Below, piece after piece: positions 1-64,000 of a DNA stretch of 64,000 nt. The notes under the pieces were generated by a model, which ran no database searches, was not told the origin of the DNA, and saw only the letters and a program-made list of their open reading frames with translations. Numbering within the stretch: the stretch's first letter is position 1; the number at the start of each line of letters is the position of its first letter. Source of the stretch: an uncultured Hormoscilla sp. (lineage in GTDB: Bacteria; Cyanobacteriota; Cyanobacteriia; Cyanobacteriales; Desertifilaceae); contig OZ001293.3 in assembly GCA_963921275.4 (NCBI GenBank), positions 3,328,001-3,392,000 of the forward strand. Reading direction: 5' to 3'. The position numbers and the translations under genes are program-made.

Positions 1-741
1 CCCATCGCCCAAGCTAAGGAGAAAGGTGCGATCGCGATGTTCGGGGAAAAATACGGTGCCCAAGTGCGAGTAGTGGACTATCCGGGAGTATCGATGGAAC
101 TGTGCGGGGGAACCCATGTCCAGAATACCGCCGAAATCGGCTTGTTCAAAATTATTTCCGAAACCGGGATAGCATCGGGGAGACGTCGGATCGAAGCTGT
201 GGCGGGAGGTTCCGTGCTAGAATACTTGCAGGTCCGAGATAAGGTGGTCCGGGAATTGGGCGATCGCCTGAAAGCGAAACCCGAAGAATTGCCCGATCGG
301 ATAATCAGCTTGCAAAACGAACTGAAAGCGACGCAAAAAGAGTTAGAAGTAGTCAAGCAGGAATTGGCGATCGGGAAATCGGAGCAATTAGTGAGGACAG
401 CAGAGACAGTAGGGAGTTACCAAATCATAGTAGCGCAGATGGATGTGGATGCAGCATCATTGAAGAAATCAGCAGAAACATTGCTGCAAAAACTGGGAAG
501 TGGCGCGGTAGTATTGGGATCGGTGCCCGAAAGCGAAAAAGTGAGTTTAGTAGCAGCATTCAGCAAAGAGGTGAACCAGAAAGGATTGCAAGCAGGGAAA
601 TTCATTGGAGAAATAGCGAAAATCTGTGGAGGAGGAGGGGGGGGACGCCCGAACCTGGCCCAAGCAGGGGGACGGGATCCCAGTAAACTGAAACAAGCTT
701 TAGAAACTGCCCGCAAGCAGTTATTAGAAGATTTGCAATAG
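1..741 (+). CDS. alaS: Alanyl-tRNA synthetase, C-terminal part (gene starts before window)
   Basis: [21 protein letters not shown] editing-domain motifs and C-terminal [14 protein letters not shown]; frame open from base 1. Confidence 0.97.
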
Positions 742-1108
742 TTGCGGATCCCCCCCAACCCCCCCTTTTGCAACTATGCTTTACTCACATCTTTCTTAAC
801 ATTTCTCGCTCTGGCCACTCTGGAGGCTGGAACCCTCATTAATTCGTGCGGCATTCTCAATAATGCATGGCTGCTCCACGCTACGCGATCATAATTTATC
901 AAGAATCAGAGAGAGATTTTTGTCAACCCCAACTCTAATCGGCAAGGATCGAAACGCTTGCGCCGTAAGGCTTTCAGGATTGTTAAGAATTATGTGAGTA
1001 ATGGTAAGCTTTTGCAAGGGGGGGCTTAGACATAATCGTAGGTTGGGTAGAGGAACGAAACCCAACCGATGTAGGGTGGAATGTCACTGACATAAGCGGA
1101 AACGTTGA

Positions 1109-1600
1109 ATGCAAGAACTTTCTGGTGCTGGTGGAAATTGGCGAGTTATTGATGAGGCGATCGATCCGACGGTCGTGCAGCAGCAAGACAGCTTGTCTTG
1201 CGGTCCCGCCTGTGGTGAAATGTTGCTCCGCGATCGAGGAGTTAATGATGTCGCTCAGTCTATAATTGCATATGAAACAGGCGTTCCCGTAGATGTTGCG
1301 TATCTAGCTCGCGTACTTAACCAGATCGATCGGAGTAATATTGGCCTGTGGCGCGGCGGTAATTTTGTATCCGACGATATGTCTGCTATGCTTGACCGGT
1401 TAATAGCTAAAGGATCCTGGGCAGCAGAAATGAAGGAATTTGGCAATTCTATTGCTCACCTAGTTGTTGTCGATGGTTTCGACGCTCTAGGATTTGTAAA
1501 GATTCGAGATCCTTGGAATCAGACAAGATATAAAATGGAGAAAAAAGAGTTCTTAAATTACTGGACTACAAGAGGAATTTATCTGGAGCATAATTCATGA
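1109..1600 (+). CDS. Peptidase C39-like papain-fold protein (putative toxin)
   Basis: QQDSLSCG catalytic Cys motif, HLVVVDG and IRDPW motifs. Confidence 0.75.
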   Translation: MQELSGAGGNWRVIDEAIDPTVVQQQDSLSCGPACGEMLLRDRGVNDVAQSIIAYETGVPVDVAYLARVLNQIDRSNIGLWRGGNFVSDDMSAMLDRLIAKGSWAAEMKEFGNSIAHLVVVDGFDALGFVKIRDPWNQTRYKMEKKEFLNYWTTRGIYLEHNS

Positions 1601-1923
1601 ACGCAATTGTACTTTTAATTCAGCAGACAGCAGGAACGAATGAATTTAGCGTTTTTATATCAATAGGGGACTCGCGGGAGCAATTTACCTTCACAGTTGA
1701 GCATCCTCCGCAAGAACCATTCTTTGTTGTCAGCGGTGACAATCAATTCTGCCAATTTTTTAGATTAAATCAACAGATATCAGCTAAAGTTGGGGAATTG
1801 GTGGGAGAAATTTATTTAGGTAAAAGCGTTGAATTTCCAGCTCATGTAGGGACTTTCTTGACACCTAAAGAGGCGCTCGCGATGCAGAAACCTTTTCCAA
1901 AGCAACCGGCGCTCAAAAGGTGA
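1597..1923 (+). CDS. Hypothetical protein, translationally coupled to the C39-like gene (possible immunity protein)
   Basis: 108-aa ORF with ATGA overlap. Confidence 0.6.
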   Translation: MNAIVLLIQQTAGTNEFSVFISIGDSREQFTFTVEHPPQEPFFVVSGDNQFCQFFRLNQQISAKVGELVGEIYLGKSVEFPAHVGTFLTPKEALAMQKPFPKQPALKR

Positions 1924-1990
1924 TAGGGTGGGCGATGCCCACCAGGTTGTGATAAAAAAGTAGGGTGGGCATCGCCCACCAGATTGTGAT
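1924..1990. repeat. REP-like palindromes GTAGGGTGGGC(GA/AT)..GCCCACC; further copies near 2698-2735, 3912-3925, 21142; related GTAGGTTGGG..CCCAAC class near 1038, 9005, 15820, 34143, 55930
   Basis: GTAG-headed short hairpins recurring in intergenic regions. Confidence 0.75.
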
Positions 1991-2007
1991 CAAAACAAGT
2001 AATGCTT

Positions 2008-2625
2008 TTAATTGCCAGCGCGAAAAATCTGTTCGACAGTCAAATTAAATTCGGGAAAAGCTGGAGATTCAATGGGGTTATTTCCCCGAAATTGACTGAC
2101 TTGGTACTCGTCGTCTACAAGTTGATATACAGAAATAGTCTGTTGCTTGGGGTTGCCAATAAACCGCCTGCCACCTAATGCCAGGTAGTCAACGATCCAG
2201 TATTCAGAGATACCCATTTCTTCATAATCTCCAGCTTTGAAAAAATAGTCATCGCGCCAATTGGTACTTACTACTTCAACAATGAGACTGACAGATTCAC
2301 CCATCGTAATAATAGATTCCGTCTCCCAGCGAGGTTCCTTGCTGACAGAATGCTTGTCCAGGACAATGACATCAGGTTCGTATCCAGCAAAGTCGCGAAA
2401 GGGTTTAACGACACATTCTTTGGGAATAAAGCAAGATAATTGACTGCCACGACACTGAAAATCTAGTTCTAGACTGAGAAATCCCGCAATTTCTGAATGT
2501 TTACCCCTTGGTTTCGGCATCTCAATAATAACTCCGTTGTGTAGTTCGTAGCGATGTTCTGAATTCTCTGGGTACCAGGCGATGAAATCGTCAAAGGTTA
2601 TAGGTTTGTGTTGAGATTGTGTCAT
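2008..2625 (-). CDS. Uma2 (DUF820) family endonuclease
   Basis: YELHNG, PDVIV, LIVEVVS, YWIVDY motifs. Confidence 0.92.
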   Translation of the reverse strand: MTQSQHKPITFDDFIAWYPENSEHRYELHNGVIIEMPKPRGKHSEIAGFLSLELDFQCRGSQLSCFIPKECVVKPFRDFAGYEPDVIVLDKHSVSKEPRWETESIITMGESVSLIVEVVSTNWRDDYFFKAGDYEEMGISEYWIVDYLALGGRRFIGNPKQQTISVYQLVDDEYQVSQFRGNNPIESPAFPEFNLTVEQIFRAGN

Positions 2626-3044
2626 GGGACTGTGTTATAAAGAGGGACTGGGGGAGAGTTCTGTGCTTGGGATGAGGCAAAAGCCATGTTTCCTATTGTA
2701 GGGTGGGCGATGCCCACCAGGCATCGCCCACCAGATTATGATAACAGCTATCAAAATTTAACCAAAAGTTAATGTTGATAGCAGCTCGGGGAGATAAAAT
2801 GAAGAGGGAACGTAGGAGTAGTAGAATAGTTTGGGGAGGTGAAGGAGGAAATCCTGAAACCAGGAATCCACTTCACGAACCCCCAGGGCAAACGCATCTA
2901 AATTATAGAAGCATTACTCAGATTTACCTGTGAAAAATATTCATAGTTTTAATCTGGTATCCAGTAGGCATTTCCAAATAATATCCGTTTACCCTGTGAC
3001 TAGATCGGGTACTCCCAATTTCAAATAATCTAACATTGCAAAAT

Positions 3045-3908
3045 ATGAATTCATTTCAAATTGAAAAACTTAAGGAGCGAAAAGGCGCAAAGAAGCTTTC
3101 TGAAATTCCCGATGAGGTATTAAAAGCACTCAATCAAGGAAAAATAGAGACTGTCAATCTCATGGAATGGTTGGCTATTGACATACAAACGTTGCTTGGC
3201 AATGTTCTAGTGGAAATAGGTTGCGAACAGTATCTAAATCAAATTAATAAGGAGGCTCTCAAATTCAAAAATCAAAGTGCGATCGAGCAACTTAAAGGAT
3301 TTGGCGAAACTATTTTTAACATTTTGGAGAAATGTGACAACCGGGATGCAGTGTTTGAAGCACTGGCAAATCATACTTCAGACAAGATCAGGTCCTTGAG
3401 CGCTTGCAGCATTTCATATAACAAACGTTTATCTTTGCCGAAAAGGTTGCAAGTGATGCGTAGGTTTGCAACAGATCGCAATATGTCTGTCAAAGAAGAT
3501 GCCTGGTATTTCCTTCGACCTTACCTGATTGAGGATTTAAAAAAAAGCTTCGAGTTACTCATTCCCTGGGTGAAAAACGAAGATCCTAATATTCGACGCT
3601 GCGCTGTAGAAGCAACTCGACCCAGAGGAGTTTGGTGCAAACATATTCCAGCCTTGAAAGAAAATCTAGAACTAGGTTTAACCATCTTGGAATTTGTGCG
3701 ATCGGATCCAAGCAAGTACGTACAGCGTTCGGTGGGTAATTGGTTAAATGATGCCAGTAAATCTCGTCCTAACTGGGTAATTAGTACTTGTGTACGTTGG
3801 CAACAAGAATCACCGACTCAAGAAACTAATTGGATTGTTAAGCATGGCCTAAGAACTATCAACAAACAAGATTCTCGGTTTCCAAAGCAACCGGTGATCG
3901 AAAGGTGA
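3045..3908 (+). CDS. DNA alkylation repair protein (AlkD/YhaZ-like HEAT repeat)
   Basis: ETVNLMEWLAID, RRCAVEATRPRGVW, DPSKYVQRSVGNWLNDASK motifs. Confidence 0.85.
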   Translation: MNSFQIEKLKERKGAKKLSEIPDEVLKALNQGKIETVNLMEWLAIDIQTLLGNVLVEIGCEQYLNQINKEALKFKNQSAIEQLKGFGETIFNILEKCDNRDAVFEALANHTSDKIRSLSACSISYNKRLSLPKRLQVMRRFATDRNMSVKEDAWYFLRPYLIEDLKKSFELLIPWVKNEDPNIRRCAVEATRPRGVWCKHIPALKENLELGLTILEFVRSDPSKYVQRSVGNWLNDASKSRPNWVISTCVRWQQESPTQETNWIVKHGLRTINKQDSRFPKQPVIER

Positions 3909-3989
3909 TGCCCATCGCCCACCAGATTGAGATAAAAGTTATCAAAATTTAACCAAAAGTTAATGTAGATAGCAGCTCGGGGAGATAGA

Positions 3990-4540
3990 ATGAAGTAAGT
4001 TAAGTTGATGATAAAATTATGGGATTCATATTTTCGCTGATCGTTAGCCTGATCGCATTCTCGATCGCCTTCGCGGATGTGGCGGGGGAAAAGCATCGGA
4101 AGCAAGTAAAGGCGATCGCCATGTTAATTGGCAGATGGCATTAGTGTCGATCCTCCAATTAGTCCATGTAATTCGGTCTAAATTTTTGATGGTGGTGCCG
4201 GCGGGCAACGTCGGAGTAGTAGAAGAGTTAGGGGAGGTGAAGGAGGAAGTCCTGAAACCAGGAATCCACTTCATGAACCCCGTTGCCGATGTGGTAGAAT
4301 TTTCCACGAGCCTCAAGAATGTGCAGGAACATATTGAAGCTACATCTAAGGAAGGATTGGACATCAAGATCCATGTCAGTTGACAATACAAGCTAGATCC
4401 AGAGAAAGCGGGATAAGTGTATGAAAACATTGGCACGGATGAGAGAGAAATAGTCATTGCCAGATTTAGGTTGATCGTGCGCCAAATCACAGCCAGCTAC
4501 GAATCAAAAGCAATTTATGGAGAAAAAAGGCAAGAAAAGG
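3990..4540 (+). pseudogene. Prohibitin/SPFH (band 7) family pseudogene
   Basis: VVPAGNVGVV..LKPGIHFMNP..EATSKEGLD pieces broken by stops/frameshift and truncated near 4540. Confidence 0.8.
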
Positions 4541-4697
4541 TAACGAGGAGCGAAACCTGGTTAGAGACATCCACGTTCGCCCCTGAAACATACTTGTGCA
4601 AGACCACACCCACTCCAGGGAAGCAGTTTGCCCCGACCGGGCAGTTCTAGGGTACTTTTACCTCAACCGGCACCCTAAGAGCTGCTAACCGGTGCCC

Positions 4698-4865
4698 CGG
4701 GGTTTAAAACCTCTCGGTCGGGGTTTAAAACCTCTCGGTTGGGGTTTAAAACCTCTCAGTTGGGGTTTAAAACCTCTCTGTCGGGGTTTAAAACCTCTCT
4801 GTCAGGTTTTAAAACCTCTCTGTCGGGGTTTAAAACCTCTCGGTTGGGGTTTAAAACCTCTCTGT
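4698..4865. repeat. Tandem array of eight 21-bp units (YGGGGTTTAAAACCTCTCNGT)
   Basis: Direct reading; units abut without unique spacers and each has an imperfect palindrome. Confidence 0.95.
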
Positions 4866-5185
4866 CGGAGTTTTAGTGGTCTTGCGCTCGTTCGCAACGT
4901 TCACCGTTCCCTGTGAGCCGTTCGTCGTTCCCTGGGAGCGAGTTCCCCGTTTCCGGTTCCTCATTCTCCGTTAAGAGTTCCCCACTAATACAACGGTTTG
5001 CATGACCACACCCCGTCTCGCCTGCCAGCCTGTTATAGGATATCGTCGAGTTGGGGGGTGGCGCATAAAATCAGGTAAGAGACACAATAAGGAAGTTCGC
5101 AGGTTGGGATGTCGCGGGGTTGTGCATAAAATCAGGCAAGAGACAAAAAGGAAGTATAGACCAAGATTCAATAGGAAGCAGACAG

Positions 5186-5815
5186 ATGTCCCAGACTAAA
5201 ACACTAGTAAGAGAGAACAACAGCTTTGCCCTGGATCTCTATCAGCAACTGCGCAACGAGGAAGGAAACCTGTTTTTCTCTCCCTTCAGCATATCGACAG
5301 CGTTAGCGATAACTTACGCGGGAGCGAGGAACGAGACAGCAGCAGAAATGGCGCAGGTGTTGCACTTCTCCCAGGAAGGGGAGCAACTGCATAAAAACTT
5401 TGCCACGATACTGAGCGATGTGCAAACAGAATGTGGCGAGCAGGTGAGCATTGCCAACCGACTGTGGGCGCAAAAAGGAATTAATTTCCAGGAAGAATTC
5501 GTCAACATCACCAAGAACCAGTATCAAGCGCCAATTGGGTAGCACGGCAAACTCAAGAGAAGATTCAAAAACTGATTGCTGAGGGACTTCTGAACGTCGA
5601 TACGCGGTTGGTGCTGACGAATGCGATCTATTACAAAGGGGACTGGGCATTACCGTTCCGTGAGAATAATACCAGGGAAACAGCCTTCGCAATCTCTCCC
5701 GATGAGAAGGTAGAAGTGCCAATGATGTACCATCCGATCGCCCATTTCTGTTCCTGATTCGGGAGAATGAATCTGGCAGTATACTATTCTTGGGTCGGGT
5801 AGTGAATCTCTTAAC
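5186..5815 (+). pseudogene. Serpin pseudogene with internal deletions
   Basis: NSFALDLY, NLFFSPFSISTALA, then in other frames LVLTNAIYYKGDW, VPMMY and DRPFLFLIRE..ILFLGRV; reactive-centre loop region missing. Confidence 0.9.
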
Positions 5816-5876
5816 CGCGCCCCAACCCAACCGCGCCCCAACCCAACCGCGCCCCAACCCAACCGCGCCCCAACCC
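5813..5876. repeat. Four tandem 16-bp units AACCGCGCCCCAACCC, followed by a REP-like element also present at about 12070-12117
   Basis: Direct reading. Confidence 0.9.
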
Positions 5877-6007
5877 TAAAGGGTAGGGCTACACGAACAA
5901 AGCCCGCCTGCGCGGGCTTAATTGGTTGCATCGGAGATTTGATGTTATGATAGGTGAAACAGCTCATGTTGTCCGTCGTAGAGAGTTGACGATCGCATTT
6001 TAAGAAC

Positions 6008-6268
6008 ATGGCACGTTATACCCCCTATACCCTGCAAATGCAAATTACCCGTATGTTCCTGGAAGGGCAATCCTTCTTCGCAACAACGAAGGTATAAGAT
6101 TGGTTGCGAGAACGCAATCAATATCCAGCAGATTACGAGATAATCTTTCATCAGCAACCAGCACCCCCAGGATCCCAAGAAGTGATGCAGATCGCAATAG
6201 AACTGCGGCGTCTAGATGGAGAACCTGTAGATGAATGGCTGCAACAAGAGGTCGATCGGCAAACCTAA
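6008..6268 (+). pseudogene. Conserved cyanobacterial small hypothetical gene with an in-frame TAA at 6095-6097
   Basis: Reads MARYTPYTLQMQITRMFLEGQSFFATTKV*DWLRERN...EWLQQEVDRQT; stop overlaps next ATG (TAATG); absent from ORF track. Confidence 0.65.
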
Positions 6269-6672
6269 TGAAAATATACCAAATGAAATCTAGAGGCCAA
6301 TCGAAAAATAAAGGCTGGATAATTGCATTTTGGCTGTACTTCCTGCTGCTAGTCTTCATCTCTGTTTCTGCTTACCTGAAAATCCTGCCGCCCGAACTAA
6401 CCAATTATGACAAGCTGGGACATTTCATCTTGATAGGAATTGCAGGTTTCCTCAGCCATCAAGCCTTGGGAAGAAGGACGATCTCCACCCCAGTAGTAAA
6501 AATTCCCCTGGGTCCGCTGCTAGTCATGGTATTTTCTCTGATAGACGAGTATCTCCAGATGTTATCACCAGCGCGAAGTTTTAGCCTGACTGACTTAGGG
6601 GCAAATTGGATAGGCATCTGGGTTTTTTATTGGGTAGGAGAAAAGGTCAGGCAATATCTAAGGGATAATTGA
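6268..6672 (+). CDS. VanZ family membrane protein
   Basis: DKLGHF and DEYLQ..PARSFSLTDL.AN motifs. Confidence 0.85.
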   Translation: MKIYQMKSRGQSKNKGWIIAFWLYFLLLVFISVSAYLKILPPELTNYDKLGHFILIGIAGFLSHQALGRRTISTPVVKIPLGPLLVMVFSLIDEYLQMLSPARSFSLTDLGANWIGIWVFYWVGEKVRQYLRDN

Positions 6673-6755
6673 GAATGGCGAATGTGGGGAATTGAGTAGT
6701 TGGCGAATTGATGATAAAAGGGATAGATATGTAGAAGTAGTTTTGGTGAAGGGCG

Positions 6756-8934
6756 ATGGGAGAAGGAGACAACGGAAAGGAAAGTGGCGAACTATCGGAT
6801 TATAGATCGGCACAGGACAGACTGAGGAGAGTAACAGAGGAACTGGAAAGTGTCAAGCAAGAAATATCTCAGTTGGAAATAAGGAAAACCAGGCTGACTG
6901 ATGAGAAAGCTTCCCTAGAAGCGAGACTGTCCAGTTGGCACGGGCAGCCGGTTCTCAACTCAAAAGCAGCCCCTAGCGCACCGAAACCCGATCGAGGCAA
7001 ACCCAAAGCTGCCTCGAAAATCAGTACGGGTTTGCTTCTGGCTTTGATGTCAGCAGTGGTGCTGTCGATATTTAACGTTTACCTGAAGATTATTTTCCAG
7101 AGTCCCCCGCAGTCGAGTAAGATATTGGGTATATTAGAACAGCCAGGACGGCTGGCACCGGGATTCGGAAATGCCCTGTTAATTTTGTTTCTGCGGATGA
7201 TAGTGGTGATGGCAGTGATGCCAATCTTGGCCACAGTCCTTTATCGGCCCCTGTGGCAAGATATTAAGGGGTTTCTCCAGTCAAAAGACCGCGCCCAGAT
7301 GCTGAAAGTATTGGGGAGTGGCTTCTTTCTGTTTCTGTCTCAAGTATGCATTTATATCGCTATTGGCAATATCCCGATCGGGGTAGCGCTGACGATCTTC
7401 TTGGTCGGGGTCGAGCTGGGAATCACTCCCCAACCCTCCAAGAGCGGAACCGGACTTGCGACTTTCACCGCTGGGGCTTGTCCTTAGGCATATCATCATC
7501 AATAATTAGGTCACCCCGTTTCCCCTTACCCTCTGTAATTTTACCCCTTATGGTCAATCCTATTGGACCGTTAATGATTTCAGCTCCGGAAGGTATGCGC
7601 TGCGCGCACGCTGCGCGATCGCGGAGGGTAGTTCAGCAAACCATTCTAGCCGCTCTTCTCTAACATTTCCCCATTCTGGCAATTTATCGGGGCTCTGAAC
7701 TTTACCCGGCTGAGACTCTAGTCCATATTCATACTTTTGGATTTCTCCTAAGTTTTGCGACGTGTTAGGGCTACTTTCACCAAAGGCTTCTTACCATATC
7801 CGTCCTACGTCTGCATATCCCAGGCATTACCCCAGGCGTTGGCTTCTTAGAACATCCTTCCTCTTCGCGGCTTGCGCTTTACATCTAACTGGTCCAAATG
7901 GGGACAGCTCACGTGAGGTTACTTCGTTCCCTGGTATCATTTCTCGATGCTTGTAGGCCCCTGCTATACCCCGGGAGTTCTTTGGGTGCGATGCTGGCAA
8001 TAGATGACTACCAACACTAACTACCATTTTCCCTTTTGGGCCAGCGTATAAGCCTTATTCCGCTGGTTCTATGTAACGAGGCTTTAACAGGTTCGCTTGT
8101 TCTAACCATGAGCATCTTTCCTAGCGGCGTCACTGGGTTAGGCTGCCAGCTATCCTACATTTAAGTCCTAGCGGAGCACCACGGCGATGTGACCCCGCAG
8201 CACTAAGGACCGGTAGTACCCTCGACCCCCCACACCTGGGGAGAGGGAATTTAACCCCCATGATAACCAGAGTTATCCGGCAAATGAAACCAGACCAGAC
8301 TTCACCGTCGCCAGTTTACGCCTGAACGAATCGCACCATCTATCCCATAGTCACGGTGTTGGCAAGTTGGGGACTGTTTGGCGATCGGCCCACAATTATC
8401 CGCATAATAGCCATGTTCGCGATCGGCTGGGGCTGCACGATCGCCCTACCTAGCGGTGATGCGGAGGCCAAGTTATTAGTAGGGGTTGTAGCCGCAGTAG
8501 CAGCAGGGGTAACCTTTGCAGGCTACGTGCTGCTAGTAGGAATAGGCACTCGTAAGCTGCACCCAATGCCTTTTAATATTATGTCTTTCGCAGCGGTATT
8601 TGTATTTACAGCGCTCATTTTAATGCTGCCATTACCAGCAAATTTGAGCATAAAAGTAGAGCCGACAGCACTGACAGGGCTACTGATGAGTAGTGTAGTA
8701 TTAGGAGTACTCACATTGGGTAGCTATATGTTAAACAACATTGCCATCCGCTTTGCCGGTTCGGCCCTAGCTTCGATTATCGGGACTAGCGGTCCGGCAT
8801 TAACGGCATTGTTTAGCTGGATAGTGATCGGGGAAAGATTGCAACTGAGGCAGTGGGGTGGAGTGGGACTGGTAACCTTGGGTGTGGTGGGTCTGAGTCT
8901 GGAGAGGATGCTCAAGGCAAAAAGGCGATCTTAA
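6756..8934 (+). pseudogene. EamA/DMT transporter with N-terminal coiled coil, interrupted by an antisense group II intron
   Basis: Removing 7403-8336 restores GVALTIF-FIYPIVTVLASWGLFGDRP in frame. Confidence 0.9.
7403..8336 (-). mobile_element. ORF-less group II intron (934 nt), degenerate domain V
   Basis: 5' GTGCGATTCGTT; 3' DV/DVI ...GGTGAAAGTCGCAAGTCCGGTTC...CTCGACCCCGACC; EBS1 CATCTAT complements the flanking exon. Confidence 0.92.
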
Positions 8935-9142
8935 GGTATCATGGAGGAGATGCGATCGCACTTTTCTGCGGGATGGAGGAGAGGGCGATCTCACGGAAAG
9001 CGCCGTAGGTTGGGTTTCGTGCTTCAACCCAACCCGACCAAGGTAAAATAGGCGGAGGTGATTATTCAAGGCAATCAAAGGTATAATGGAGGAAATGGCG
9101 ATCGCGCGAAACGGTATCCAAGATTTCAAGGAAGATTAAACA

Positions 9143-9496
9143 ATGCAACTAGAAGATTACTTCAACTTTCTGGCAGAAGATGATATTCGACTCAAAAATT
9201 CGCGGATAGGGATTGAAACCATCCTGCATGAGTATATCTATCGAGCCCGCACCCCAGAGGAAATCGCTCAAATTTATACATCACTTACCCTGGAACAAGT
9301 CTATGGGACGATTCTGTATTATCTGCACAACAAAGAAGCAGTTAGCAACTATATTGCAGACTGGCTAGAGTGGGGACACCAGCAACGTAAAGCTCAAGCG
9401 TTGAACCCGCACCCAGCAGCGGCCAGACTACAGAAACTCCGAGACGCACAAAAAGCAATGAAACAGGCAAATGACATTAAAATATCTGATGGATGA
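9143..9496 (+). CDS. DUF433 antitoxin-like protein
   Basis: SRIGIETIL..TPEEIAQIYTSLTLEQVYGTILYY pattern. Confidence 0.85.
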   Translation: MQLEDYFNFLAEDDIRLKNSRIGIETILHEYIYRARTPEEIAQIYTSLTLEQVYGTILYYLHNKEAVSNYIADWLEWGHQQRKAQALNPHPAAARLQKLRDAQKAMKQANDIKISDG

Positions 9497-9854
9497 AAAT
9501 GTTAATCCGCTTTATCCCAGTCAACTGCGGCGACGGGATCCTGAGTTAGTGGTGCGGGCAGTTGGAGAACCTAAAGTTCCTCCCAGAGGCACATTAGACC
9601 CAGAAATTCTGCTTTGGTGTGAAGAGTATGACTTTATCTTGGTGACGAATAACCGCAAATCTATGCCTGTACATTTGCGTAACCATATCGATCAAGGTCG
9701 TCACGTGCCAGGAATTTTTATTCTCAACCCTGATTTAAGCATAGGTAGAAACCTAGAGGAGTTGATTTTCATTGCGAAGGGTTCATTTGAAGGTGAATAT
9801 CAAGACCAGATTGTTTACCTGCCACTGACCAAAAGTCGTGATGACGATGTCTAA
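9471..9854 (+). CDS. DUF5615 PIN-like toxin
   Basis: LKYLMDENV, DPEILLWC, ILVTNN motifs; overlaps the DUF433 gene. Confidence 0.85.
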   Translation: MTLKYLMDENVNPLYPSQLRRRDPELVVRAVGEPKVPPRGTLDPEILLWCEEYDFILVTNNRKSMPVHLRNHIDQGRHVPGIFILNPDLSIGRNLEELIFIAKGSFEGEYQDQIVYLPLTKSRDDDV

Positions 9855-10397
9855 ATGCTATTACTACAATGGAAAACTAAGAATTGAAATGGCATCCCAA
9901 GGTTACGCTCGCTCCTACGATAACTTCTCGATCGGGTATGCGGTAGCTTTATTCAGTGGCATCCAAGCCATTCCCTTGGTGGGACTCACTAACTGCACTT
10001 TCCGGAAAGCTGGCGAGGGAGAAGCACAACCCGATCTTGCCTTCTATATCGGTGCAAATGCAGAAATCATTCCCCCCGATACAACTATTGCGATCTAGAT
10101 GTTTATCCTCCCGATCTGGTTATCGAAATTGCCAAAACATCTTTGGCTGATGATATTGGCAGCAAGCGAATGCTCTACGAGCAACTAAATTTTAATGAAT
10201 ATTGGGTTGTCAATGTACAGCATGCTCAATTGATTGCCTTCGCGATCGCATCTGGTGACAGTCGCGCGATCGCCTGATCGCAAGTTTTGCCCCCATTACC
10301 CTTTAGCTTACTCGAAGAAGCGTTACGGCGGGGTCGGACAACGGGTCGCAGTCAGATCTATGCTTGGTTGATTACCCAAATTCAGCAACCAAGATGA
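9848..10397 (+). pseudogene. Uma2 family pseudogene
   Basis: QPDLAFYIG, then frameshifted PDLVIEIAKTSLADD..EYWVV and an internal stop. Confidence 0.8.
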
Positions 10398-10433
10398 TTG
10401 AAGACCGAAGCAACCAAGACATTGATTACCCGG

Positions 10434-11012
10434 TTATAGACCTCCAGCAGTGAAAACCTCATCATAAATATCGGCCATTGTCAGGGTTAACCCCACTGAC
10501 TGTAACTCTAAACTATCTTGACTGCCTAAAATGTCGAAAGACCAATTACCTGCCTCATTGGGTCGATAAACTTCTACCTGCATTTCCTCTTGAGAAACCA
10601 GCACATATTCTTGCAAACTGGGTAAACTTTGGTAATTCAGCCGTTTTTCTCGTCCGTCTAAATTTTGTGTGGAGGGTGATAGCACCTCAACAATTAAACA
10701 AGGACGGGTTTTGTAATATTTTTCTGTATCTTGGGGGTCGCAAGTCACCATCACATCAGGATAGTAAAAGAGAGAGGCAGTATTTTGAGGAATGGGTAAG
10801 TTAACTTTCATATCTGCAATGAAAGTTTTACACCCACTCCCGCGTAAGTGAGCGAGTAAACTGGCGTAGATATTACCAGCAATGCGGTTATGTTCTTCGC
10901 TACCGCCAGACATGGCGAAAATTTGACCGCCGAGATATTCATGGCGAATATGGCTAGTTTCTTCGCCTTGGAGATAGTCTGGTACAGAAATAAATGCTGT
11001 GGCTAATTCCAT
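10434..11012 (-). CDS. Uma2 family endonuclease
   Basis: RHEYLGG, YYPDVMVTC, LIVEVLSPST, EYVLV. Confidence 0.92.
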   Translation of the reverse strand: MELATAFISVPDYLQGEETSHIRHEYLGGQIFAMSGGSEEHNRIAGNIYASLLAHLRGSGCKTFIADMKVNLPIPQNTASLFYYPDVMVTCDPQDTEKYYKTRPCLIVEVLSPSTQNLDGREKRLNYQSLPSLQEYVLVSQEEMQVEVYRPNEAGNWSFDILGSQDSLELQSVGLTLTMADIYDEVFTAGGL

Positions 11013-11106
11013 GATATGATTATTTCTCAATGGGGAATATATTGACATATTACAGATTATCGTGCGGAATGTGCGCTTGAGTGCTACCGCCGCCTCTTCG
11101 CCTCAC

Positions 11107-11600
11107 TCAAGCATCCGCTTCGTCTTCCTCGGGTTTGAACTCTTCTATGCTTTCAATTTCTATAGGTGAGGATGCTACTAGCCGCAGGTTAATATTAACT
11201 ATAATTTGATTTTTTTCAAGAACCACATTCGCTATCTTTATTAAGAATTTAGCTGATAAGCAATCACCTTCAGATTCAAGAGACGACTTACTTTTATATC
11301 CGGCGTCCTCAAGCCATTCAGCAACATTTCTCCAGTTCTCCATCTTGCGATCGCATTTGCCCAGAAGAATCTTAACATACTGATACAAGGTGTTACAGAG
11401 GTCAACTTCAACACCTTGGGGCTTTTATGGAGCTTTTCAGCGATTTCACCAGGACTGTGACCGAAAAGCAAGCCGCGCAGATGTAGTTTTTCCATCGGTG
11501 TCAGATGTTTCCCCTTAGCGGAGGCGAGGTCTTTGTAGAGGGTGTCCAAGTCCCAGTGATGTGCAGCCTCGGGGAACTGCTCCTTAGTAGTAGATGCCAT
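11107..11600 (-). pseudogene. Frameshifted HTH-domain protein (type found at N-termini of cyanobacterial NTPase-associated proteins)
   Basis: Two overlapping ORFs 11241-11600 and 11107-11388; LTPMEKLHLRGLLFGHSPGEIAEKL HTH; partial degenerate copy at about 11740-11830. Confidence 0.65.
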
Positions 11601-12202
11601 AGCCGGTAGTTCTTAAAGTTTTAGTTTTACCATAGCATAAATTATAACGTTTATTAAGGGTCAGCTAGTTTGAGCTTTGCTGACAATGGGACGTAAGGGC
11701 GATTTTAGCCGGACTGGGACTGGAAAGCAAGCAGGGAGTTGCTTTTTCACCGGCGTCAGATGTCTACCCGTCCCAGTGATGTAAAGGAGAACTGCTCCTT
11801 TGTGTGGATGCTATAGCCAGCAGTCGCTTTAATTACCTAGTGTAATACTAGCCCAAGTTCTAATTTTGATTAAAACACAGCTAATTTTAACTTAGCTTAA
11901 GATAGTGTGAGCGATCAACCGCCCAAAACTGACTCCCACAACAATGGAGGCACAAATATTGAAATCACGTTTTCAATATCTGTACCTGTGTAGTTAACGG
12001 AAAAGTATTAGCTCCCCGAGTGCATGTCGCGCGTCTAGGGGTGTGGTCAAAACCCGTTGGGACTCAGCCGAACCCTAAAGGGCCCGGCTACACGGACAAA
12101 GCCCGCCTGCGCGGGCTGGATTACATGCATCACCAGATATACCCGACTATCAACTACAAGTGATCGCACCCCACGTCTACAGATTAAACCTAAAGGCAGA
12201 TC

Positions 12203-12742
12203 ATGGCATACCAATATCAACAGCAGATTATTGAATCGGTTTTTCGGAACGCAGTATTAGACAACAGTGAAGCAGAAAGCTTTGTGCGCAATTCAGCCCA
12301 AGTTTTCCGTGAAAGCGGTTTACTATTATCTGAGACGTCGGATGAACAATTTAATAGCTATTTGAAGGAGATTGCAGGTGAAGAATTACAAAAGATTGAA
12401 AAAGCTCGTGCTGGACAAACAATAGATCCAAATTTTGTGATAACAGATCCTGCCGTAGCAGGTCTTGCTAAAGCAGGATCTGCTACAGAATCGTTGTTTT
12501 TCATTAGTCCTTGCACTATTTGCGAAATTGGAGCATTTGCTATCTCTACGTCTATTGTGGCGATTGGCGCAGCGGGTCTCGCTGTTCTAACTGTGAAGTC
12601 CGGAGTTGTTATTGCGCTGGCTGCTTTTGCCAGCGTCTCTGCTAAAGCTGCGTTAGCATTCATTGTAACTCTTGGAACGGCTGTGAACGCGGGGGTTTCC
12701 GCTGTGTCAAAAGAAATATGTGAATGGATTGACGCTTGCTAG
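12203..12742 (+). CDS. Hypothetical protein: acidic N-terminal half plus hydrophobic C-terminal domain framed by CxxC and ICxxxxxC
   Basis: 179-aa ORF; SPCTICE...EICEWIDAC. Confidence 0.65.
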   Translation: MAYQYQQQIIESVFRNAVLDNSEAESFVRNSAQVFRESGLLLSETSDEQFNSYLKEIAGEELQKIEKARAGQTIDPNFVITDPAVAGLAKAGSATESLFFISPCTICEIGAFAISTSIVAIGAAGLAVLTVKSGVVIALAAFASVSAKAALAFIVTLGTAVNAGVSAVSKEICEWIDAC

Positions 12743-13830
12743 TGCCAACTGGCAGAAGTAAAGATCCAGTACCCCACTTTTGCACTACTTATTGTAATAT
12801 AATAAGTAGTGCAAGCTGACTGGACCATTTGACCATTGCAAACGAATTAATATCTGAATATCTGTTTTTATGTCTAAGCTGTGGTGGCTTGTGTAATCAT
12901 TGAGCAAGACAATTAGTATTATATCGGATCGGCAGTAAGAACTAGCGAATCTCGGCATTGATGTGATACAGCAAAATGCAGACATCGTAAGGGTTTGGCG
13001 GTATTTTCCGATCCAAATCACGGGCGGCGTGAGAACTGCTATATTGATAGTAGACCGCTCACACCTCCGCAGCGATTGAGCCATGCCAACCCCGTTCGCC
13101 AACGCCTTATGTTGCTGTCTCAACTGGAGCGAGACTGTCTGGAATCGCGAGCGTCGTTGTACTAGCAAACCGTATCGCGGGCGTACAACGTGCTCAATTA
13201 ATACTCAACCGCGGATCAAGGTCAAAGTAATACAGCAATAGCTGAACAACTACATTTGGGACGTCTTCCTGTACGGGAGTGGCGCAATCGTTGGAATCAG
13301 GCCAGTCAGGAATGGTCCTGCGATCGGGAGGTAGAAGCCGATCCAATTCTTCTCGTTCGGCCTGACGGCGGGTTTTCTCTTCCGGAGACAGTCGGCGCCA
13401 GGGAAAAATCATTCCCCGACGAGCCCTGGGATTAGATACTAACTGCGTCATGTTGTCTCCTACCAGTTCATCTGAATAGATTTAGTTTATTATATAGCTA
13501 GCCTAAAACATTATCAACAGATGCTCGGTTCAGATCTCAAATGTAACAACCGCCATGCCTCGGCCTGACCCGATCGCCGACCGACATGCCGCCGTGTCCG
13601 GACATGGGGCGATCGCCCTTCACAAAAGTTTACATGGGAGCAAATGCCAGATAGCTCTTTCGTTGGCTATAATCGGGATCGAGTCTCGCTATTGAACAGC
13701 GATGGGAGGCAGAGCCTCGTTTCCTCGTTCCCTGCCAGAGTCAGGGAACGAGGAAACGAGGAAAAGGAGAGAGGATAATAATTTAATTTAATGGTAAAAT
13801 AGCAGGGCAAAGGTTAAAGAGGGCAAGCAG

Positions 13831-14106
13831 ATGACAGTCAGACAACCCCGATACAGCAAAGAAGAATTTGCTCGACGTGGCGATCGCATCTACGAAACAC
13901 AGGTGCGATCGCAAGTAGAAGCAGGAAATCACGGCAAAATAGTCGCGATCGACATAGAGACGGGAGCGTTTGAACTTGCCGAAAATACTATAACAGCAAC
14001 AGAGCGACTTTACGAGCGATATCCCGATGCTCAACCTTGGGTGATTAGGATTGGACATCGCGCTGTTTATCGTTTTGGATCCCGGAGTCTGAAGAAAGTC
14101 CCATGA
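13831..14106 (+). CDS. Small partner protein of retropepsin-like protease
   Basis: GKIVAIDIETGAFE..PWVIRIG pattern; ATGA overlap with next gene; paralog at 60972-61242. Confidence 0.8.
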   Translation: MTVRQPRYSKEEFARRGDRIYETQVRSQVEAGNHGKIVAIDIETGAFELAENTITATERLYERYPDAQPWVIRIGHRAVYRFGSRSLKKVP

Positions 14107-14477
14107 TGCTTGGTATCGTCAATAAAAATTATGAAGCTATCATTCGGATTGCTGTAGGTCATGGCAAGGGTCCTAAGCAAATGGTTGACGCAGTGATTGA
14201 CACGGGGTTCACAGGTTTTCTGTCTCTCCCGCCGTCTATCATCACATCTCTTAACTTACCTTGGAGTTTTCGTGACTACGGCATTTTGGGTGATGGCAGT
14301 GAAGTCATCTTTGATATGTACACTGCAACTGTAATTTGGGATGGACAGAATAAACTTGTTGATGTGGCAGCATCAGAAGCAGATCCACTGGTAGGAATGA
14401 GTTTGCTTTATGGATTTAAGATTCAGATTGAAGCAGTTGAGGGTGGAACTGTTACAATTGAATCATTAAACAAGTAG
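14103..14477 (+). CDS. Clan AA aspartic protease (retropepsin-like)
   Basis: AVIDTGFTG and LVGMSLL motifs. Confidence 0.9.
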   Translation: MMLGIVNKNYEAIIRIAVGHGKGPKQMVDAVIDTGFTGFLSLPPSIITSLNLPWSFRDYGILGDGSEVIFDMYTATVIWDGQNKLVDVAASEADPLVGMSLLYGFKIQIEAVEGGTVTIESLNK

Positions 14478-14773
14478 ATCGGGTTAATCGGAACCCAAAT
14501 TGGCAGATGTTTGGCAGGAAATCGAACGCAAGTGGAAGCTTGATGGGCATGGCGATCGCCTTGACGGTAGAAGAGATAATATCGATAGCACAGAGAATGT
14601 AGGGGCACGGCATCAACAGATTCTCGGTTCAGATGTAAAATGTAACAACCGCCGTGCCCCGGCCAGCGCGACCCGATCGCAGACCGACATGCCGCCGTCG
14701 CCGGACATGGGGCGATCGCCTTCTGTGCGATCGCCCTTCACAGAAGTTTCACCTTATGTGTACTGAGTTGAGT

Positions 14774-15337
14774 TTATTCTAACAACCAACCAAATAATTC
14801 TCCCACAGTCAGCCGCAGTTCGCCAGCAAAAGATGGTACCGTCTGCTGCTGCGCCGATCGATCGAAAATTTCCGTCTGCTGCTGCGGACGATAAACTAAT
14901 AAAGTTTGCTCATCAGGATCTATTAGCCATCCCATTTCCGTTTCAAAATTCAGGCCGTGCAGAATTTTTTGGGTAACTTTCGTAGCGCTTTGGTCTGGAG
15001 ACAGTATTTCAATAATCCAATCAGGCGCATCTGCAAATACATTGGCTACACCGCCGTTTTCCTTGCGGGGAATTCTATCCCATGTAAAAACTGCTACATC
15101 AGGGACGATCGCCCGACCACCAAAGATGCATCGCAGTTCTGGAAAAGCCCGTGCCACTTTTTGGGGCTTAACAACTGCATTAATAGCAATAATCAGTTCA
15201 CCCTGAATGACACTATGTTCGCCTTGTGGCATTGGCTTCTGTATAATTTGACCATCAATATACTCGCTAGCAGGTTCAGTTTCTGCTAGCTCCAGAAACT
15301 CAGACAAAGTTAAAGGTTTAGAAATAGTTTGTACCAT
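14774..15337 (-). CDS. Uma2 family endonuclease
   Basis: EPASEYIDG, VPDVAVF, PDWIIEILSP, GWLIDP. Confidence 0.92.
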   Translation of the reverse strand: MVQTISKPLTLSEFLELAETEPASEYIDGQIIQKPMPQGEHSVIQGELIIAINAVVKPQKVARAFPELRCIFGGRAIVPDVAVFTWDRIPRKENGGVANVFADAPDWIIEILSPDQSATKVTQKILHGLNFETEMGWLIDPDEQTLLVYRPQQQTEIFDRSAQQQTVPSFAGELRLTVGELFGWLLE

Positions 15338-15369
15338 TTCGGGCGTCTCCCAAACAGTCAGACAGGTAT

Positions 15370-15660
15370 CAATACTTCAAGGTTTTGGATATAGGTTGTC
15401 ATTGCGAGAGGGGGGGTACGTAGCGATTAACTTATGCTCAATTGAGTTAACCCCCCCGAAGCAATCCCCCCGCCCCGTATAAGATGAAGAGAACTTAGGC
15501 GTCGTCGGTGAGATTGCTAGCCCTCCTGGCGTCGAGCCGCTGCGCTAACGAGGGGGATTGCTAGCTGCTGCGCTAACGGGGGGGATTGCTTCGAGGGTCA
15601 ACACTGCCATTAGTTTGCCAGCCCCCTCGCTCCGGACAGGTTGTTAACCGAGAAGTATTG
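15370..15660. mobile_element. MITE with CAATACTTC terminal inverted repeats and 10-bp target duplication
   Basis: AGACAGGTAT at 15360-15369 and 15661-15670; homologous to 49199-49430. Confidence 0.9.
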
Positions 15661-15848
15661 AGACAGGTATACCCTCGTTCGCTGCCAACTTTTCAGTTGA
15701 CAAAGGTTGATAGTAAAAGCATTAATTTATTTTCTCTAGTATCGCATAATTCCACTTCCAAAACGATTCGTATTCTTCAACAATAGTTCCGACTCGCAAC
15801 ATATCTGTTTGCACCCTCACAGGTTGGGTTTCCTCACGTCAACCCAAC

Positions 15849-16235
15849 CTACGACTTCAAATGAGAGCGATCGCCACTAACCCTCGATTTTACACTTTTT
15901 TCCTTTAGGATGTTCCGAACAGAATAGCGAGAGATAAATTCTTCAAACAGGTCAAAAAAATTATCTAGTGCTTTCCTCTCATCCTCGGAATAAAAAAGAA
16001 TAATGTTAGCCCAAGATTGGCTAGTCTGCACCTTAAATCTTTGGCTGATCCACTCAGGAAACTCTATAAAATCCCGTTCTTGTTCCGTTTCCTGTTCTCC
16101 TAACTCATATTTCGCAACACTGTAACCCGACAAAAAAGCCTGAAGGCAAATAATTGAATGTCGTCCCAAGTACATTGAAGGAGCTTTCTTTATTTTCTTG
16201 ATTATCCCATATAAATCGTGCATTTTACCCCTCAA
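15849..16235 (-). CDS. Putative immunity protein downstream of papain-fold toxin
   Basis: IKKAPSMYLG..LQAFLSGY..FPEWI..SWANIILF pattern; gene position. Confidence 0.65.
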   Translation of the reverse strand: MRGKMHDLYGIIKKIKKAPSMYLGRHSIICLQAFLSGYSVAKYELGEQETEQERDFIEFPEWISQRFKVQTSQSWANIILFYSEDERKALDNFFDLFEEFISRYSVRNILKEKSVKSRVSGDRSHLKS

Positions 16236-16263
16236 TTGTTCCCTTAACTTGTGATTTTGCTAC

Positions 16264-16647
16264 TTAAAATTCCTCTTCTCTAATCTGAAAACTTCCCCTC
16301 CCCAGTTCTCTGGTAGGAGATGTTAAATTTTGTAACCATTCCTCTCTCCTAACGCCACTACTATCTATATTATCAAAAATAATTTCTTCACCATCAATTG
16401 TAATTGATATTCCTTCATGGTAGCCATTAGTAGCAATTTGCTGCTCTCCCTTGAGATCGTAAATCACCGACCAAGGTAGATCCCGTCTTTCTAAATCAAG
16501 CTTGACTTGCTTCCCCTTTACTTTTATGCTTGTCAAGAATTCTTTGATTGCTTGACTGCATTCAACACATTGAAAAACTCCATATCTACTGGCAATTGCA
16601 GCAATCTCCTGTCTAATTTCATCTAAATCAGTCCGCTCTAAACTCAA
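16264..16647 (-). CDS. Papain fold toxin 2 (Tox-PL-2)-like protein
   Basis: FQCVECSQAI, IATNGYHEGI, IFDN Cys/His/Asp-Asn arrangement. Confidence 0.75.
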   Translation of the reverse strand: MSLERTDLDEIRQEIAAIASRYGVFQCVECSQAIKEFLTSIKVKGKQVKLDLERRDLPWSVIYDLKGEQQIATNGYHEGISITIDGEEIIFDNIDSSGVRREEWLQNLTSPTRELGRGSFQIREEEF

Positions 16648-16822
16648 ATAAACACTTCCTCTCGATTCACAACCTTACCTGCTTTTTGCGGTTGTCTAGC
16701 TCCGTCTATTAACTTTAACATAACTTCTTCTAATTTTTCCTTCTTTAACAAATCTTTACACATCATATTCTTCCTTGGCGATCGCCCCATCTTCCTGGTC
16801 GGCGGTACATTCGGAGGCGATC

Positions 16823-16954
16823 GCCCCAGACGACTGGTGAGCTGTGCCTACGAACGGCAGACAAGCACTAAAGTGCTTACTACGAACGGCCCCAGACGAC
16901 TGGTGAGCTGTGCCTACGAACGGCAGACAAGCACTAAAGTGCTTACTACGAACG
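16823..16954. repeat. Two tandem 66-bp direct repeats just downstream of tRNA-Ser
   Basis: GCCCCAGACGACTGG...TACTACGAACG repeated at 16823 and 16889. Confidence 0.9.
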
Positions 16955-17021
16955 GGGCGATCGCCGGCAGAGACGCCTTGCCTCGTCTAGTGTCGCTGGT
17001 GTCGCCCCTGGGATTAGAGAA

Positions 17022-17106
17022 CGGAGAGGGAGGGATTCGAACCCTCGTTAGCGTTAACTAAACAGCATTTCCAGTGCTGCGCCTTCAACCACTCGGCCAC
17101 CTCTCC
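17022..17106 (-). tRNA. trnS: tRNA-Ser(GGA)
   Basis: GGAGAGGTGGCCGAGTGG...CTGGAAA anticodon loop, long variable arm, GGTTCGAATCC T-arm. Confidence 0.97.
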
Positions 17107-17350
17107 AGAGAGGGTCTGATTATTTTCAGCCACTAAAATATTACTGTAGCACCAAGTCTCGCATTTTGGCAACAAATTTAAAATAAATTTGCCGCACCAA
17201 AAAGAGACCATCCCCATAAAACCTCTAAAGCCCGCGCAGACTGGTTTTGAGCGCGATCGCCTCGGAAGATCCCCCTAAATCCCCCTTTCTAAGGGAGACT
17301 TAATTTATTCCCCCCTTAGAAAGGGCGGTTAGGGGGGATCCGTGGGGCGG

Positions 17351-19195
17351 CTAAGCCGGATAAATCCGCAGACGCCGGTTAGGCTCTTCACCAAAACTAT
17401 TAGACTTGAGCCGATAATGTTCCACTAGCTCGTGCTGCATTTTGCGCACCTTCCCAGAGCGGGGTAGCAGTTCCACTGGTTGTCCCTTGGGAATCACGAT
17501 TTGCTCCACGGCCAGTCGAGCTTCTTCGAGGGCTTCAATCTCGTCATCCGTACCGCTAGCAGAAAACAGATTCAGATCCACTGGTTCCGACTCACTCAGG
17601 TCGTCCATATCCAGCAAGCGCTTGAGGGCGCGCACGATCTGCGGCACAGTATTGGACTTGAGACTGTGCAGCGGCACCTGACGGGACTTGACCATTTGCT
17701 TTAACTTGCTGTGGTTCTTGACATGCGATCGCAGGGCCAAAACTACATCGGCACTATCAATATCCTTGATCAAGACTACTGGTAATTTCAGGGTGCGGAT
17801 CACCTGTTCTAGCTGGTGACGGCTAATGCCATAGGGATAAACATGCAGGGGCCAATCTTCCCCATTCGGACCGTAAGCGCTCAAATCCGATGTCTGGTCT
17901 GGTAAAGTGTGAGCAAAGAAATCATCTTGCCCGATCGCAGATGCATCCAGCATCTGCTCGAACATCTGCTCGGAAGACAACAATGGCTCATGGGGCACCG
18001 GTTTCATCTGCCCAGATGCCCGCCAACCATTTGCTTTTGGGAACGGAACGCTCTGGGAGTTGCTTGCAATACTTTTCGTTGGGGCAGTTGATAGCTCGTG
18101 AGTAATCACAACTTTACCCGTTTCACTCACAGTTCTCACCTGGGCATTTGGTTTAATGCCTCGCAGCAAACTATCAACCGTTTCTGCCACCCGTTCGTGT
18201 ACCACCCAACGCTGCCGTTCCAGCATTTCCACAGCAATTTCAAAGGTCGGTGGTGCCTTACGCTCCAAGACAGTTTTCTGAGAACGCCTCCGTTTCGCCT
18301 CCTCATCTCCGAGAGTTACCGCCTGGATACCACCCACCAAGTCAGAAAGGGTGGGGTTTTTAATCAGGTTTTCGATCTGATTTCCGTGAGCAGTTCCCAC
18401 CAGCATCACTCCCCGTTCCGCGATCGTCCGAGCTGCCAGAGCTTCCAATTCCGTACCAATTTCATCAATCACGATCACTTCGGGCATGTGGTTTTCCACC
18501 GCTTCAATCATCACCTGATGCTGGAGTTCCGGGCGGGCGACCTGCATCCTGCGGGCGCGACCAATAGCAGGATGAGGAATATCGCCATCCCCAGCAATTT
18601 CATTAGAGGTGTCGATAATCACCACCCGCTTATCCAATTCATCCGCCAAGACCCGGGCAATTTCTCGCAGGGCAGTTGTTTTACCCACCCCAGGACGCCC
18701 TAGCATCAGAATAGATTGACCTGTTTCTACCAGGTCGCGGATCATGCCAATGGTCCCGAAGACTGCTCGACCAACTCTTAAAGTCAGACCAATAATCTCG
18801 CCATTGCGATTGCGCATAGCGCTGATCCGGTGTAGAGTTTGTTCGATCCCAGCGCGGTTATCACCGCTAAAGCTTCCCACTCGCTGGATGCAATAATTCA
18901 AATCTTCACTGCTGACCAGATGAGAGGAAATGTACTCCGCAGAGGCGGGGAATCGGGCCTCTGGGAGTCGGCCCATATCCAAAACCACCTCAATCAAACT
19001 ATCCCGCGATTCGTGTTTCTCCAGCTGATGCCGGATTGACTCTGGCAGGATTTCTAGCAACTTATTCAGATCGTCCGTAATCTGCATGCGATCGACAGTA
19101 ATGTCTGCAACCTCTGGCGATTCAAGTGAGAGCTGGTGCTCGGTCCGCGGACGGCCCGAAAAATCGGAACTGTTGATAATTTTCAGATTCACCAT
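17351..19195 (-). CDS. Ycf45/SpoIIIAA-like AAA ATPase with C-terminal R3H domain
   Basis: GRPGVGKTT, IIDTSNEIAG, IDEIG, R3H motif RKMQH. Confidence 0.92.
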   Translation of the reverse strand: MVNLKIINSSDFSGRPRTEHQLSLESPEVADITVDRMQITDDLNKLLEILPESIRHQLEKHESRDSLIEVVLDMGRLPEARFPASAEYISSHLVSSEDLNYCIQRVGSFSGDNRAGIEQTLHRISAMRNRNGEIIGLTLRVGRAVFGTIGMIRDLVETGQSILMLGRPGVGKTTALREIARVLADELDKRVVIIDTSNEIAGDGDIPHPAIGRARRMQVARPELQHQVMIEAVENHMPEVIVIDEIGTELEALAARTIAERGVMLVGTAHGNQIENLIKNPTLSDLVGGIQAVTLGDEEAKRRRSQKTVLERKAPPTFEIAVEMLERQRWVVHERVAETVDSLLRGIKPNAQVRTVSETGKVVITHELSTAPTKSIASNSQSVPFPKANGWRASGQMKPVPHEPLLSSEQMFEQMLDASAIGQDDFFAHTLPDQTSDLSAYGPNGEDWPLHVYPYGISRHQLEQVIRTLKLPVVLIKDIDSADVVLALRSHVKNHSKLKQMVKSRQVPLHSLKSNTVPQIVRALKRLLDMDDLSESEPVDLNLFSASGTDDEIEALEEARLAVEQIVIPKGQPVELLPRSGKVRKMQHELVEHYRLKSNSFGEEPNRRLRIYPA

Positions 19196-19332
19196 ATTGA
19201 CGTTAGCTCAAGACTTTGTGGGACAGCAAAGGGTAGGCAGAAGTAGATGCACAGAGTCTAACCCCGTGCTATAAATGGGAGGTTTCAAGGACTTTCATAG
19301 GCGATTTCAGTTGAACAACGTCTAACCCCATG

Positions 19333-20421
19333 CTATAAATGGGAGGTTTCAAGGACTTTCATAGGCGATTTCAGTTGAACAACTAATGAATGAGCAACGG
19401 CAACTGCTTGCCAGAGAAGTTCTGGCAATGATTCCAAGCGTGGGGGCTCATAATTCTGTTCCAGCTTTGTTTCTAGCTGGTCTATAATTGGCGATAGCAA
19501 GACCCGGGCATAGCTTCCGTAGCCAACTCCAGCAACTTGAGATAGGAGTCCAGCTGACCTAAGTTTGCTAACCGTGTAGTGGTTAGTCCCTCCAGCTAAC
19601 TGGACATAGCCCGGTAATCCTGCTGCTATGACTTTTTGAGCTAATTTAATTGTGGCGTGAGTCGTTCCCGCGCCGATATCGCCACTCATAGGACGCCCGT
19701 CTGTTTGCCAGATTAGCTGACAGGGCAGGAGCTGGATTATTTGATATAATGACCGCAAATAATCGATGAGATCAGCACCATCTGGGCAGCTAATTGCTAC
19801 TAGCTGCAACTTGTCCGCCCAAGGTGCTATTGCTTGCCACAGGCGGCGAAAATCTGCTAGATGTCCTACCTGAGTGTGAATTTCGATCGCATCTATGCCT
19901 GTTTCTAGTAATAGAGGCGCGATCGCCTGGGGGGTATATATATAAGAACGAGTAAATATTAGCTGACTGGGACATACGGGCAGACAGCGACCGCATCCAT
20001 AGCAGCGTCGGTCTATAACTCCTGAAAAGCTATCTTTTTTAAAGGCGATCGCCTCTGTTGGACAAACCCCTTCGCAGGGACGGGGGCAGTCCGGAGGACA
20101 GACAGCGGGGTTAAATTCTGCCTTGCGGAAATGAGGGTCTTCTCCATCATTGAGACTCACCATCAACAGGGGCGGACTGGCACAACTGGCAAAGCCTCGC
20201 TGTTGAGCCGCCTGACTGAGAGACTGGGCCACCTGAAGAGCATCTTGAGCTGCGGCCACCACAGCGGGGTCAGCCGCCACATCAATACAGTCAGCACCGG
20301 CAAGGGTATAAGCTAACACGAGACTTCTCACAGCCGTCCTGTCTTGGAAGCTGGCTCCACAAATCAGCTTGAACCAGTGTCCCTGCCTGAGGGAGTGTAA
20401 GGGATGGTACAGATAAGTCAC
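19333..20421 (-). CDS. ldpA: Circadian input Fe-S protein LdpA
   Basis: WFKLICGASF, two CxxCxxC..CP clusters, DGRPMSGDIG. Confidence 0.93.
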   Translation of the reverse strand: MTYLYHPLHSLRQGHWFKLICGASFQDRTAVRSLVLAYTLAGADCIDVAADPAVVAAAQDALQVAQSLSQAAQQRGFASCASPPLLMVSLNDGEDPHFRKAEFNPAVCPPDCPRPCEGVCPTEAIAFKKDSFSGVIDRRCYGCGRCLPVCPSQLIFTRSYIYTPQAIAPLLLETGIDAIEIHTQVGHLADFRRLWQAIAPWADKLQLVAISCPDGADLIDYLRSLYQIIQLLPCQLIWQTDGRPMSGDIGAGTTHATIKLAQKVIAAGLPGYVQLAGGTNHYTVSKLRSAGLLSQVAGVGYGSYARVLLSPIIDQLETKLEQNYEPPRLESLPELLWQAVAVAHSLVVQLKSPMKVLETSHL

Positions 20422-20631
20422 CCTTATATCGTAATACATTACTACTCAAATGAGTAGGTCTAGAACTATTTTACTTTAGGAAGTCATCTGTGGCATGAAT
20501 TCTTATAGGAAAATACTTTCAGCACTTTTAGCCCTGGGATCCCCCGTGACAGCTATACATATACTACATCAGCAGGGGATCGGCTAACATTCTTTACGTA
20601 GAACAGTATATCCGCCTGTACTACGTAAAGA

Positions 20632-21108
20632 TTAAGCTGCAAGCAAGCTATCTTTCAGGGGTTGCCAGCGAAAGAAGCGATCGCCTCCCATCTCCACCAC
20701 TACCTTGAGTTTTGGTTCGGTAGCGGGCAAAATCGTCAAATACTCAATCTCACCGGAGGAAAGTATCTGCCCTTCCAGGATCCACAGCACCAGTCCTTTC
20801 GAGTCGGGAGGCAGTTGCTCCAGTTGGGTATTCACCACCGGCGGTAGGTAATACACGTAACCGACTGCGGCTTCATTTCCGATCGTCTTTTTACCCAGGT
20901 GAGCGGGGCGAACCCCGTGAACCCCAGTCAAATACATGGGCAAATCTCCCAGTCCCCGGGCGGTGATCGAGAGCCCCACATAGCCTGCGGCCCTGATGCG
21001 CCGCAAGTAGCGTCCTTCATGTCCGCCCTCTAGAGGTGCATACACCGCCAGAGCACCGTTTTTCTCCAAGTCCCGTATCAGTTTCTTGCCATTCGCGATC
21101 AGTGCCAT
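20632..21108 (-). CDS. ndhN: NDH-1 subunit N
   Basis: ALAVYAPLEGGHEGRY..ARGLGD..HGVRPAHLGK. Confidence 0.95.
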   Translation of the reverse strand: MALIANGKKLIRDLEKNGALAVYAPLEGGHEGRYLRRIRAAGYVGLSITARGLGDLPMYLTGVHGVRPAHLGKKTIGNEAAVGYVYYLPPVVNTQLEQLPPDSKGLVLWILEGQILSSGEIEYLTILPATEPKLKVVVEMGGDRFFRWQPLKDSLLAA

Positions 21109-21482
21109 AATTTGCTTGTTGGGTAATGGTTAATTGTTAATGGTAGGGTGGGCACCGCCGGCACCGCCCACCGCTGGAGGTCTTTAACTACGAACTATTA
21201 TCCACGAACAAACGATAATCTGGGTAGACCTGACTCTACAGCGTCGCCATAAATTGGGCCGTCGGGGATCAATGGGGGCTATTTTTTCTATTCCTGCGCC
21301 TCTGCGAGCACTTCCTGGACTTCCTGGTAAAGCTTTGAACTGATGCGTGCTTCTTGTGATAAAATTGCTGATTGCTCCATTTTCCATTCGCCATAGCGCT
21401 GCGCGCACTGCGTATACGCAATTAGCACTTTTTCATTCGCAAATACAACTGCAAAAGTGAGATGCTCCCAATATCTGGCTCT

Positions 21483-22118
21483 TTAGGCCAGCACTTCTAC
21501 TGTGTTGCTGGGAGTTCCTTCTCCTGCCTGATTGCAGGGGACGATCCGATAGGCTAATGCCTCTCCTGACTGGCGATGGGATAAGACAACTTCTTGGTTC
21601 CGAAGGGGGGGCTGGGCAGTATTATTGAGCGCTGTTTCCACGGTTTGCCACACTCCCAAGGTGCGATTTAATTCTTGCACCTTATAGAAAACAACTCTCC
21701 CCCCTTTACGGGATCGCTGCCAAGTTAATTTAATTGTACCAGGCGCCGTGCGAATGGCTTGAAATTGCTCAATTGGTCCGGGAAGTTCTATCCTCCTTGG
21801 TGCGGAACGTCCCGCCCAACCTATGAGTTTCAGTTTATCGTCCTCTCGTTGGGTCACGGCTTCAGCATAGTAGATGTTAGACTTGAGCAGACCAATCAAT
21901 TTTTTTAACACTTCGTTTTTTGTCGTCACCGCTTGTTCTGCGGCTGATTTGGTGGCCACCACCTGATGCTGTGCTGATTTTAATTCGTTCAGGGTGTTTT
22001 GGAGTTGATCGACGGGAATGACAGGGGCAGGATATACTTCGGTATTTGCGGTAAAACCTAAGATCGCGTTTTCTGCCAAGGTGACTATTTCTATTTCAGA
22101 CTTGGGGAAGGTTGCCAT
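21483..22118 (-). CDS. Helical N-domain plus fibronectin type III domain protein
   Basis: C-terminal PGP..IKLTW..Y..YRIVPCNQAGEGTPS Fn3 pattern. Confidence 0.75.
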   Translation of the reverse strand: MATFPKSEIEIVTLAENAILGFTANTEVYPAPVIPVDQLQNTLNELKSAQHQVVATKSAAEQAVTTKNEVLKKLIGLLKSNIYYAEAVTQREDDKLKLIGWAGRSAPRRIELPGPIEQFQAIRTAPGTIKLTWQRSRKGGRVVFYKVQELNRTLGVWQTVETALNNTAQPPLRNQEVVLSHRQSGEALAYRIVPCNQAGEGTPSNTVEVLA

Positions 22119-22269
22119 TTTCGCTCACTTCAATTTATATTTGTCTCGTTACTCTTAGTCTAGACCGATAATACACCGATTTCTGGAAACCGGTGTAGAC
22201 AAAATCACAAGTGTCACATTATCTTAGACATTACACTGGACTATCCCTTGCTGTCAATTTGGCTTAGTG

Positions 22270-22365
22270 AAATATATGCTTTGCCCCAGAGCAAATATGC
22301 TTTGCCCCAGAGCAAATATGCTTTGCCCCAGAGCAAATATGCTTTGCCCCAGAGGAAATATGCTT
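22270..22365. repeat. About 4.5 tandem 21-bp units AGCAAATATGCTTTGCCCCAG; degenerate inverted counterpart at 60470-60570
   Basis: Direct reading. Confidence 0.9.
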
Positions 22366-22986
22366 TTTTCCATATTTGACTCGTTCCCGGGCGACCCCTG
22401 GGAACGCAGAACAGAGGCTTCGCCTCTTGTCACAAGGAAAGGAGCCCTATCGGTAAAGCAGATGCCACCCACGGCGAAGCTAAGAGCACCCATTGGCAGC
22501 CAGAGACTGCGTTCCGAGAGTACGAGAGTCGCACCTTAGCACGACCGGTAGTAACGGGCTTTCTGGGGAGGGAACTTGGAATACCCCCTACCTCTAATTA
22601 TCCCATAGTCGCTACCGGTGGTTTCTGGTGACGGAGGATGCTAGGTGGAAGGCAGCACGCCTGCGGTTTGCTTAACTTAAAAAAGATTTCTTTACAAAAG
22701 TTTACGCGATCGGGAGAGATTCTGGGGTTTTTTCCGCTAATATGAGTAGACAATAGTCCGGACAGTTCTGGTAACGTAGCTGTAAGGCTTACAGGGTAAG
22801 TCTTTGCTCGATAGAGCAATTTTTGGCAAGTTAGCCCTGGGGCTGACATTGAAAAAATAGCGCTGCGCGCCGCTGCGCGATAAGACAAGTAGGCTGCAAC
22901 CCTTGCATTGTCGTCGTTCTGAAGTCAAAAAACTGTCCGGAGTATTGAGTAGAGTTATATCTGTATTAAAAAAGGAAGTCTCAAAA

Positions 22987-25784
<2,798 letters not shown>

Positions 25785-26259
25785 TTGTTATCAGGGATTT
25801 TATCGAGAACGATTCAGGACTGGCGGTTCCTAGTGATTTTACCGTGATCCAATTCTAGCCCCAACCCAATGGGGATAACCGCTTCAAAACCACTACCGGT
25901 CCTGGGCCTAAACCCAGAACCGGTAGTCTGGCGGTGCGGTACTTCCCAGAGTCGGATTTTCGGGGTGCATCTATGGGACGTCAAGGACAAGATCGAGTCA
26001 ATTTTGCAGGAGTTGGGGTCAACCATTGTATCTTATCCTTGACAGAAAGTTCTTCTTCTGGAGGACTTGAGGGGTGACAACAGGTGCTTTCTGCCATTTT
26101 TGCACCAGTGTATCAGCCTGATTTCACCGGTTGGCGATGCGACAGGTCTGGTACAGGCTTTCGCTCCGGCGGACACAGCTCGCAAACCTCGCAAACAAAC
26201 TGTGAGGAGCATCTATTTGTCTCTTCACCCTACAACTTATTCTCACAGACAGACCAATT

Positions 26260-27612
26260 ATGTCACGACTTAGAAATATTCAAATCTACTTGAAGACTAT
26301 CGCTCACGCACATATCAGTGGAGAAAAGGGCATTGGGTCAGACTTCAGGATTGTTACGAAGCTCGGTACTGCAGCAGCCCAAATCCTAGAAATCATGGTT
26401 CCAAAGGATACTACCAAGACTGATATTGATTTTGAGGTCTACAACGCTACCCACAGTAGGAAATCTGCAACAAACCCATTCCTATCCTTACCTCTACAAG
26501 TATCAGTTACAGAGCGCGACGAAACACCTGATATAGCCTTGGGTTCTGCGTCCTGGCAGATTAATTTAGATCGGTTCTCTACTGCAGATACACCCAATGT
26601 GTCTCAGCAAACCCAGATTGACATTCAAGTCTCCGAGCAAGTGCCAGTAAGTCTTTCCCAGCAAAAGAGCGAAAATCTAGGTTTCTTGCCAACACCCACT
26701 GCCAAAATTTCAATCACCTACGAGGCTTTCGTTACCCTCTACGAGGATCCTTGTTTCAAGACTATCTTCGACGCCGAAACTACCAAAAAATCTATTAGTA
26801 CGCCTAACAGCGAAGAAACTGTTAGTAACAGCGAAGAAACTGTTAGTAACAGCGAAGAAACTGTTAATAACAGCGAAGAAACTGTTAGAGAAGCGATTTC
26901 ACTGATTCTTGCAATTGCTAAAGAACGGAATGTAACTGGCGACCAACTCGCTTACATATTAGCCACTGCGATTGATGAATCTAGATTGGGGAATGATATG
27001 GTTGAGGGAGAGAAGGAAGGTCAAGACTATGAGAATAGTCAATTTCTGGGTAATATCAATCCCGGGGATGGTGTTAAATACAGAGGCCGAGGCTATTCTC
27101 AATTAACCGGAAGAATAGATTATAGTTACTGGACTCAACGTCTTCAAACCGAAGGTTACCTGAGCCAAGAGCAGAGCTTGGTTGAAACGCCAGAGCTTGC
27201 TACCGATCCGGAAATTGCCGCACGAATTCTAGTTGTGGGTCTCCAAGAAAACACTTTCTCTCGGTTGACACCTGTTTCGGGTTATCCGGATACCCGTTTG
27301 GCCGATTATGTAAAGGAGCGCATGTCTCAGGAGATTTCTGAGGAAGAGGCGAGGCAAGAGGCCCGAGGTGTAGCGACAGATATTCTTGCTAGCGGGAGGA
27401 CCTTTGCCGATTTTATGCCTGATTTTCCCCAACCAGAGGAAAAAGAAGAAGTTGGCCTTAGTGAAGCACAGCAGGACCAGCTTCGCCAAGGTTTTGTCAA
27501 TGCCAGGGATATAGTCAATTCAGGAGACTCAGATAAAAATAGAGCTAAGATTGCTGGTTATGCTCTCAAATATTCAAAAGCAATCAGAAAGTCGGGATGT
27601 ATCGGGAAATAA
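26260..27612 (+). CDS. Protein with C-terminal GH19-like (lysozyme/chitinase) domain and NSEETVS x4 linker
   Basis: QLAYILATAIDES, LGNINPGDGVKYRGRGYSQLTGRIDY, ARDIVN; 21-bp tandem repeat 26806-26889. Confidence 0.85.
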   Translation: MSRLRNIQIYLKTIAHAHISGEKGIGSDFRIVTKLGTAAAQILEIMVPKDTTKTDIDFEVYNATHSRKSATNPFLSLPLQVSVTERDETPDIALGSASWQINLDRFSTADTPNVSQQTQIDIQVSEQVPVSLSQQKSENLGFLPTPTAKISITYEAFVTLYEDPCFKTIFDAETTKKSISTPNSEETVSNSEETVSNSEETVNNSEETVREAISLILAIAKERNVTGDQLAYILATAIDESRLGNDMVEGEKEGQDYENSQFLGNINPGDGVKYRGRGYSQLTGRIDYSYWTQRLQTEGYLSQEQSLVETPELATDPEIAARILVVGLQENTFSRLTPVSGYPDTRLADYVKERMSQEISEEEARQEARGVATDILASGRTFADFMPDFPQPEEKEEVGLSEAQQDQLRQGFVNARDIVNSGDSDKNRAKIAGYALKYSKAIRKSGCIGK

Positions 27613-28130
27613 GTCAAGGGCGGGATTTTCTATGGTCGAGTTGGCCAACTTGACTAGAGTCTCCAGTTTGCCTACCTTGATTCCCAGAGCGTAACGATAT
27701 CCATCTTGATCCCACATAAGATAAGCTCTGGAACATCTAGCCTGGTACGTATAGTCGGCAAAGTAGCCCGTGATATTTTGTGCCAAGGGGATGACTTCTC
27801 CTTCTAAAGGATCCTTAGACTCCGAGGCTAACTTCACTATCAAAACCCCCGGGGTGCAGACTGATTCCCCTGAACAATGTGGAGTGTACATCATGGATAT
27901 TCCATATCCTGTTGGTTCTACAAACCAGATCCTGGAGTAAAGCGGCGATTTTCCTGTATGTTCGATGACTCGTATGGGTAAGCGCAAGGGCGCAGAGATT
28001 TGTGCTTGAAGATCTTTAATTAAGGGTGCAAATATTAGATCGACTGGAGCCGTGCTCGTCGCGATTACACCGGTGTTGCCCAGTAAGGACATCATTCAAG
28101 CTTAAACGGAATCTCGATAAGATTTTGTTC
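27574..28130 (-). pseudogene. Degenerate tandem paralog of the 28016-28804 secreted protein
   Basis: Shares PLIxDLQA..PLRLP, GEVIPLAQNITGYFAD, WDQDGYRY; start codon changed (GCG vs GTG) and signal-peptide region frameshifted. Confidence 0.7.
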
Positions 28131-28804
28131 GCAAGCCGAATCGGATTTCCTGTTTTGAAGTTAAAGTATTCTCTAGAGATCGGCTTTAAGTCACTTAACT
28201 TGCTGATGAGGCTCTCGCCTATTCCCAAGCGATCAGAGGAGCGGGCGGGGAATGAGTCAAGGACGGAATTTTCTATGGCCGAGTTGGCCAACTTTACTAG
28301 AGTCTCCAACTCTACTAGAGTCTTCATTGTGTGTGGCCTCATTCTCAGATAGTAACGATATCCATCTTGATCCCAAATAAGACGGGCATTGGAACAGTTA
28401 TAGTGAGGCCCGATACATATAGAGTCGGCAAAGTAGCCCGTGATATTTTGTGCCAAGGGGATGACTTCCCCTTCTAAAGACTCCTGAGACTCCGAGGCTA
28501 ACTCGACAAAGAAAACGCCCTCAACGCAGACTTTCTTTATTTCGCACACTGAAAAGGCTCTCATGCGTATTCCATATCTTGTTGGTTCTGCAAACTGGAT
28601 CTTGGAGTAAATCGGCGATCGTTCTGTATGTGGGATGACTCCTATTATGGGTAAGCGCAAGGGCACCGAGGTTTCTGCTTGAAGATCTTCAATCAAGGGT
28701 GCAAATACTGGATCGACTCGAGTACAGGTAGTCGCAAGCACACTGGTGTTTGTCAGTAAGGTCAGCATCAAGCCTAAACCGAATCTCGATAAGATTTTGT
28801 TCAC
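28016..28804 (-). CDS. Secreted Cys-containing hypothetical protein
   Basis: N-terminal signal peptide; reads through into start of the paralog. Confidence 0.7.
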   Translation of the reverse strand: MNKILSRFGLGLMLTLLTNTSVLATTCTRVDPVFAPLIEDLQAETSVPLRLPIIGVIPHTERSPIYSKIQFAEPTRYGIRMRAFSVCEIKKVCVEGVFFVELASESQESLEGEVIPLAQNITGYFADSICIGPHYNCSNARLIWDQDGYRYYLRMRPHTMKTLVELETLVKLANSAIENSVLDSFPARSSDRLGIGESLISKLSDLKPISREYFNFKTGNPIRLANKILSRFRLSLNDVLTGQHRCNRDEHGSSRSNICTLN

Positions 28805-29090
28805 GATCTGATTTCCTCCTTTGAAGTTAAGGTTTCCTTCATTATAGGTCCTGAGTCATCTAATACGCTAGTCGCTTTCCTGATTTTGTACCGCCGAGAG
28901 ATCGAGTCACATCTTTGGATTTTGAAGAAATAATTTTGAATTGCGCGGAGTTGGGTCTCGCTTCCTACTTGTCAGTTTCTACTTATAATGGTATAAGATA
29001 ATCTTCGCGAACGGGCTTACCATCCAAAACGATAAGTTTTCTCGTTCCCAGGATATGCTTGGTAACGTGCATTTGAGGCTCTGCGGACAG

Positions 29091-29360
29091 TTACAAGTTG
29101 ATAGAACCTAGGGGTCTTGCTGATGTCACGGACGTGAGAATTGATATACCTCCGGCGATCCTTGTGGCAAAACCGATAGTAATATGTTCTATAGCAACCG
29201 CTGGCGCCATTTTTGCGGATCGCGCCTCGGAATGGAAAATTGAATATACTATCACTACGTCCTCTGAATAGCTATAGAAAATAGCATAGGGAAATCGCCG
29301 AACTAAAGCTCTACAGTACTCTTCATAAATCACTTGGTAGGCTTGAGGATGACGCCGGAT
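29091..29360 (-). pseudogene. ParE/RelE toxin 3' fragment
   Basis: RALVRRFPYAIFY..VIVYSIFH motif without N-terminus. Confidence 0.7.
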
Positions 29361-29543
29361 GACTTACAGTGGTTTTTGGTTACTGCGAGATGAGAATTGG
29401 GAATTGAGAATTGTTGATTATTTATTCATGTTCATATCGCAATTTTCTATTTGCCATTCACAATTTTCCATTAAACAAAACTGCGAGCGCACCTGGGGGT
29501 ATTTAGTGCGATCGCCTAAATAGTCCATAATACTTTTTTTAAT

Positions 29544-29744
29544 CTACCACATTCCCTGTTGCAGAGCATCAAACACGCGATTAACAAGCTGATATTCCGC
29601 CTCGCTAAGTGCATCCTTCGCTAACAGATTTGACATCAGTAACTCTTGGTCAAGGCGAGTAATCATGCGAAACTTAAATATGCGCTCAATTAGCTTTTCG
29701 ACATCAATTTTCGGTGCATCAATTTGAGCAAGCATTTTCATCAA
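29544..29744 (-). CDS. Small conserved cyanobacterial protein
   Basis: ITRLDQELLM..LS..E..LVNRVFDALQQG pattern. Confidence 0.6.
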   Translation of the reverse strand: MMKMLAQIDAPKIDVEKLIERIFKFRMITRLDQELLMSNLLAKDALSEAEYQLVNRVFDALQQGMW

Positions 29745-29931
29745 CCACCCTCTTTATAAAAAAACTGCATGATTCTAGTATCAGCGATTTTTTCCTATTT
29801 GTGAGTGATGGAGCGCAGATCCACTTGGTGACACTTACTTAAAAATCCTATGACGATCGTCATGGACAAATTCAAAAAAATGTGGTAATAGCTGTAACGA
29901 GCGGGTAAAATGACTAGATTTTGCAACAGGT

Positions 29932-30074
29932 AAAACTCATGGCACAAGCAAAGATTGGGATTATCGGCGGTAGCGGTCTGTACAAATGGACGTCCTCCAG
30001 GATGTAGAAGAAGTACAAGTTGACACGCCTTTCGGTCCCCCTTCTGACTCCATCATCGGAGGTACCCTCTCCGG
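29932..30074 (+). repeat. Degenerate duplicate of the mtnP 5' end (direct repeat with 33219-33362)
   Basis: About 143 bp near-identical with a 1-nt deletion. Confidence 0.95.
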
Positions 30075-30093
30075 AACAGACCACTGACCACGC

Positions 30094-30441
30094 CTAAAAA
30101 TACATTTTTGTCTGATAGATCTCAACTGGGTTATCATCTGGATCGAGGCATCTAAAAAATCGCCCTCCCTGTTTAGAAGAAATCTGCTGCAAAATTTTTA
30201 CTCCAAATTGGACCGCATTATTGTAAGCTGGCTCTAATAATTTGATTTCCAAGCAGATAGTAGCATTCCTCTCTAGAGTATTACTCGGTACTTCGCTGCT
30301 TTTGAGATTATTTAATTGCTGTAAGACAATGCGATCGCATCTCACTAAACCCTTTGATTCCTTTTCAACTTTTATACCTAAAACCCTTTCATAAAAAAAC
30401 CGTGCTTTTTCCAGGTTAACAACCGGTAAGTTAACTGTCAT
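30094..30441 (-). CDS. VOC/glyoxalase family protein
   Basis: LPVVNLEKARFFYERVLG and FFRCLDPDDNPVEI motifs. Confidence 0.85.
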   Translation of the reverse strand: MTVNLPVVNLEKARFFYERVLGIKVEKESKGLVRCDRIVLQQLNNLKSSEVPSNTLERNATICLEIKLLEPAYNNAVQFGVKILQQISSKQGGRFFRCLDPDDNPVEIYQTKMYF

Positions 30442-31865
30442 TTGACAGACATCAACCGGTTGTCTATCTCATACTGGTTTTCATCCTTCATTTCATTTTT
30501 CTGGCGTGACAGCTTGGTGATATACAAAGTTTGACCGTCAACAGTCCTTACTTTCCAATAATTTGCCACTGTTGTTTTAGATAAAGGCTGATGCTGTTGT
30601 CTATCAGATATATTAGCTTCTCTGCCATCTGGAATCACAACAAGATCGCCATTATTTGACACGGCAAGTTCTTCCAGGAAAGAATTAAGATGTTTTTTTC
30701 TAGTCTCAATAGCCATCTGAGCTTGACCAGCACCTTGATTTTTAACTAAATTTTCTGCCAATTCTCTAATATACCTAGCATCCTGAACTTGCTCTGCATA
30801 GTCACCTAACCATTCAATTCCATGGACAGCACCGAGAATTCCACCGGTCATGGATGCAATAGTATCGGTGTCAGCTCCAAAAGCGAATGCTGGGAATTTA
30901 AGACCATTAATTGGATCGGCGGCGTAGCGCGAAGCCAGAAATATGGCAGCAGCCGCACTCACGGTTCCAGCACCTTTATGACTGGAAAAACATCCTAGTT
31001 GGGTAAGTACCTCCCGATCAACTGGGAGGGCACCTTGTTTCATTCCCTGTTGGCATTGTTCCAGCAGCTTTTTCATCTCCTCAACAGTCGATCGCCAATT
31101 CTTTTGATATGCTCCAGCATTGACTTTTTTAGCGGCAGGTTTCCAGGTGGGGAAAATATCATCCAACTCTGGCAACTCCGACCAATACTTAACTTCTTCT
31201 AGCACTCGGTCAATAATTGCGCCGTAGGTCAGAGTATTTGTTTCTCGCAAAGCGATCCAGACTGCAAAGCTATAAACAAGAGCGCCAACTAATGCCCTCG
31301 GATGACCGTGGGTACAAACGCCATTCACAACTACATTCTTAGCAATGGAGCGAAAATTCGTTCCCGTTGCACCTAATAGACAGTGGGGCAAAATTCGCAT
31401 TGCCACACCATTACCACCCGCATTAAAGTATTTCTGATTATCTGCAGCTTTCGGAGCAGACCAAGGCTCTTTTCCAGCTAGCCATTGCTTTGCAGCTCGT
31501 GTTGTAGCTCCACCACCATTTCGTTTGTAACAAGTCCAAGTTGGCAGCTCCTTTTTTGTCAAGTGATGCCACCACTGCTGACCGAAAAGGAGGCTTCTAG
31601 CAGTGCAGAGGAGCAATTGAGTATCGTCGCTGTATTCCCCTGGAAGGATTACTTTTTCATGTGGATAATATTGACCTCCCGATCGGCGTACCCATCGTTG
31701 GAATCTATCGACTGGCGATTTTTCTGAAGAAGCTGCTTTCCGATCGATTCTTTTCGCTTCCATTTCTTGGGGCCATCCCAGTGCATCGCCAACTGCAGCG
31801 CCCAGAAATGCTCCTTGCGCCTTGGCAATTATAGAAAGCCCGTTGTGGCGATTATCATTAGTCAT
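30438..31865 (-). CDS. ADP-ribosylglycohydrolase (ARH/DraG family) with C-terminal extension
   Basis: GAAVGDALG, YSDDTQ, GNGVAMR, THGHP, DTDTIASMTG metal-binding motifs all intact. Confidence 0.93.
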   Translation of the reverse strand: MTNDNRHNGLSIIAKAQGAFLGAAVGDALGWPQEMEAKRIDRKAASSEKSPVDRFQRWVRRSGGQYYPHEKVILPGEYSDDTQLLLCTARSLLFGQQWWHHLTKKELPTWTCYKRNGGGATTRAAKQWLAGKEPWSAPKAADNQKYFNAGGNGVAMRILPHCLLGATGTNFRSIAKNVVVNGVCTHGHPRALVGALVYSFAVWIALRETNTLTYGAIIDRVLEEVKYWSELPELDDIFPTWKPAAKKVNAGAYQKNWRSTVEEMKKLLEQCQQGMKQGALPVDREVLTQLGCFSSHKGAGTVSAAAAIFLASRYAADPINGLKFPAFAFGADTDTIASMTGGILGAVHGIEWLGDYAEQVQDARYIRELAENLVKNQGAGQAQMAIETRKKHLNSFLEELAVSNNGDLVVIPDGREANISDRQQHQPLSKTTVANYWKVRTVDGQTLYITKLSRQKNEMKDENQYEIDNRLMSVK

Positions 31866-32578
31866 GTTTCATTCCTCTCAATCCAAAGTATTTCTTGAGG
31901 TCGCTTACCCAAATTAATCAAATTACTCAAATCATATCTTTTACTCCAAGTTGGAAACAGAGTTGGTGCGATTACAAAATCAAACCTATCTGATGGTTCT
32001 CCCAAAAGGTTCAGGCGTACCACCTCGTTTTTCGCTTGGGTTTCCGTTGCCACGGCTATTGCTATTATATCCGATATCCCAATTTTGTCTGGAATGAGAA
32101 CTTCGGCCTGGTTATCTGTGGGACAGCACGCTAAATGGTTATCTGAGCGATTAAATGTTATCTCTCTAGAGCCAACAACGGATTTGGCAAACATTGATAA
32201 AAAAGCATCTGCACCTTCGGCGATGTTCCTTCCATAATTAGAAGCAGCATTTCGCGGACAAAAACGAGTTCCAGGTAACCAGAGGTACTTAGGCTTGATG
32301 AACAGAACTACCCAATCTTGGAATATGCTTTCCCTAGAGCGAGCATTGTCAAAGTACCAGACATTGGGATATTCAATTGAACAACTGGTGTATCCATCAT
32401 GCCGGTCGTGTCTACCCGGGTCTGTTGCCGTAAAAACACTACCTTCTGATTTTAAATGTTTTGTCGCCAGGATGCCTCTGGTTCCAGTTAAAATGTGAAC
32501 GAGGTTTCGCGATGGGGTAAAGTGACAAAGCCTCGTTATTCCACGACTTTCTGCTTCGTGCTTAATCGCATCAATCAC
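31862..32578 (-). CDS. darT: DarT-family (DUF4433) DNA ADP-ribosyltransferase
   Basis: LCHFTPSRNLVHIL..GIL N-terminal motif, SIEYPN, NAAS, catalytic QAEVL. Confidence 0.85.
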   Translation of the reverse strand: MIDAIKHEAESRGITRLCHFTPSRNLVHILTGTRGILATKHLKSEGSVFTATDPGRHDRHDGYTSCSIEYPNVWYFDNARSRESIFQDWVVLFIKPKYLWLPGTRFCPRNAASNYGRNIAEGADAFLSMFAKSVVGSREITFNRSDNHLACCPTDNQAEVLIPDKIGISDIIAIAVATETQAKNEVVRLNLLGEPSDRFDFVIAPTLFPTWSKRYDLSNLINLGKRPQEILWIERNET

Positions 32579-32581
32579 CGG

Positions 32582-33136
32582 TTATACGATATCGGGGAGC
32601 CCTCTAAAGTAGGGCATATTTGCAATTTCCGGACCCAACTTAGCAATTTGTTGCGTATTCCGATAGTTTTCTTTAAATTCCCATACCTTGATGTCAAGTC
32701 CCGCCTCTCGCCAAGAAATCCGATGTCCATAAATCTGCTGAGCCACATCTCCGAAGAATGTCAGGGAACCATCAGCAGGAATTGCTTTAGCTAGCGATCG
32801 GATCATTTCTGGCGAGAAGTCTTGTCCTTCGTCAATCACGACTACGTGCCGATAGCGACAGCCAAGATAGCCCCTGGCAAACTTGTGGTAGTTCTCCACA
32901 ACTACATCAGCTATGCTGTCCTCTTGTAAATGTTTCAGGTAAGAGACCAAAACGCTGTTAAATGTAATTAACAGCGTTTTGCCGTGATGGTCTATCTTTC
33001 GATTGGCAAGATAGGCTGCTCTTAAAATTGCCAGTATGGTTTTCCCACTGCCGGCAGTTCCCAACACTGCTATGTGTCCCTGGGCTGGCAGGTATAGTAC
33101 TTCTTTTTGGCGACCGATCGGTTTTGGCAGACTCAT
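32582..33136 (-). pseudogene. Truncated UvrD/SF1 helicase
   Basis: Motifs I (GTAGSGKT), Ia (ITFN), II (DEGQD), III (GDVAQQIY), IV (NYRNT) in 184 aa; motifs V/VI absent. Confidence 0.85.
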
Positions 33137-33225
33137 GCTTTGACTACTCTGGACCTGCTCCCAAATCATCTATCTTGATTATAACCCAGTAAACTAGACA
33201 TGGCAACCAAATCTAGGAAAAACTC

Positions 33226-34113
33226 ATGGCACAAGCAAAGATTGGGATTATCGGCGGTAGCGGTCTGTATAAAATGGACGCCCTCCAGGATGTAGAAGAA
33301 GTACAAGTTGACACGCCTTTCGGTCCCCCTTCTGACTCTATCATCCTCGGCACCCTCTCCGGCAGCCGGGTAGCCTTCCTGGCCCGTCACGGTCGCAATC
33401 ATCATCTCCTGCCCTCGGAGTTGCCCTTCCGTGCCAATATCTATGCCATGAAGAGTTTGGGCGTGGAGTATCTGATCTCTGCTTCCGCTGTTGGTTCCCT
33501 CAAAGAAGAAGTCAAACCAATGGATATGGTGCTGCCCGATCAGTATATCGATCGCACCAAGAATCGAACTTCCAGCTTTTTCGGGAACGGGATTGCAGCC
33601 CACATTGCTTTTGGTCATCCCGTCTGTAGTCAATTAGCTGGAATTCTTGCCGATGCAATTGCCAATTTAGAATTACCAGATATCACCCTGCATCGCGGCG
33701 GCACATATATCTGCATGGAAGGTCCAGCATTTTCTACTCAGGCCGAGTCAAATCTTTATCGCAGCTGGGGGGCGACAATAATTGGCATGACAGCTTTGCC
33801 CGAAGCGAAGTTAGCCCGGGAAGCAGAAATCGCCTATGCAACCTTAGCTTTAGCAACTGATTACGATTGCTGGCATCCAGACCACGACCATGTAACCATA
33901 GATATGGTGATTGATTATCTCCGACGCAATGCCATCAATGCTCAAAATGTAATTCAAGAAACTGTCAAGCGTCTGAGCGCCAATCCTCCCCTGTCTGATG
34001 CTCACTCCGCCTTGAAGTTCGCAATTTTAACCCAGCCCGATTTTTCCGGAACGGTGCAAATGCCTGCGGTTACCAAGGATAAGCTAAAATTGTTATTGCA
34101 AAAGTATTTATAA
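33226..34113 (+). CDS. mtnP: S-methyl-5'-thioadenosine phosphorylase
   Basis: [34 protein letters not shown]. Confidence 0.96.
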
Positions 34114-34202
34114 ATTAGGTTTGTAATTGCGCCTTAGCTCCTGTAGGTTGGGTAAGGGACCTCAACCCAACCTCTGCCATCTCGTTACCTGGGGTAACGC
34201 CC

Positions 34203-35824
34203 TCAAGAAATCCCCACCAATTTCGGCATTTCGCCAACTAACTGCTTAAAAGCCTGATGTTCTCGAATTGTTGCTAAATCAGGGTCAGTTTTGGCAGCTT
34301 CTCGATAGGCCGAGTTAAGTTCGATCGCCCGCTGCAAATTTTTCAGTGCCGATTTAATGTTACCCATCGCCCCATAGCAGTAAGCCCGGTTGTAGTAAGC
34401 ATTAGCATGGTCCGGTTTAATTTGCAGCGATCGCTCCAAGCTAGCGATCTCCTCCTGATAGCGACCCAATCTGGCCAAAGTATAACCCCGATTATCCCAG
34501 GCTTCGTACTTATTGGAATGAATGCTCAGAGCCTGTTCGTAAGAGTTAATCGCCTGACTATAATCCTGCAGCAATTTTTCCAGCACATTGCCTCTGTTAT
34601 TCCAAGTATCTGGTTTTCCCGGCTGCAGTTCCAGGGACCGATCGTAGGAAGCCAAAGCCTCTTGATAGCGTTGCAGCTCATATAAAGCATAGCCCCGCCC
34701 ATACCAACCTTCCGAGTCATCCGGCTTAATTGAGAGCAACCGGTCGTATGACTGCACCGCCTCTTGATAGCGCCCCAACTTTGTCAAAGCATTGCCACGG
34801 TTATACCAGATTAACGGTTCATTCGCTCCCAATGCAATCGTCTTGTCATAGGCCCCGATCGCCTTTTCATACTGCTGCAATTTTCCCAGCACATTTCCCA
34901 GATTCAACCAGATTAACGGGTCCGACTGCTTCAACGATAGCGCCTGCTCGTAGGACTTGAGGGCCTCTTCATAGCGCTGCAACTTCGCCAAAGCCCCCGC
35001 CTTATTATTCCATGCTTCCGGGAAATCTGCTTTGATACTCAGAGCCTTATCATAGGATGCGATCGCCTCCTGATAGCGTTGCAACTTTGCCAAAGCCCCC
35101 CCGCGATTATTCCATGCCTCCGGCAAATCCGGCTGGAGGGCGATCGCCCGATCGTAGAGCCCGATCGCCTCTTCATAGCCCTTTTCCATAAACCTAGCAT
35201 CCCCTTGCTTAACATAATCAGCCGCCGTTGGCGTCTGCTTTTCCTCTGGTGCCGATCCTCGAGTCAATCTGGGGAGAAACTCTGCCAGTTTTTTGTATAC
35301 ATCGTCTCGCGCCGCTTGCGTTTCCGCCGCAATGCTTCTCAACTCTGCCGCAGCGTTATTCTTCGCCTCGACAATTTCTTTGTCCGTGCGATCGACCTGT
35401 TCTCCTAGCCTTTCTAATACCGTTTCCGCCTCAGAAATTGTCCTTTTGATTTGATTTATGCTGTCCGCCTGGTAACTTTCCAGTTCTTGCTTGTGGATCT
35501 CCGTCTGAGTAGACAACTTCTCCTGTTGCCACAACAGCATCACCACCCCCACCGCTATCAATAACGCCAAGAACGCCACCAGCAAAGCGTTCAGCGAGAG
35601 TACCGCATTCAGCAGCGAATCATTAATTTGCGACTGGATCCGTGAGTTCAGGCCCGAACTTTTCTGTACAGTCTCCTCAACTATTTTTTCAATTTCCTGT
35701 CGTTTCAGCCCCCCCCGAGGGAGTCTGCTGGTGTCTCTTGAGCAGACAGTTCTGGCGAAACTGCTACCCCACCTGCCAACAAGAGAGTCGAAAGAACATA
35801 TGCCATCTGGTGCTTGACGTTCAT
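34203..35824 (-). CDS. Signal-peptide/membrane-anchored TPR protein, frameshifted in a G8 tract at 35709-35716
   Basis: About 9 TPRs (AWNNRG..L..L.RY.EA...YD.AL); upstream signal-peptide ORF joins if the tract were G9 or G6. Confidence 0.8.
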
Positions 35825-36056
35825 GAAGTTCTCCCCACCTTGTGCCTTCGATGTCTTCCGCATACTCTTGTCCTGAAGGACTCGGTATGCTCCAGACACC
35901 GATCTTGCCTTGCCTTTTACCAAATTATCCCATCAAGTTGATTTTTTGCACCTTGCACATGTTTGGGATGATGGTTGCTAATTGCGTTCCTAGGGGTCGC
36001 CAGTGGGAACGAGGCTAAGTGAGACAGCTGCTTGACTTACGCAACTTGTCGGGTTA

Positions 36057-37053
36057 ATTAGGGGTCGAGCTGGGAATCGCTTCCCAACCCTCCCTTTCGA
36101 ACCGTGCATGCGGTTTTCATCGCACACGGCTACTGGTTAGTTGGACCTTGTCATTGGCAGGATTACTGGGGATTGCTCCCTTTGTCCCTCTTCTTATGCA
36201 GTTTTTCCCCTTTATGGTAGTCGATAGGACTGTTTCGTATCTAGCTCCGGAAGGTTCGCGGGGGGTATCCAGGAAACCACTTATACCGCTCTTTGCTAAC
36301 ATTGCCCCTGTCTCGTCATTAGGGGACTTTTCAAGTTTTACCCGGCTAGAGTTTTAGTCCATATTACAATCTAGGATTTCTCCTGATTTTTGGTACGTAT
36401 TAGGGATACTTCCACCCAAGATTTCCAACTATATCCGACCCACGTCTGCCGGTACATTCCTGCACCACTTATACAAGGAGTTACCCCTGTCCTTTGCTTC
36501 TTGGGCCATCTCTCTCCACATGGCTTACGCTTATCATCTAACTGGTCCCTATCTCCTGACCACCGGTCGATAGTCGAGTAGTTATGGACAGCACACGTGG
36601 AGTTACTTCGTTCCCTGGTATCATTTCACGATGTTTTTAGGTCCCTGCTTTACCCCGGGAGCTACTTTGAGTGTGATGTTGGCCATATGCAACAGCCAAC
36701 ACTAGCTACCATTTCCTTTTTAGGCCAGCGTGTAAGCCTTCTTCCGCTGGTTACACATAACGAGGCTTTCACAGATTCGTTTTCCTAACCATGAGCATCT
36801 TTCCTAGCGGAGTTGCCGACTTTGGGCTGTCAGCTATCCTACATTTAAGTCCTTGCTCCGCACCACGGTGATGTCACTCCGCAGCACTAAGGACCGGTGT
36901 CACCCCCACACCTGGGGAGAGGGAATTTAATCCCCATGATGACCAGAGTTACCATATTGAGCCTGATTATGATTAGTTTTGGTTCTAAACATTCAGTCCA
37001 ATTTTGGCTCGGCTTTTCCGTGTTTGTACAGGTTAGGCCGAAACGAGTCGCAC
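36057..37053 (-). mobile_element. ORF-less group II intron (997 nt), intergenic
   Basis: GTGCGACTCGTT start; DV AGCCGTGTGCGATGAAAACCGCATGCACGGTTC; ends CTCGACCCCTAAT; homologous to the other three introns. Confidence 0.92.
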
Positions 37054-37175
37054 TACACGTGAGTGTATAAGCTTAAGTCCTGGACTGCTCACTGCTCACT
37101 GACACTAGCCTTACCCCACCCGATGTGCGATACGCACTGCGCATCGGCACATCGTCCCTCAATCACCAAATGGTA

Positions 37176-39377
37176 TCATACCACCTTATAAATGAAGCTG
37201 AGGGTTGCCCAGGCATTCACATCCAGGGCAAAGGAGTCCGTCGTCGATAGCCCCAGATCCGAGGCCGATGGTTGACTCGCCTCGTGCAAGTCCTCTAGCA
37301 GTGCCTGTACCACCTCTAAAGGATTCGCAAGGATACCCTCGGGGTTATCCATTCCCCCCTTAGATTTTGCTGCTGCCTCTAAGGTCTTAGTAAAAGGAGC
37401 AATACTGAAAATCAGTTGAGTTTCCACCAGTCCTGGCGAACCCTTCACAGCCCATTCCACCGAGGCAAAAGCATCAGGCACAACTATAGTTTTCCTTGGG
37501 GGAATGACTTGTTTGGACCCGATGGATCTTGCTGTGTCTCCCCCACGCCCTTGAGAGTTTTTTCCCGAAGATGCCACTGGCGAGACAGTTACCTTCCCAG
37601 GCACAGAGATGCTAATTTTATTGCTATTGCTATCCAAGCCAAACAAGAGGAAGTAAACTGGGTCAGACTGCTGATTGGACAGCCAGTAGCTGATCCTGCT
37701 GCCAACTGGTACCTCCAACGTTCCGAGTTCAGCCGCCTGGGATATCTCCACCCAGTCTGAGGTTTGGACTCTGATTATTTCTCCTTGTATGATTAACCGC
37801 TGGGACTCTGAGATCTTTCCTAGGGCAGCTTTCACCCCCAAACGAGAAGAGCCCGCGTTTTCTGTCAGCCGCAACAATTTGGCCGCTCGCAGACCTTGCA
37901 ATTCCGGTGTCAGCCGCTGCACAGCTTTTTTCACCGCTTCCCCTTTAGATCCTCCTGTATTGCCAATGGGAATATTTGCTGGCCAGAACAGGCCGTAACT
38001 CTTCTGAAGCCCTGAGGGGTTGTCACCATTATCTACTTTACCAAACAGGCAATCTACTGAGACTGGAGATTTTTCGATCGTCACTGTCTTGACATTGGCA
38101 ACACCTGAAAAAGCACTGGTAGCATCCACCCGCTCAATGAGTTCCAACCCAGGGCTCAGTCCCACTGTCAATGACAAAGAACGGGGTAAGACCCTGATTG
38201 CTTCTTGGACAAATTGCCCCACTACTATCGAGTCCCCTGTTTTTATATTTGCCTTTGTCGTCAGACCCTCACAGGATCTCAGCTGCAATTGTGCCTCTGA
38301 CTGTAGCACCCTCAGCAGAGAATTAACGCCATAATTTTCTAGTATATTTGGCAGTAGTCCACCCAGCCACAGCTGTGCGGTTTTGCCATCTTCCTCTACC
38401 CCCCTAACTACGCCATCAGCCCCCAATATACTGTTCGGAGTGAGGTAATCACTTTTTTTCCCAATCAACCTTGGCTGCTCTTCGTTACTAGCTAGTCGCT
38501 CTACTACTCCCGATGCCTGAGAGAAACTGACTTGTAGGGTGGTCGCTGGTGTTGCTAACCACAGTTGCTGGGTGAGGGCGTAGGTAAATAGACCAGTGCT
38601 AAACCCATTCCATTGCGCCTCAAATGCTTTCCTCCCTGTCCCCTGGGGGTTCGCCGTGGGGTTTACCGCCGCTAGTACCATCCCTGGTAGTTGACTAACG
38701 TTCTGGAGTTTTGCTCTCTCTGCCCATAGATCTTGTCGGAGTTTTTCTGGCACAGCTAGTGCCTCACTGCTAGGTTCTCCTAGCACTGCATCATTACGAG
38801 CCCGCAGCCACAAGGAACCCACTAGCTGCTCATCAGATACCTTAAGGTAGCTCGTATCTAGGATAGTTATCACCTTCTCCGTCCGCAGCAGGAGCAGCAG
38901 CAGATGCAGCCTTTCGGTCAATAAGTCATTCACCTGAGGATTTGCTGGTGATGGATCTCCCCCATCCACTGGCACCAAAGTGTTTTGCACTACTTCTCCC
39001 TGGATCGCCTGCCTACCATAGCCACTGAAGTGGAATACTACCAGATCGTCAGCACCTGCCTGTTCTATCAGATGCTCGATAAAGGCGGATTCGATCTGCT
39101 CCCTTGTGGCTTGCCGATCTGTTAGGGTGAGAATATCATCTGCACTGAAGCCAAACCGATGGATTAGCAGTAAGCGTTGTAGTTCTACATCTGTGACGCT
39201 ACCTGCAAGTGCTGCTGTGGGATACTGGTTGATGCCCACTAGCAGAGCTAACTTCCGGCTGGTGGGTTGGGCTAGGGCTTGGTAATAGCGCCTTCCCAGT
39301 AGTGACAGTCCAGCCTCACTAATTCCCAGGGCTGCCATTGTCCAGCCCAGCCGTTGCAAAAAATCCCGCCGTTTCAT
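37176..39377 (-). CDS. Caspase-like (peptidase C14) protein with Tat-like signal, pseudo-orthocaspase type
   Basis: MKRRDFL; KLALLVGINQY; HFSGYG and LDTSY replace catalytic HG/DxC. Confidence 0.88.
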   Translation of the reverse strand: MKRRDFLQRLGWTMAALGISEAGLSLLGRRYYQALAQPTSRKLALLVGINQYPTAALAGSVTDVELQRLLLIHRFGFSADDILTLTDRQATREQIESAFIEHLIEQAGADDLVVFHFSGYGRQAIQGEVVQNTLVPVDGGDPSPANPQVNDLLTERLHLLLLLLRTEKVITILDTSYLKVSDEQLVGSLWLRARNDAVLGEPSSEALAVPEKLRQDLWAERAKLQNVSQLPGMVLAAVNPTANPQGTGRKAFEAQWNGFSTGLFTYALTQQLWLATPATTLQVSFSQASGVVERLASNEEQPRLIGKKSDYLTPNSILGADGVVRGVEEDGKTAQLWLGGLLPNILENYGVNSLLRVLQSEAQLQLRSCEGLTTKANIKTGDSIVVGQFVQEAIRVLPRSLSLTVGLSPGLELIERVDATSAFSGVANVKTVTIEKSPVSVDCLFGKVDNGDNPSGLQKSYGLFWPANIPIGNTGGSKGEAVKKAVQRLTPELQGLRAAKLLRLTENAGSSRLGVKAALGKISESQRLIIQGEIIRVQTSDWVEISQAAELGTLEVPVGSRISYWLSNQQSDPVYFLLFGLDSNSNKISISVPGKVTVSPVASSGKNSQGRGGDTARSIGSKQVIPPRKTIVVPDAFASVEWAVKGSPGLVETQLIFSIAPFTKTLEAAAKSKGGMDNPEGILANPLEVVQALLEDLHEASQPSASDLGLSTTDSFALDVNAWATLSFIYKVV

Positions 39378-39541
39378 ATGAGCTTTCAGCTAATAGCTAT
39401 CAGCTATTAGCCTACCAGCTTTTTGTTGGTTGACGATGATGTCCGCCAACTCTGAAAATTCAAAATTCTCTCATTCAAAATTCTGGCATTGACCGCGAAC
39501 CACTGACCACTGACTACTGACCACCGATCGCTGACCGCTGA

Positions 39542-40714
39542 CTATGTCTGCCCTTGCATTGCCCGTGCCAGTTCGGCGGCCACTTCTGGGCGCGAGAACT
39601 CCGGTGGTGGCAACTCGCCCCGGCGCAGCATCTCCCGCACCTTTGTCCCTGACAGGTGAATTCGTTGCTCTCGGGTACTCGGACTTGTCTTGCTGGTCGC
39701 CATGGTCTGGGTGATCGTGCAATAGAAAGCATGTTCAAATTTCATCGGCACAATGCCCAGTTCCCCTGGCTGAAATTCATCAAAGATATATTGGGCGTCG
39801 TAGGTGCCATAGTAATCTCCTACCCCAGCATGATCCCGTCCGACAATGAAGTGAGTGCAGCCATAGTTTTTCCGCACTAGGGCGTGGAAAATTGCCTCTC
39901 GCGGTCCTGCATAGCGCATGGCAGATGGGTTAATTGCCAAAATCACCCGGTCTTTGGGGTAATATTTCTCCAAAATTATTTCATAGCAGCGCATCCGCAC
40001 GTCGGCGGGAATGTCATCACTTTTGGTCGCCCCCACCAGGGGATGCAGCAATAGACCATCTACGGTCTCTAGAGCACATTTCTGAATGTATTCATGGGCT
40101 CTGTGGATGGGGTTGCGGGTTTGGAAGCCGACTACCGACCTCCAGCCTTTTGCTTGGAACAAGGCCCGGGTGTCAGCCGGATCGATCTGGTATTTGGGAA
40201 ACTGCCGATGGGGGTCACGTTCCAGCAACCATATCGGTCCCGCCAGATTAATCGGACCTGAGTCGTAGACTACTTTTACCCCTGGGTGTTTGCTCTCATC
40301 TGTGCCATAGACATTGGTTACCTCGTGGGCTTTGTTGTAGCGGTATTTCTGAGTCAACTCCAAAATGCCGACGAATTTTCCCCTTGGGTCGTCTAGACGC
40401 ACCCAGTTGCCTTCTTTAAGGGGTTCGGCCACCTCTTCTGTGACCGAGAGGGTGATGGGAATTGACCAGGGCAGGCCATTGGCTAGTCGCATAGATTCTA
40501 CTACTGGTTCGTAGTCTGCCTGTTCCATGAAGCCCGTCAGAGGACTAAAGCCGCCGATCGCGATCATTACCAAGTCCGAGAGTGCCCGTTCGTCAGCCGC
40601 GACTCTGGGTAATTTTTCTGCTTGGCCTAGAAATTCTTCCCTTTCGGAGGCTGTGGCGATCCGATTTACCAGTTGACCGCCGTGGGCTGCTATTACTTCT
40701 GGATTCTTACTCAA
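39542..40714 (-). CDS. sat: Sulfate adenylyltransferase
   Basis: [27 protein letters not shown]. Confidence 0.97.
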
Positions 40715-40948
40715 AATTATCCCCTTTGCTGACTTTTGCTCTAGTTTTGCTTTTTACTCATATCTTGCACCTTTGTCAATCTGCATCAGGGAAAATTGCG
40801 AATATGGTAAATTGCGAATGGTAAATTGCGAATGGTAAATTGCCCAATTCGCCATTTTAGATTTGCGATTTTCAGTTGGCCCTGGCGATCGCACATGCGT
40901 ACACGGCTACGCCTGCCAGAGCCAAAAAACAAAGCATAGAGTTATCCT

Positions 40949-42226
40949 CTATACATTGCTATGATCGCCCAGTGCTTTCGCCCGCACCAACCAATCTGAA
41001 TCATCTTCTGCAATGGAGATATCGCCCTTCGCCCCCAACTGTTCTAAGGCCAGCAAGCAAGCATATTTCAATTCAAAAATTTCGGTTTTCAGACTATCTA
41101 ACAGCAGCTCTATTGCCCGATCGTCCCCTAAGTTCCCGAGGGCGATAGCCGCTGCAGCCCGTGACTTTTGAAACTGAGGGTTGCGGTTTTGTAGAGCTTC
41201 TACCAGCAAATCATAAGCCGGGGCATATTGCAGCCAACCCAACAGTTTTACCACATGATAGTGAGCACCATAATCATTATGAGCTTTCTCCGCAAAAGTA
41301 GCCATCAGCGCTTCCGGAGCTTGTTCTGGATAAACTTCCAGGATAGTTTTGCTACCCAGATAACACCGCCCAAAATCTGTGTGATATAGTTCAGAAATTA
41401 AAAATTCCAGACTAGGTGTTTCGTCGTATTCATGTACTAATTCTAGGTCCGTAGGGCGATCGCGAATCACTCGCTCCAGAGAGGGTTCAATATCTACAAA
41501 GCTAATCTCACCTGCTGGCACCCCTGCTTCTGCCAACAGCCTAATGCCTCGCAGGCGAAACACTAGAGAAACAGGACAGCTAGCAATTTTAGGAATTGCC
41601 TGGTAATATTTAGCATCGATCAAATCTTGAATGCAGCCCCGCCGTGCGTTAACATTAGGATGTTGCAGAAGTTGCATCACTTCTGACATCTGAGTGTAAT
41701 CCCCCGTGAACCGACAGACAGCCGCGATCGCCGCACTTGCTATCGGTTGAGATCGATCCTCTACAAACTTCCTAATCCGCTCCAGAGCCCGTTTATAATC
41801 TAATTTAGCCAGCACCTGAATAATCACCCGATAAGTCTGCCCCGGTTTTTCTAACAGCTGGGCAATCTCTGCTAAAATTGTCTCATCTGCAGTACCAATT
41901 TCCCCAATTGCCCAGGCAGCATTTTCTACCGTATAGCAATCATCATCCACCAAACAAGTGCGAATCACGGGCAATGCCACTGCTGCTTGCAAACGCCCCA
42001 AACTTTCCACCGCCTTCCGTCTGGCAATGCGATGATACATTGCCTGGTCTGGGTCTTGTATAGTTTCGATCAAAGCCGCGATCGACTCCTGTGTCGGAAA
42101 ATTTATTAAATGGGATGCCGCCACATAGCGGTCCGACTTATCTTCCAGCTCCTCTAACGGAGTTTTCAACAGGGCGATCGCCTGGTCTTCCGTCAAATTA
42201 AAGATATTGAAAAACCGTTTATCCAT
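40949..42226 (-). CDS. cpeY: Phycoerythrin alpha-subunit bilin lyase CpeY-like (HEAT repeats)
   Basis: MDKRFFNIFNLTEDQAIALL start, HEAT repeats, directly downstream of cpeBA. Confidence 0.85.
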   Translation of the reverse strand: MDKRFFNIFNLTEDQAIALLKTPLEELEDKSDRYVAASHLINFPTQESIAALIETIQDPDQAMYHRIARRKAVESLGRLQAAVALPVIRTCLVDDDCYTVENAAWAIGEIGTADETILAEIAQLLEKPGQTYRVIIQVLAKLDYKRALERIRKFVEDRSQPIASAAIAAVCRFTGDYTQMSEVMQLLQHPNVNARRGCIQDLIDAKYYQAIPKIASCPVSLVFRLRGIRLLAEAGVPAGEISFVDIEPSLERVIRDRPTDLELVHEYDETPSLEFLISELYHTDFGRCYLGSKTILEVYPEQAPEALMATFAEKAHNDYGAHYHVVKLLGWLQYAPAYDLLVEALQNRNPQFQKSRAAAAIALGNLGDDRAIELLLDSLKTEIFELKYACLLALEQLGAKGDISIAEDDSDWLVRAKALGDHSNV

Positions 42227-42339
42227 AGCGCGATTACCATAGCACAACAGTAGGGACTCTTAGCCACTACTCAACCTTGACCAGGCCAAGCAATTTACTA
42301 AGAGCCCCTAGGCACTAAGCGAATTTTACAGCGATTTCT

Positions 42340-43455
<1,116 letters not shown>

Positions 43456-43716
43456 TTAGATCTCCTTAATCAAGGTACTCTGCTTTTGCTCGTCAACCAA
43501 TCTGACCAGCTAATCCTTACTTTAGGCGATCATTGGTTTTGCAGTCCCAATTATTAATGACAAAGTAATAATCTGTAATATTTTTCTCTGTCCCAACTGA
43601 CTTCTCCTCCATCAGGGCTATTTTTTGGGAAATTATTAGTATATTTTGGACAATCATTGGTCAGTAGTCAGTGGTCAGCAATCAGTAGCTGACCGGCACT
43701 AACAGGAAGAAGAAAG

Positions 43717-44533
43717 ATGTCTAATCATTATGTGACGCCTCCCATACCTGCCCAGCTCAGGCTTTAGGAGTTCATACCAGAACTCTGACGAGATGGGAAG
43801 CGCAAGGTAAAATCAAGGCGATCCGCACGGCGGCGGGACAAAGACGTTACGACCTGGAAGAATATCTCCGGCGTGAGGGGAAGCGCTGCGCGCCGCTGCG
43901 CGATCGGAGATACTGGCAAAACTACAGATGACAGTCAAAATTCCTGTGTTCTGTATGCCAGAGTTGCCACCGGAAGCCAGCTGCAGCAGCTTTCGATGTC
44001 TACCGTTCCGGAAAAATCGGGATGCAACGCAGGCAACCCCTCAGACATCGAGGAGACAAACTGCCGATCTAATGGCAGAGTATCCAGGCTGTGAAGCGAT
44101 CGCCGAAATTGGCTCCGGACTCAATTTTAGGCGGCGTAGATTCCTGGCCATGTTAGAACGAGTCATCCCCCCTATGGTGTATCAAAGATGTATTGTGGTT
44201 GCCCACCAAGACCGGCTAGTTAGATTTGGGGTTGACTTTGTTGAATGGCTCTGTAGGCAATTTGGCTGGCAAATTGTGGTTCTAGACCGGCAGTATCGTG
44301 GTTGGGAAGCGGAACTGATCGCAGACCTGAAGAAAATATTCGGTAGATTCAGTGGCAGGCTGAGGGGACTGGGCAAGTATGAAAAACAGTTGCGGCAAGA
44401 ATTCCCAGCATTCGATGTCTTCGGGATGCAACGCAGGCAACCTACGATTCCTTCCGGACGCACGGCGAAAACCCGGAAGGCATCGCTCAGACATCGAAGA
44501 GGAAATCAATGCGATCGCCTCTGGGAAGACTGA
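43717..44533 (+). mobile_element. IS607-family TnpA (serine recombinase) remnant, frameshifted, no tnpB
   Basis: MerR-like HTH (RTLTRWEAQGKI..GQRRY), YARVA, EIGSGLN, DRLVRFG in different frames. Confidence 0.85.
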
Positions 44534-44589
44534 GGGGGGCGCGGTCGGCCGTGCCCCGACAACCGGTTATCAGGAGAGTCCATAGCAGC

Positions 44590-44757
44590 TTAGGCATTCT
44601 TAAGGAGCTGCTTGACTAAGTTATCTTTGACCATCATCTGTCGCAATACTTCGAGCAAGCATTCCTGAGCTTCTTGCTTACTCATACTCTTGACCTGATT
44701 TTGGTAGATTTTTAGTTTGAATTGTTGCTCCAAGGTGAGATTGGAAGGGATTTTCAT
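44590..44757 (-). CDS. nblA: Phycobilisome degradation protein NblA (55 aa, below ORF-track cut-off)
   Basis: MKIPSNLTLEQQFKLKIYQNQVKSMSKQEAQECLLEVLRQMMVKDNLVKQLLKNA. Confidence 0.93.
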   Translation of the reverse strand: MKIPSNLTLEQQFKLKIYQNQVKSMSKQEAQECLLEVLRQMMVKDNLVKQLLKNA

Positions 44758-44939
44758 AGCTTTACTCCCAAGTACGATTTGTCTTTTCCTGATTGTTAAC
44801 TAATGTAATACAGCTTGGAGGCTAAAATGTATACATTGTCAAGCGATAATTTAGAAAAATAACAAAACTTAATAAAAACCGGGCGGCGACAGCATGGTAG
44901 AATCCGGTAACAGATGTAGCAGTTGGATGGGGAAATGAG

Positions 44940-45554
44940 ATGGAAGTAATGGAATTTTTTGGGCAAAGTGCCGGCAAGTGGCGTTCTCGGCGATCGACAC
45001 ATCATCTGCCCTTCAGGCGTGCGGAGACAGGGGCCTCAGAGATTGAAGTGAAAACTCTGGCAGCGGACTCTCGGAGAGTGGTGGAAATCTGCGAATTACA
45101 TCAGGTAGACCCGAGTTTGGCCGCAGGTGGAGCCCTAGTCAGTTGGGAGGGGACAATGGCGTGGGATAAAACAGATGAAAATCATACGGACTCGACGGTG
45201 ATGGTCCTAGTGCCCGATCGGGACAATCCCAGAGCAGGTCAGTTACTGCGAGAAAAAGGCTATGCTGAAATAGTGCCAGTAGCTGGTCGTTATTTGATGG
45301 ACGATGCTGATGGGCTGATTCTGCTGACCGAATATGAAACGATGAGTTCTCAAGAACGTTTCTCCTTTATTAACCCGGATCTGCGGATGCGGACCAGTGC
45401 GGTGAAGCGTTTCGGGGGATTCAGCACCGCATCGTTATGTGTGGAAACCCGGATCGGATCGGACTTAGATGTTTCTAGCAGTAAAGAGGTAACCCCCCAA
45501 CAAGTAGAGGATGCCAGGGAACCCAGACAGTATTACTCGGTATGGGGCTGGTGA
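44940..45554 (+). CDS. cpcS: CpcS/CpeS-type phycobiliprotein lyase
   Basis: EFF..SAGKWRS.R.THHLPFRRAE, LLREKGYAE, ERF.F..P.LR.R. Confidence 0.88.
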   Translation: MEVMEFFGQSAGKWRSRRSTHHLPFRRAETGASEIEVKTLAADSRRVVEICELHQVDPSLAAGGALVSWEGTMAWDKTDENHTDSTVMVLVPDRDNPRAGQLLREKGYAEIVPVAGRYLMDDADGLILLTEYETMSSQERFSFINPDLRMRTSAVKRFGGFSTASLCVETRIGSDLDVSSSKEVTPQQVEDAREPRQYYSVWGW

Positions 45555-46074
45555 GGTCAGTCCCTTTGTACGCGGCTATGAGTATTTGCAGGCTGTGCGC
45601 CAACTGGCCTTAGACCCAAAGATGGTGGAGGTTCCGGATAATCCACGCCTGATTACCTGGGTTGGCAATCACATTGACGCGATTAATGCCCAACTGCATG
45701 GCAGTCTGGAAGCCTGTCACGGCTGCTTTCATGTAGAGGTGCGCCGTCAGGTCCGCATTCTGGCCACCCCTTTAGCCCCAGAGTTTGGCATTGACGGTTG
45801 TTGCAATATCTGGCGAAATCCTGTGGCGATCCTGATCGATGTGGGTAGGACGGCACCGGCGGATTGGTTGAGCGTCGTTGTCCATGAATATACCCATGCT
45901 CATTTGGGTTCCCCGGGTCACGATCGGCGATTTTTTGACATTATATGTCATCTGTGTTTGGGACTGGGATTAGAACCGCCCCGGTGGCAGCCTGAGATGG
46001 AAACTTACTTACGTTATTGGCCGCAAGTATCATGCCGGATAAATCCTCTGGCTTTTTGGATGGGGTACTCATAA
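45511..46074 (+). CDS. Hypothetical HExxH metalloprotein (SprT-like)
   Basis: VVHEYTHAH..GH...F motif; start uncertain. Confidence 0.65.
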   Translation: MPGNPDSITRYGAGEVSPFVRGYEYLQAVRQLALDPKMVEVPDNPRLITWVGNHIDAINAQLHGSLEACHGCFHVEVRRQVRILATPLAPEFGIDGCCNIWRNPVAILIDVGRTAPADWLSVVVHEYTHAHLGSPGHDRRFFDIICHLCLGLGLEPPRWQPEMETYLRYWPQVSCRINPLAFWMGYS

Positions 46075-46270
46075 ACGACGGTTGTCGATATTAGTCATAA
46101 ATATTTAAATGTTAACAATTTTCAATTTTCAATTTTCAATTTTCAATTTTCAATTCCAAGCTAATAACATCCAAAAACACGATCCAACGCCCAGATAAAA
46201 AAGTTTGAGAGATAGACACCCGATTGCTATATAGTGAAAAGTTAAGGTTTGTAAGATTTTCTCAGATTAG

Positions 46271-46531
46271 GGACCAACCACAAACCCTAGCTAAAGACAG
46301 CTCTGGCTGGCTAAAGCTACTCAGGTTGGTCAAGCTCACCCGCAAGGGTCAACGTTATTCCAGTCATGACACCTTGGGGTACGTGGCTAGCTCCAAGCTC
46401 TGTCGGGTGTCGTTAAACAGGCAACTGGGTTTGAAAAGCTAGTGCGGCATTCGCTTGCAAGCCGGAATAACCGAGCGAAGCCAACTTTACGAGCAATCAG
46501 AAGAGACGCAACAATGTCTAACTTTTGGTAA
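46271..46531 (+). ncRNA. Orphan IscB-type omega (HEARO-like) RNA with only the first codons of iscB left
   Basis: ACGTTATT..CATGACACC..GCTAG..GCTCTGTC..TTAAACAG..AGTG..ATAACC..GCGAAG..AACTTTAC block order, then ATG TCT AAC TTT (MSNF) at 46514; 5' boundary approximate. Confidence 0.72.
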
Positions 46532-46574
46532 GAGATGATCAGCAAAACAGCAGAAAAAATGTAGGAGATTAAAG

Positions 46575-47342
46575 GTGGCAATTCCGTTATTAGACTACGC
46601 CCCCGTGACCATAAATCCTCGGGTAGCTGGGTATGAGATTCCCGGAGAAGAGCAACCCAAAATTTACTCCAGCGAAAACTTGCTGTCGGCAGGTGGAATC
46701 GACGAGTTGATTTGGGCGGCCTATCGCCAGGTGTATAGCGAACATCAGATCCTGAAGCGTAACCGGCAAACATTCTTGGAATCTCAGTTGCGGTTCGGAC
46801 AAATCACAGTGCGGGATTTTATCAAGGGTCTAGTGACTTCCGCTCCGTTCCTGCAGCTGAATTACGAGACGAACAGCAACTACCGGTTTGTGGAAATGTG
46901 CGTTCAGCGGCTGTTAGGTCGTGATATTTACGGGGAACGGGAAAAACTTGCTTGGTCGATCGCGATCGCCACTAAGGGCGTGCAAGGTTTTATAGATGAG
47001 TTGCTCTCTTGCGAGGAGTACATGGCCAATTTTGGTTATGATACAGTCCCCTATCAACGGCGACGGAGTCTGCCCCAACGTGCGCAAGGGGAGACGCCAT
47101 TTAACCTGAAGACGCCTCGTTATGGTCCATACTACCGGTCCATAGCAGGCTTCCCGCAAGTTGTTTGGCAGACTCAGGTGCGCCGTTTTGTTCCACAAGA
47201 GAAGAAGGCCAAGGCAGGGGATCCATCTCTGTTTATGGGTATGGCACGGGCAATTTCTCCCACAGGTAACCCCGGAGGCAGGGTGTCAACTGTCAACATC
47301 AATTACGAGGCAATGGTGCCCTATCGGAGAACCACAGCGTAG
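46575..47342 (+). CDS. cpcG: Phycobilisome rod-core linker CpcG
   Basis: [30 protein letters not shown], hydrophilic C-terminus. Confidence 0.95.
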
Positions 47343-48269
47343 GCACAAGACTTCTAAGAGTCTAGTAAAGGCTGCCGGTGGAGGGGCAATCGCCTGTATC
47401 CACTCCCCAGATAGGGGATGCTGCAAGCGCAGTTTCCAAGCGTGGAGTGCTTGACCGGGCAGATTGACACCCACTCCCCGATTCTTGCTGTAAGTGGGGT
47501 CGCCGATTATGGGATGGCCGATATAGGCAGCATGGACGCGAATTTGATGGGTGCGACCGGTTTCTAGTTGGAACTGCATGAGGGTGTAGTTACCCAATCT
47601 TTCATATATTTGCCAGTGGGTAATGGCAGTTCGTCCTCCTTTTTCTAGGGGTACGACTGCCATTTTTTGGCGATCGCCCCGATGACGCCCGATCGGTTGG
47701 TCGATGGTGCCTTCGCTTTCTTTGAGGGCACCGTGGACTACTCCCAGGTATTCTCGTCGGGCCGTCTTGGCCTTCAGTTGCCCTTGCAGATGTTGCAGGG
47801 CGATGTCGGTTTTGGCGATCGCGATCGCCCCTGTGGTATCTTTATCCAGTCGGTGGACTATTCCCGGTCGCATTTCCCCACCTATGCCCGCTAAGTCGGG
47901 AAAGCGAGCTAAAATTGCATTTACCAAGGTGCCTGTTTCGTGACCTGGTGCCGGGTGGACCACTAAGTTAGCCGGTTTGTTGACTATTAGCAAGCTTTCA
48001 TCTTCGTAGAGAATATCTAAAGGGATGTTTTCCGGTTCTAGTTCTGTCCGTTGCACCGGAGGGATCCTCAGAGTCAGGCGATCGCCCCTTTGCACGATCG
48101 TCTTTTTGGCAGTGCAGACCTTGCCATTTACTTGCACATTGCCTTGTTCTATCAGCTTTTGGATCCGAGAACGGGATAGGTCTGGCAGTTCCTGGGGCAG
48201 GTGGCGATCGAGGCGTTCATTAGTTGCTTTAACTTCTAGGTTAATTATACTTGATTGTTGATTGTTCAT
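47286..48269 (-). CDS. rluD: RluA/RluD family pseudouridine synthase
   Basis: S4 domain [30 protein letters not shown]. Confidence 0.92.
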
Positions 48270-48277
48270 CGGCAACT

Positions 48278-48793
48278 CTATCCTACAGTATTCCAATCGC
48301 AACCGCCTACTAATTTACTCAGTTCTTCATTGATTGCACTCCCCAAGCTATCTGCTGAATGTGCGTAAGTCAAAGAGAGGAATTGATTTGCTGTCCTCAA
48401 TATCTCTGCCTTGTCTGCCAATTCCAGCAGTTGCACTGGTTTATATTCACCGTTCCCCACTTCTAAGCTAGCTTGATAAATTGCTGCATCAAAACCTAGT
48501 TCTAGCAACTCTTTCCATTCATCTGCCTTCATGTAATGGGATTTATTATTGTCCATCAGATTCAAATCTTGAATTTCTATAATTGAATTTCGGATCGACA
48601 CGGCCCAGGAATTCGTCAATCGTTGTTCAACTTGGTTCTTGATTAAGTGAATCAGCATCCTAATCAGATAACTTCTTATATTTCGCAATGTTGATTTTTT
48701 ACTCATACCTTCCATTTCATCTACGATCGCCAAGGCATCGTCATACCGCCCTGACAGGATGCTAGTTCTCAGGTCGATCAGTTCTTGTGTCAT
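48278..48793 (-). CDS. DUF29 family protein
   Basis: EMEGMSK..LLIHLIK..SW..SI pattern. Confidence 0.85.
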   Translation of the reverse strand: MTQELIDLRTSILSGRYDDALAIVDEMEGMSKKSTLRNIRSYLIRMLIHLIKNQVEQRLTNSWAVSIRNSIIEIQDLNLMDNNKSHYMKADEWKELLELGFDAAIYQASLEVGNGEYKPVQLLELADKAEILRTANQFLSLTYAHSADSLGSAINEELSKLVGGCDWNTVG

Positions 48794-48976
48794 GGTACTT
48801 TTAGGATATCCTCGCAAGGTTGTATTTATTATAGCATCTGCAGCGGGCGAACGGAGGGGAAAGACTTTAGTCTTTACTATGAACGGGGGGGAAAGACTTT
48901 AGTCTTTACTACGAACGACAGTACGAACGGCCTAATTTCCAATCTTCTCCACCTGGCAGTTTACTCACTTCCTCCA

Positions 48977-49177
48977 TCATGACATTGCGTATTGTTTGCG
49001 CTGAATGTTCGTAGAATTTAGTAGTTGAGTCGCTTCATTAACTACTGCTGTCCTATCTACCATCTCTTCGAGTTTGAGTGGCGTTACTCGCCCATCCGAA
49101 ACTTCCTCACTCGCCACGGCAATGGCATCATTAAAAGCCATTTCTAAGTATTCATCCCATTCATTAACTCTAAACAC
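48977..49177 (-). pseudogene. DUF29 3' fragment
   Basis: EWDEYLEMAFNDAI..ASEEV..G resembles C-half of 48278-48793. Confidence 0.6.
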
Positions 49178-49658
49178 TCATCAAAGTCATCCCCTTCCCA
49201 ATACTTCTCGGTTAAGCATATAGGTTGTCATTGCGAGGGGAGGTACGTAGCGATTAACTTATGCGTTCATGTTCGTTAACCCCCCTCCGAAGCAATCCCC
49301 CCGCCCCGTATGAGAGGAAGAGCGCTGTCGGAGGTGAGATTGCTTCGGGAGGGATCCTGGCAGGGATCGGAAGAATGCTCGTGATTGAGCCCCCCCTCGC
49401 TCCGGACAAGTTATTAACCGAGAAGTATTGATCCCCTTCCCATTTACCAATGCGTTCCAGTGTTTTGAGGATTGATGCCCCCGTAGAGGGGGTCTGTTTT
49501 GCCATTAATGAGTCAGAATAACGAGACTTGAAAAAGAGAACAAACTCTAAAGCGCTCTCCAAAATTTCATCCGATGCTTGTTCAATTTCTTGACGGATTT
49601 GTTCTCGAACATTGCTGGTTGTAGATATAGGGTTTGTAATGATTTCTTGGGTTTGCAT
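49144..49658 (-). pseudogene. Small antitoxin-like gene interrupted by a MITE
   Basis: Removing the MITE and one target copy gives ...IGKWEGDDFDECLEL. Confidence 0.7.
49199..49430. mobile_element. MITE with CAATACTTCTCGGTTAA terminal inverted repeats
   Basis: Perfect 17-bp TIR; ATCCCCTTCC duplicated at 49189-49198 and 49431-49440. Confidence 0.93.
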
Positions 49659-50081
49659 AAATTGTTCCTCTATTAAGCGATTTGTTTACTGGGACGCGAT
49701 CGCCATATCCAACTAAGCTTTGGCATCCAGAGCCGAGTCAATTCTTAGCTTAACGCATCGGAGTACCTGCTGTCAATAGATTCTTTGTTGACAAATAGTG
49801 ACAACCGCTTTTTTATAGCCGAAGATAGCGCGCAGGTGACTGAAAAGCTGTTGACGCCGATCTTCTAAATTACTGTGGGTGGCGCACAGGTGCATGATGC
49901 GAATATTGTGACAACTATGCTGGTTATTCAATTGGTGAGTTGCTGACAAATAATTTTATAATTTTAACATCTTTTCCGAGTTAATTACTGTTGTTACACT
50001 GGTAGGCTAATCAGTTAATTAAAAATGCGATTGCTATTGATATAGCAAATTAAAAATGCGATCGCTTTTAATAAATTCTGA

Positions 50082-50480
50082 TTATGGCCGCCACACAATT
50101 TGAGACAAACTAGCCAATGAATCAGCAAGTCTATCTGCGGTGGTACGGTCATCTTCACGATAGGGAAGACCCACAATTTGACCGTGAGATTGGGAATCAA
50201 GCACTACGTCTAAACCCAATTCACGAATAGAACCTACCTGAATACTAACTACTCCATAACAATTCCTAAACCTATCAGCACATTCAGATGGAGTGCAGAC
50301 ACTAGCAATTCTTACAGAAAGCCCCATCTCGTTTTTCTTCTTACGTAAATAGTAAGCATTAAGACTCACATTTCCTGTATTTTAATCTATCCACTGCTTG
50401 CGAAGTAATGCGCGATAGACAATAGCACGATATGGTAATAGTTCAAAGTCTGTTGCATTACTATAATATTGTTCTGTCAT
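50082..50480 (-). pseudogene. Hypothetical gene with in-frame TAA at 50382-50384
   Basis: ATG overlaps stop of upstream gene (ATGA); frame continues into the 50082-50369 ORF. Confidence 0.6.
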
Positions 50481-50854
50481 GCTTCATTAAACCACTTTAA
50501 CCAATTAATTAAAGTTGACACGGAAACGAGATCGACTACACCATAATTATCCCTTGTTGAATAATAAATGTCAACTGGCTGCTCCGAATTATCGGGACAG
50601 AATAAGCAGACTTTACGCTCTGATTCTCTGCTACTCCAAGTTAGTCTAATTCCTCCTTCATCGTCTGTACAAGCGGAGGCTTGGGGAAACTCAATTTCCA
50701 TCACTTTATACGCCTCTAATACTAGCTTCATTGCTGTCTTAAATGCGTATTCTGTCGGCTTCAATATCCCATAATCATCCTCTTCTTCTAACTCTAAAAG
50801 TTCCAGAAGACGTTCGATAGTAACTGTAAAGGCTTTATCCACAACTACCGTCAT
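50477..50854 (-). CDS. Hypothetical acidic protein
   Basis: 125-aa ORF, DDEGGIRLTW motif, coupled to neighbours. Confidence 0.6.
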   Translation of the reverse strand: MTVVVDKAFTVTIERLLELLELEEEDDYGILKPTEYAFKTAMKLVLEAYKVMEIEFPQASACTDDEGGIRLTWSSRESERKVCLFCPDNSEQPVDIYYSTRDNYGVVDLVSVSTLINWLKWFNEA

Positions 50855-51741
50855 AACAATTCCTCAACTCGACTTTTTATACTCTCGTTCCGCTTTTCCC
50901 TGTTCTAAAGCTGACTGTAACGACTTAACATCGGCATGTACTTCCTCGGCTGATAATAACTCGGCATTGGGTTCTGGTACTGTCTTTTTCATATTTCACC
51001 TCTCGTAATTTTCTGCTGATGTCTCAATTACTCGATCGCTCTAGTAAGTGCCTTAATCGTAAATATTGTCACGGCTGAGGGCGGCATCAGGAAGCCCTGG
51101 GGAAGTTTCATTCTGTTGGCTTTGCTTGCCAGTGTTTTACTCTTTCAGAAGAGTGTGGTTCTTTGCCAAAGGGCTGTAGATGTTTCTGGACGTAAGACGA
51201 TCGCCTCAGAGGTTACTTCCACGACATAGCGACGGTTAGGGGGGATGCTGCCCAGCATTGCTGCTGGTATATTCAAACCGCCTTGCGGGTTAACTTGCAG
51301 AATATTACTCACGGCAATTTCAAGCTGAATCACAATTGTTCGAGTTTCACTTCACTCTATCTTATCATAGATGATAGCGACGCTAATTTCTAGAGGTAAA
51401 TTAAATGGCCGATCGCGCCTGAAAGACTTACTGTTGGACACCGGTAGGGCGATCGGCTTGTGACCGTCCGCTGAGCCTCAACTGCTCGTTCCCAGCCAGG
51501 GCCCACCGAACGAGAAAATCACCGACGCGATCTCCATCTCTAACTAAGCTGTGACCGGCATCCAGAGCCCAGTCAATTCTTAGCTTAACCCATTGCAAGT
51601 GCCTGCTGTCAATAGCTCCTTTGTTGACAAATATTGACGGACAACAGCTACCTGTAAACTTAGAATATCTTGATGTATGGCTGCGCCACGCTGCGCGAAC
51701 GGAAATTGAACTCTTTGCCTACCCTCAATACATAGTAATAC

Positions 51742-51984
51742 CTAAGAAAATAATTTGGTGAGGCATTCATCGTGGGTTAAATTAAAGTGGTTCTCAACAT
51801 CACACATAATTGCACTAAGAGTCCCAATCTTAATTGGATTATGGTTAGGAATAGTAATGTGATGTTCGCCATTTTCCTGAGTCGTTAATCCCATATGGCT
51901 CGCCGTTTGGCGCTCGACAACATATCCCAATTTACTTAAAGCCTTAACCAGTGCTTCACCAGATATATCTCTAGGCAACTTCAT
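51742..51984 (-). CDS. HicA family toxin
   Basis: LVKAL.KLGY..RQTASH..ITIPNH..IGTL. Confidence 0.88.
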   Translation of the reverse strand: MKLPRDISGEALVKALSKLGYVVERQTASHMGLTTQENGEHHITIPNHNPIKIGTLSAIMCDVENHFNLTHDECLTKLFS

Positions 51985-52205
51985 GAAGCAATCACCTCAT
52001 CACGAACAATATGCAGACAAATTAGTTGAGGAAGATTTTGCTCATCGGGATAATGGCAATGAACAGCATCTTTAATCATTTCTCGCAGTTCTTGCAGGCT
52101 ATCGGCTTGAGTGAAAATAGATTCCCCGATCGCTTTAGCAATATAACCGTCTTCCGGATCCTCTGACACCAAGAAAATAATTTCTTTTATCTTATTTTCA
52201 CCCAT
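51981..52205 (-). CDS. HicB-like antitoxin
   Basis: EDPEDGYIA..IFTQADSLQELREMIKDAV; ATGA overlap with hicA. Confidence 0.85.
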   Translation of the reverse strand: MGENKIKEIIFLVSEDPEDGYIAKAIGESIFTQADSLQELREMIKDAVHCHYPDEQNLPQLICLHIVRDEVIAS

Positions 52206-52547
52206 ATTTATCCATTTCCTCCTGGTTGTTTTCCTTTTCACAAATACTCCCCATCGGGTAACTTAAAGGTTTTCGAGTCAATTTTTCTCTCCTTACTAGC
52301 CCATCAAACCTGGGGTTATCCAGATAGCCACGAATGGCTGCGCCACGCTGCACGAACGGCGATCGCTGCTATAATAGCACCAAGCGATCGATCTGTTTAC
52401 CGGGACGCGGTCTCCGTATCTCACTAAGCTTCGGCATCCAGAGCCCAGTCAATTCTTAGTTTAACGCATCGGAGTGCCTGCGAAAGAGTGCTCCTTTTTC
52501 AATCCAGCCTACTATGCGACTCGTTCACACGTTCACACTACAAAAAT

Positions 52548-53498
52548 TCACGATCGAGCTGTAAAGCCATTCTCCATACGGTTAGTCATGATAATACCGA
52601 AGACGATCAGTAACATACTGAAGATATGCACCAAGGTAATTGCCTCACCTAGAAGAAGCCATGCAGCAATGCCACTGAAGATCGGAATTAGGTAATAGAT
52701 GAAGGCTGTGCGGGAAGGACCGATTAAAGTAATCGCCTTATTCCACGCAAGAAATGCCACTACCGATGATAGAACCCCAATGTATAGTAACGCAAGTATT
52801 AGTGAAGGATTGAAGACAACATGATGATAAATCCAACATTCCAGTGCATAGAAAAATATCAAGAACAACAGTCCTAAGCTAAAAGTAGATAGAGTGAAGG
52901 TTCTCATTCCCATGGTGGGTGGCTTGCGCTTAACGAGCATGGTATAGCCAGCAAAGATTATGGCTGCCAACAACATATATAGATCGCCAATTGTAAAGGA
53001 AATACTCAGTAGCTTATCTAACGATCCTTTTGTAAGCAACAGAACAACACCAATTACCGTAACTAAGATACCTTTAGTACGGTTTAAAGAAATCATCTCA
53101 CCATAAAATATGCGTGACATAAGTACAACAAAAATGGGAGAATAAGAGGCAATCAAGGCTAAATTTATTGCCTGTGTTGTATGACCTGCAATGTATATCA
53201 AGGTGTTAAAAATTGTCACGCCTGACAACGCCGATACAATCAAGTAGCGGAAATTTTTTTGAACTAATTTCCAGTCTGCGACTGTCACTCTCACAGCAAA
53301 TGGTGTCAAGGTTATCACAGCAATTGCCCATCGCCAAAATGCTAGACCGATCGGGAGAATATTATCGTGAAAAGCCCTGGCAATGATAAAATTGCCTGCC
53401 CATATGATGGTAGCAACTACTGCAAAAAAATACCCCATTATCACTGGCTGTGCTTGACTCAATATTTCTCTATTCCTGTTCATTATATTTTGCTCCAT
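52548..53498 (-). CDS. DMT/EamA family transporter
   Basis: IWAGNFI..R, about 10 TM helices, IGPSRTAFIYYLIP. Confidence 0.9.
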   Translation of the reverse strand: MEQNIMNRNREILSQAQPVIMGYFFAVVATIIWAGNFIIARAFHDNILPIGLAFWRWAIAVITLTPFAVRVTVADWKLVQKNFRYLIVSALSGVTIFNTLIYIAGHTTQAINLALIASYSPIFVVLMSRIFYGEMISLNRTKGILVTVIGVVLLLTKGSLDKLLSISFTIGDLYMLLAAIIFAGYTMLVKRKPPTMGMRTFTLSTFSLGLLFLIFFYALECWIYHHVVFNPSLILALLYIGVLSSVVAFLAWNKAITLIGPSRTAFIYYLIPIFSGIAAWLLLGEAITLVHIFSMLLIVFGIIMTNRMENGFTARS

Positions 53499-53815
53499 TA
53501 TTCTCCACGATCTTGCTGAATAAAATTTACAACCCATTTCGCGATTAGTTGAGCATCAAGGTTGTCATCCAGTGAACGTAAGCCAGCCGAGAGCACCCCT
53601 TCTTCTATGACGTCTTTTCGACGCCGCATTAGTGCTTGTGTATAGGTCTTTTTATGCTCTGGATGCCCCTGGAAAGTCAAGACAGACCGACCATATGTGA
53701 CGGCACTATAAGGGCAAAAGGGACTACCTGCGATCGCTGTCGCATTCTTTGGCAATTCCACCACCTGATCTTGGTGAATCACCAGCAGTTTGAAAGTCTG
53801 AACAATTGGCACCAT
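53498..53815 (-). pseudogene. Class I glutamine amidotransferase 3' fragment
   Basis: HQDQVVELP and FQGHPE motifs; N-half with catalytic Cys missing. Confidence 0.8.
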
Positions 53816-53857
53816 CCAAGGTTCCGTATGTATTTATTATCGGCAGGCGAGATTTCG

Positions 53858-54801
53858 TCAAGTTATCTTCTCTCCCTCTCGATTGGCCGGATAGCGCCAC
53901 ACAAATTTATTCGTATCGAAGCGCACTTGGCTCCACGCTTTCCTGACTCCGACTTCATGTATCGGATCGCTAACGATATAGGGGTGAAATTCCCCCACCC
54001 CCACCGGATCGTGATGGTAGAACCGCCCGAACGGGTCCACCATCACCTAACTGTGAGTCATTTCGTCGTTGTTTTCGGGACGCATGATGTCCAAGCTTTC
54101 GTGCCGCGAGACGAAGTCCTTGAACTCCTCGTCCTTGATGATGAACGGCTGCTGCTTGGCAGCAATTTCTTCCGTATCCGCGATGGGCAGCATCTGGAAA
54201 ACTTCCAGCGGTCAGGAGCAATTTTATCGAGCATGGAATGAAAGTTCTCCTGCCAATTGTAGGTGCAGACGACCGTGTTAAGTTTACACTCAATGTTCGG
54301 GTTGACCTCCCGCGCCAAGCGGAATATGGCCGCTACTCTTTCAACGCTGATTTGCTTCGAGGCGTCGCGTTTGCGGGAACGACCGATTTTCTGGTTGGTC
54401 TCTGGATCCGCAGAATCCATACTGATCCCAAGGATCTTCATACGAGGGGCGAGTTGCCGCACAATCTCGTCTGTCAGCAGATACCCGTTGGTGATGATGG
54501 ACAACGTGAATCTCAGCTGCTCAGCCTCGCTCATAACCATCGGCAATTCGCCGTTTTTGTAGAGTAACATCGGCTCGCCCCCGGCGAAGTTCAACCGAGG
54601 GGGGCCCACCCATTCCCCCGGCACGAGGGAGGGCATGTGGGACAATTCGTCCAGAATGCGACTCGTCAATTCTGGGCTTCTCCACGCTTCGGGTCGGCGC
54701 ATCTGCGGCCAATGGGCGTAGCAGTATCCGCATCCGAAGTTGCAGCTCTCCAAAATGTGCCAGTTAATAACTAGCTGGTTTTTGTTAATTTTGGGGTTCA
54801 T
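53858..54801 (-). pseudogene. Prokaryotic viperin (antiviral radical SAM) with one frameshift and one nonsense codon
   Basis: VINWHILESCNFGCGYCY, RLNFAGGEP, IITNG, GISMDS, KLNTVV, RWK; frameshift about 54200; ENNDEM..S*VMVDPFGRFY with TAG at 54047-54049. Confidence 0.88.
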
Positions 54802-55468
54802 CTATGTCTCCTCGCCGGGCTGTTGTCAAAATGAAGTTATACCGTTTTGGAAAAACAATGCTACAATTAGTTGCACATTATATTTAATTGTTGTTTTAAC
54901 CGACATTCGAGTTAATCGGTGGGGGTTAAAACCCTCCTGCTGGCTGAACTTATATTAGCAAAACCCTATATCTGCTAATAAGAAGGGATTTTTTCCTGTC
55001 TATTCGCTTAATTATTCCTTATGGAGGATTCTCTCTAACCATATTAGCTCAAAAAACCCCAGAAGATATCCCGATCACGTAAACTTTTGCAACAAAATAT
55101 TTTAAAATTTAAGCAAAGGATCAGCGTGCAGCTCCGTAACCCCCGTAGTAGCATCGCCCGCGCTCATAAATCATCGGTAGCGACAGAAATAATATTAGAG
55201 GTGGAGGGTATTCCAGGTTCTCTTCCCTCCCCAGAAAACCTGTTACTACCGGTCCGACGACAAGGATCGCCGGAGCATATCTATTGTCTCGTTCCCACTG
55301 GCAATCGCTGGGAACGGGTGCTAGAGGCTTTGCCTCGCGGTGATATCAGCAAGACCGCCAGGGCCCCTCGGCTTGTACCAGAGGCAGAGCCTCAAGGGAT
55401 TCGCCAAAAGCGGTGGATGCGTTACAATATCAGGAAAGCGACTAGCGTACTAGCAAGGTGGCCCAATC

Positions 55469-55705
55469 ATGAATACACAATTCGCACAGTTGTTAGAACT
55501 GGGAGTTACAGAGAAATTGCAATTGGTTGAGGACTTGTGGGACAATATTGCTGCAACCCCAGAACAAGTTCCTGTAACGGATTGGCAAAAAGCAGCGCTC
55601 GCTAAACGTAAAGCTAACTATTTGCAAAATCCGATTTTTCCGAAACGGTGCGCTGGTCGTTCTTGGGAAGAAGTCAAGCACTACGTCCGTCATCGCCATA
55701 ATTGA
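55469..55705 (+). CDS. Addiction module antidote protein; cognate ParE-like toxin start (about 55698-55748) cut off by a repeat element at about 55749-55912
   Basis: EKLQLVEDLWDNI..WQKA.L..R..SWEEVK; following LIILPEAELDI. Confidence 0.8.
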   Translation: MNTQFAQLLELGVTEKLQLVEDLWDNIAATPEQVPVTDWQKAALAKRKANYLQNPIFPKRCAGRSWEEVKHYVRHRHN

Positions 55706-56005
55706 GGAACTTATTATTCTGCCGGAAGCAGAGTTAGACATTGTTGAGGGAGCATCTCACTTTTGCATTTTGGCATTAAACCCTGCTAATTGCGAATGGA
55801 GAATGGAGAATGGAGAATGGAGAATGGAAAATAGCCCCATTTTCAATTTTCAATTTTCAATTAACAATTGCTCAATTCTCGATTCTCAATTTGCCAAACA
55901 CCAGATGTACCCTAATTAATCTCGCGACCGTTGGGTCGAACGCAGACTGAACCCAACAGCACCATTGTCAGATTATGAGATTTTAATTTTGGGAGTTCCC
56001 CCCCT

Positions 56006-56278
56006 ATGGAAATATATACTTTTGCAGACTTTAAAAAGAGACAGGAAGAAGTGTTTAATCAAGCAGCAAAAAGCCCTGTTTTCTTAACAGAGCGATCGTC
56101 GCGCCCCAGCCATGTCATCATGTCGGCTGAAACCTATCAACAACTAATCGAACAATTGGCAGAATTAGAAGATGCTATCTGGGGGAAAGCGGCAGAAGCT
56201 GCCCTAACTAATTCCCAAATGGTAGGAGCAGATAAGTTCGCAGAAACCCTAAAAAAATTAGCAAATGGCGAAGCTTGA
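56006..56278 (+). CDS. Phd/YefM antitoxin
   Basis: VFNQA..PVFLT...PSHVIMSAETYQQL. Confidence 0.85.
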   Translation: MEIYTFADFKKRQEEVFNQAAKSPVFLTERSSRPSHVIMSAETYQQLIEQLAELEDAIWGKAAEAALTNSQMVGADKFAETLKKLANGEA

Positions 56279-56546
56279 CGGTCTAGAAATAGTTCTCGAT
56301 TTTCTTCAGGGATTACAACCTAAAATTGTTGCTCAAATTGCTAAAAAAATATTGGCATTAAATATGGAGCCTTTGCCTGCTGATAGCAAAAAACTAGCAG
56401 GTTATTCTAATTTGTACCGAGTCAGTATTGGGGAATATCGAATTGTTTATCGATTTCTGGTTGATGAGGATCTAGTAGAGGTGATTTTAGTTGGCAAGCG
56501 CAATGATGACGAGGTTTATAAACAACTGAAGCGGATGCTGGAATAA
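56265..56546 (+). CDS. RelE/ParE toxin
   Basis: KKLAGY..YRVSIGEYRIVY..VGKRNDDEVY. Confidence 0.9.
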   Translation: MAKLDGLEIVLDFLQGLQPKIVAQIAKKILALNMEPLPADSKKLAGYSNLYRVSIGEYRIVYRFLVDEDLVEVILVGKRNDDEVYKQLKRMLE

Positions 56547-56711
56547 TATATTGGTAATTCAAAAATCAGGCTTTTCAGAGTTCTCCGGTTGGGTCCATCT
56601 CATTTGGGTGCATCTGGTGTTTTGTTTCTTGAGCAATTGAAAATTGAAAATCGAAAATTGCTCCATTTTTGATTCTCTATTCGCAATTAGCCTTTTACCA
56701 TTCGCAATTAC

Positions 56712-57611
56712 TCATACAAAAGTGATGCTCCCATTATCCAACCAAGCCAATAAATCCGATGTCGTAGTAAAATCCAAAATTGCTTCGCCCAAACTCTCCA
56801 CTTGTTCCAGAGATAACTGGCGGATGCGCATTTCAAGTTGCGCGTCCACAAGACCAATTATACGCCCCAGTTGACGAATAATTAAATTCTGTTGTCCGTG
56901 CAACAAACCTCCTCTCTTGAAATTTTTTTGGTCTTCAATAAACATCTCTCGTTTTTCTAAATCTTCTAACTCCTCTCGCTTCAAATTGGCTTGATTTGCA
57001 ATCGCAAAAGCCTTCTGAATTTCCGACACTTCTCCCATAGTTTCTGGCACCATTTCCAAACTCACCGCATGTTTCATAAAATATATCCATTTATCTGTCA
57101 AGCTTGACAACTGGGACAAGTTTTTCTTAAAATTTGGCAATTCCACGAATACCAATTCTATGTGGTTCTTGGGAAAATCTAATTCCCGCGTTTGTTCTTT
57201 GAAGACAAACTTAGAAATTACCATGTCTTGCTGTGGAAACAATACAAAATCTGTCAAAGTGAGAGCGATCAGAGGCTTCAAAAAACTGTATCCTTCTCCT
57301 TTTCCCAGTTGGTTTGAATAAGCTTTAGCAGCATTATACAAAACTAGTTGTTCAAAGTCGGCAACATGCCAGACTTGCATCTCCACAATTACCATTGTGC
57401 CATCTTTGAGCGTCGCCCTCACATCTAAGTAGCTATCCTTGAGAACGGCAAGCTTACCAGGAGAAGAGGGGTTGATGATTTCTAAATCTTCGATAGTTGC
57501 TTTCCCTTGATACAGTAAGGCATTGAGGAAGCTAATTAGGATATCCTTACTATCCGATGAACCAAAGATTTTTTTGAAGGCAAAATCAGTTTTGGGGTTG
57601 ATGAAATCCAT
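56712..57611 (-). CDS. Rpn-family PD-(D/E)XK nuclease/putative transposase with DUF4351-like tail
   Basis: PKTDFAFKKIFG, LDV, VEMQ, FVELP.F, LSLEQVESLGEAILDF. Confidence 0.92.
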   Translation of the reverse strand: MDFINPKTDFAFKKIFGSSDSKDILISFLNALLYQGKATIEDLEIINPSSPGKLAVLKDSYLDVRATLKDGTMVIVEMQVWHVADFEQLVLYNAAKAYSNQLGKGEGYSFLKPLIALTLTDFVLFPQQDMVISKFVFKEQTRELDFPKNHIELVFVELPNFKKNLSQLSSLTDKWIYFMKHAVSLEMVPETMGEVSEIQKAFAIANQANLKREELEDLEKREMFIEDQKNFKRGGLLHGQQNLIIRQLGRIIGLVDAQLEMRIRQLSLEQVESLGEAILDFTTTSDLLAWLDNGSITFV

Positions 57612-57702
57612 AGTTTTTTCTCCGATTTTAGCAAGAGGATAGGAAGCAAGACCCTACTCCGCAACTCTGAGGACAAGCAATTCAAAATTATTTCTTCAAA
57701 AT

Positions 57703-58179
57703 TCAAAGATGTGACTTGATCGCTCGATAGAGAGAATGAATAAAACGTATGATTGAGAATATAACAACATCCACAACCAAAATTATTTCTAGTAATAGAA
57801 GCCAACCAAAATGCCACAATAGAGGCTCTGGTGGTCGAGTCCCACTCATCAAAGCTGAAAGGATAGTCCAGAAGAAGTTCAAGATCGATAACATAGTGAC
57901 TCGGAGTATGCGATGTCCTCCTTTCAATGCACGCAATACCCGATAGACGAACATCAGCTCTAGTCCCATAATAGTTAACAAAATTACGACTAGAGCAAAA
58001 TTAGGAGGCTCATAACTACTAGGAATAAATCCAGTCGGTGGGTGGGTAACTTCATAGCAATAGTCATAAATCATAAGGAAACTGACAAATAACCACCCCG
58101 AAAAGACACCGTAGATTTGTAAATTTGATCCTATATTTCTCGCGATCGTGATAATAGCCTTAAAATTCATGTTCTTCAT
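57703..58179 (-). CDS. Four-TM membrane protein (possible immunity protein)
   Basis: Hydrophobic segments; directly downstream of lysozyme-like gene. Confidence 0.6.
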   Translation of the reverse strand: MKNMNFKAIITIARNIGSNLQIYGVFSGWLFVSFLMIYDYCYEVTHPPTGFIPSSYEPPNFALVVILLTIMGLELMFVYRVLRALKGGHRILRVTMLSILNFFWTILSALMSGTRPPEPLLWHFGWLLLLEIILVVDVVIFSIIRFIHSLYRAIKSHL

Positions 58180-58268
58180 TTTCGAGGGAACAAAACTACA
58201 GTGTTCGCTCTCCTGCTAACAGGATGCACGTAGTAAGAACTGTACTTTTTGTCGAGTATACTGGTTAA

Positions 58269-59495
58269 TTACTGTAGGCTCATAACCTTCTCCAGGCGCT
58301 CGATTCGGTCTATCTTTTCATTCCCATTTTGGGGGTTTTGGAGGATTTCTCCATTTGAACCGTAGCCACTACTGTAAAAGTAGGCAACGGCTTGAGGATA
58401 ATCTTTCGCATTCCAGGCACCTCCATTTTCATTGTTGATGAACGCGATCAAGTGGTGCAAGGTTGCGGCCACAACAATAGGAGCAGTTTTGGGATTAAGG
58501 AGAAAGTTCATCGCGGCTTCATCTGGATTATCGTCGTATCCTGGAATATCGGAGGCATTTATGTGCCCTTTCTCTACCCTAGCTTTCACTCCATTAATGC
58601 TGACCTGACCAAAGCCCAGGGTTACATCCAGATCTGGTAATTTTTTTTTTCCCACAAATGCATTGGCCTCACCGCTACGGTTGATTAAAACTTGATCCAT
58701 TAAGGTAAATGGATCAGATCCATCCTGCCAATCGTCAAAGATCTCGCGGTGGTACAATTCATCGTAGATGATCGCCGCGACAAACCCAGCCGAGACATCG
58801 CTGAATTTGCTGGCAGCATTTTTGATATCATCCCGCAAGTAGTAAATTAGGATTTCGATTTCGTCCATAGCCTGTGTCATATTGAATTCAAAATCAAAGG
58901 AAAATTTGACGTTCACGTCTTTGCGGATGGGTCCTTCATAGAAGTTGGTAGAGTGAGTAATGCTGAAGCTTTCTAAGTACGAGTACTTGTTCTGATAAGG
59001 AATGTAATGGGTATAGGTGAACAAGGAGCGATCGTCGTAAGTAGGGTCATTTTCATCAATGGTCACTTGAAGCACTACCTTGAAACTGCTGGGATCGCTA
59101 GTTCGAGGATGTCATAAAGCTGGTATTGGTCTCGTTTCTAAAAAGAAGAGGTCTTCGTCTGTAGTGTCCGTATTTACTGTTTTTACTTCTGCTGAAACCA
59201 AAACAGGTGTATTCGGATAGGCCAGCGCTCCGAAACCGGTAATGTCAAGTTTCGGACTGTACATCAACTCCTTTAATCCCTCAATCTTGATTTTTAATTG
59301 TCGGCCCACACCAATACCATCAGAAGTCTCAATCTGTAAACTCTTCAGCTTGACCTTGGCGACATCCTTTTTGGCGTATACAACAGGAAGAAAAATTTCT
59401 TCCCCAAGAAACTTAAAGGCAGCATTTCTAATCGATATGGCTTTGGATGTGACGTTATTGAGAAAACTCGCAGTTGACATAATAGTGTTAAGCAA
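58269..59495 (-). pseudogene. Protein with C-terminal lysozyme/transglycosylase-like domain, split by one in-frame TGA (59112-59114)
   Basis: ORFs 59112-59495 and 58269-59075 share a frame; IKNAASKF..VAAIIYDE, TLGFGQVS, LLNP, AYFYSSG resemble lysozyme-superfamily motifs. Confidence 0.65.
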
Positions 59496-60124
59496 TTCAA
59501 AATTATTTCTTCAAAATTCAAAATGGGGAAAGCTATTGAGAACAATGGTCTCAGCTTTTCGACCTCTGCAATTTAATGCGCGACAGCTTAATACCCTCTT
59601 TGGGGACAAGGCTCGCTGGAGGTCTATCCTTACTTTCCTTCGCAGTCTCTGGCTGCCAACGGGTGCTCTTAGCGAAGTTGTGGCATCGGCTTTACCGGTA
59701 GAACAGTCTGCTTGTGACCGTCCGCTCCGCCTCAGATGTTGTTTCATTCATAATTTACCTCCAGTTTTCCTACTTACAGTTAATATACCCTTCCATAAAC
59801 TGCTTTACCAGTCTTACAGAATAGTCCTAGGGTGCCTTTGTCAGCATCTGTGACTTGAGCCTTCCTTACTTATATTAGCACAACTATCCTTTTTTCTGCC
59901 AATAAGAAGCTATTTTTCCTGTCTATTTACTCAAATCTTCCTTCTGGAGAACTTTCTATACTCATATTAGCGGAAAAAACCCCAGAATCTCTCCCGATCG
60001 CGTAAACTTTTGTAAAGAAATCTTTCTTAAGTTAAGCAAACAGCCGGTGTGCTGCCTTTTCGACCTAGCATCGCCCGCGACCGGAAACAACCGGTAGCGA
60101 CTATGGGATAATTAGAGGTGGGGG

Positions 60125-60231
60125 CAATACTTCTCGGTTAGGGAGTGGGGAGTAGGGAGAACGGAGTTCCGACAGAACTCCGTTCTTCCTACTCCCCAAT
60201 TCCCCACTTTTTGCAAAACTTTGAGGTATTG
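60125..60231. mobile_element. Short MITE of the CAATAC family nested in the platform repeat
   Basis: CAATACTTC...GAGGTATTG ends; GAGGTGGGGG / GAGGTTGGGG flanks; absent from the homologous copy near 22590. Confidence 0.85.
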
Positions 60232-60771
60232 GAGGTTGGGGGTATTCCAGGTCTTCTTCTCTCCCCAAAAAACCTGTTCCTACCGGTCGTGCTAACGTGC
60301 GACTCTCGTACTCTCGTTAGCAGTCTCTGGCTGCCAACGGGTGCTAGAGGCTTCGCCTCCCGCGTGGGTGGCATCGGCTTTACCGGTAGAGTTCCTTGCT
60401 TTGTGACAAGAAGCTTCGCCTCGGTTTTGCGTTTCCAGGGGTCGCCCGGAAACGAGTCAAATATGGGGGAAATTATATTTGCTCTGGCTAAAGCATATTT
60501 GCTCTGATACTAAGCATATTTGCTCTGGTGACAAGCAAATATGCTTTGCCGCAAAGCATATTTGCTTTGGTGCAAATCAATTATTCTACCCAGTCAAACA
60601 ACAGCAGCTTGTCCAGTAGGTCATCTGTCATCGGGAGCATATTACACCAGACCCACTTGTAATGCCTAAGATAATGTGACACTTGCGATTCTGCCCACAC
60701 TGGCTCCAGTGACATGGGGATATCAGTCCAGACTATGAGTAACGGACAAATATAAATTGAGGTGAACGAAA

Positions 60772-60932
60772 ATGGCAACCTTCCCTAAGTCGGAAATGGA
60801 AATAGCCACCTTGGCAGAAAACATGATCTCAGGCTTTACCGCCAATAGCGAAGTATATCCTGCCCCGGTCATTCCCGTCGAACAACTGCAAAACGTCCTG
60901 AACGAATTAAAGTCAGCCCAACATCAGGTGGC
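60772..60932 (+). pseudogene. 5' fragment of a paralog of the Fn3 protein gene at 21483-22118
   Basis: First 53 codons near-identical (MATFPKSE..KSAQHQV), then unrelated. Confidence 0.9.
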
Positions 60933-60971
60933 GAATCATTGCCTCACATCTAGCATTCACCACACCTTGCA

Positions 60972-61242
60972 TCATATTGGTTTTTTAAGGCTCCGCGCAC
61001 CAAAACGATGAACTGCCCGATCGCCAATGCGGACAATCCAAGGTTGAGCTTCTGGTAATCGCTTAAATAACCGATCGGTCGCAGTCAAGATTTCATCAGC
61101 AACCTCAAAAGCTCCTGTCTCAATGTCGATCGCCACTATTTTGCCGTGATGAACTGCTTCAACTTTGTACTTCAGTCTCATAGATACGATCGCCACGCAA
61201 GGCAAATTCTTCTTTGCTGTAACGAGGTTGCCTAACTACCAT
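60972..61242 (-). pseudogene. Frameshifted paralog of 13831-14106
   Basis: MVVRQPRYSKEEFA.RGDRIYET then shifted HGKIVAIDIETGAFE. Confidence 0.85.
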
Positions 61243-61572
61243 CGGTTTAATCTCTCTTGGAGTGATTCCTTCAAGTTTTCCTGAAGTTGGACTTTCTCTA
61301 ATTATATTAGCAGAAAACAACCCAGAATCTCTCCCGAGCGCGTAAACTTTTGTAAATTAATATTTCTCAAGCATAACATTTAGTCAATGTGCAGCCATGT
61401 AACCCCCGTAGTAGCGCGGAGCCGACCCCGTGGGTGGCATCTGCTTGACCGGTAGGGCCCCTCGCCTTGTGACCGGAGGCTCCCGCCTCAGATATGCGTT
61501 CCCTGGCGAAGCCAGGGAACGAGAAACCGACGCGAAAGTCAGCATCTATGGGGCGATCGATCGCCTTTAAGA

Positions 61573-62214
61573 TCATCTTCCCAGTTCCTGCATCGCCCGT
61601 AGCAGGCGGGTTCTAACTGCTAAATCTTGCTCTTCTGCCAACATTTGCTGAAAATGATCCTCCAGAAGCGAGTATAGATCTGACTGCTCGCGAGTCACAG
61701 CATTGGCCAGCGCTTGCAACCCCGCAACAGAAGCATAACGTACTACCCATTCAGGGTCTTGGGAAGTGAGCAGCAGAGTTTTTCCGACTCGTTCTTGAGT
61801 TTGTCTCACCTGTGCTGCGGGGATTTTAGACCAGAGTAAATTACCTAAACCTTTAGCCGCAGCACGACGGACGCTCATAGAAAAATCTGTTGACGCTGCT
61901 TCTAGCAATGTTTCTAGCGCTCTGGGGTCGCCAATTTCTGCTAATGCTCTAATTGCCCAAGCTCTCCCGCCATAATTATAGTCATCAAGCAGGTTTAGCA
62001 ATGGCATCACTGCTACTTCTCCTAATTGCACTAACCCCTCTACTGCTGCTACTGCTGCACCCGGGTTATTGTAGCTCAGGACGGCTATTAAGGTCGGTGC
62101 TCCTGACTCTAAACGTGCATCTGATAAAGCTTCTACTGCATCGATTAAACTATCGGAAGAATCTGCTTGCTCGACTGCTTGGATTAATTCGCTAGCTAGG
62201 GTAGTCTGATTCAT
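61573..62214 (-). CDS. cpcF: Phycocyanin alpha-subunit lyase CpcF
   Basis: LSYNNPGAAVAAV.GL, YNYGGRAWAIRALA, DPEWVVRY. Confidence 0.92.
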   Translation of the reverse strand: MNQTTLASELIQAVEQADSSDSLIDAVEALSDARLESGAPTLIAVLSYNNPGAAVAAVEGLVQLGEVAVMPLLNLLDDYNYGGRAWAIRALAEIGDPRALETLLEAASTDFSMSVRRAAAKGLGNLLWSKIPAAQVRQTQERVGKTLLLTSQDPEWVVRYASVAGLQALANAVTREQSDLYSLLEDHFQQMLAEEQDLAVRTRLLRAMQELGR

Positions 62215-62495
62215 ATTGAAAATTTAAAACTTAAAATTAAGAATAACTATTAGCTATTATACCAATCCTTCTCTTCGCTGTCATCCCGCCGGGGGTTCAA
62301 ACCCCCGGCTAATAGCTCAAGTCGGTTAAAACCGACTAATATCAATTCCTTAAAAATGCCATTCACGTGAGTAAGTAGTCTGCCGATTCAAGTCTCTCAT
62401 ATCTTTAATAAAATGATATTATCCTCTGCCCATATCCTCTGCCCAGAAACCATATTTATTTAATAAACCTGGTTTCTTATGTTTTACATATGTAT

Positions 62496-63324
62496 TTACT
62501 TTTCTCTGCCGCTAATTCTCGCGACCAAGTCTGAAGCTGCACTCATTAACGAGCTGTCTATTTCTATTTTATACTTATGCTGCTCTAATATTTTCTCTAC
62601 GACCGTTTCTAGCTTGGCATTCCCTTTTCTGGCTCCCAAACCGTTAATCGCACATTCTATTTGTCGGACTCCCAAATCTAATGCTGCGATCGAATTATCG
62701 ACTGCCTTCCCCGATCGTCATGACAATGTACTGATACAATGGCATCGTTGATATTGGGAACGCGATTAAAAATCATGGCTATCAGTTGGGAAAACTCCTC
62801 TGGTGCCAGCAACCCTAAGCTGTCGGGAATATTAATCGCACCGCTTTTTATAGCTATTTCAATTGCTCTACACAAAAACTCCCGATCGCATCTAGGGGCA
62901 TCAAAAGCACTCCACTCGACATTATCACAGTTATTCCGGGCTATAGAAACACTTTCTTTGATAGCAGTTAATACTCCTTCTTCACCAACTTGAGTTTGTT
63001 TAAGATTAACAGATATATAAGTATGAATTATTCCTTTTTCTGCCGGTTTAATGGCTTGCCCAACAGTCATTATTTCTTCTCGATCTGCGCTTGCCAACCC
63101 ACATATGATTGCTTGCTTAATTATTTGATAAATCTTGAATATTTCCTGAAAATCCTTTTGATATCTGCCCGGATCCCCAACTTCGATCGCATCCACTCCC
63201 ATTTTTTCTAGCAGTTGAGCGATATTAATTTGATCGGGAAGATTCATTTGCACCGCAGGGGCGGTAGTTCTCCATCCCGCATGGTGGTATCAAATATCAT
63301 CACTTTATTATTATCCGTCACCAT
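62496..63324 (-). pseudogene. LeuA-like (DRE-TIM) catalytic-domain-only gene with two frameshifts
   Basis: [48 protein letters not shown] in three frames. Confidence 0.85.
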
Positions 63325-63332
63325 AATTGCAA

Positions 63333-64000
63333 TTATAATAGGTTATCCATCAGGTTCATCAGATGGATGGCTGTCTCAGACAAGGGCTCAGATTCTTTGT
63401 TTTTGACATGATGCTCTAAAAGTCCTTTAAGAGAAATTAGCTTGAGACTGTTTTCTGCTAATGTTTCGGCGATCGCCTCTGCTGCGGGCAAATACCCGAT
63501 CGCCCCCAAGTCAGAAAGAGCCGCCCGTCGCAGTTGCAGCTTTTCGCCTGCCAAAGCTGACACCAGGCGATCGCCATATTGCGCCTCACCCGTCAGTTGA
63601 TACATTGCCCTGGCCGCGCCGTACTGTTCCAGTTCTAGAGCATGTGCTATAAACGGTTCGATCAGGGGTATTGCTTCAGTCGCACCCAACTCACCCAAAG
63701 CTTCGATCGCGGCATTGTAGGGTTGAGCTAAGTGAGGACATCCCGGTATCGGCATTGCCGAAGCTAACCCGCCTTCTAGCAGTTGCATCAGCTTCGGAAC
63801 ACAGCTGATATCTCCCAACATTCCCAAGGACTGGGCCGCTTTTTCCCGCAAGTAAAAATCCTCGCAGTCCAAACACTCAATCAGTGCAGGCACTGCGGTT
63901 CGATCTCCCAGTTTTCCCAGCGCTGTCGCTGCATTTCTGCGCAGGGGATATCCTCCTGACTCCGTGCGGTTCTCTTCATCTTCTAAAGCCGCAATTAGCG
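63333..64000 (-). CDS. cpcE: Phycocyanin alpha-subunit lyase CpcE, 3' part (starts beyond window)
   Basis: GGYPLRRNAA.ALG, DFYLREKAAQSL, LQLRRAALSDLGAIGY, LAENSLKLI. Confidence 0.92.
   Translation of the reverse strand, partial: LIAALEDEENRTESGGYPLRRNAATALGKLGDRTAVPALIECLDCEDFYLREKAAQSLGMLGDISCVPKLMQLLEGGLASAMPIPGCPHLAQPYNAAIEALGELGATEAIPLIEPFIAHALELEQYGAARAMYQLTGEAQYGDRLVSALAGEKLQLRRAALSDLGAIGYLPAAEAIAETLAENSLKLISLKGLLEHHVKNKESEPLSETAIHLMNLMDNLL

Follow-up and report, generated by a model that had tools for sequence, protein, structure and literature searches.

A decaying helicase, DarT and ARH-barrel-VOC module in a sponge-associated cyanobacterium with the architecture of DarHTG

Described relatives of the locus

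DarHTG (Liu-DS3), published in NAR in April 2026, consists of the UvrD-like helicase DarH, DarT and the ARH-like DarG3 (PMC13069673). According to the main text of that paper, the system protects E. coli against T4, T5, T7 and SSL_2009a in an abortive-infection-like manner, and protection requires the active site of DarT as well as the ATP-binding residues of the helicase. No DarG3 mutant could be obtained in E. coli, as expected of an antitoxin, and DarHTG is reported to occur across phyla (PMC13069673). The same main text mentions neither a VOC/glyoxalase domain nor a barrel on DarG3, nor does it refer to DarT1 or NADAR.

We analyzed a stretch of 64,000 nucleotides (the window) from a sponge-associated cyanobacterium. 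With a probability of about 0.75, it contains a decaying copy of a helicase, DarT and ARH-barrel-VOC module which is of the same kind as DarHTG. This likeness is one of architecture only: the family of the window module also comprises a UvrD-family helicase without 2B, DarT and an ARH-fold antitoxin, and is found in several phyla. In contrast to DarHTG, all three genes of the window module are damaged, and it lacks the intact ATP-binding helicase that the published system needs for defence (PMC13069673). An initial annotation, made from the DNA sequence, had proposed a new operon. However, the helicase-DarT-ARH combination was in print in April 2026 as DarHTG/DarG3, including phage tests (PMC13069673), and since the system type is already published, the window locus does not add a new kind. 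Overall, the initial annotation is partly supported: what it observed was confirmed and the function it suggested is largely right, whereas novelty and addiction are unsupported.

Other described systems share single elements with the module. The closest solved relative is DarT1-NADAR (DarTG1 of E. coli C7; PMC11543638), which has the same catalytic residues including the guanine Asn, and its antitoxin gene is located directly downstream of the toxin as in the window module. However, its antitoxin is of the PF22397 type, whereas the window family has ARH-barrel-VOC, an upstream helicase (70/80 loci) and a Tyr in place of Met71. DarTG2 (PMC5179494) belongs to the same DarT Pfam family and follows the same toxin-antitoxin logic with enzymatic reversal, but its DarG is a macrodomain protein, while the window locus has no Macro and its DarT does not match a DarT2 structure. 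In Tre1-Tri1 (PDB 6dre, 6drh), an ARH-fold protein neutralises an ADP-ribosylating toxin, and Tri1 is among both the sequence and the structural matches of the window-family ARH. Tre1, on the other hand, belongs to another ART clade; it is secreted, modifies proteins and has neither a helicase nor a DNA target.

Among the PADLOC models, the defence helicases of Gabija (GajB) and of NERD+UvrD systems score best for the module helicase (intact helicase of locus L002: C3a187, 2.4e-27; GajB, 2.1e-23), but the module has neither a GajA-like nuclease nor a NERD domain, and its partners are DarT and ARH. The helicase-DarT-ARH combination is absent from PADLOC-DB 2.0.0. With the DarTG models of this database, the window DarT gave a weak match (7.9e-6) and the L002 DarT none; ARH and VOC had no match. 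A 2022 paper from Aravind’s group gives only ‘DarT-Macro/NADAR’, and our literature searches returned no DarT-ARH system besides DarHTG, but an earlier in-silico prediction (2012 and 2015 Aravind work) is conceivable.

Genes of the window and the conserved module

Four ORFs on the minus strand had been proposed in the initial annotation, and all of them were found at the same coordinates:

30094..30441, minus strand: separate VOC ORF (glyoxalase/bleomycin-resistance fold; Pfam PF00903), 115 codons, starting at a formerly internal Met
30438..31865, minus strand: ARH, helix and small SH3-like beta-barrel (Pfam PF03747), DarG3-like, severed from VOC
31862..32578, minus strand: DarT (Pfam PF14487), DarT1 type, 238 codons counted from a junction GTG
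32582..33136 (ORF 32582-33169), minus strand: helicase remnant (Pfam UvrD-helicase/AAA_19), predicted pseudogene

The HMM search suggested at that time as a check (PF14487, PF03747, PF00903, UvrD) detected all four domains in Pfam, namely UvrD-helicase (E 4e-11), PF14487 (E 8.1e-19; 68.6 bits with a cut-off of 22.5), ADP_ribosyl_GH PF03747 (E 1e-40) and Glyoxalase PF00903 (E 9.4e-7, 29.7 bits; 41.6 bits for L002). Both ATGA overlaps of 4 nt are present, and the proposed helicase start at 33136 is the Met used by relatives. Likewise, HFT and QAEVL of DarT and the metal-binding Asp motifs of ARH (GDALG, SDDT, DTDT) were read correctly and fall in invariant columns of the family alignments, and the additional C-terminal region of ARH, about 100 residues, exists. 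The helicase is indeed short, as had been noticed, but it also carries two deletions in comparison to the Hormoscilla locus L001 which had gone unseen. Similarly, the four ORFs of the supposed operon exist, but intact relatives have three genes, of which the third is split in the window. The four-gene reading was consequently dropped in favor of three genes with a split third one, as ARH-VOC is a single fused gene in relatives.

In these intact relatives, the module consists of a helicase of about 465 aa, DarT of about 235 aa and an ARH-small barrel-VOC fusion of about 600 aa, with 4-nt overlaps between genes. A neighbourhood survey, proposed earlier, found the helicase-DarT-ARH(-VOC) arrangement to be recurrent. 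Of the 80 metagenome loci, 75 have ARH downstream of DarT, and a UvrD-like helicase is found upstream of it in 70; the misses are located at contig ends, save for L071, and wherever the contig leaves room, DarT and ARH are adjacent (75/75). The order is also kept in seven of eight genome loci (L001-L007), the eighth (L008) being a DarT fragment only, and in three additional genomes of cyanobacteria, with L023 among these loci being identical to the contig of L004. The module was found in Armatimonadota (L006, L114), on a Ralstonia megaplasmid and on a Streptomyces plasmid as well, and the family spans many phyla, Pseudomonadota among them. This conserved order agrees with the earlier suggestion of a DarT and ARH pair with the helicase as third partner. 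ARH-VOC fusions, whose existence elsewhere had been put forward as a check, are the usual form: VOC is carried by 41 of 46 complete third genes in the metagenome loci, and the two domains are fused in L001-L005 and L021-L023. No further flanking gene is common to more than three closely related loci. A search of viral contigs with the DarT alignment gave no relative.

The type of DarT was assessed by comparison with solved structures. E. coli C7 DarT1 (8baq) was matched by the window DarT with E 2.6e-18 and by the clade profile with E 3.1e-34, while DarT2 structures gave no match at E <= 1 with either. In the alignment to 8baq, the Glu of QAEVL corresponds to E152, N110 to N104, R56 to R52 and D58 to D54, and these columns are invariant in 42 sequences. 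In DarT1, the corresponding roles are those of the ART Glu, an Arg/Asp proton relay and a guanine-coordinating Asn, and Met71 is essential (PMC11543638). Judged by these residues, the window DarT is of the DarT1 (guanine) type, which speaks against the different acceptor base considered in the initial annotation, as the active site is DarT1-like including the guanine-coordinating Asn. However, Met71 of E. coli C7 DarT1 is replaced by Tyr75 in the window, in a column that is nearly invariantly Tyr in the clade; because Met71 is essential in DarT1, chemistry or target may differ.

All six more distant DarT relatives examined have a PF22397 NADAR-DarT1 gene downstream. In the tree, the 45 DarTs linked to ARH group together (91/88; 93% of 200 bootstrap trees), on a single branch that lies among the NADAR-linked DarTs. 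Since the nearest DarT relatives have NADAR partners, ARH appears to have replaced NADAR. A second ARH-linked clade has a different helicase type (L024, L120); thus, partners of the module do get exchanged. Neither a macro nor a NADAR gene adjoins the window module, in agreement with the initial annotation, and NADAR had no match in the genome of the window (96.7% completeness). Two Macro matches in this genome are both located away from the locus, and a separate DarT-Macro pair is present elsewhere in it. Only Microcoleus-like and Scytonema loci (L002, L021, L029, L031, L003) have NADAR, as a gene or a fragment, upstream of the helicase and in divergent orientation. NADAR as a hidden core antitoxin was rejected, as it is absent from the genome of the window and from the one holding L006.

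Intact helicase relatives are 463-477 aa long and carry UvrD-helicase and UvrD_C. Residues 20-285 align to 36-302 of M. tuberculosis UvrD1 and residues 379-453 to 552-621 of E. coli UvrD (DNA helicase II), leaving approx. 93 residues between the aligned blocks where UvrD has approx. 250. By this alignment, the intact relatives appear to be UvrD-family helicases without 2B.

In the third protein, D29, S81-D82-D83-T84 and D334-T335-D336-T337 of the ARH domain are invariant in 42 sequences. An AlphaFold model of the L002 ARH-barrel-VOC orthologue (pLDDT 87) shows a VOC fold, and Foldseek matched ARH to MJ1187, ARH3 and Tri1 with a probability of 1.00. The only VOC column conserved at a presumed metal-ligand position is E595. 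The small barrel is present in both ARH-linked clades. Its matches in VIA-align are weak, with best Z values of 6.0-5.0 (a chaperone, EF-P domain I) and of 4-4.7 for Tudor/SH3-like domains; “SH3-like barrel” is, therefore, a description of the modeled shape only, the matches being too weak for a family name. A complex prediction of the ARH-VOC protein with DarT (scores 0.00, 0.35 and 0.00) is evidence neither way.

Decay of the window copy

Decay was assessed against L001, which is 94-97% identical to the window. The following changes were found:

32856..32859, no strand: junction left by the in-frame deletion 1 (351 nt), corresponding to L001 4900-5250 (blastn of the window against L001)
32576..32584, minus strand: junction of deletion 2, 473 nt, corresponding to L001 5530-6001 (junction sequences inspected)
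30466..30474, no strand: deletions of 24 nt and 4 nt in the ARH-VOC inter-domain linker (DNA alignment with L001 and L007)

The window helicase keeps Walker A and DEGQD, but is missing 117 internal codons and everything after PDIV, i.e., the whole of 2A; the motifs KGLEFD and VGVTRAK, present in the L001 helicase, are within the missing part. The junction of deletion 2 reads as a new TAA stop of the helicase, followed by CCG and a GTG created by the junction. This GTG stands in place of DarT’s own ATG, which was removed together with the native sequence upstream. In the third gene, the linker deletions of 24 and 4 nt gave rise to the ATGA overlap at 30438-30441; it was the 4-nt one that split the ARH-VOC fusion. 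Logan contigs from the runs X1 and X3 contain the deleted form without differences from the window. The undeleted form was detected in X5 and X6, two sponge-metagenome runs from another study: in the X5 contig, 361 letters lie between 32842 and 32856, at the site of deletion 1, and the contigs of both runs have 473 extra letters at 32577 and insertions at 30466-30474.

In comparison to L001, dN/dS is 0.55 for DarT, 0.36 for ARH and 0.16 for the neighbouring MTAP gene. Constraint on DarT and ARH is thus clearly weaker than on this housekeeping neighbour. Further, the end branch of the window DarT is about five times longer than that of its sister in the tree (0.11 vs. 0.02). The helicase of the window is, by its gene structure, a pseudogene. 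Because the helicase is without its entire second motor domain and a portion of the first, the ATG and the upstream context of DarT are gone and ARH and VOC are frameshifted apart, a defence function is predicted to be no longer possible for the module in this genome. What remains would be at most a weakly expressed toxin and its antidote, drifting towards loss. Nevertheless, some residual function of DarT and ARH may be conceivable, as both frames are still open with dN/dS below 1.

The initial annotation had regarded DarT and ARH as intact through addiction. This was not upheld, as the helicase is without its second motor domain, DarT without its ATG, ARH-VOC is split and dN/dS is raised. 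DarT and ARH might persist in the decaying genome as an active addiction pair for which the helicase is dispensable. The open frames with all catalytic motifs kept and the dN/dS values below 1 for both genes would agree with this, and TAA-CCG-GTG could permit translation re-initiation at DarT. Also, the sister MAG locus L007 and L035 combine a whole ARH with a broken or shortened toxin, as expected if the toxin goes first. However, DarT has lost its start codon and all native upstream sequence, its constraint is weaker than that of the MTAP neighbour, its end branch is prolonged fivefold, and published DarHTG needs the ATP site of the helicase (PMC13069673). We consider such a pair unlikely. 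In L052, ARH is split beside an intact DarT frame and the helicase is split too, which does not fit a simple antitoxin dependence unless a sequencing error is involved or the helicase is needed for toxicity. One symbiont lineage holds a natural series of decay states, i.e., intact, helicase-deleted and toxin-frameshifted, which bears on the mutual dependence of the module parts.

The module is bracketed by a direct repeat (93-97% identity, spacing 3287-3288 nt), and the same bracket surrounds the module in L001:

29928..30074, plus strand: left copy, duplicating a part of the MTAP-like phosphorylase gene at its 5′ end (repeat search)
33215..33362, plus strand: right copy, the true phosphorylase gene start (repeat search; PNP_UDP_1)
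33226-34113, plus strand: MTAP-like phosphorylase gene (PNP_UDP_1)

Predicted function of the module and alternatives

For the decaying DarHTG-like module proposed here, the most likely mode of action is that DarT would place ADP-ribose on guanine N2 of single-stranded DNA, because the guanine-reading Asn is kept together with the Glu of ARTs and the Arg/Asp pair of the proton relay. The ARH domain, in turn, would most likely remove the guanine adduct made by DarT, because it occupies the position of the NADAR antitoxin in DarT1 systems. The helicase, lacking 2B, would either gate the toxin or feed single strands to it, and the VOC domain, being usual yet replaceable, probably has an accessory role in binding or dimerisation. 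The comparison sharpens the picture of DarHTG: a DarT1-derived toxin with a guanine reader, ARH in place of NADAR and an antidote that normally has three domains, the last of which is exchangeable.

At somewhat less than even odds, we propose that DarG3-type antitoxins are the first ARH-fold enzymes to cleave nucleobase-linked guanine-N2-ADP-ribose in DNA, that they arose once by exchange of NADAR for ARH in DarT1 systems, and that barrel and VOC are functional (DNA or helicase docking, dimerisation, sensing). To our knowledge, removal of base-linked ADP-ribose from DNA has been shown for no ARH enzyme. If ARH does strip ADP-ribose off a DNA base, the reaction would be new to enzymology, since little or no activity on such adducts has been seen with the ARH enzymes examined to date: guanosine-ADPr RNA was no substrate for an ARH-like enzyme (PMC11833690), and ARH3 had no activity on thymidine-ADPr in DNA (PMC12879935). 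This proposal has no counterpart in the DarHTG main text.

The same inactivity, or near inactivity, of ARH-type enzymes on base-linked adducts (PMC11833690, PMC12879935) would be in line with an ARH that works as a DraT/DraG-like on/off switch rather than in DNA repair, reversing the ADP-ribosylation of proteins such as the helicase or DarT; further, the characterised ARH matches DraG, ARH1, ARH3 and Tri1 act on protein- or phosphate-linked ADP-ribose. On the other hand, sister DarT1 systems have their NADAR antitoxin exactly where ARH is found here, the Asn that reads DNA is conserved along with the other catalytic residues of DarT1, and the DarG3 mutant that could not be constructed in E. 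coli points to detoxification (PMC13069673). A protein switch is, thus, rather improbable.

It is similarly doubtful that the window family and E. coli DarHTG were assembled independently from similar components, the former being a separate, VOC-carrying system type. That the DarHTG paper passes over VOC/glyoxalase and DarT1/NADAR in its main text (PMC13069673) would fit separate origins, as would the absence of E. coli proteins from the best 120 of 2733 ARH-VOC relatives and the lack of a DNA match to the Ralstonia module when 5,426 genomes of E. coli were searched (blastn, distant mode). The second ARH-linked clade with its other helicase (L024, L120) also indicates that partners are exchanged. 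However, both share what defines the system, namely a short helicase of the UvrD family that lacks 2B, a DarT and a third gene resembling ARH. The window family spans many phyla including Pseudomonadota, and DarHTG is likewise reported across phyla (PMC13069673).

Finally, it is hardly credible that ARH-VOC is a metabolic small-molecule riboside hydrolase merely adjoining DarT, as the neighbourhood survey found no transporter or kinase beside the module and no conserved flanking gene, whereas DarT adjacency holds in every metagenome locus with room, across phyla and with 4-nt overlaps.

A three-gene module in scattered bacterial genomes

Pfam assigns the four ORFs of the window to the families that the initial annotation had named, so its observation of helicase, DarT, ARH and VOC genes was correct, and both ATGA overlaps are present:

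30094-30441, minus strand: VOC ORF, 115 codons (Glyoxalase/VOC, E 9.4e-7)
30438-31865, minus strand: ARH ORF, 475 codons (ADP-ribosylglycohydrolase, E 1e-40)
31862-32578, minus strand: DarT ORF, 238 codons, start codon GTG (DarT, E 8.1e-19, 68.6 bits against a cut-off of 22.5)
32582-33169, minus strand: helicase ORF, 195 codons, the start in relatives being the Met of 33136 (UvrD-helicase/AAA_19, E 4e-11)

Against NCBIfam, the window ARH gave distant DraG and Tri1 matches only. Elsewhere in the window lie two adjacent paralogous ORFs without a Pfam match (27574-28095 and 28016-28804, minus strand; 173 and 262 codons) and a 733-codon protein with a caspase domain (37176-39377, minus strand; Peptidase_C14, E 1.5e-13).

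Scanning one genome per species with the window DarT protein yielded eight loci, seven of which share the order helicase, DarT, ARH, VOC (two Hormoscilla, Microcoleus, Scytonema, Spirulina, a Chroococcales MAG and an Armatimonadota MAG); the eighth is a DarT fragment only. In intact loci the helicase has 463-477 residues and DarT 232-238, ARH and VOC form a single protein of 589-606 residues, and the gene ends overlap by 4 nt. The third protein of the Armatimonadota locus (L006) has 416 residues, with only half a VOC domain. The conserved module therefore consists of three genes, ARH and VOC being one fused gene. Metagenomes scanned with a DarT alignment yielded 185 relatives, and among the best 80, which were taken further and contain evident duplicates (L038/L039, L041/L042, L045/L046, L096/L097, L102/L103), ARH directly follows DarT in 75 (tblastn) and a helicase precedes it in 70. 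In the five loci lacking ARH, at most about 100 nt remain after DarT; no more than 142 nt separate the DarT start from the end of the contig in nine of the ten loci lacking a helicase, and in the tenth (L071) DarT is truncated at its 5′ end. The arrangement is recurrent, which was among the checks named in the initial annotation. No flanking gene recurs besides the module beyond three closely related loci.

The distribution of the module is sporadic. Matches at E ≤ 1e-5 occur in 8 of 401 sampled cyanobacterial genomes, only four of which hold a close orthologue (the window's own genome included in both counts), and at E ≤ 1e-20 in 5 of 301 Armatimonadota genomes. Plasmids carry the module too, namely a megaplasmid of Ralstonia and a plasmid of Streptomyces. 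For the ARH-VOC fusion, 2733 relatives were found at E ≤ 1e-10; Burkholderiales, Rhizobiales and Sphingomonadales contribute many of them. A search of viral contigs for relatives found none.

Probable DarT1 ancestry and the antidote protein

The E. coli C7 DarT1 structure (8baq) was matched by the window DarT at E 2.6e-18 and by the clade profile at E 3.1e-34, while neither matched DarT2 structures at E ≤ 1. The mapped residue columns are invariant or near-invariant in 42 sequences.

Residues of E. coli C7 DarT1 (roles according to passages of PMC11543638) and their state in the window DarT
E152, the ART Glu: E of QAEVL
N104, coordinates guanine, His in DarT2: N110
R52 and D54, the Arg/Asp relay: R56 and D58
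HFT motif: kept
M71, essential in DarT1: Tyr

In distant relatives met in genome searches (29-36% identity; six loci in five genomes), DarT is followed in all six cases by PF22397, the ‘DarT1-associated NADAR antitoxin’. When 53 DarT domains were placed in a maximum-likelihood tree, a branch (91/88; recovered in 93% of 200 bootstrap trees) separated the 45 ARH-linked DarTs, which lie amid NADAR-linked ones, from the rest; the helicase-linked clade of 43 members has a support of 96/98, and the deep order is unsure because of long branches. Probably, NADAR was exchanged for ARH once, in a DarT1 lineage. The other two DarTs of the window's genome, one Macro-linked and one broken and partnerless, are set apart (100/98). 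At 1602837-1603877 of that genome (G000:C1; L009, L013), a canonical DarT (227 bits, Pfam) precedes a macrodomain gene whose match contains a TAA, and the third DarT match (G000:C1:5484283-5484789, L010) is interrupted by TAG; together with the module copy, all three DarT loci are consequently damaged to some degree.

Upstream of the Microcoleus helicase, a divergent stand-alone NADAR gene was observed (L002 3951-4412, minus strand; PF08719, E 7.9e-45), of which four related loci (L021, L029, L031, L003) hold fragments only in the same position; NADAR was not found near the remaining loci. An Armatimonadota locus (L117 4626-10311) carries a DarT1-NADAR pair with an 805-residue DarT protein, followed by an 849-residue UvrD-like helicase, so helicase linkage is wider than ARH-type systems.

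A second ARH-linked clade comprises two cyanobacterial genomes and a plasmid of Nostoc sp. C052 (L024 1900-8542, L025 5231-8698 and L120 1-6053, respectively). Its DarT domain shows about 40% identity and sits at the end of a protein of 511-679 residues, in one case with a cold-shock domain; the next gene encodes an ARH (466-505 residues) that has no VOC. Upstream of DarT, L024 and L120 encode a large AAA_11/AAA_12-type helicase or AAA protein; L120 adjoins the BREX gene pglZ.

The third protein of the intact Microcoleus locus was modelled with AlphaFold from a 42-row alignment (pLDDT 87), which predicts the following parts:

1-376: ARH domain
394-458: helix and four-stranded small barrel
462-483: disordered linker
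488-599: VOC domain

In Foldseek the ARH domain groups with MJ1187, ARH3 and Tri1, and the motifs GDALG, SDDT and DTDT are invariant in the family alignment. The barrel, modelled alone with a pLDDT of 86, weakly resembles EF-P domain I, CarD and the Tudor domains of PcrA/UvrD (Z 4-6) and may be called SH3-like in shape, no more than that. The C-terminal extension of the second-clade ARH aligns with this small domain, and both share a D/SGQS motif. VOC profile matches are uncharacterised glyoxalase-family proteins and FosA/FosB. Among complete third genes of the metagenome loci, VOC was found in 40 of 46 by BLAST and in one more by Pfam, so the fusion also holds there. Of the others, L073 ends right after ARH, L102/L103 and L108 have unnamed C-terminal regions, and L099 (5696-8119) ends in DUF5677 (E 4.6e-20), which replaces VOC behind ARH and barrel; the last domain is therefore exchangeable.

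Relation to DarHTG

The combination had been proposed as new, a claim overtaken by Liu-DS3 ‘DarHTG’, published in NAR on 8 April 2026 (PMC13069673). According to the parts of that paper available, DarHTG is made up of DarH (a helicase of the UvrD family without 2B), the toxin DarT and DarG3, which resembles ADP-ribosylglycohydrolases and whose mutant was unobtainable. This is the architecture found here, thus the kind is already known, the likeness being one of architecture. The same parts describe an abortive-infection-like defence phenotype requiring DarT catalysis and the helicase ATP site. At the family level, the function proposed in the initial annotation is largely right. A blastn search of 5,426 E. 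coli genomes with the Ralstonia module found nothing. In the portions of literature covered up to early 2026, named DarT antitoxins are macrodomain and NADAR only. VOC, guanine, DarT1 and NADAR are absent from the available main text of PMC13069673, so what is said here about a DarT1 origin, about the barrel and VOC domains and about the second clade appears to exceed that paper. In PADLOC-DB 2.0.0, the ARH-VOC protein is without a model and the window-type DarT is barely detected.

ARH chemistry is the weakest step of the proposed mechanism. One ARH-like enzyme was inactive on guanosine-ADPr RNA (PMC11833690), as was ARH3 on thymidine-ADPr in DNA (PMC12879935).

Decay of the window copy

The window module is a decayed copy. 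Compared with L001, a Hormoscilla locus 94-97% identical and at the same site beside an MTAP-like gene, the window helicase lacks 351 nt in frame and a further 473 nt, in which the entire second motor domain was encoded. The latter deletion runs one base into the ATG of DarT, where the junction forms GTG, and a GAA to TAA change two codons upstream of this GTG closes the helicase frame. In the ARH-VOC linker, deletions of 24 and 4 nt shifted the frame; ARH now closes on the TGA within an ATGA, and a Met that used to be internal serves as the VOC start. Contigs of the runs X1 and X3 have exactly this deleted form and are not independent, as they possibly come from the source sample. None of the three sites is deleted in X5 and X6, sponge metagenomes of another study. 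A further Hormoscilla MAG (L007) has a frameshifted DarT together with a split ARH/VOC.

Against L001, dN/dS, computed from small substitution counts, is 0.72 for the helicase remnant, 0.55 for DarT, 0.36 for ARH, 0.41 for VOC and 0.16 for the neighbouring phosphorylase gene. The DarT end branch in the 53-domain tree measures 0.11 for the window versus 0.02 for L001. Preservation by addiction, as suggested in the initial annotation, is not supported: the helicase is gutted, the DarT ATG is lost and the ARH/VOC frame is split. A defence function of this copy is very unlikely because the helicase motor is lost; residual toxin-antidote activity is possible, though not supported.

Direct repeat copies of about 147 nt, 93-97% identical, flank the window module on both sides:

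29928-30074: left copy, partial duplicate of the start of the MTAP-like phosphorylase gene
33215-33362: right copy, start of the MTAP-like phosphorylase gene

The same bracket is seen in L001 (4391-4521 and 8533-8660). Contigs from four runs connect 33273-33287 back to 30000, which may be a repeat graph effect only or may point to a tandem or circular arrangement. In L001, the phosphorylase gene beside the module is interrupted (1486-3283), and nearby ORFs, to judge by eye, may encode an HNH-tailed reverse transcriptase/maturase of a group II intron.

Follow-up and report, generated by a model that had tools for sequence, protein, structure and literature searches.

An orphan HEARO/omega RNA in the cpcG leader of an uncultured Hormoscilla sp. 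is best read as cargo of a stranded IscB mini-element

The leader of a phycobilisome linker gene is an odd place to find the guide-RNA scaffold of a transposon-encoded nuclease. In a window of 64,000 nucleotides from an uncultured Hormoscilla sp. (contig OZ001293.3, positions 3,328,001 to 3,392,000), which is the whole stretch of DNA analysed here, such a scaffold lies directly upstream of cpcG, together with a micro-ORF. A sequence-only reading of the locus had proposed that the RNA acts either as a trans-acting guide or as a domesticated, structured 5′ UTR with a regulatory upstream ORF. How did the RNA come to lie there, and does it do anything for the host gene? With a probability of roughly 0.85, the HEARO RNA sits on a stranded, non-autonomous IscB mini-element that is tolerated because its end restores the ribosome-binding site of cpcG. 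The features on which the argument turns are as follows.

46230..46235, plus strand: TATAGT, putative −10 box of the host promoter for cpcG; unchanged in all 11 orthologous leaders that are empty
46238..46255, minus strand: candidate HLR1-like (RpaB-type) repeat in the host leader, matching by eye at 13 of 16 positions; conserved in empty alleles
46252..46271, plus strand: 5′ flank, the would-be guide, placed on the model of Meers et al.; its sole match is the empty cpcG leader
46272..46564, plus strand: non-autonomous IscB (IS200/IS605) mini-element of 293 bp, with both ends of the reference element L045; site empty in 4 of 4 congeners
46273..46490, plus strand: HEARO/omega-RNA scaffold (RF02033 by cmscan, 89.9 bits, E 6.7e-17, model positions 1-211 of 211)
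46514..46531, plus strand: MSNFW* micro-ORF (ATG TCT AAC TTT TGG TAA), first iscB codons joined to sequence of the right end by the internal deletion
46524..46564, plus strand: transposon end 3′ of iscB (LE in IS200/IS605 terms), ending CAGAAAAAATGTAG, common to 9 distinct loci
46563..46567, plus strand: rebuilt Shine-Dalgarno (SD) sequence AGGAG, 7 bases before GTG; the element supplies AG and the host target GAG
46575..47342, plus strand: cpcG-type phycobilisome linker gene, 255 aa (PF00427, E 2e-43)

The PF00427 linker frame that starts at 46575 is the gene we take to be cpcG, in agreement with the family as we know it. The presence of an orphan HEARO/omega RNA in its leader was borne out, as the RF02033 match is full-length and its 89.9 bits exceed the gathering score of 83 bits; it is the one HEARO match among five gathering-level Rfam matches in the window. 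The reading that no iscB frame follows the RNA was likewise correct, with none downstream and not a single PF14239 match in the genome. Of the proposed extent, 46271-46574, the RNA part stands and the end coordinate does not, the element stopping at 46564; what had been overlooked is that 46524-46564 constitutes the other transposon end. Six stems could be drawn from the cmscan alignment (omega RNA architecture: Kato et al. 2022, PMC9640706), and 38 of their 39 pairs are kept in the cpcG copy. In 11 other copies of the family, 17-39 of the 39 pairs are kept. HEARO scores across the family run from 40.9 to 105.8 bits, with the cpcG copy inside this range, and two of 11 scanned family loci gave no HEARO match at E 0.001. 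Two elements of other cyanobacteria with a whole iscB reach 130 and 165 bits, above the cpcG copy. Judged against these pair counts and bit scores, the cpcG scaffold is in a good state but nothing exceptional, and its near-intactness suits youth, though mild selection as well.

The scaffold belongs to a larger unit with two recognizable ends. Positions 46272-46521 of the window correspond to the first 250 bases (89% identity), and 46524-46564 to the last 41 bases (83% identity), of L045, the 1611-bp element of a relative whose iscB is broken and which served as reference. Since both L045 ends occur within 293 bp, the window copy is an internal-deletion derivative. Element and target share an initial GA, which leaves room to place both cut points 2 bases further right. 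An IS607-type serine recombinase acting on such a 2-base GA core was considered as the mover and proved uninformative, as ordinary GTCA/GTGA elements have an equal 2-base overlap. The 5′ end folds as DNA at −14.2 kcal/mol, a value obtained without a shuffle control, and the 3′ end folds at −1.0 to −1.4 kcal/mol in the window copy and one long copy, with no clear hairpin of the subterminal kind that a Y1 substrate should have.

Four related copies in the genome begin at the same first base, GACCAACC, though their flanks are unrelated; iscB is absent throughout, and three of the copies, all but that at cpcG, are truncated or decayed. One of them, copy C (C1:6756515), lies within repeated sequence, with related repeats at C1:4705776 and C1:1694157. 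The element pattern was found at 14 places, 13 in Hormoscilla and one in Ca. Paraprochloron, with one genome scanned per species. Some of these copies continue into iscB, and every long family copy seen is interrupted by stops or cut short. When 401 genomes of the class were searched at the DNA level, 18 gave matches, and only in this genome did the match reach the 5′ terminus. By a rough heuristic, the GACC terminus occurred at none of 80 metagenome iscB loci, of which 32 showed GTCA, 23 showed other 4-mers and 25 gave no call.

Relatives record the state of the site before insertion. Thirteen cpcG-like loci were aligned, two of them paralogues with unrelated leaders and 11 orthologous, the latter from 4 congeners and 7 genomes of one other genus in the family; the element is absent from all 11 orthologous leaders. 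In the congeners the empty allele reads ...GATTAGG followed by GAGATTTAATAAAG and the GTG, without target duplication. The filled allele carries a 4-base deletion that brings the SD closer to GTG, at 7 bases instead of 11, so the locus was altered after insertion. The predicted anti-SD duplex is −7.3 kcal/mol in the filled allele and −7.9 in empty ones. The mean unpaired probability near the ribosome-binding site (0.58 filled, 0.37 in one empty allele) comes from single-sequence folds without pseudoknots and is not relied on.

No more than 14 bases lie between the insertion point and GTG in empty alleles, and these include the SD; the cpcG promoter should therefore lie upstream of the insertion point. 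The putative −10 box and the HLR1-like repeat, the latter compared with the HLR1 consensus given in PMC11633204, would fit this place. TATAGT is absent from the output of a sigma-70 scan, which demands a −35 box; the three promoter-like sites that the scan returned, all on the minus strand within a 7-base repeat, and one terminator-like site at chance level are not used as evidence. A tandem 7-base repeat, CAATTTT at 46113-46156, lies upstream of the cpcG promoter and occurs in 1 of 4 congeners. Directly 5′ of the promoter is an ORF of 187 aa (45511-46074) with a HEXXH-like HEYTH motif and no Pfam match. According to Meers et al. (bioRxiv 10.1101/2023.03.14.532601), in the part of the preprint available, IscB omega RNAs rely on outside transcription, and such elements tend to be oriented like the genes upstream of them; a position within a host 5′ UTR is thus as predicted.

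A second strain carries the same cpcG insertion with a scaffold that is not intact. One sponge metatranscriptome sample, sequenced in two runs, yielded contigs that span the junction of element and cpcG (46394-47400 and 46394-47343); being assembled from RNA libraries, they are silent on strand, start and level. After 46474 they carry a 23-base insertion, and a second one is marked by inverted-repeat arms on the loose ends at 46382 and 46394, the two 5′ pieces being joined by inference from the common arms. One insertion falls in a core loop and the other in the outer stem, both inserted motifs are repeats in the genome of the cpcG copy (20 and 79 counts), and the cpcG frame is kept. The 4-base spacing change is also common to this strain, with no insertion listed there. 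The upstream genes are without RNA cover and one contig ends at 46256, with 16 letters of flank, an observation from one study that is not evidence of a transcription start or of transcription. Run X12 yielded cpcG pieces only, and run X1, probably the source of the assembly, is not independent. Within cpcG itself, about 24 of the 27 differences listed for the second strain (X8/X10, region 46847-47111) fall within 46961-47111, probably a recombined patch, which neither congener alleles nor the nearby paralogue explain.

The micro-ORF finds its explanation in the structure of the element. It ends 43 bases 5′ of the cpcG GTG, and MSNF had rightly been taken for an iscB start, given that iscB begins MSN(Y/S/F) in longer family copies. 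The tryptophan and stop belong to the 3′ part and could be the original final codons of iscB, as the homologous DNA encodes DGFSYSF, which resembles the C-terminal end of whole IscB. In another genome, a mini-element (L078:1261-1541) is inserted inside psbEFLJ, bounded exactly by the psbF stop and the ribosome-binding site of psbL (PF02419), and its junction, ATGTCTAACTTTTGGTAAGAGATGA, is identical to the base with that of the cpcG copy. The psbF-psbL site is empty in the genome with the cpcG copy. The micro-ORF is thus a deletion junction that is not specific to cpcG, and the simplest reading is that the mini-element moved as a unit.

These results bear directly on the proposal that the leader has been domesticated, as a structured 5′ UTR whose upstream ORF regulates cpcG. 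The position between the putative promoter and the start codon would suit such a role, as would the nearly complete pairing of the scaffold and the occurrence in a second strain of the same insertion and 4-base shift in spacing. However, none of the 11 orthologous leaders is filled, so that the comparison of relatives gives no conservation of the element; the supposed regulatory uORF recurs before psbL; and in the close strain two insertions disrupt the scaffold (its 5′ pieces being joined by inference) with the cpcG frame intact. Domestication is accordingly very improbable.

A further rival is that the mini-element never moved as a unit. Full-length copies at cpcG and psbL could have been deleted alike, by microhomology or gene conversion, or an old insertion could have been precisely excised in the congeners. 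The mini copies are just 87% identical, CTTT microhomology occurs at both deletion ends, and other family copies carry different deletions, all of which would suit parallel deletion; the junction is nevertheless the same to the base in both copies. As for an old insertion, its loss in four congeners together with its absence in seven outgroup genomes demands more events than one gain. Both versions together are very improbable.

A guide acting in trans would need a nuclease and a target. The PF14239 (RRXRR) search, whose own controls stayed silent but which was positive in 4 of 4 congeners, gave no match in this 96.7%-complete genome, and tblastn with three IscB queries returned no iscB, its matches being confined to two short remnants of the 3′ part, HNH-only sequences and one stretch of flank; the possibility of an intact iscB elsewhere in the genome thus found no support from either search. 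Empty alleles join the would-be guide flank directly to GAG. Elsewhere in the genome there is no perfect 10-nt seed with GAG for the cpcG guide, and the best 16-nt match with GAG has 2 mismatches, both near the motif. When the guides of four copies were searched, only that of copy C had a perfect 16-nt match with GAG, in a paralogous repeat; there, in its empty paralogue, the match is followed by GAGG and would be a self-target given an IscB. A source of transposase is no clearer: of two PF01797 (Y1-like) matches, one has QDH at the expected HUH and the other is weak (23 bits, 157-aa frame), and no tnpA/tnpB element with the same 3′ end was found in 5 genomes. Lacking an IscB, a guide target and a clear Y1, the cpcG mini-element looks stranded. 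That the RNA serves in trans an IscB encoded elsewhere, cutting empty cpcG leaders or some other target and so guarding the filled allele, is highly improbable: the working anatomy of an omega RNA (a promoter of the host upstream, a guide taken from the flank and GAG at the empty junction), the proposed trans use of stand-alone omega RNAs on PATE-like elements (Meers et al., as far as the preprint was available) and a genome 96.7% rather than wholly complete speak for it, but the genome has no RRXRR domain or seed match and every long family copy seen is broken.

The stranded mini-element can be given a history. A full-length IscB element of a small family, comprising omega RNA and iscB, lost nearly all of iscB by internal deletion, which left a 293-bp unit with both ends; this unit would then have moved whole, presumably by a Y1 transposase acting in trans. 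The empty alleles show that its insertion, which duplicated nothing, lies immediately 5′ of the GAG in the cpcG SD. There its terminal AG and the host GAG spell AGGAG again, which should leave cpcG translatable. The host promoter upstream would have the omega RNA read within the cpcG 5′ UTR. With no IscB remaining, the RNA would guide nothing and would be a tolerated passenger in which decay is beginning. On this history the cpcG locus would be a transposon remnant of a known kind and not a new regulator of photosynthesis, and it carries a caution: orphan omega RNAs borne by leaders may mimic riboregulators with uORFs.

The choice of target may hold wider interest. Intact 3′ ends are available at 9 distinct loci, and the next bases are GAG at 8 of them; the ninth reads GAT, and its empty allele reads GAGG. 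Orthologous empty sites found for 5′ flanks show GAG in 8 of 8 cases, the site of copy C reads GAGG and GTGA in two paralogous repeats, and four other 5′ flanks yielded no empty site. The element terminus is TAG (TTG or TAT in two copies), so that a junction with a GAG target reads AGGAG or GGAGG. A gene start lies 8-13 bases past the junction at 6 of these 9 loci; the other 3 do not fit. The six genes are cpcG, psbL, one for a HEAT-repeat protein and ORFs of 220, 125 and 235 aa; for the 220-aa gene, the empty alleles read TAG followed by GAGA in 2 of 4 congeners. The family inserts inside the host SD and contributes only the first bases of the SD.

By rough gene calls, the 8-13 spacing occurs at 1.1% of all GAG and 1.6-2.2% of non-coding GAG. 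Among sense GAG near gene starts it occurs at 12%, and 6 of 9 against 12% gives P 1.9e-4, a figure that again uses rough gene calls and belongs to a window chosen after the sites had been seen, with a small sample (n=9) and some loci rearranged after insertion. The pattern could also arise without any targeting beyond GAG, through purging of harmful insertions. Judging from the transposon target, GAG would also be the TAM of the nuclease.

Comparison with known systems places the RNA itself as a known kind and the GACC/GAG family with SD docking as a new variant. Like the HEARO RNA (RF02033) of IscB OMEGA systems, the cpcG copy matches the model over its full length, starts at the element end and is followed by an iscB start; it differs in that iscB is missing both in cis and from the rest of the genome, and in a 5′ terminus GACC instead of GTCA. 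ISC elements, as described in the available part of Kapitonov, Makarova and Koonin (2016, PMC4810608), have 5′-GTCA ends and targets that include GT|GR and N|ATGA, among others. Their Table 1 gives GT|GG, GT|GA, GT|GT, GT|AA, TT|GG, TT|GA, N|ATGA, AA|GG?, CC|CG and unknown for 22 families. The cpcG family resembles these transposons in its short iscB elements, fixed 4-base target, lack of duplication and empty orthologous sites. Its target, N|GAG (GA|GN in ISC notation), is in none of the 22 families of that table, and its 3′ end differs in being short and without a clear hairpin. In the main text of that paper, as far as available, the words "start codon", "Shine", "ribosome" and "translation" do not occur. 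In the titles and abstracts covered, no account of SD targeting by IS200/IS605 elements was found.

PATE-like elements, minimal IS200/IS605 elements with omega RNA for which use in trans has been proposed (Meers et al., bioRxiv 10.1101/2023.03.14.532601, in the part available), offer another likeness, in that they too have both ends and an omega RNA without a protein gene, need external transcription and hence take a place downstream of a host promoter. The cpcG copy differs from what is described there in having no partner nuclease in its genome and in a target that is the SD core.

It is tempting, and no more than tentative, to suppose that the lineage was retargeted by one base, from GTGR, which resembles a start codon, to GAGR, the SD core, that the 5′ terminus passed from GTCA to GACC, and that the 3′ end evolved to a TAG that rebuilds AGGAG(G), so that the element aims at ribosome-binding sites. 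If true, a transposon aimed in this way would be harmless to the downstream gene and assured of a sense promoter upstream, as an IscB guide RNA requires, and an IscB with a GAG TAM is predicted. A GAG target with an SD-rebuilding end would be a second route, beside start-codon docking, into essential operons (cpcG, psbEFLJ) and their promoters. The family would also offer a natural case of a change of target motif in IS200/IS605, with its TAM prediction.

Other iscB elements show further arrangements. Among other cyanobacteria (loci L080-L100), many ordinary iscB elements end in GAGG or GGAG, 5-8 bases before an ATGA, GTGA or GTGG target. Nineteen loci were examined and 16 ends called by a rough rule; 7 of the 16 open an in-frame ORF of at least 100 aa, a pattern that fits start-codon docking. 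A second iscB family in the congeners (L049, L051-L054) has whole genes of 421-424 aa on elements of about 1544 bp, with ends formed by imperfect inverted repeats (about 20 bp) followed by TG; terminal inverted repeats are atypical of ISC.

Two further features of the window deserve mention. Between the cpe genes and nblA, an ORF at 43928-44533 gives a weak resolvase (PF00239) match and has a non-homologous N-terminus; it is probably the remnant of an IS607-type transposase. Group II intron domains V-VI (RF00029) occur three times, at 24053-24130, 25104-25181 and 36057-36134, and two of the three, about 1 kb apart, score identically.
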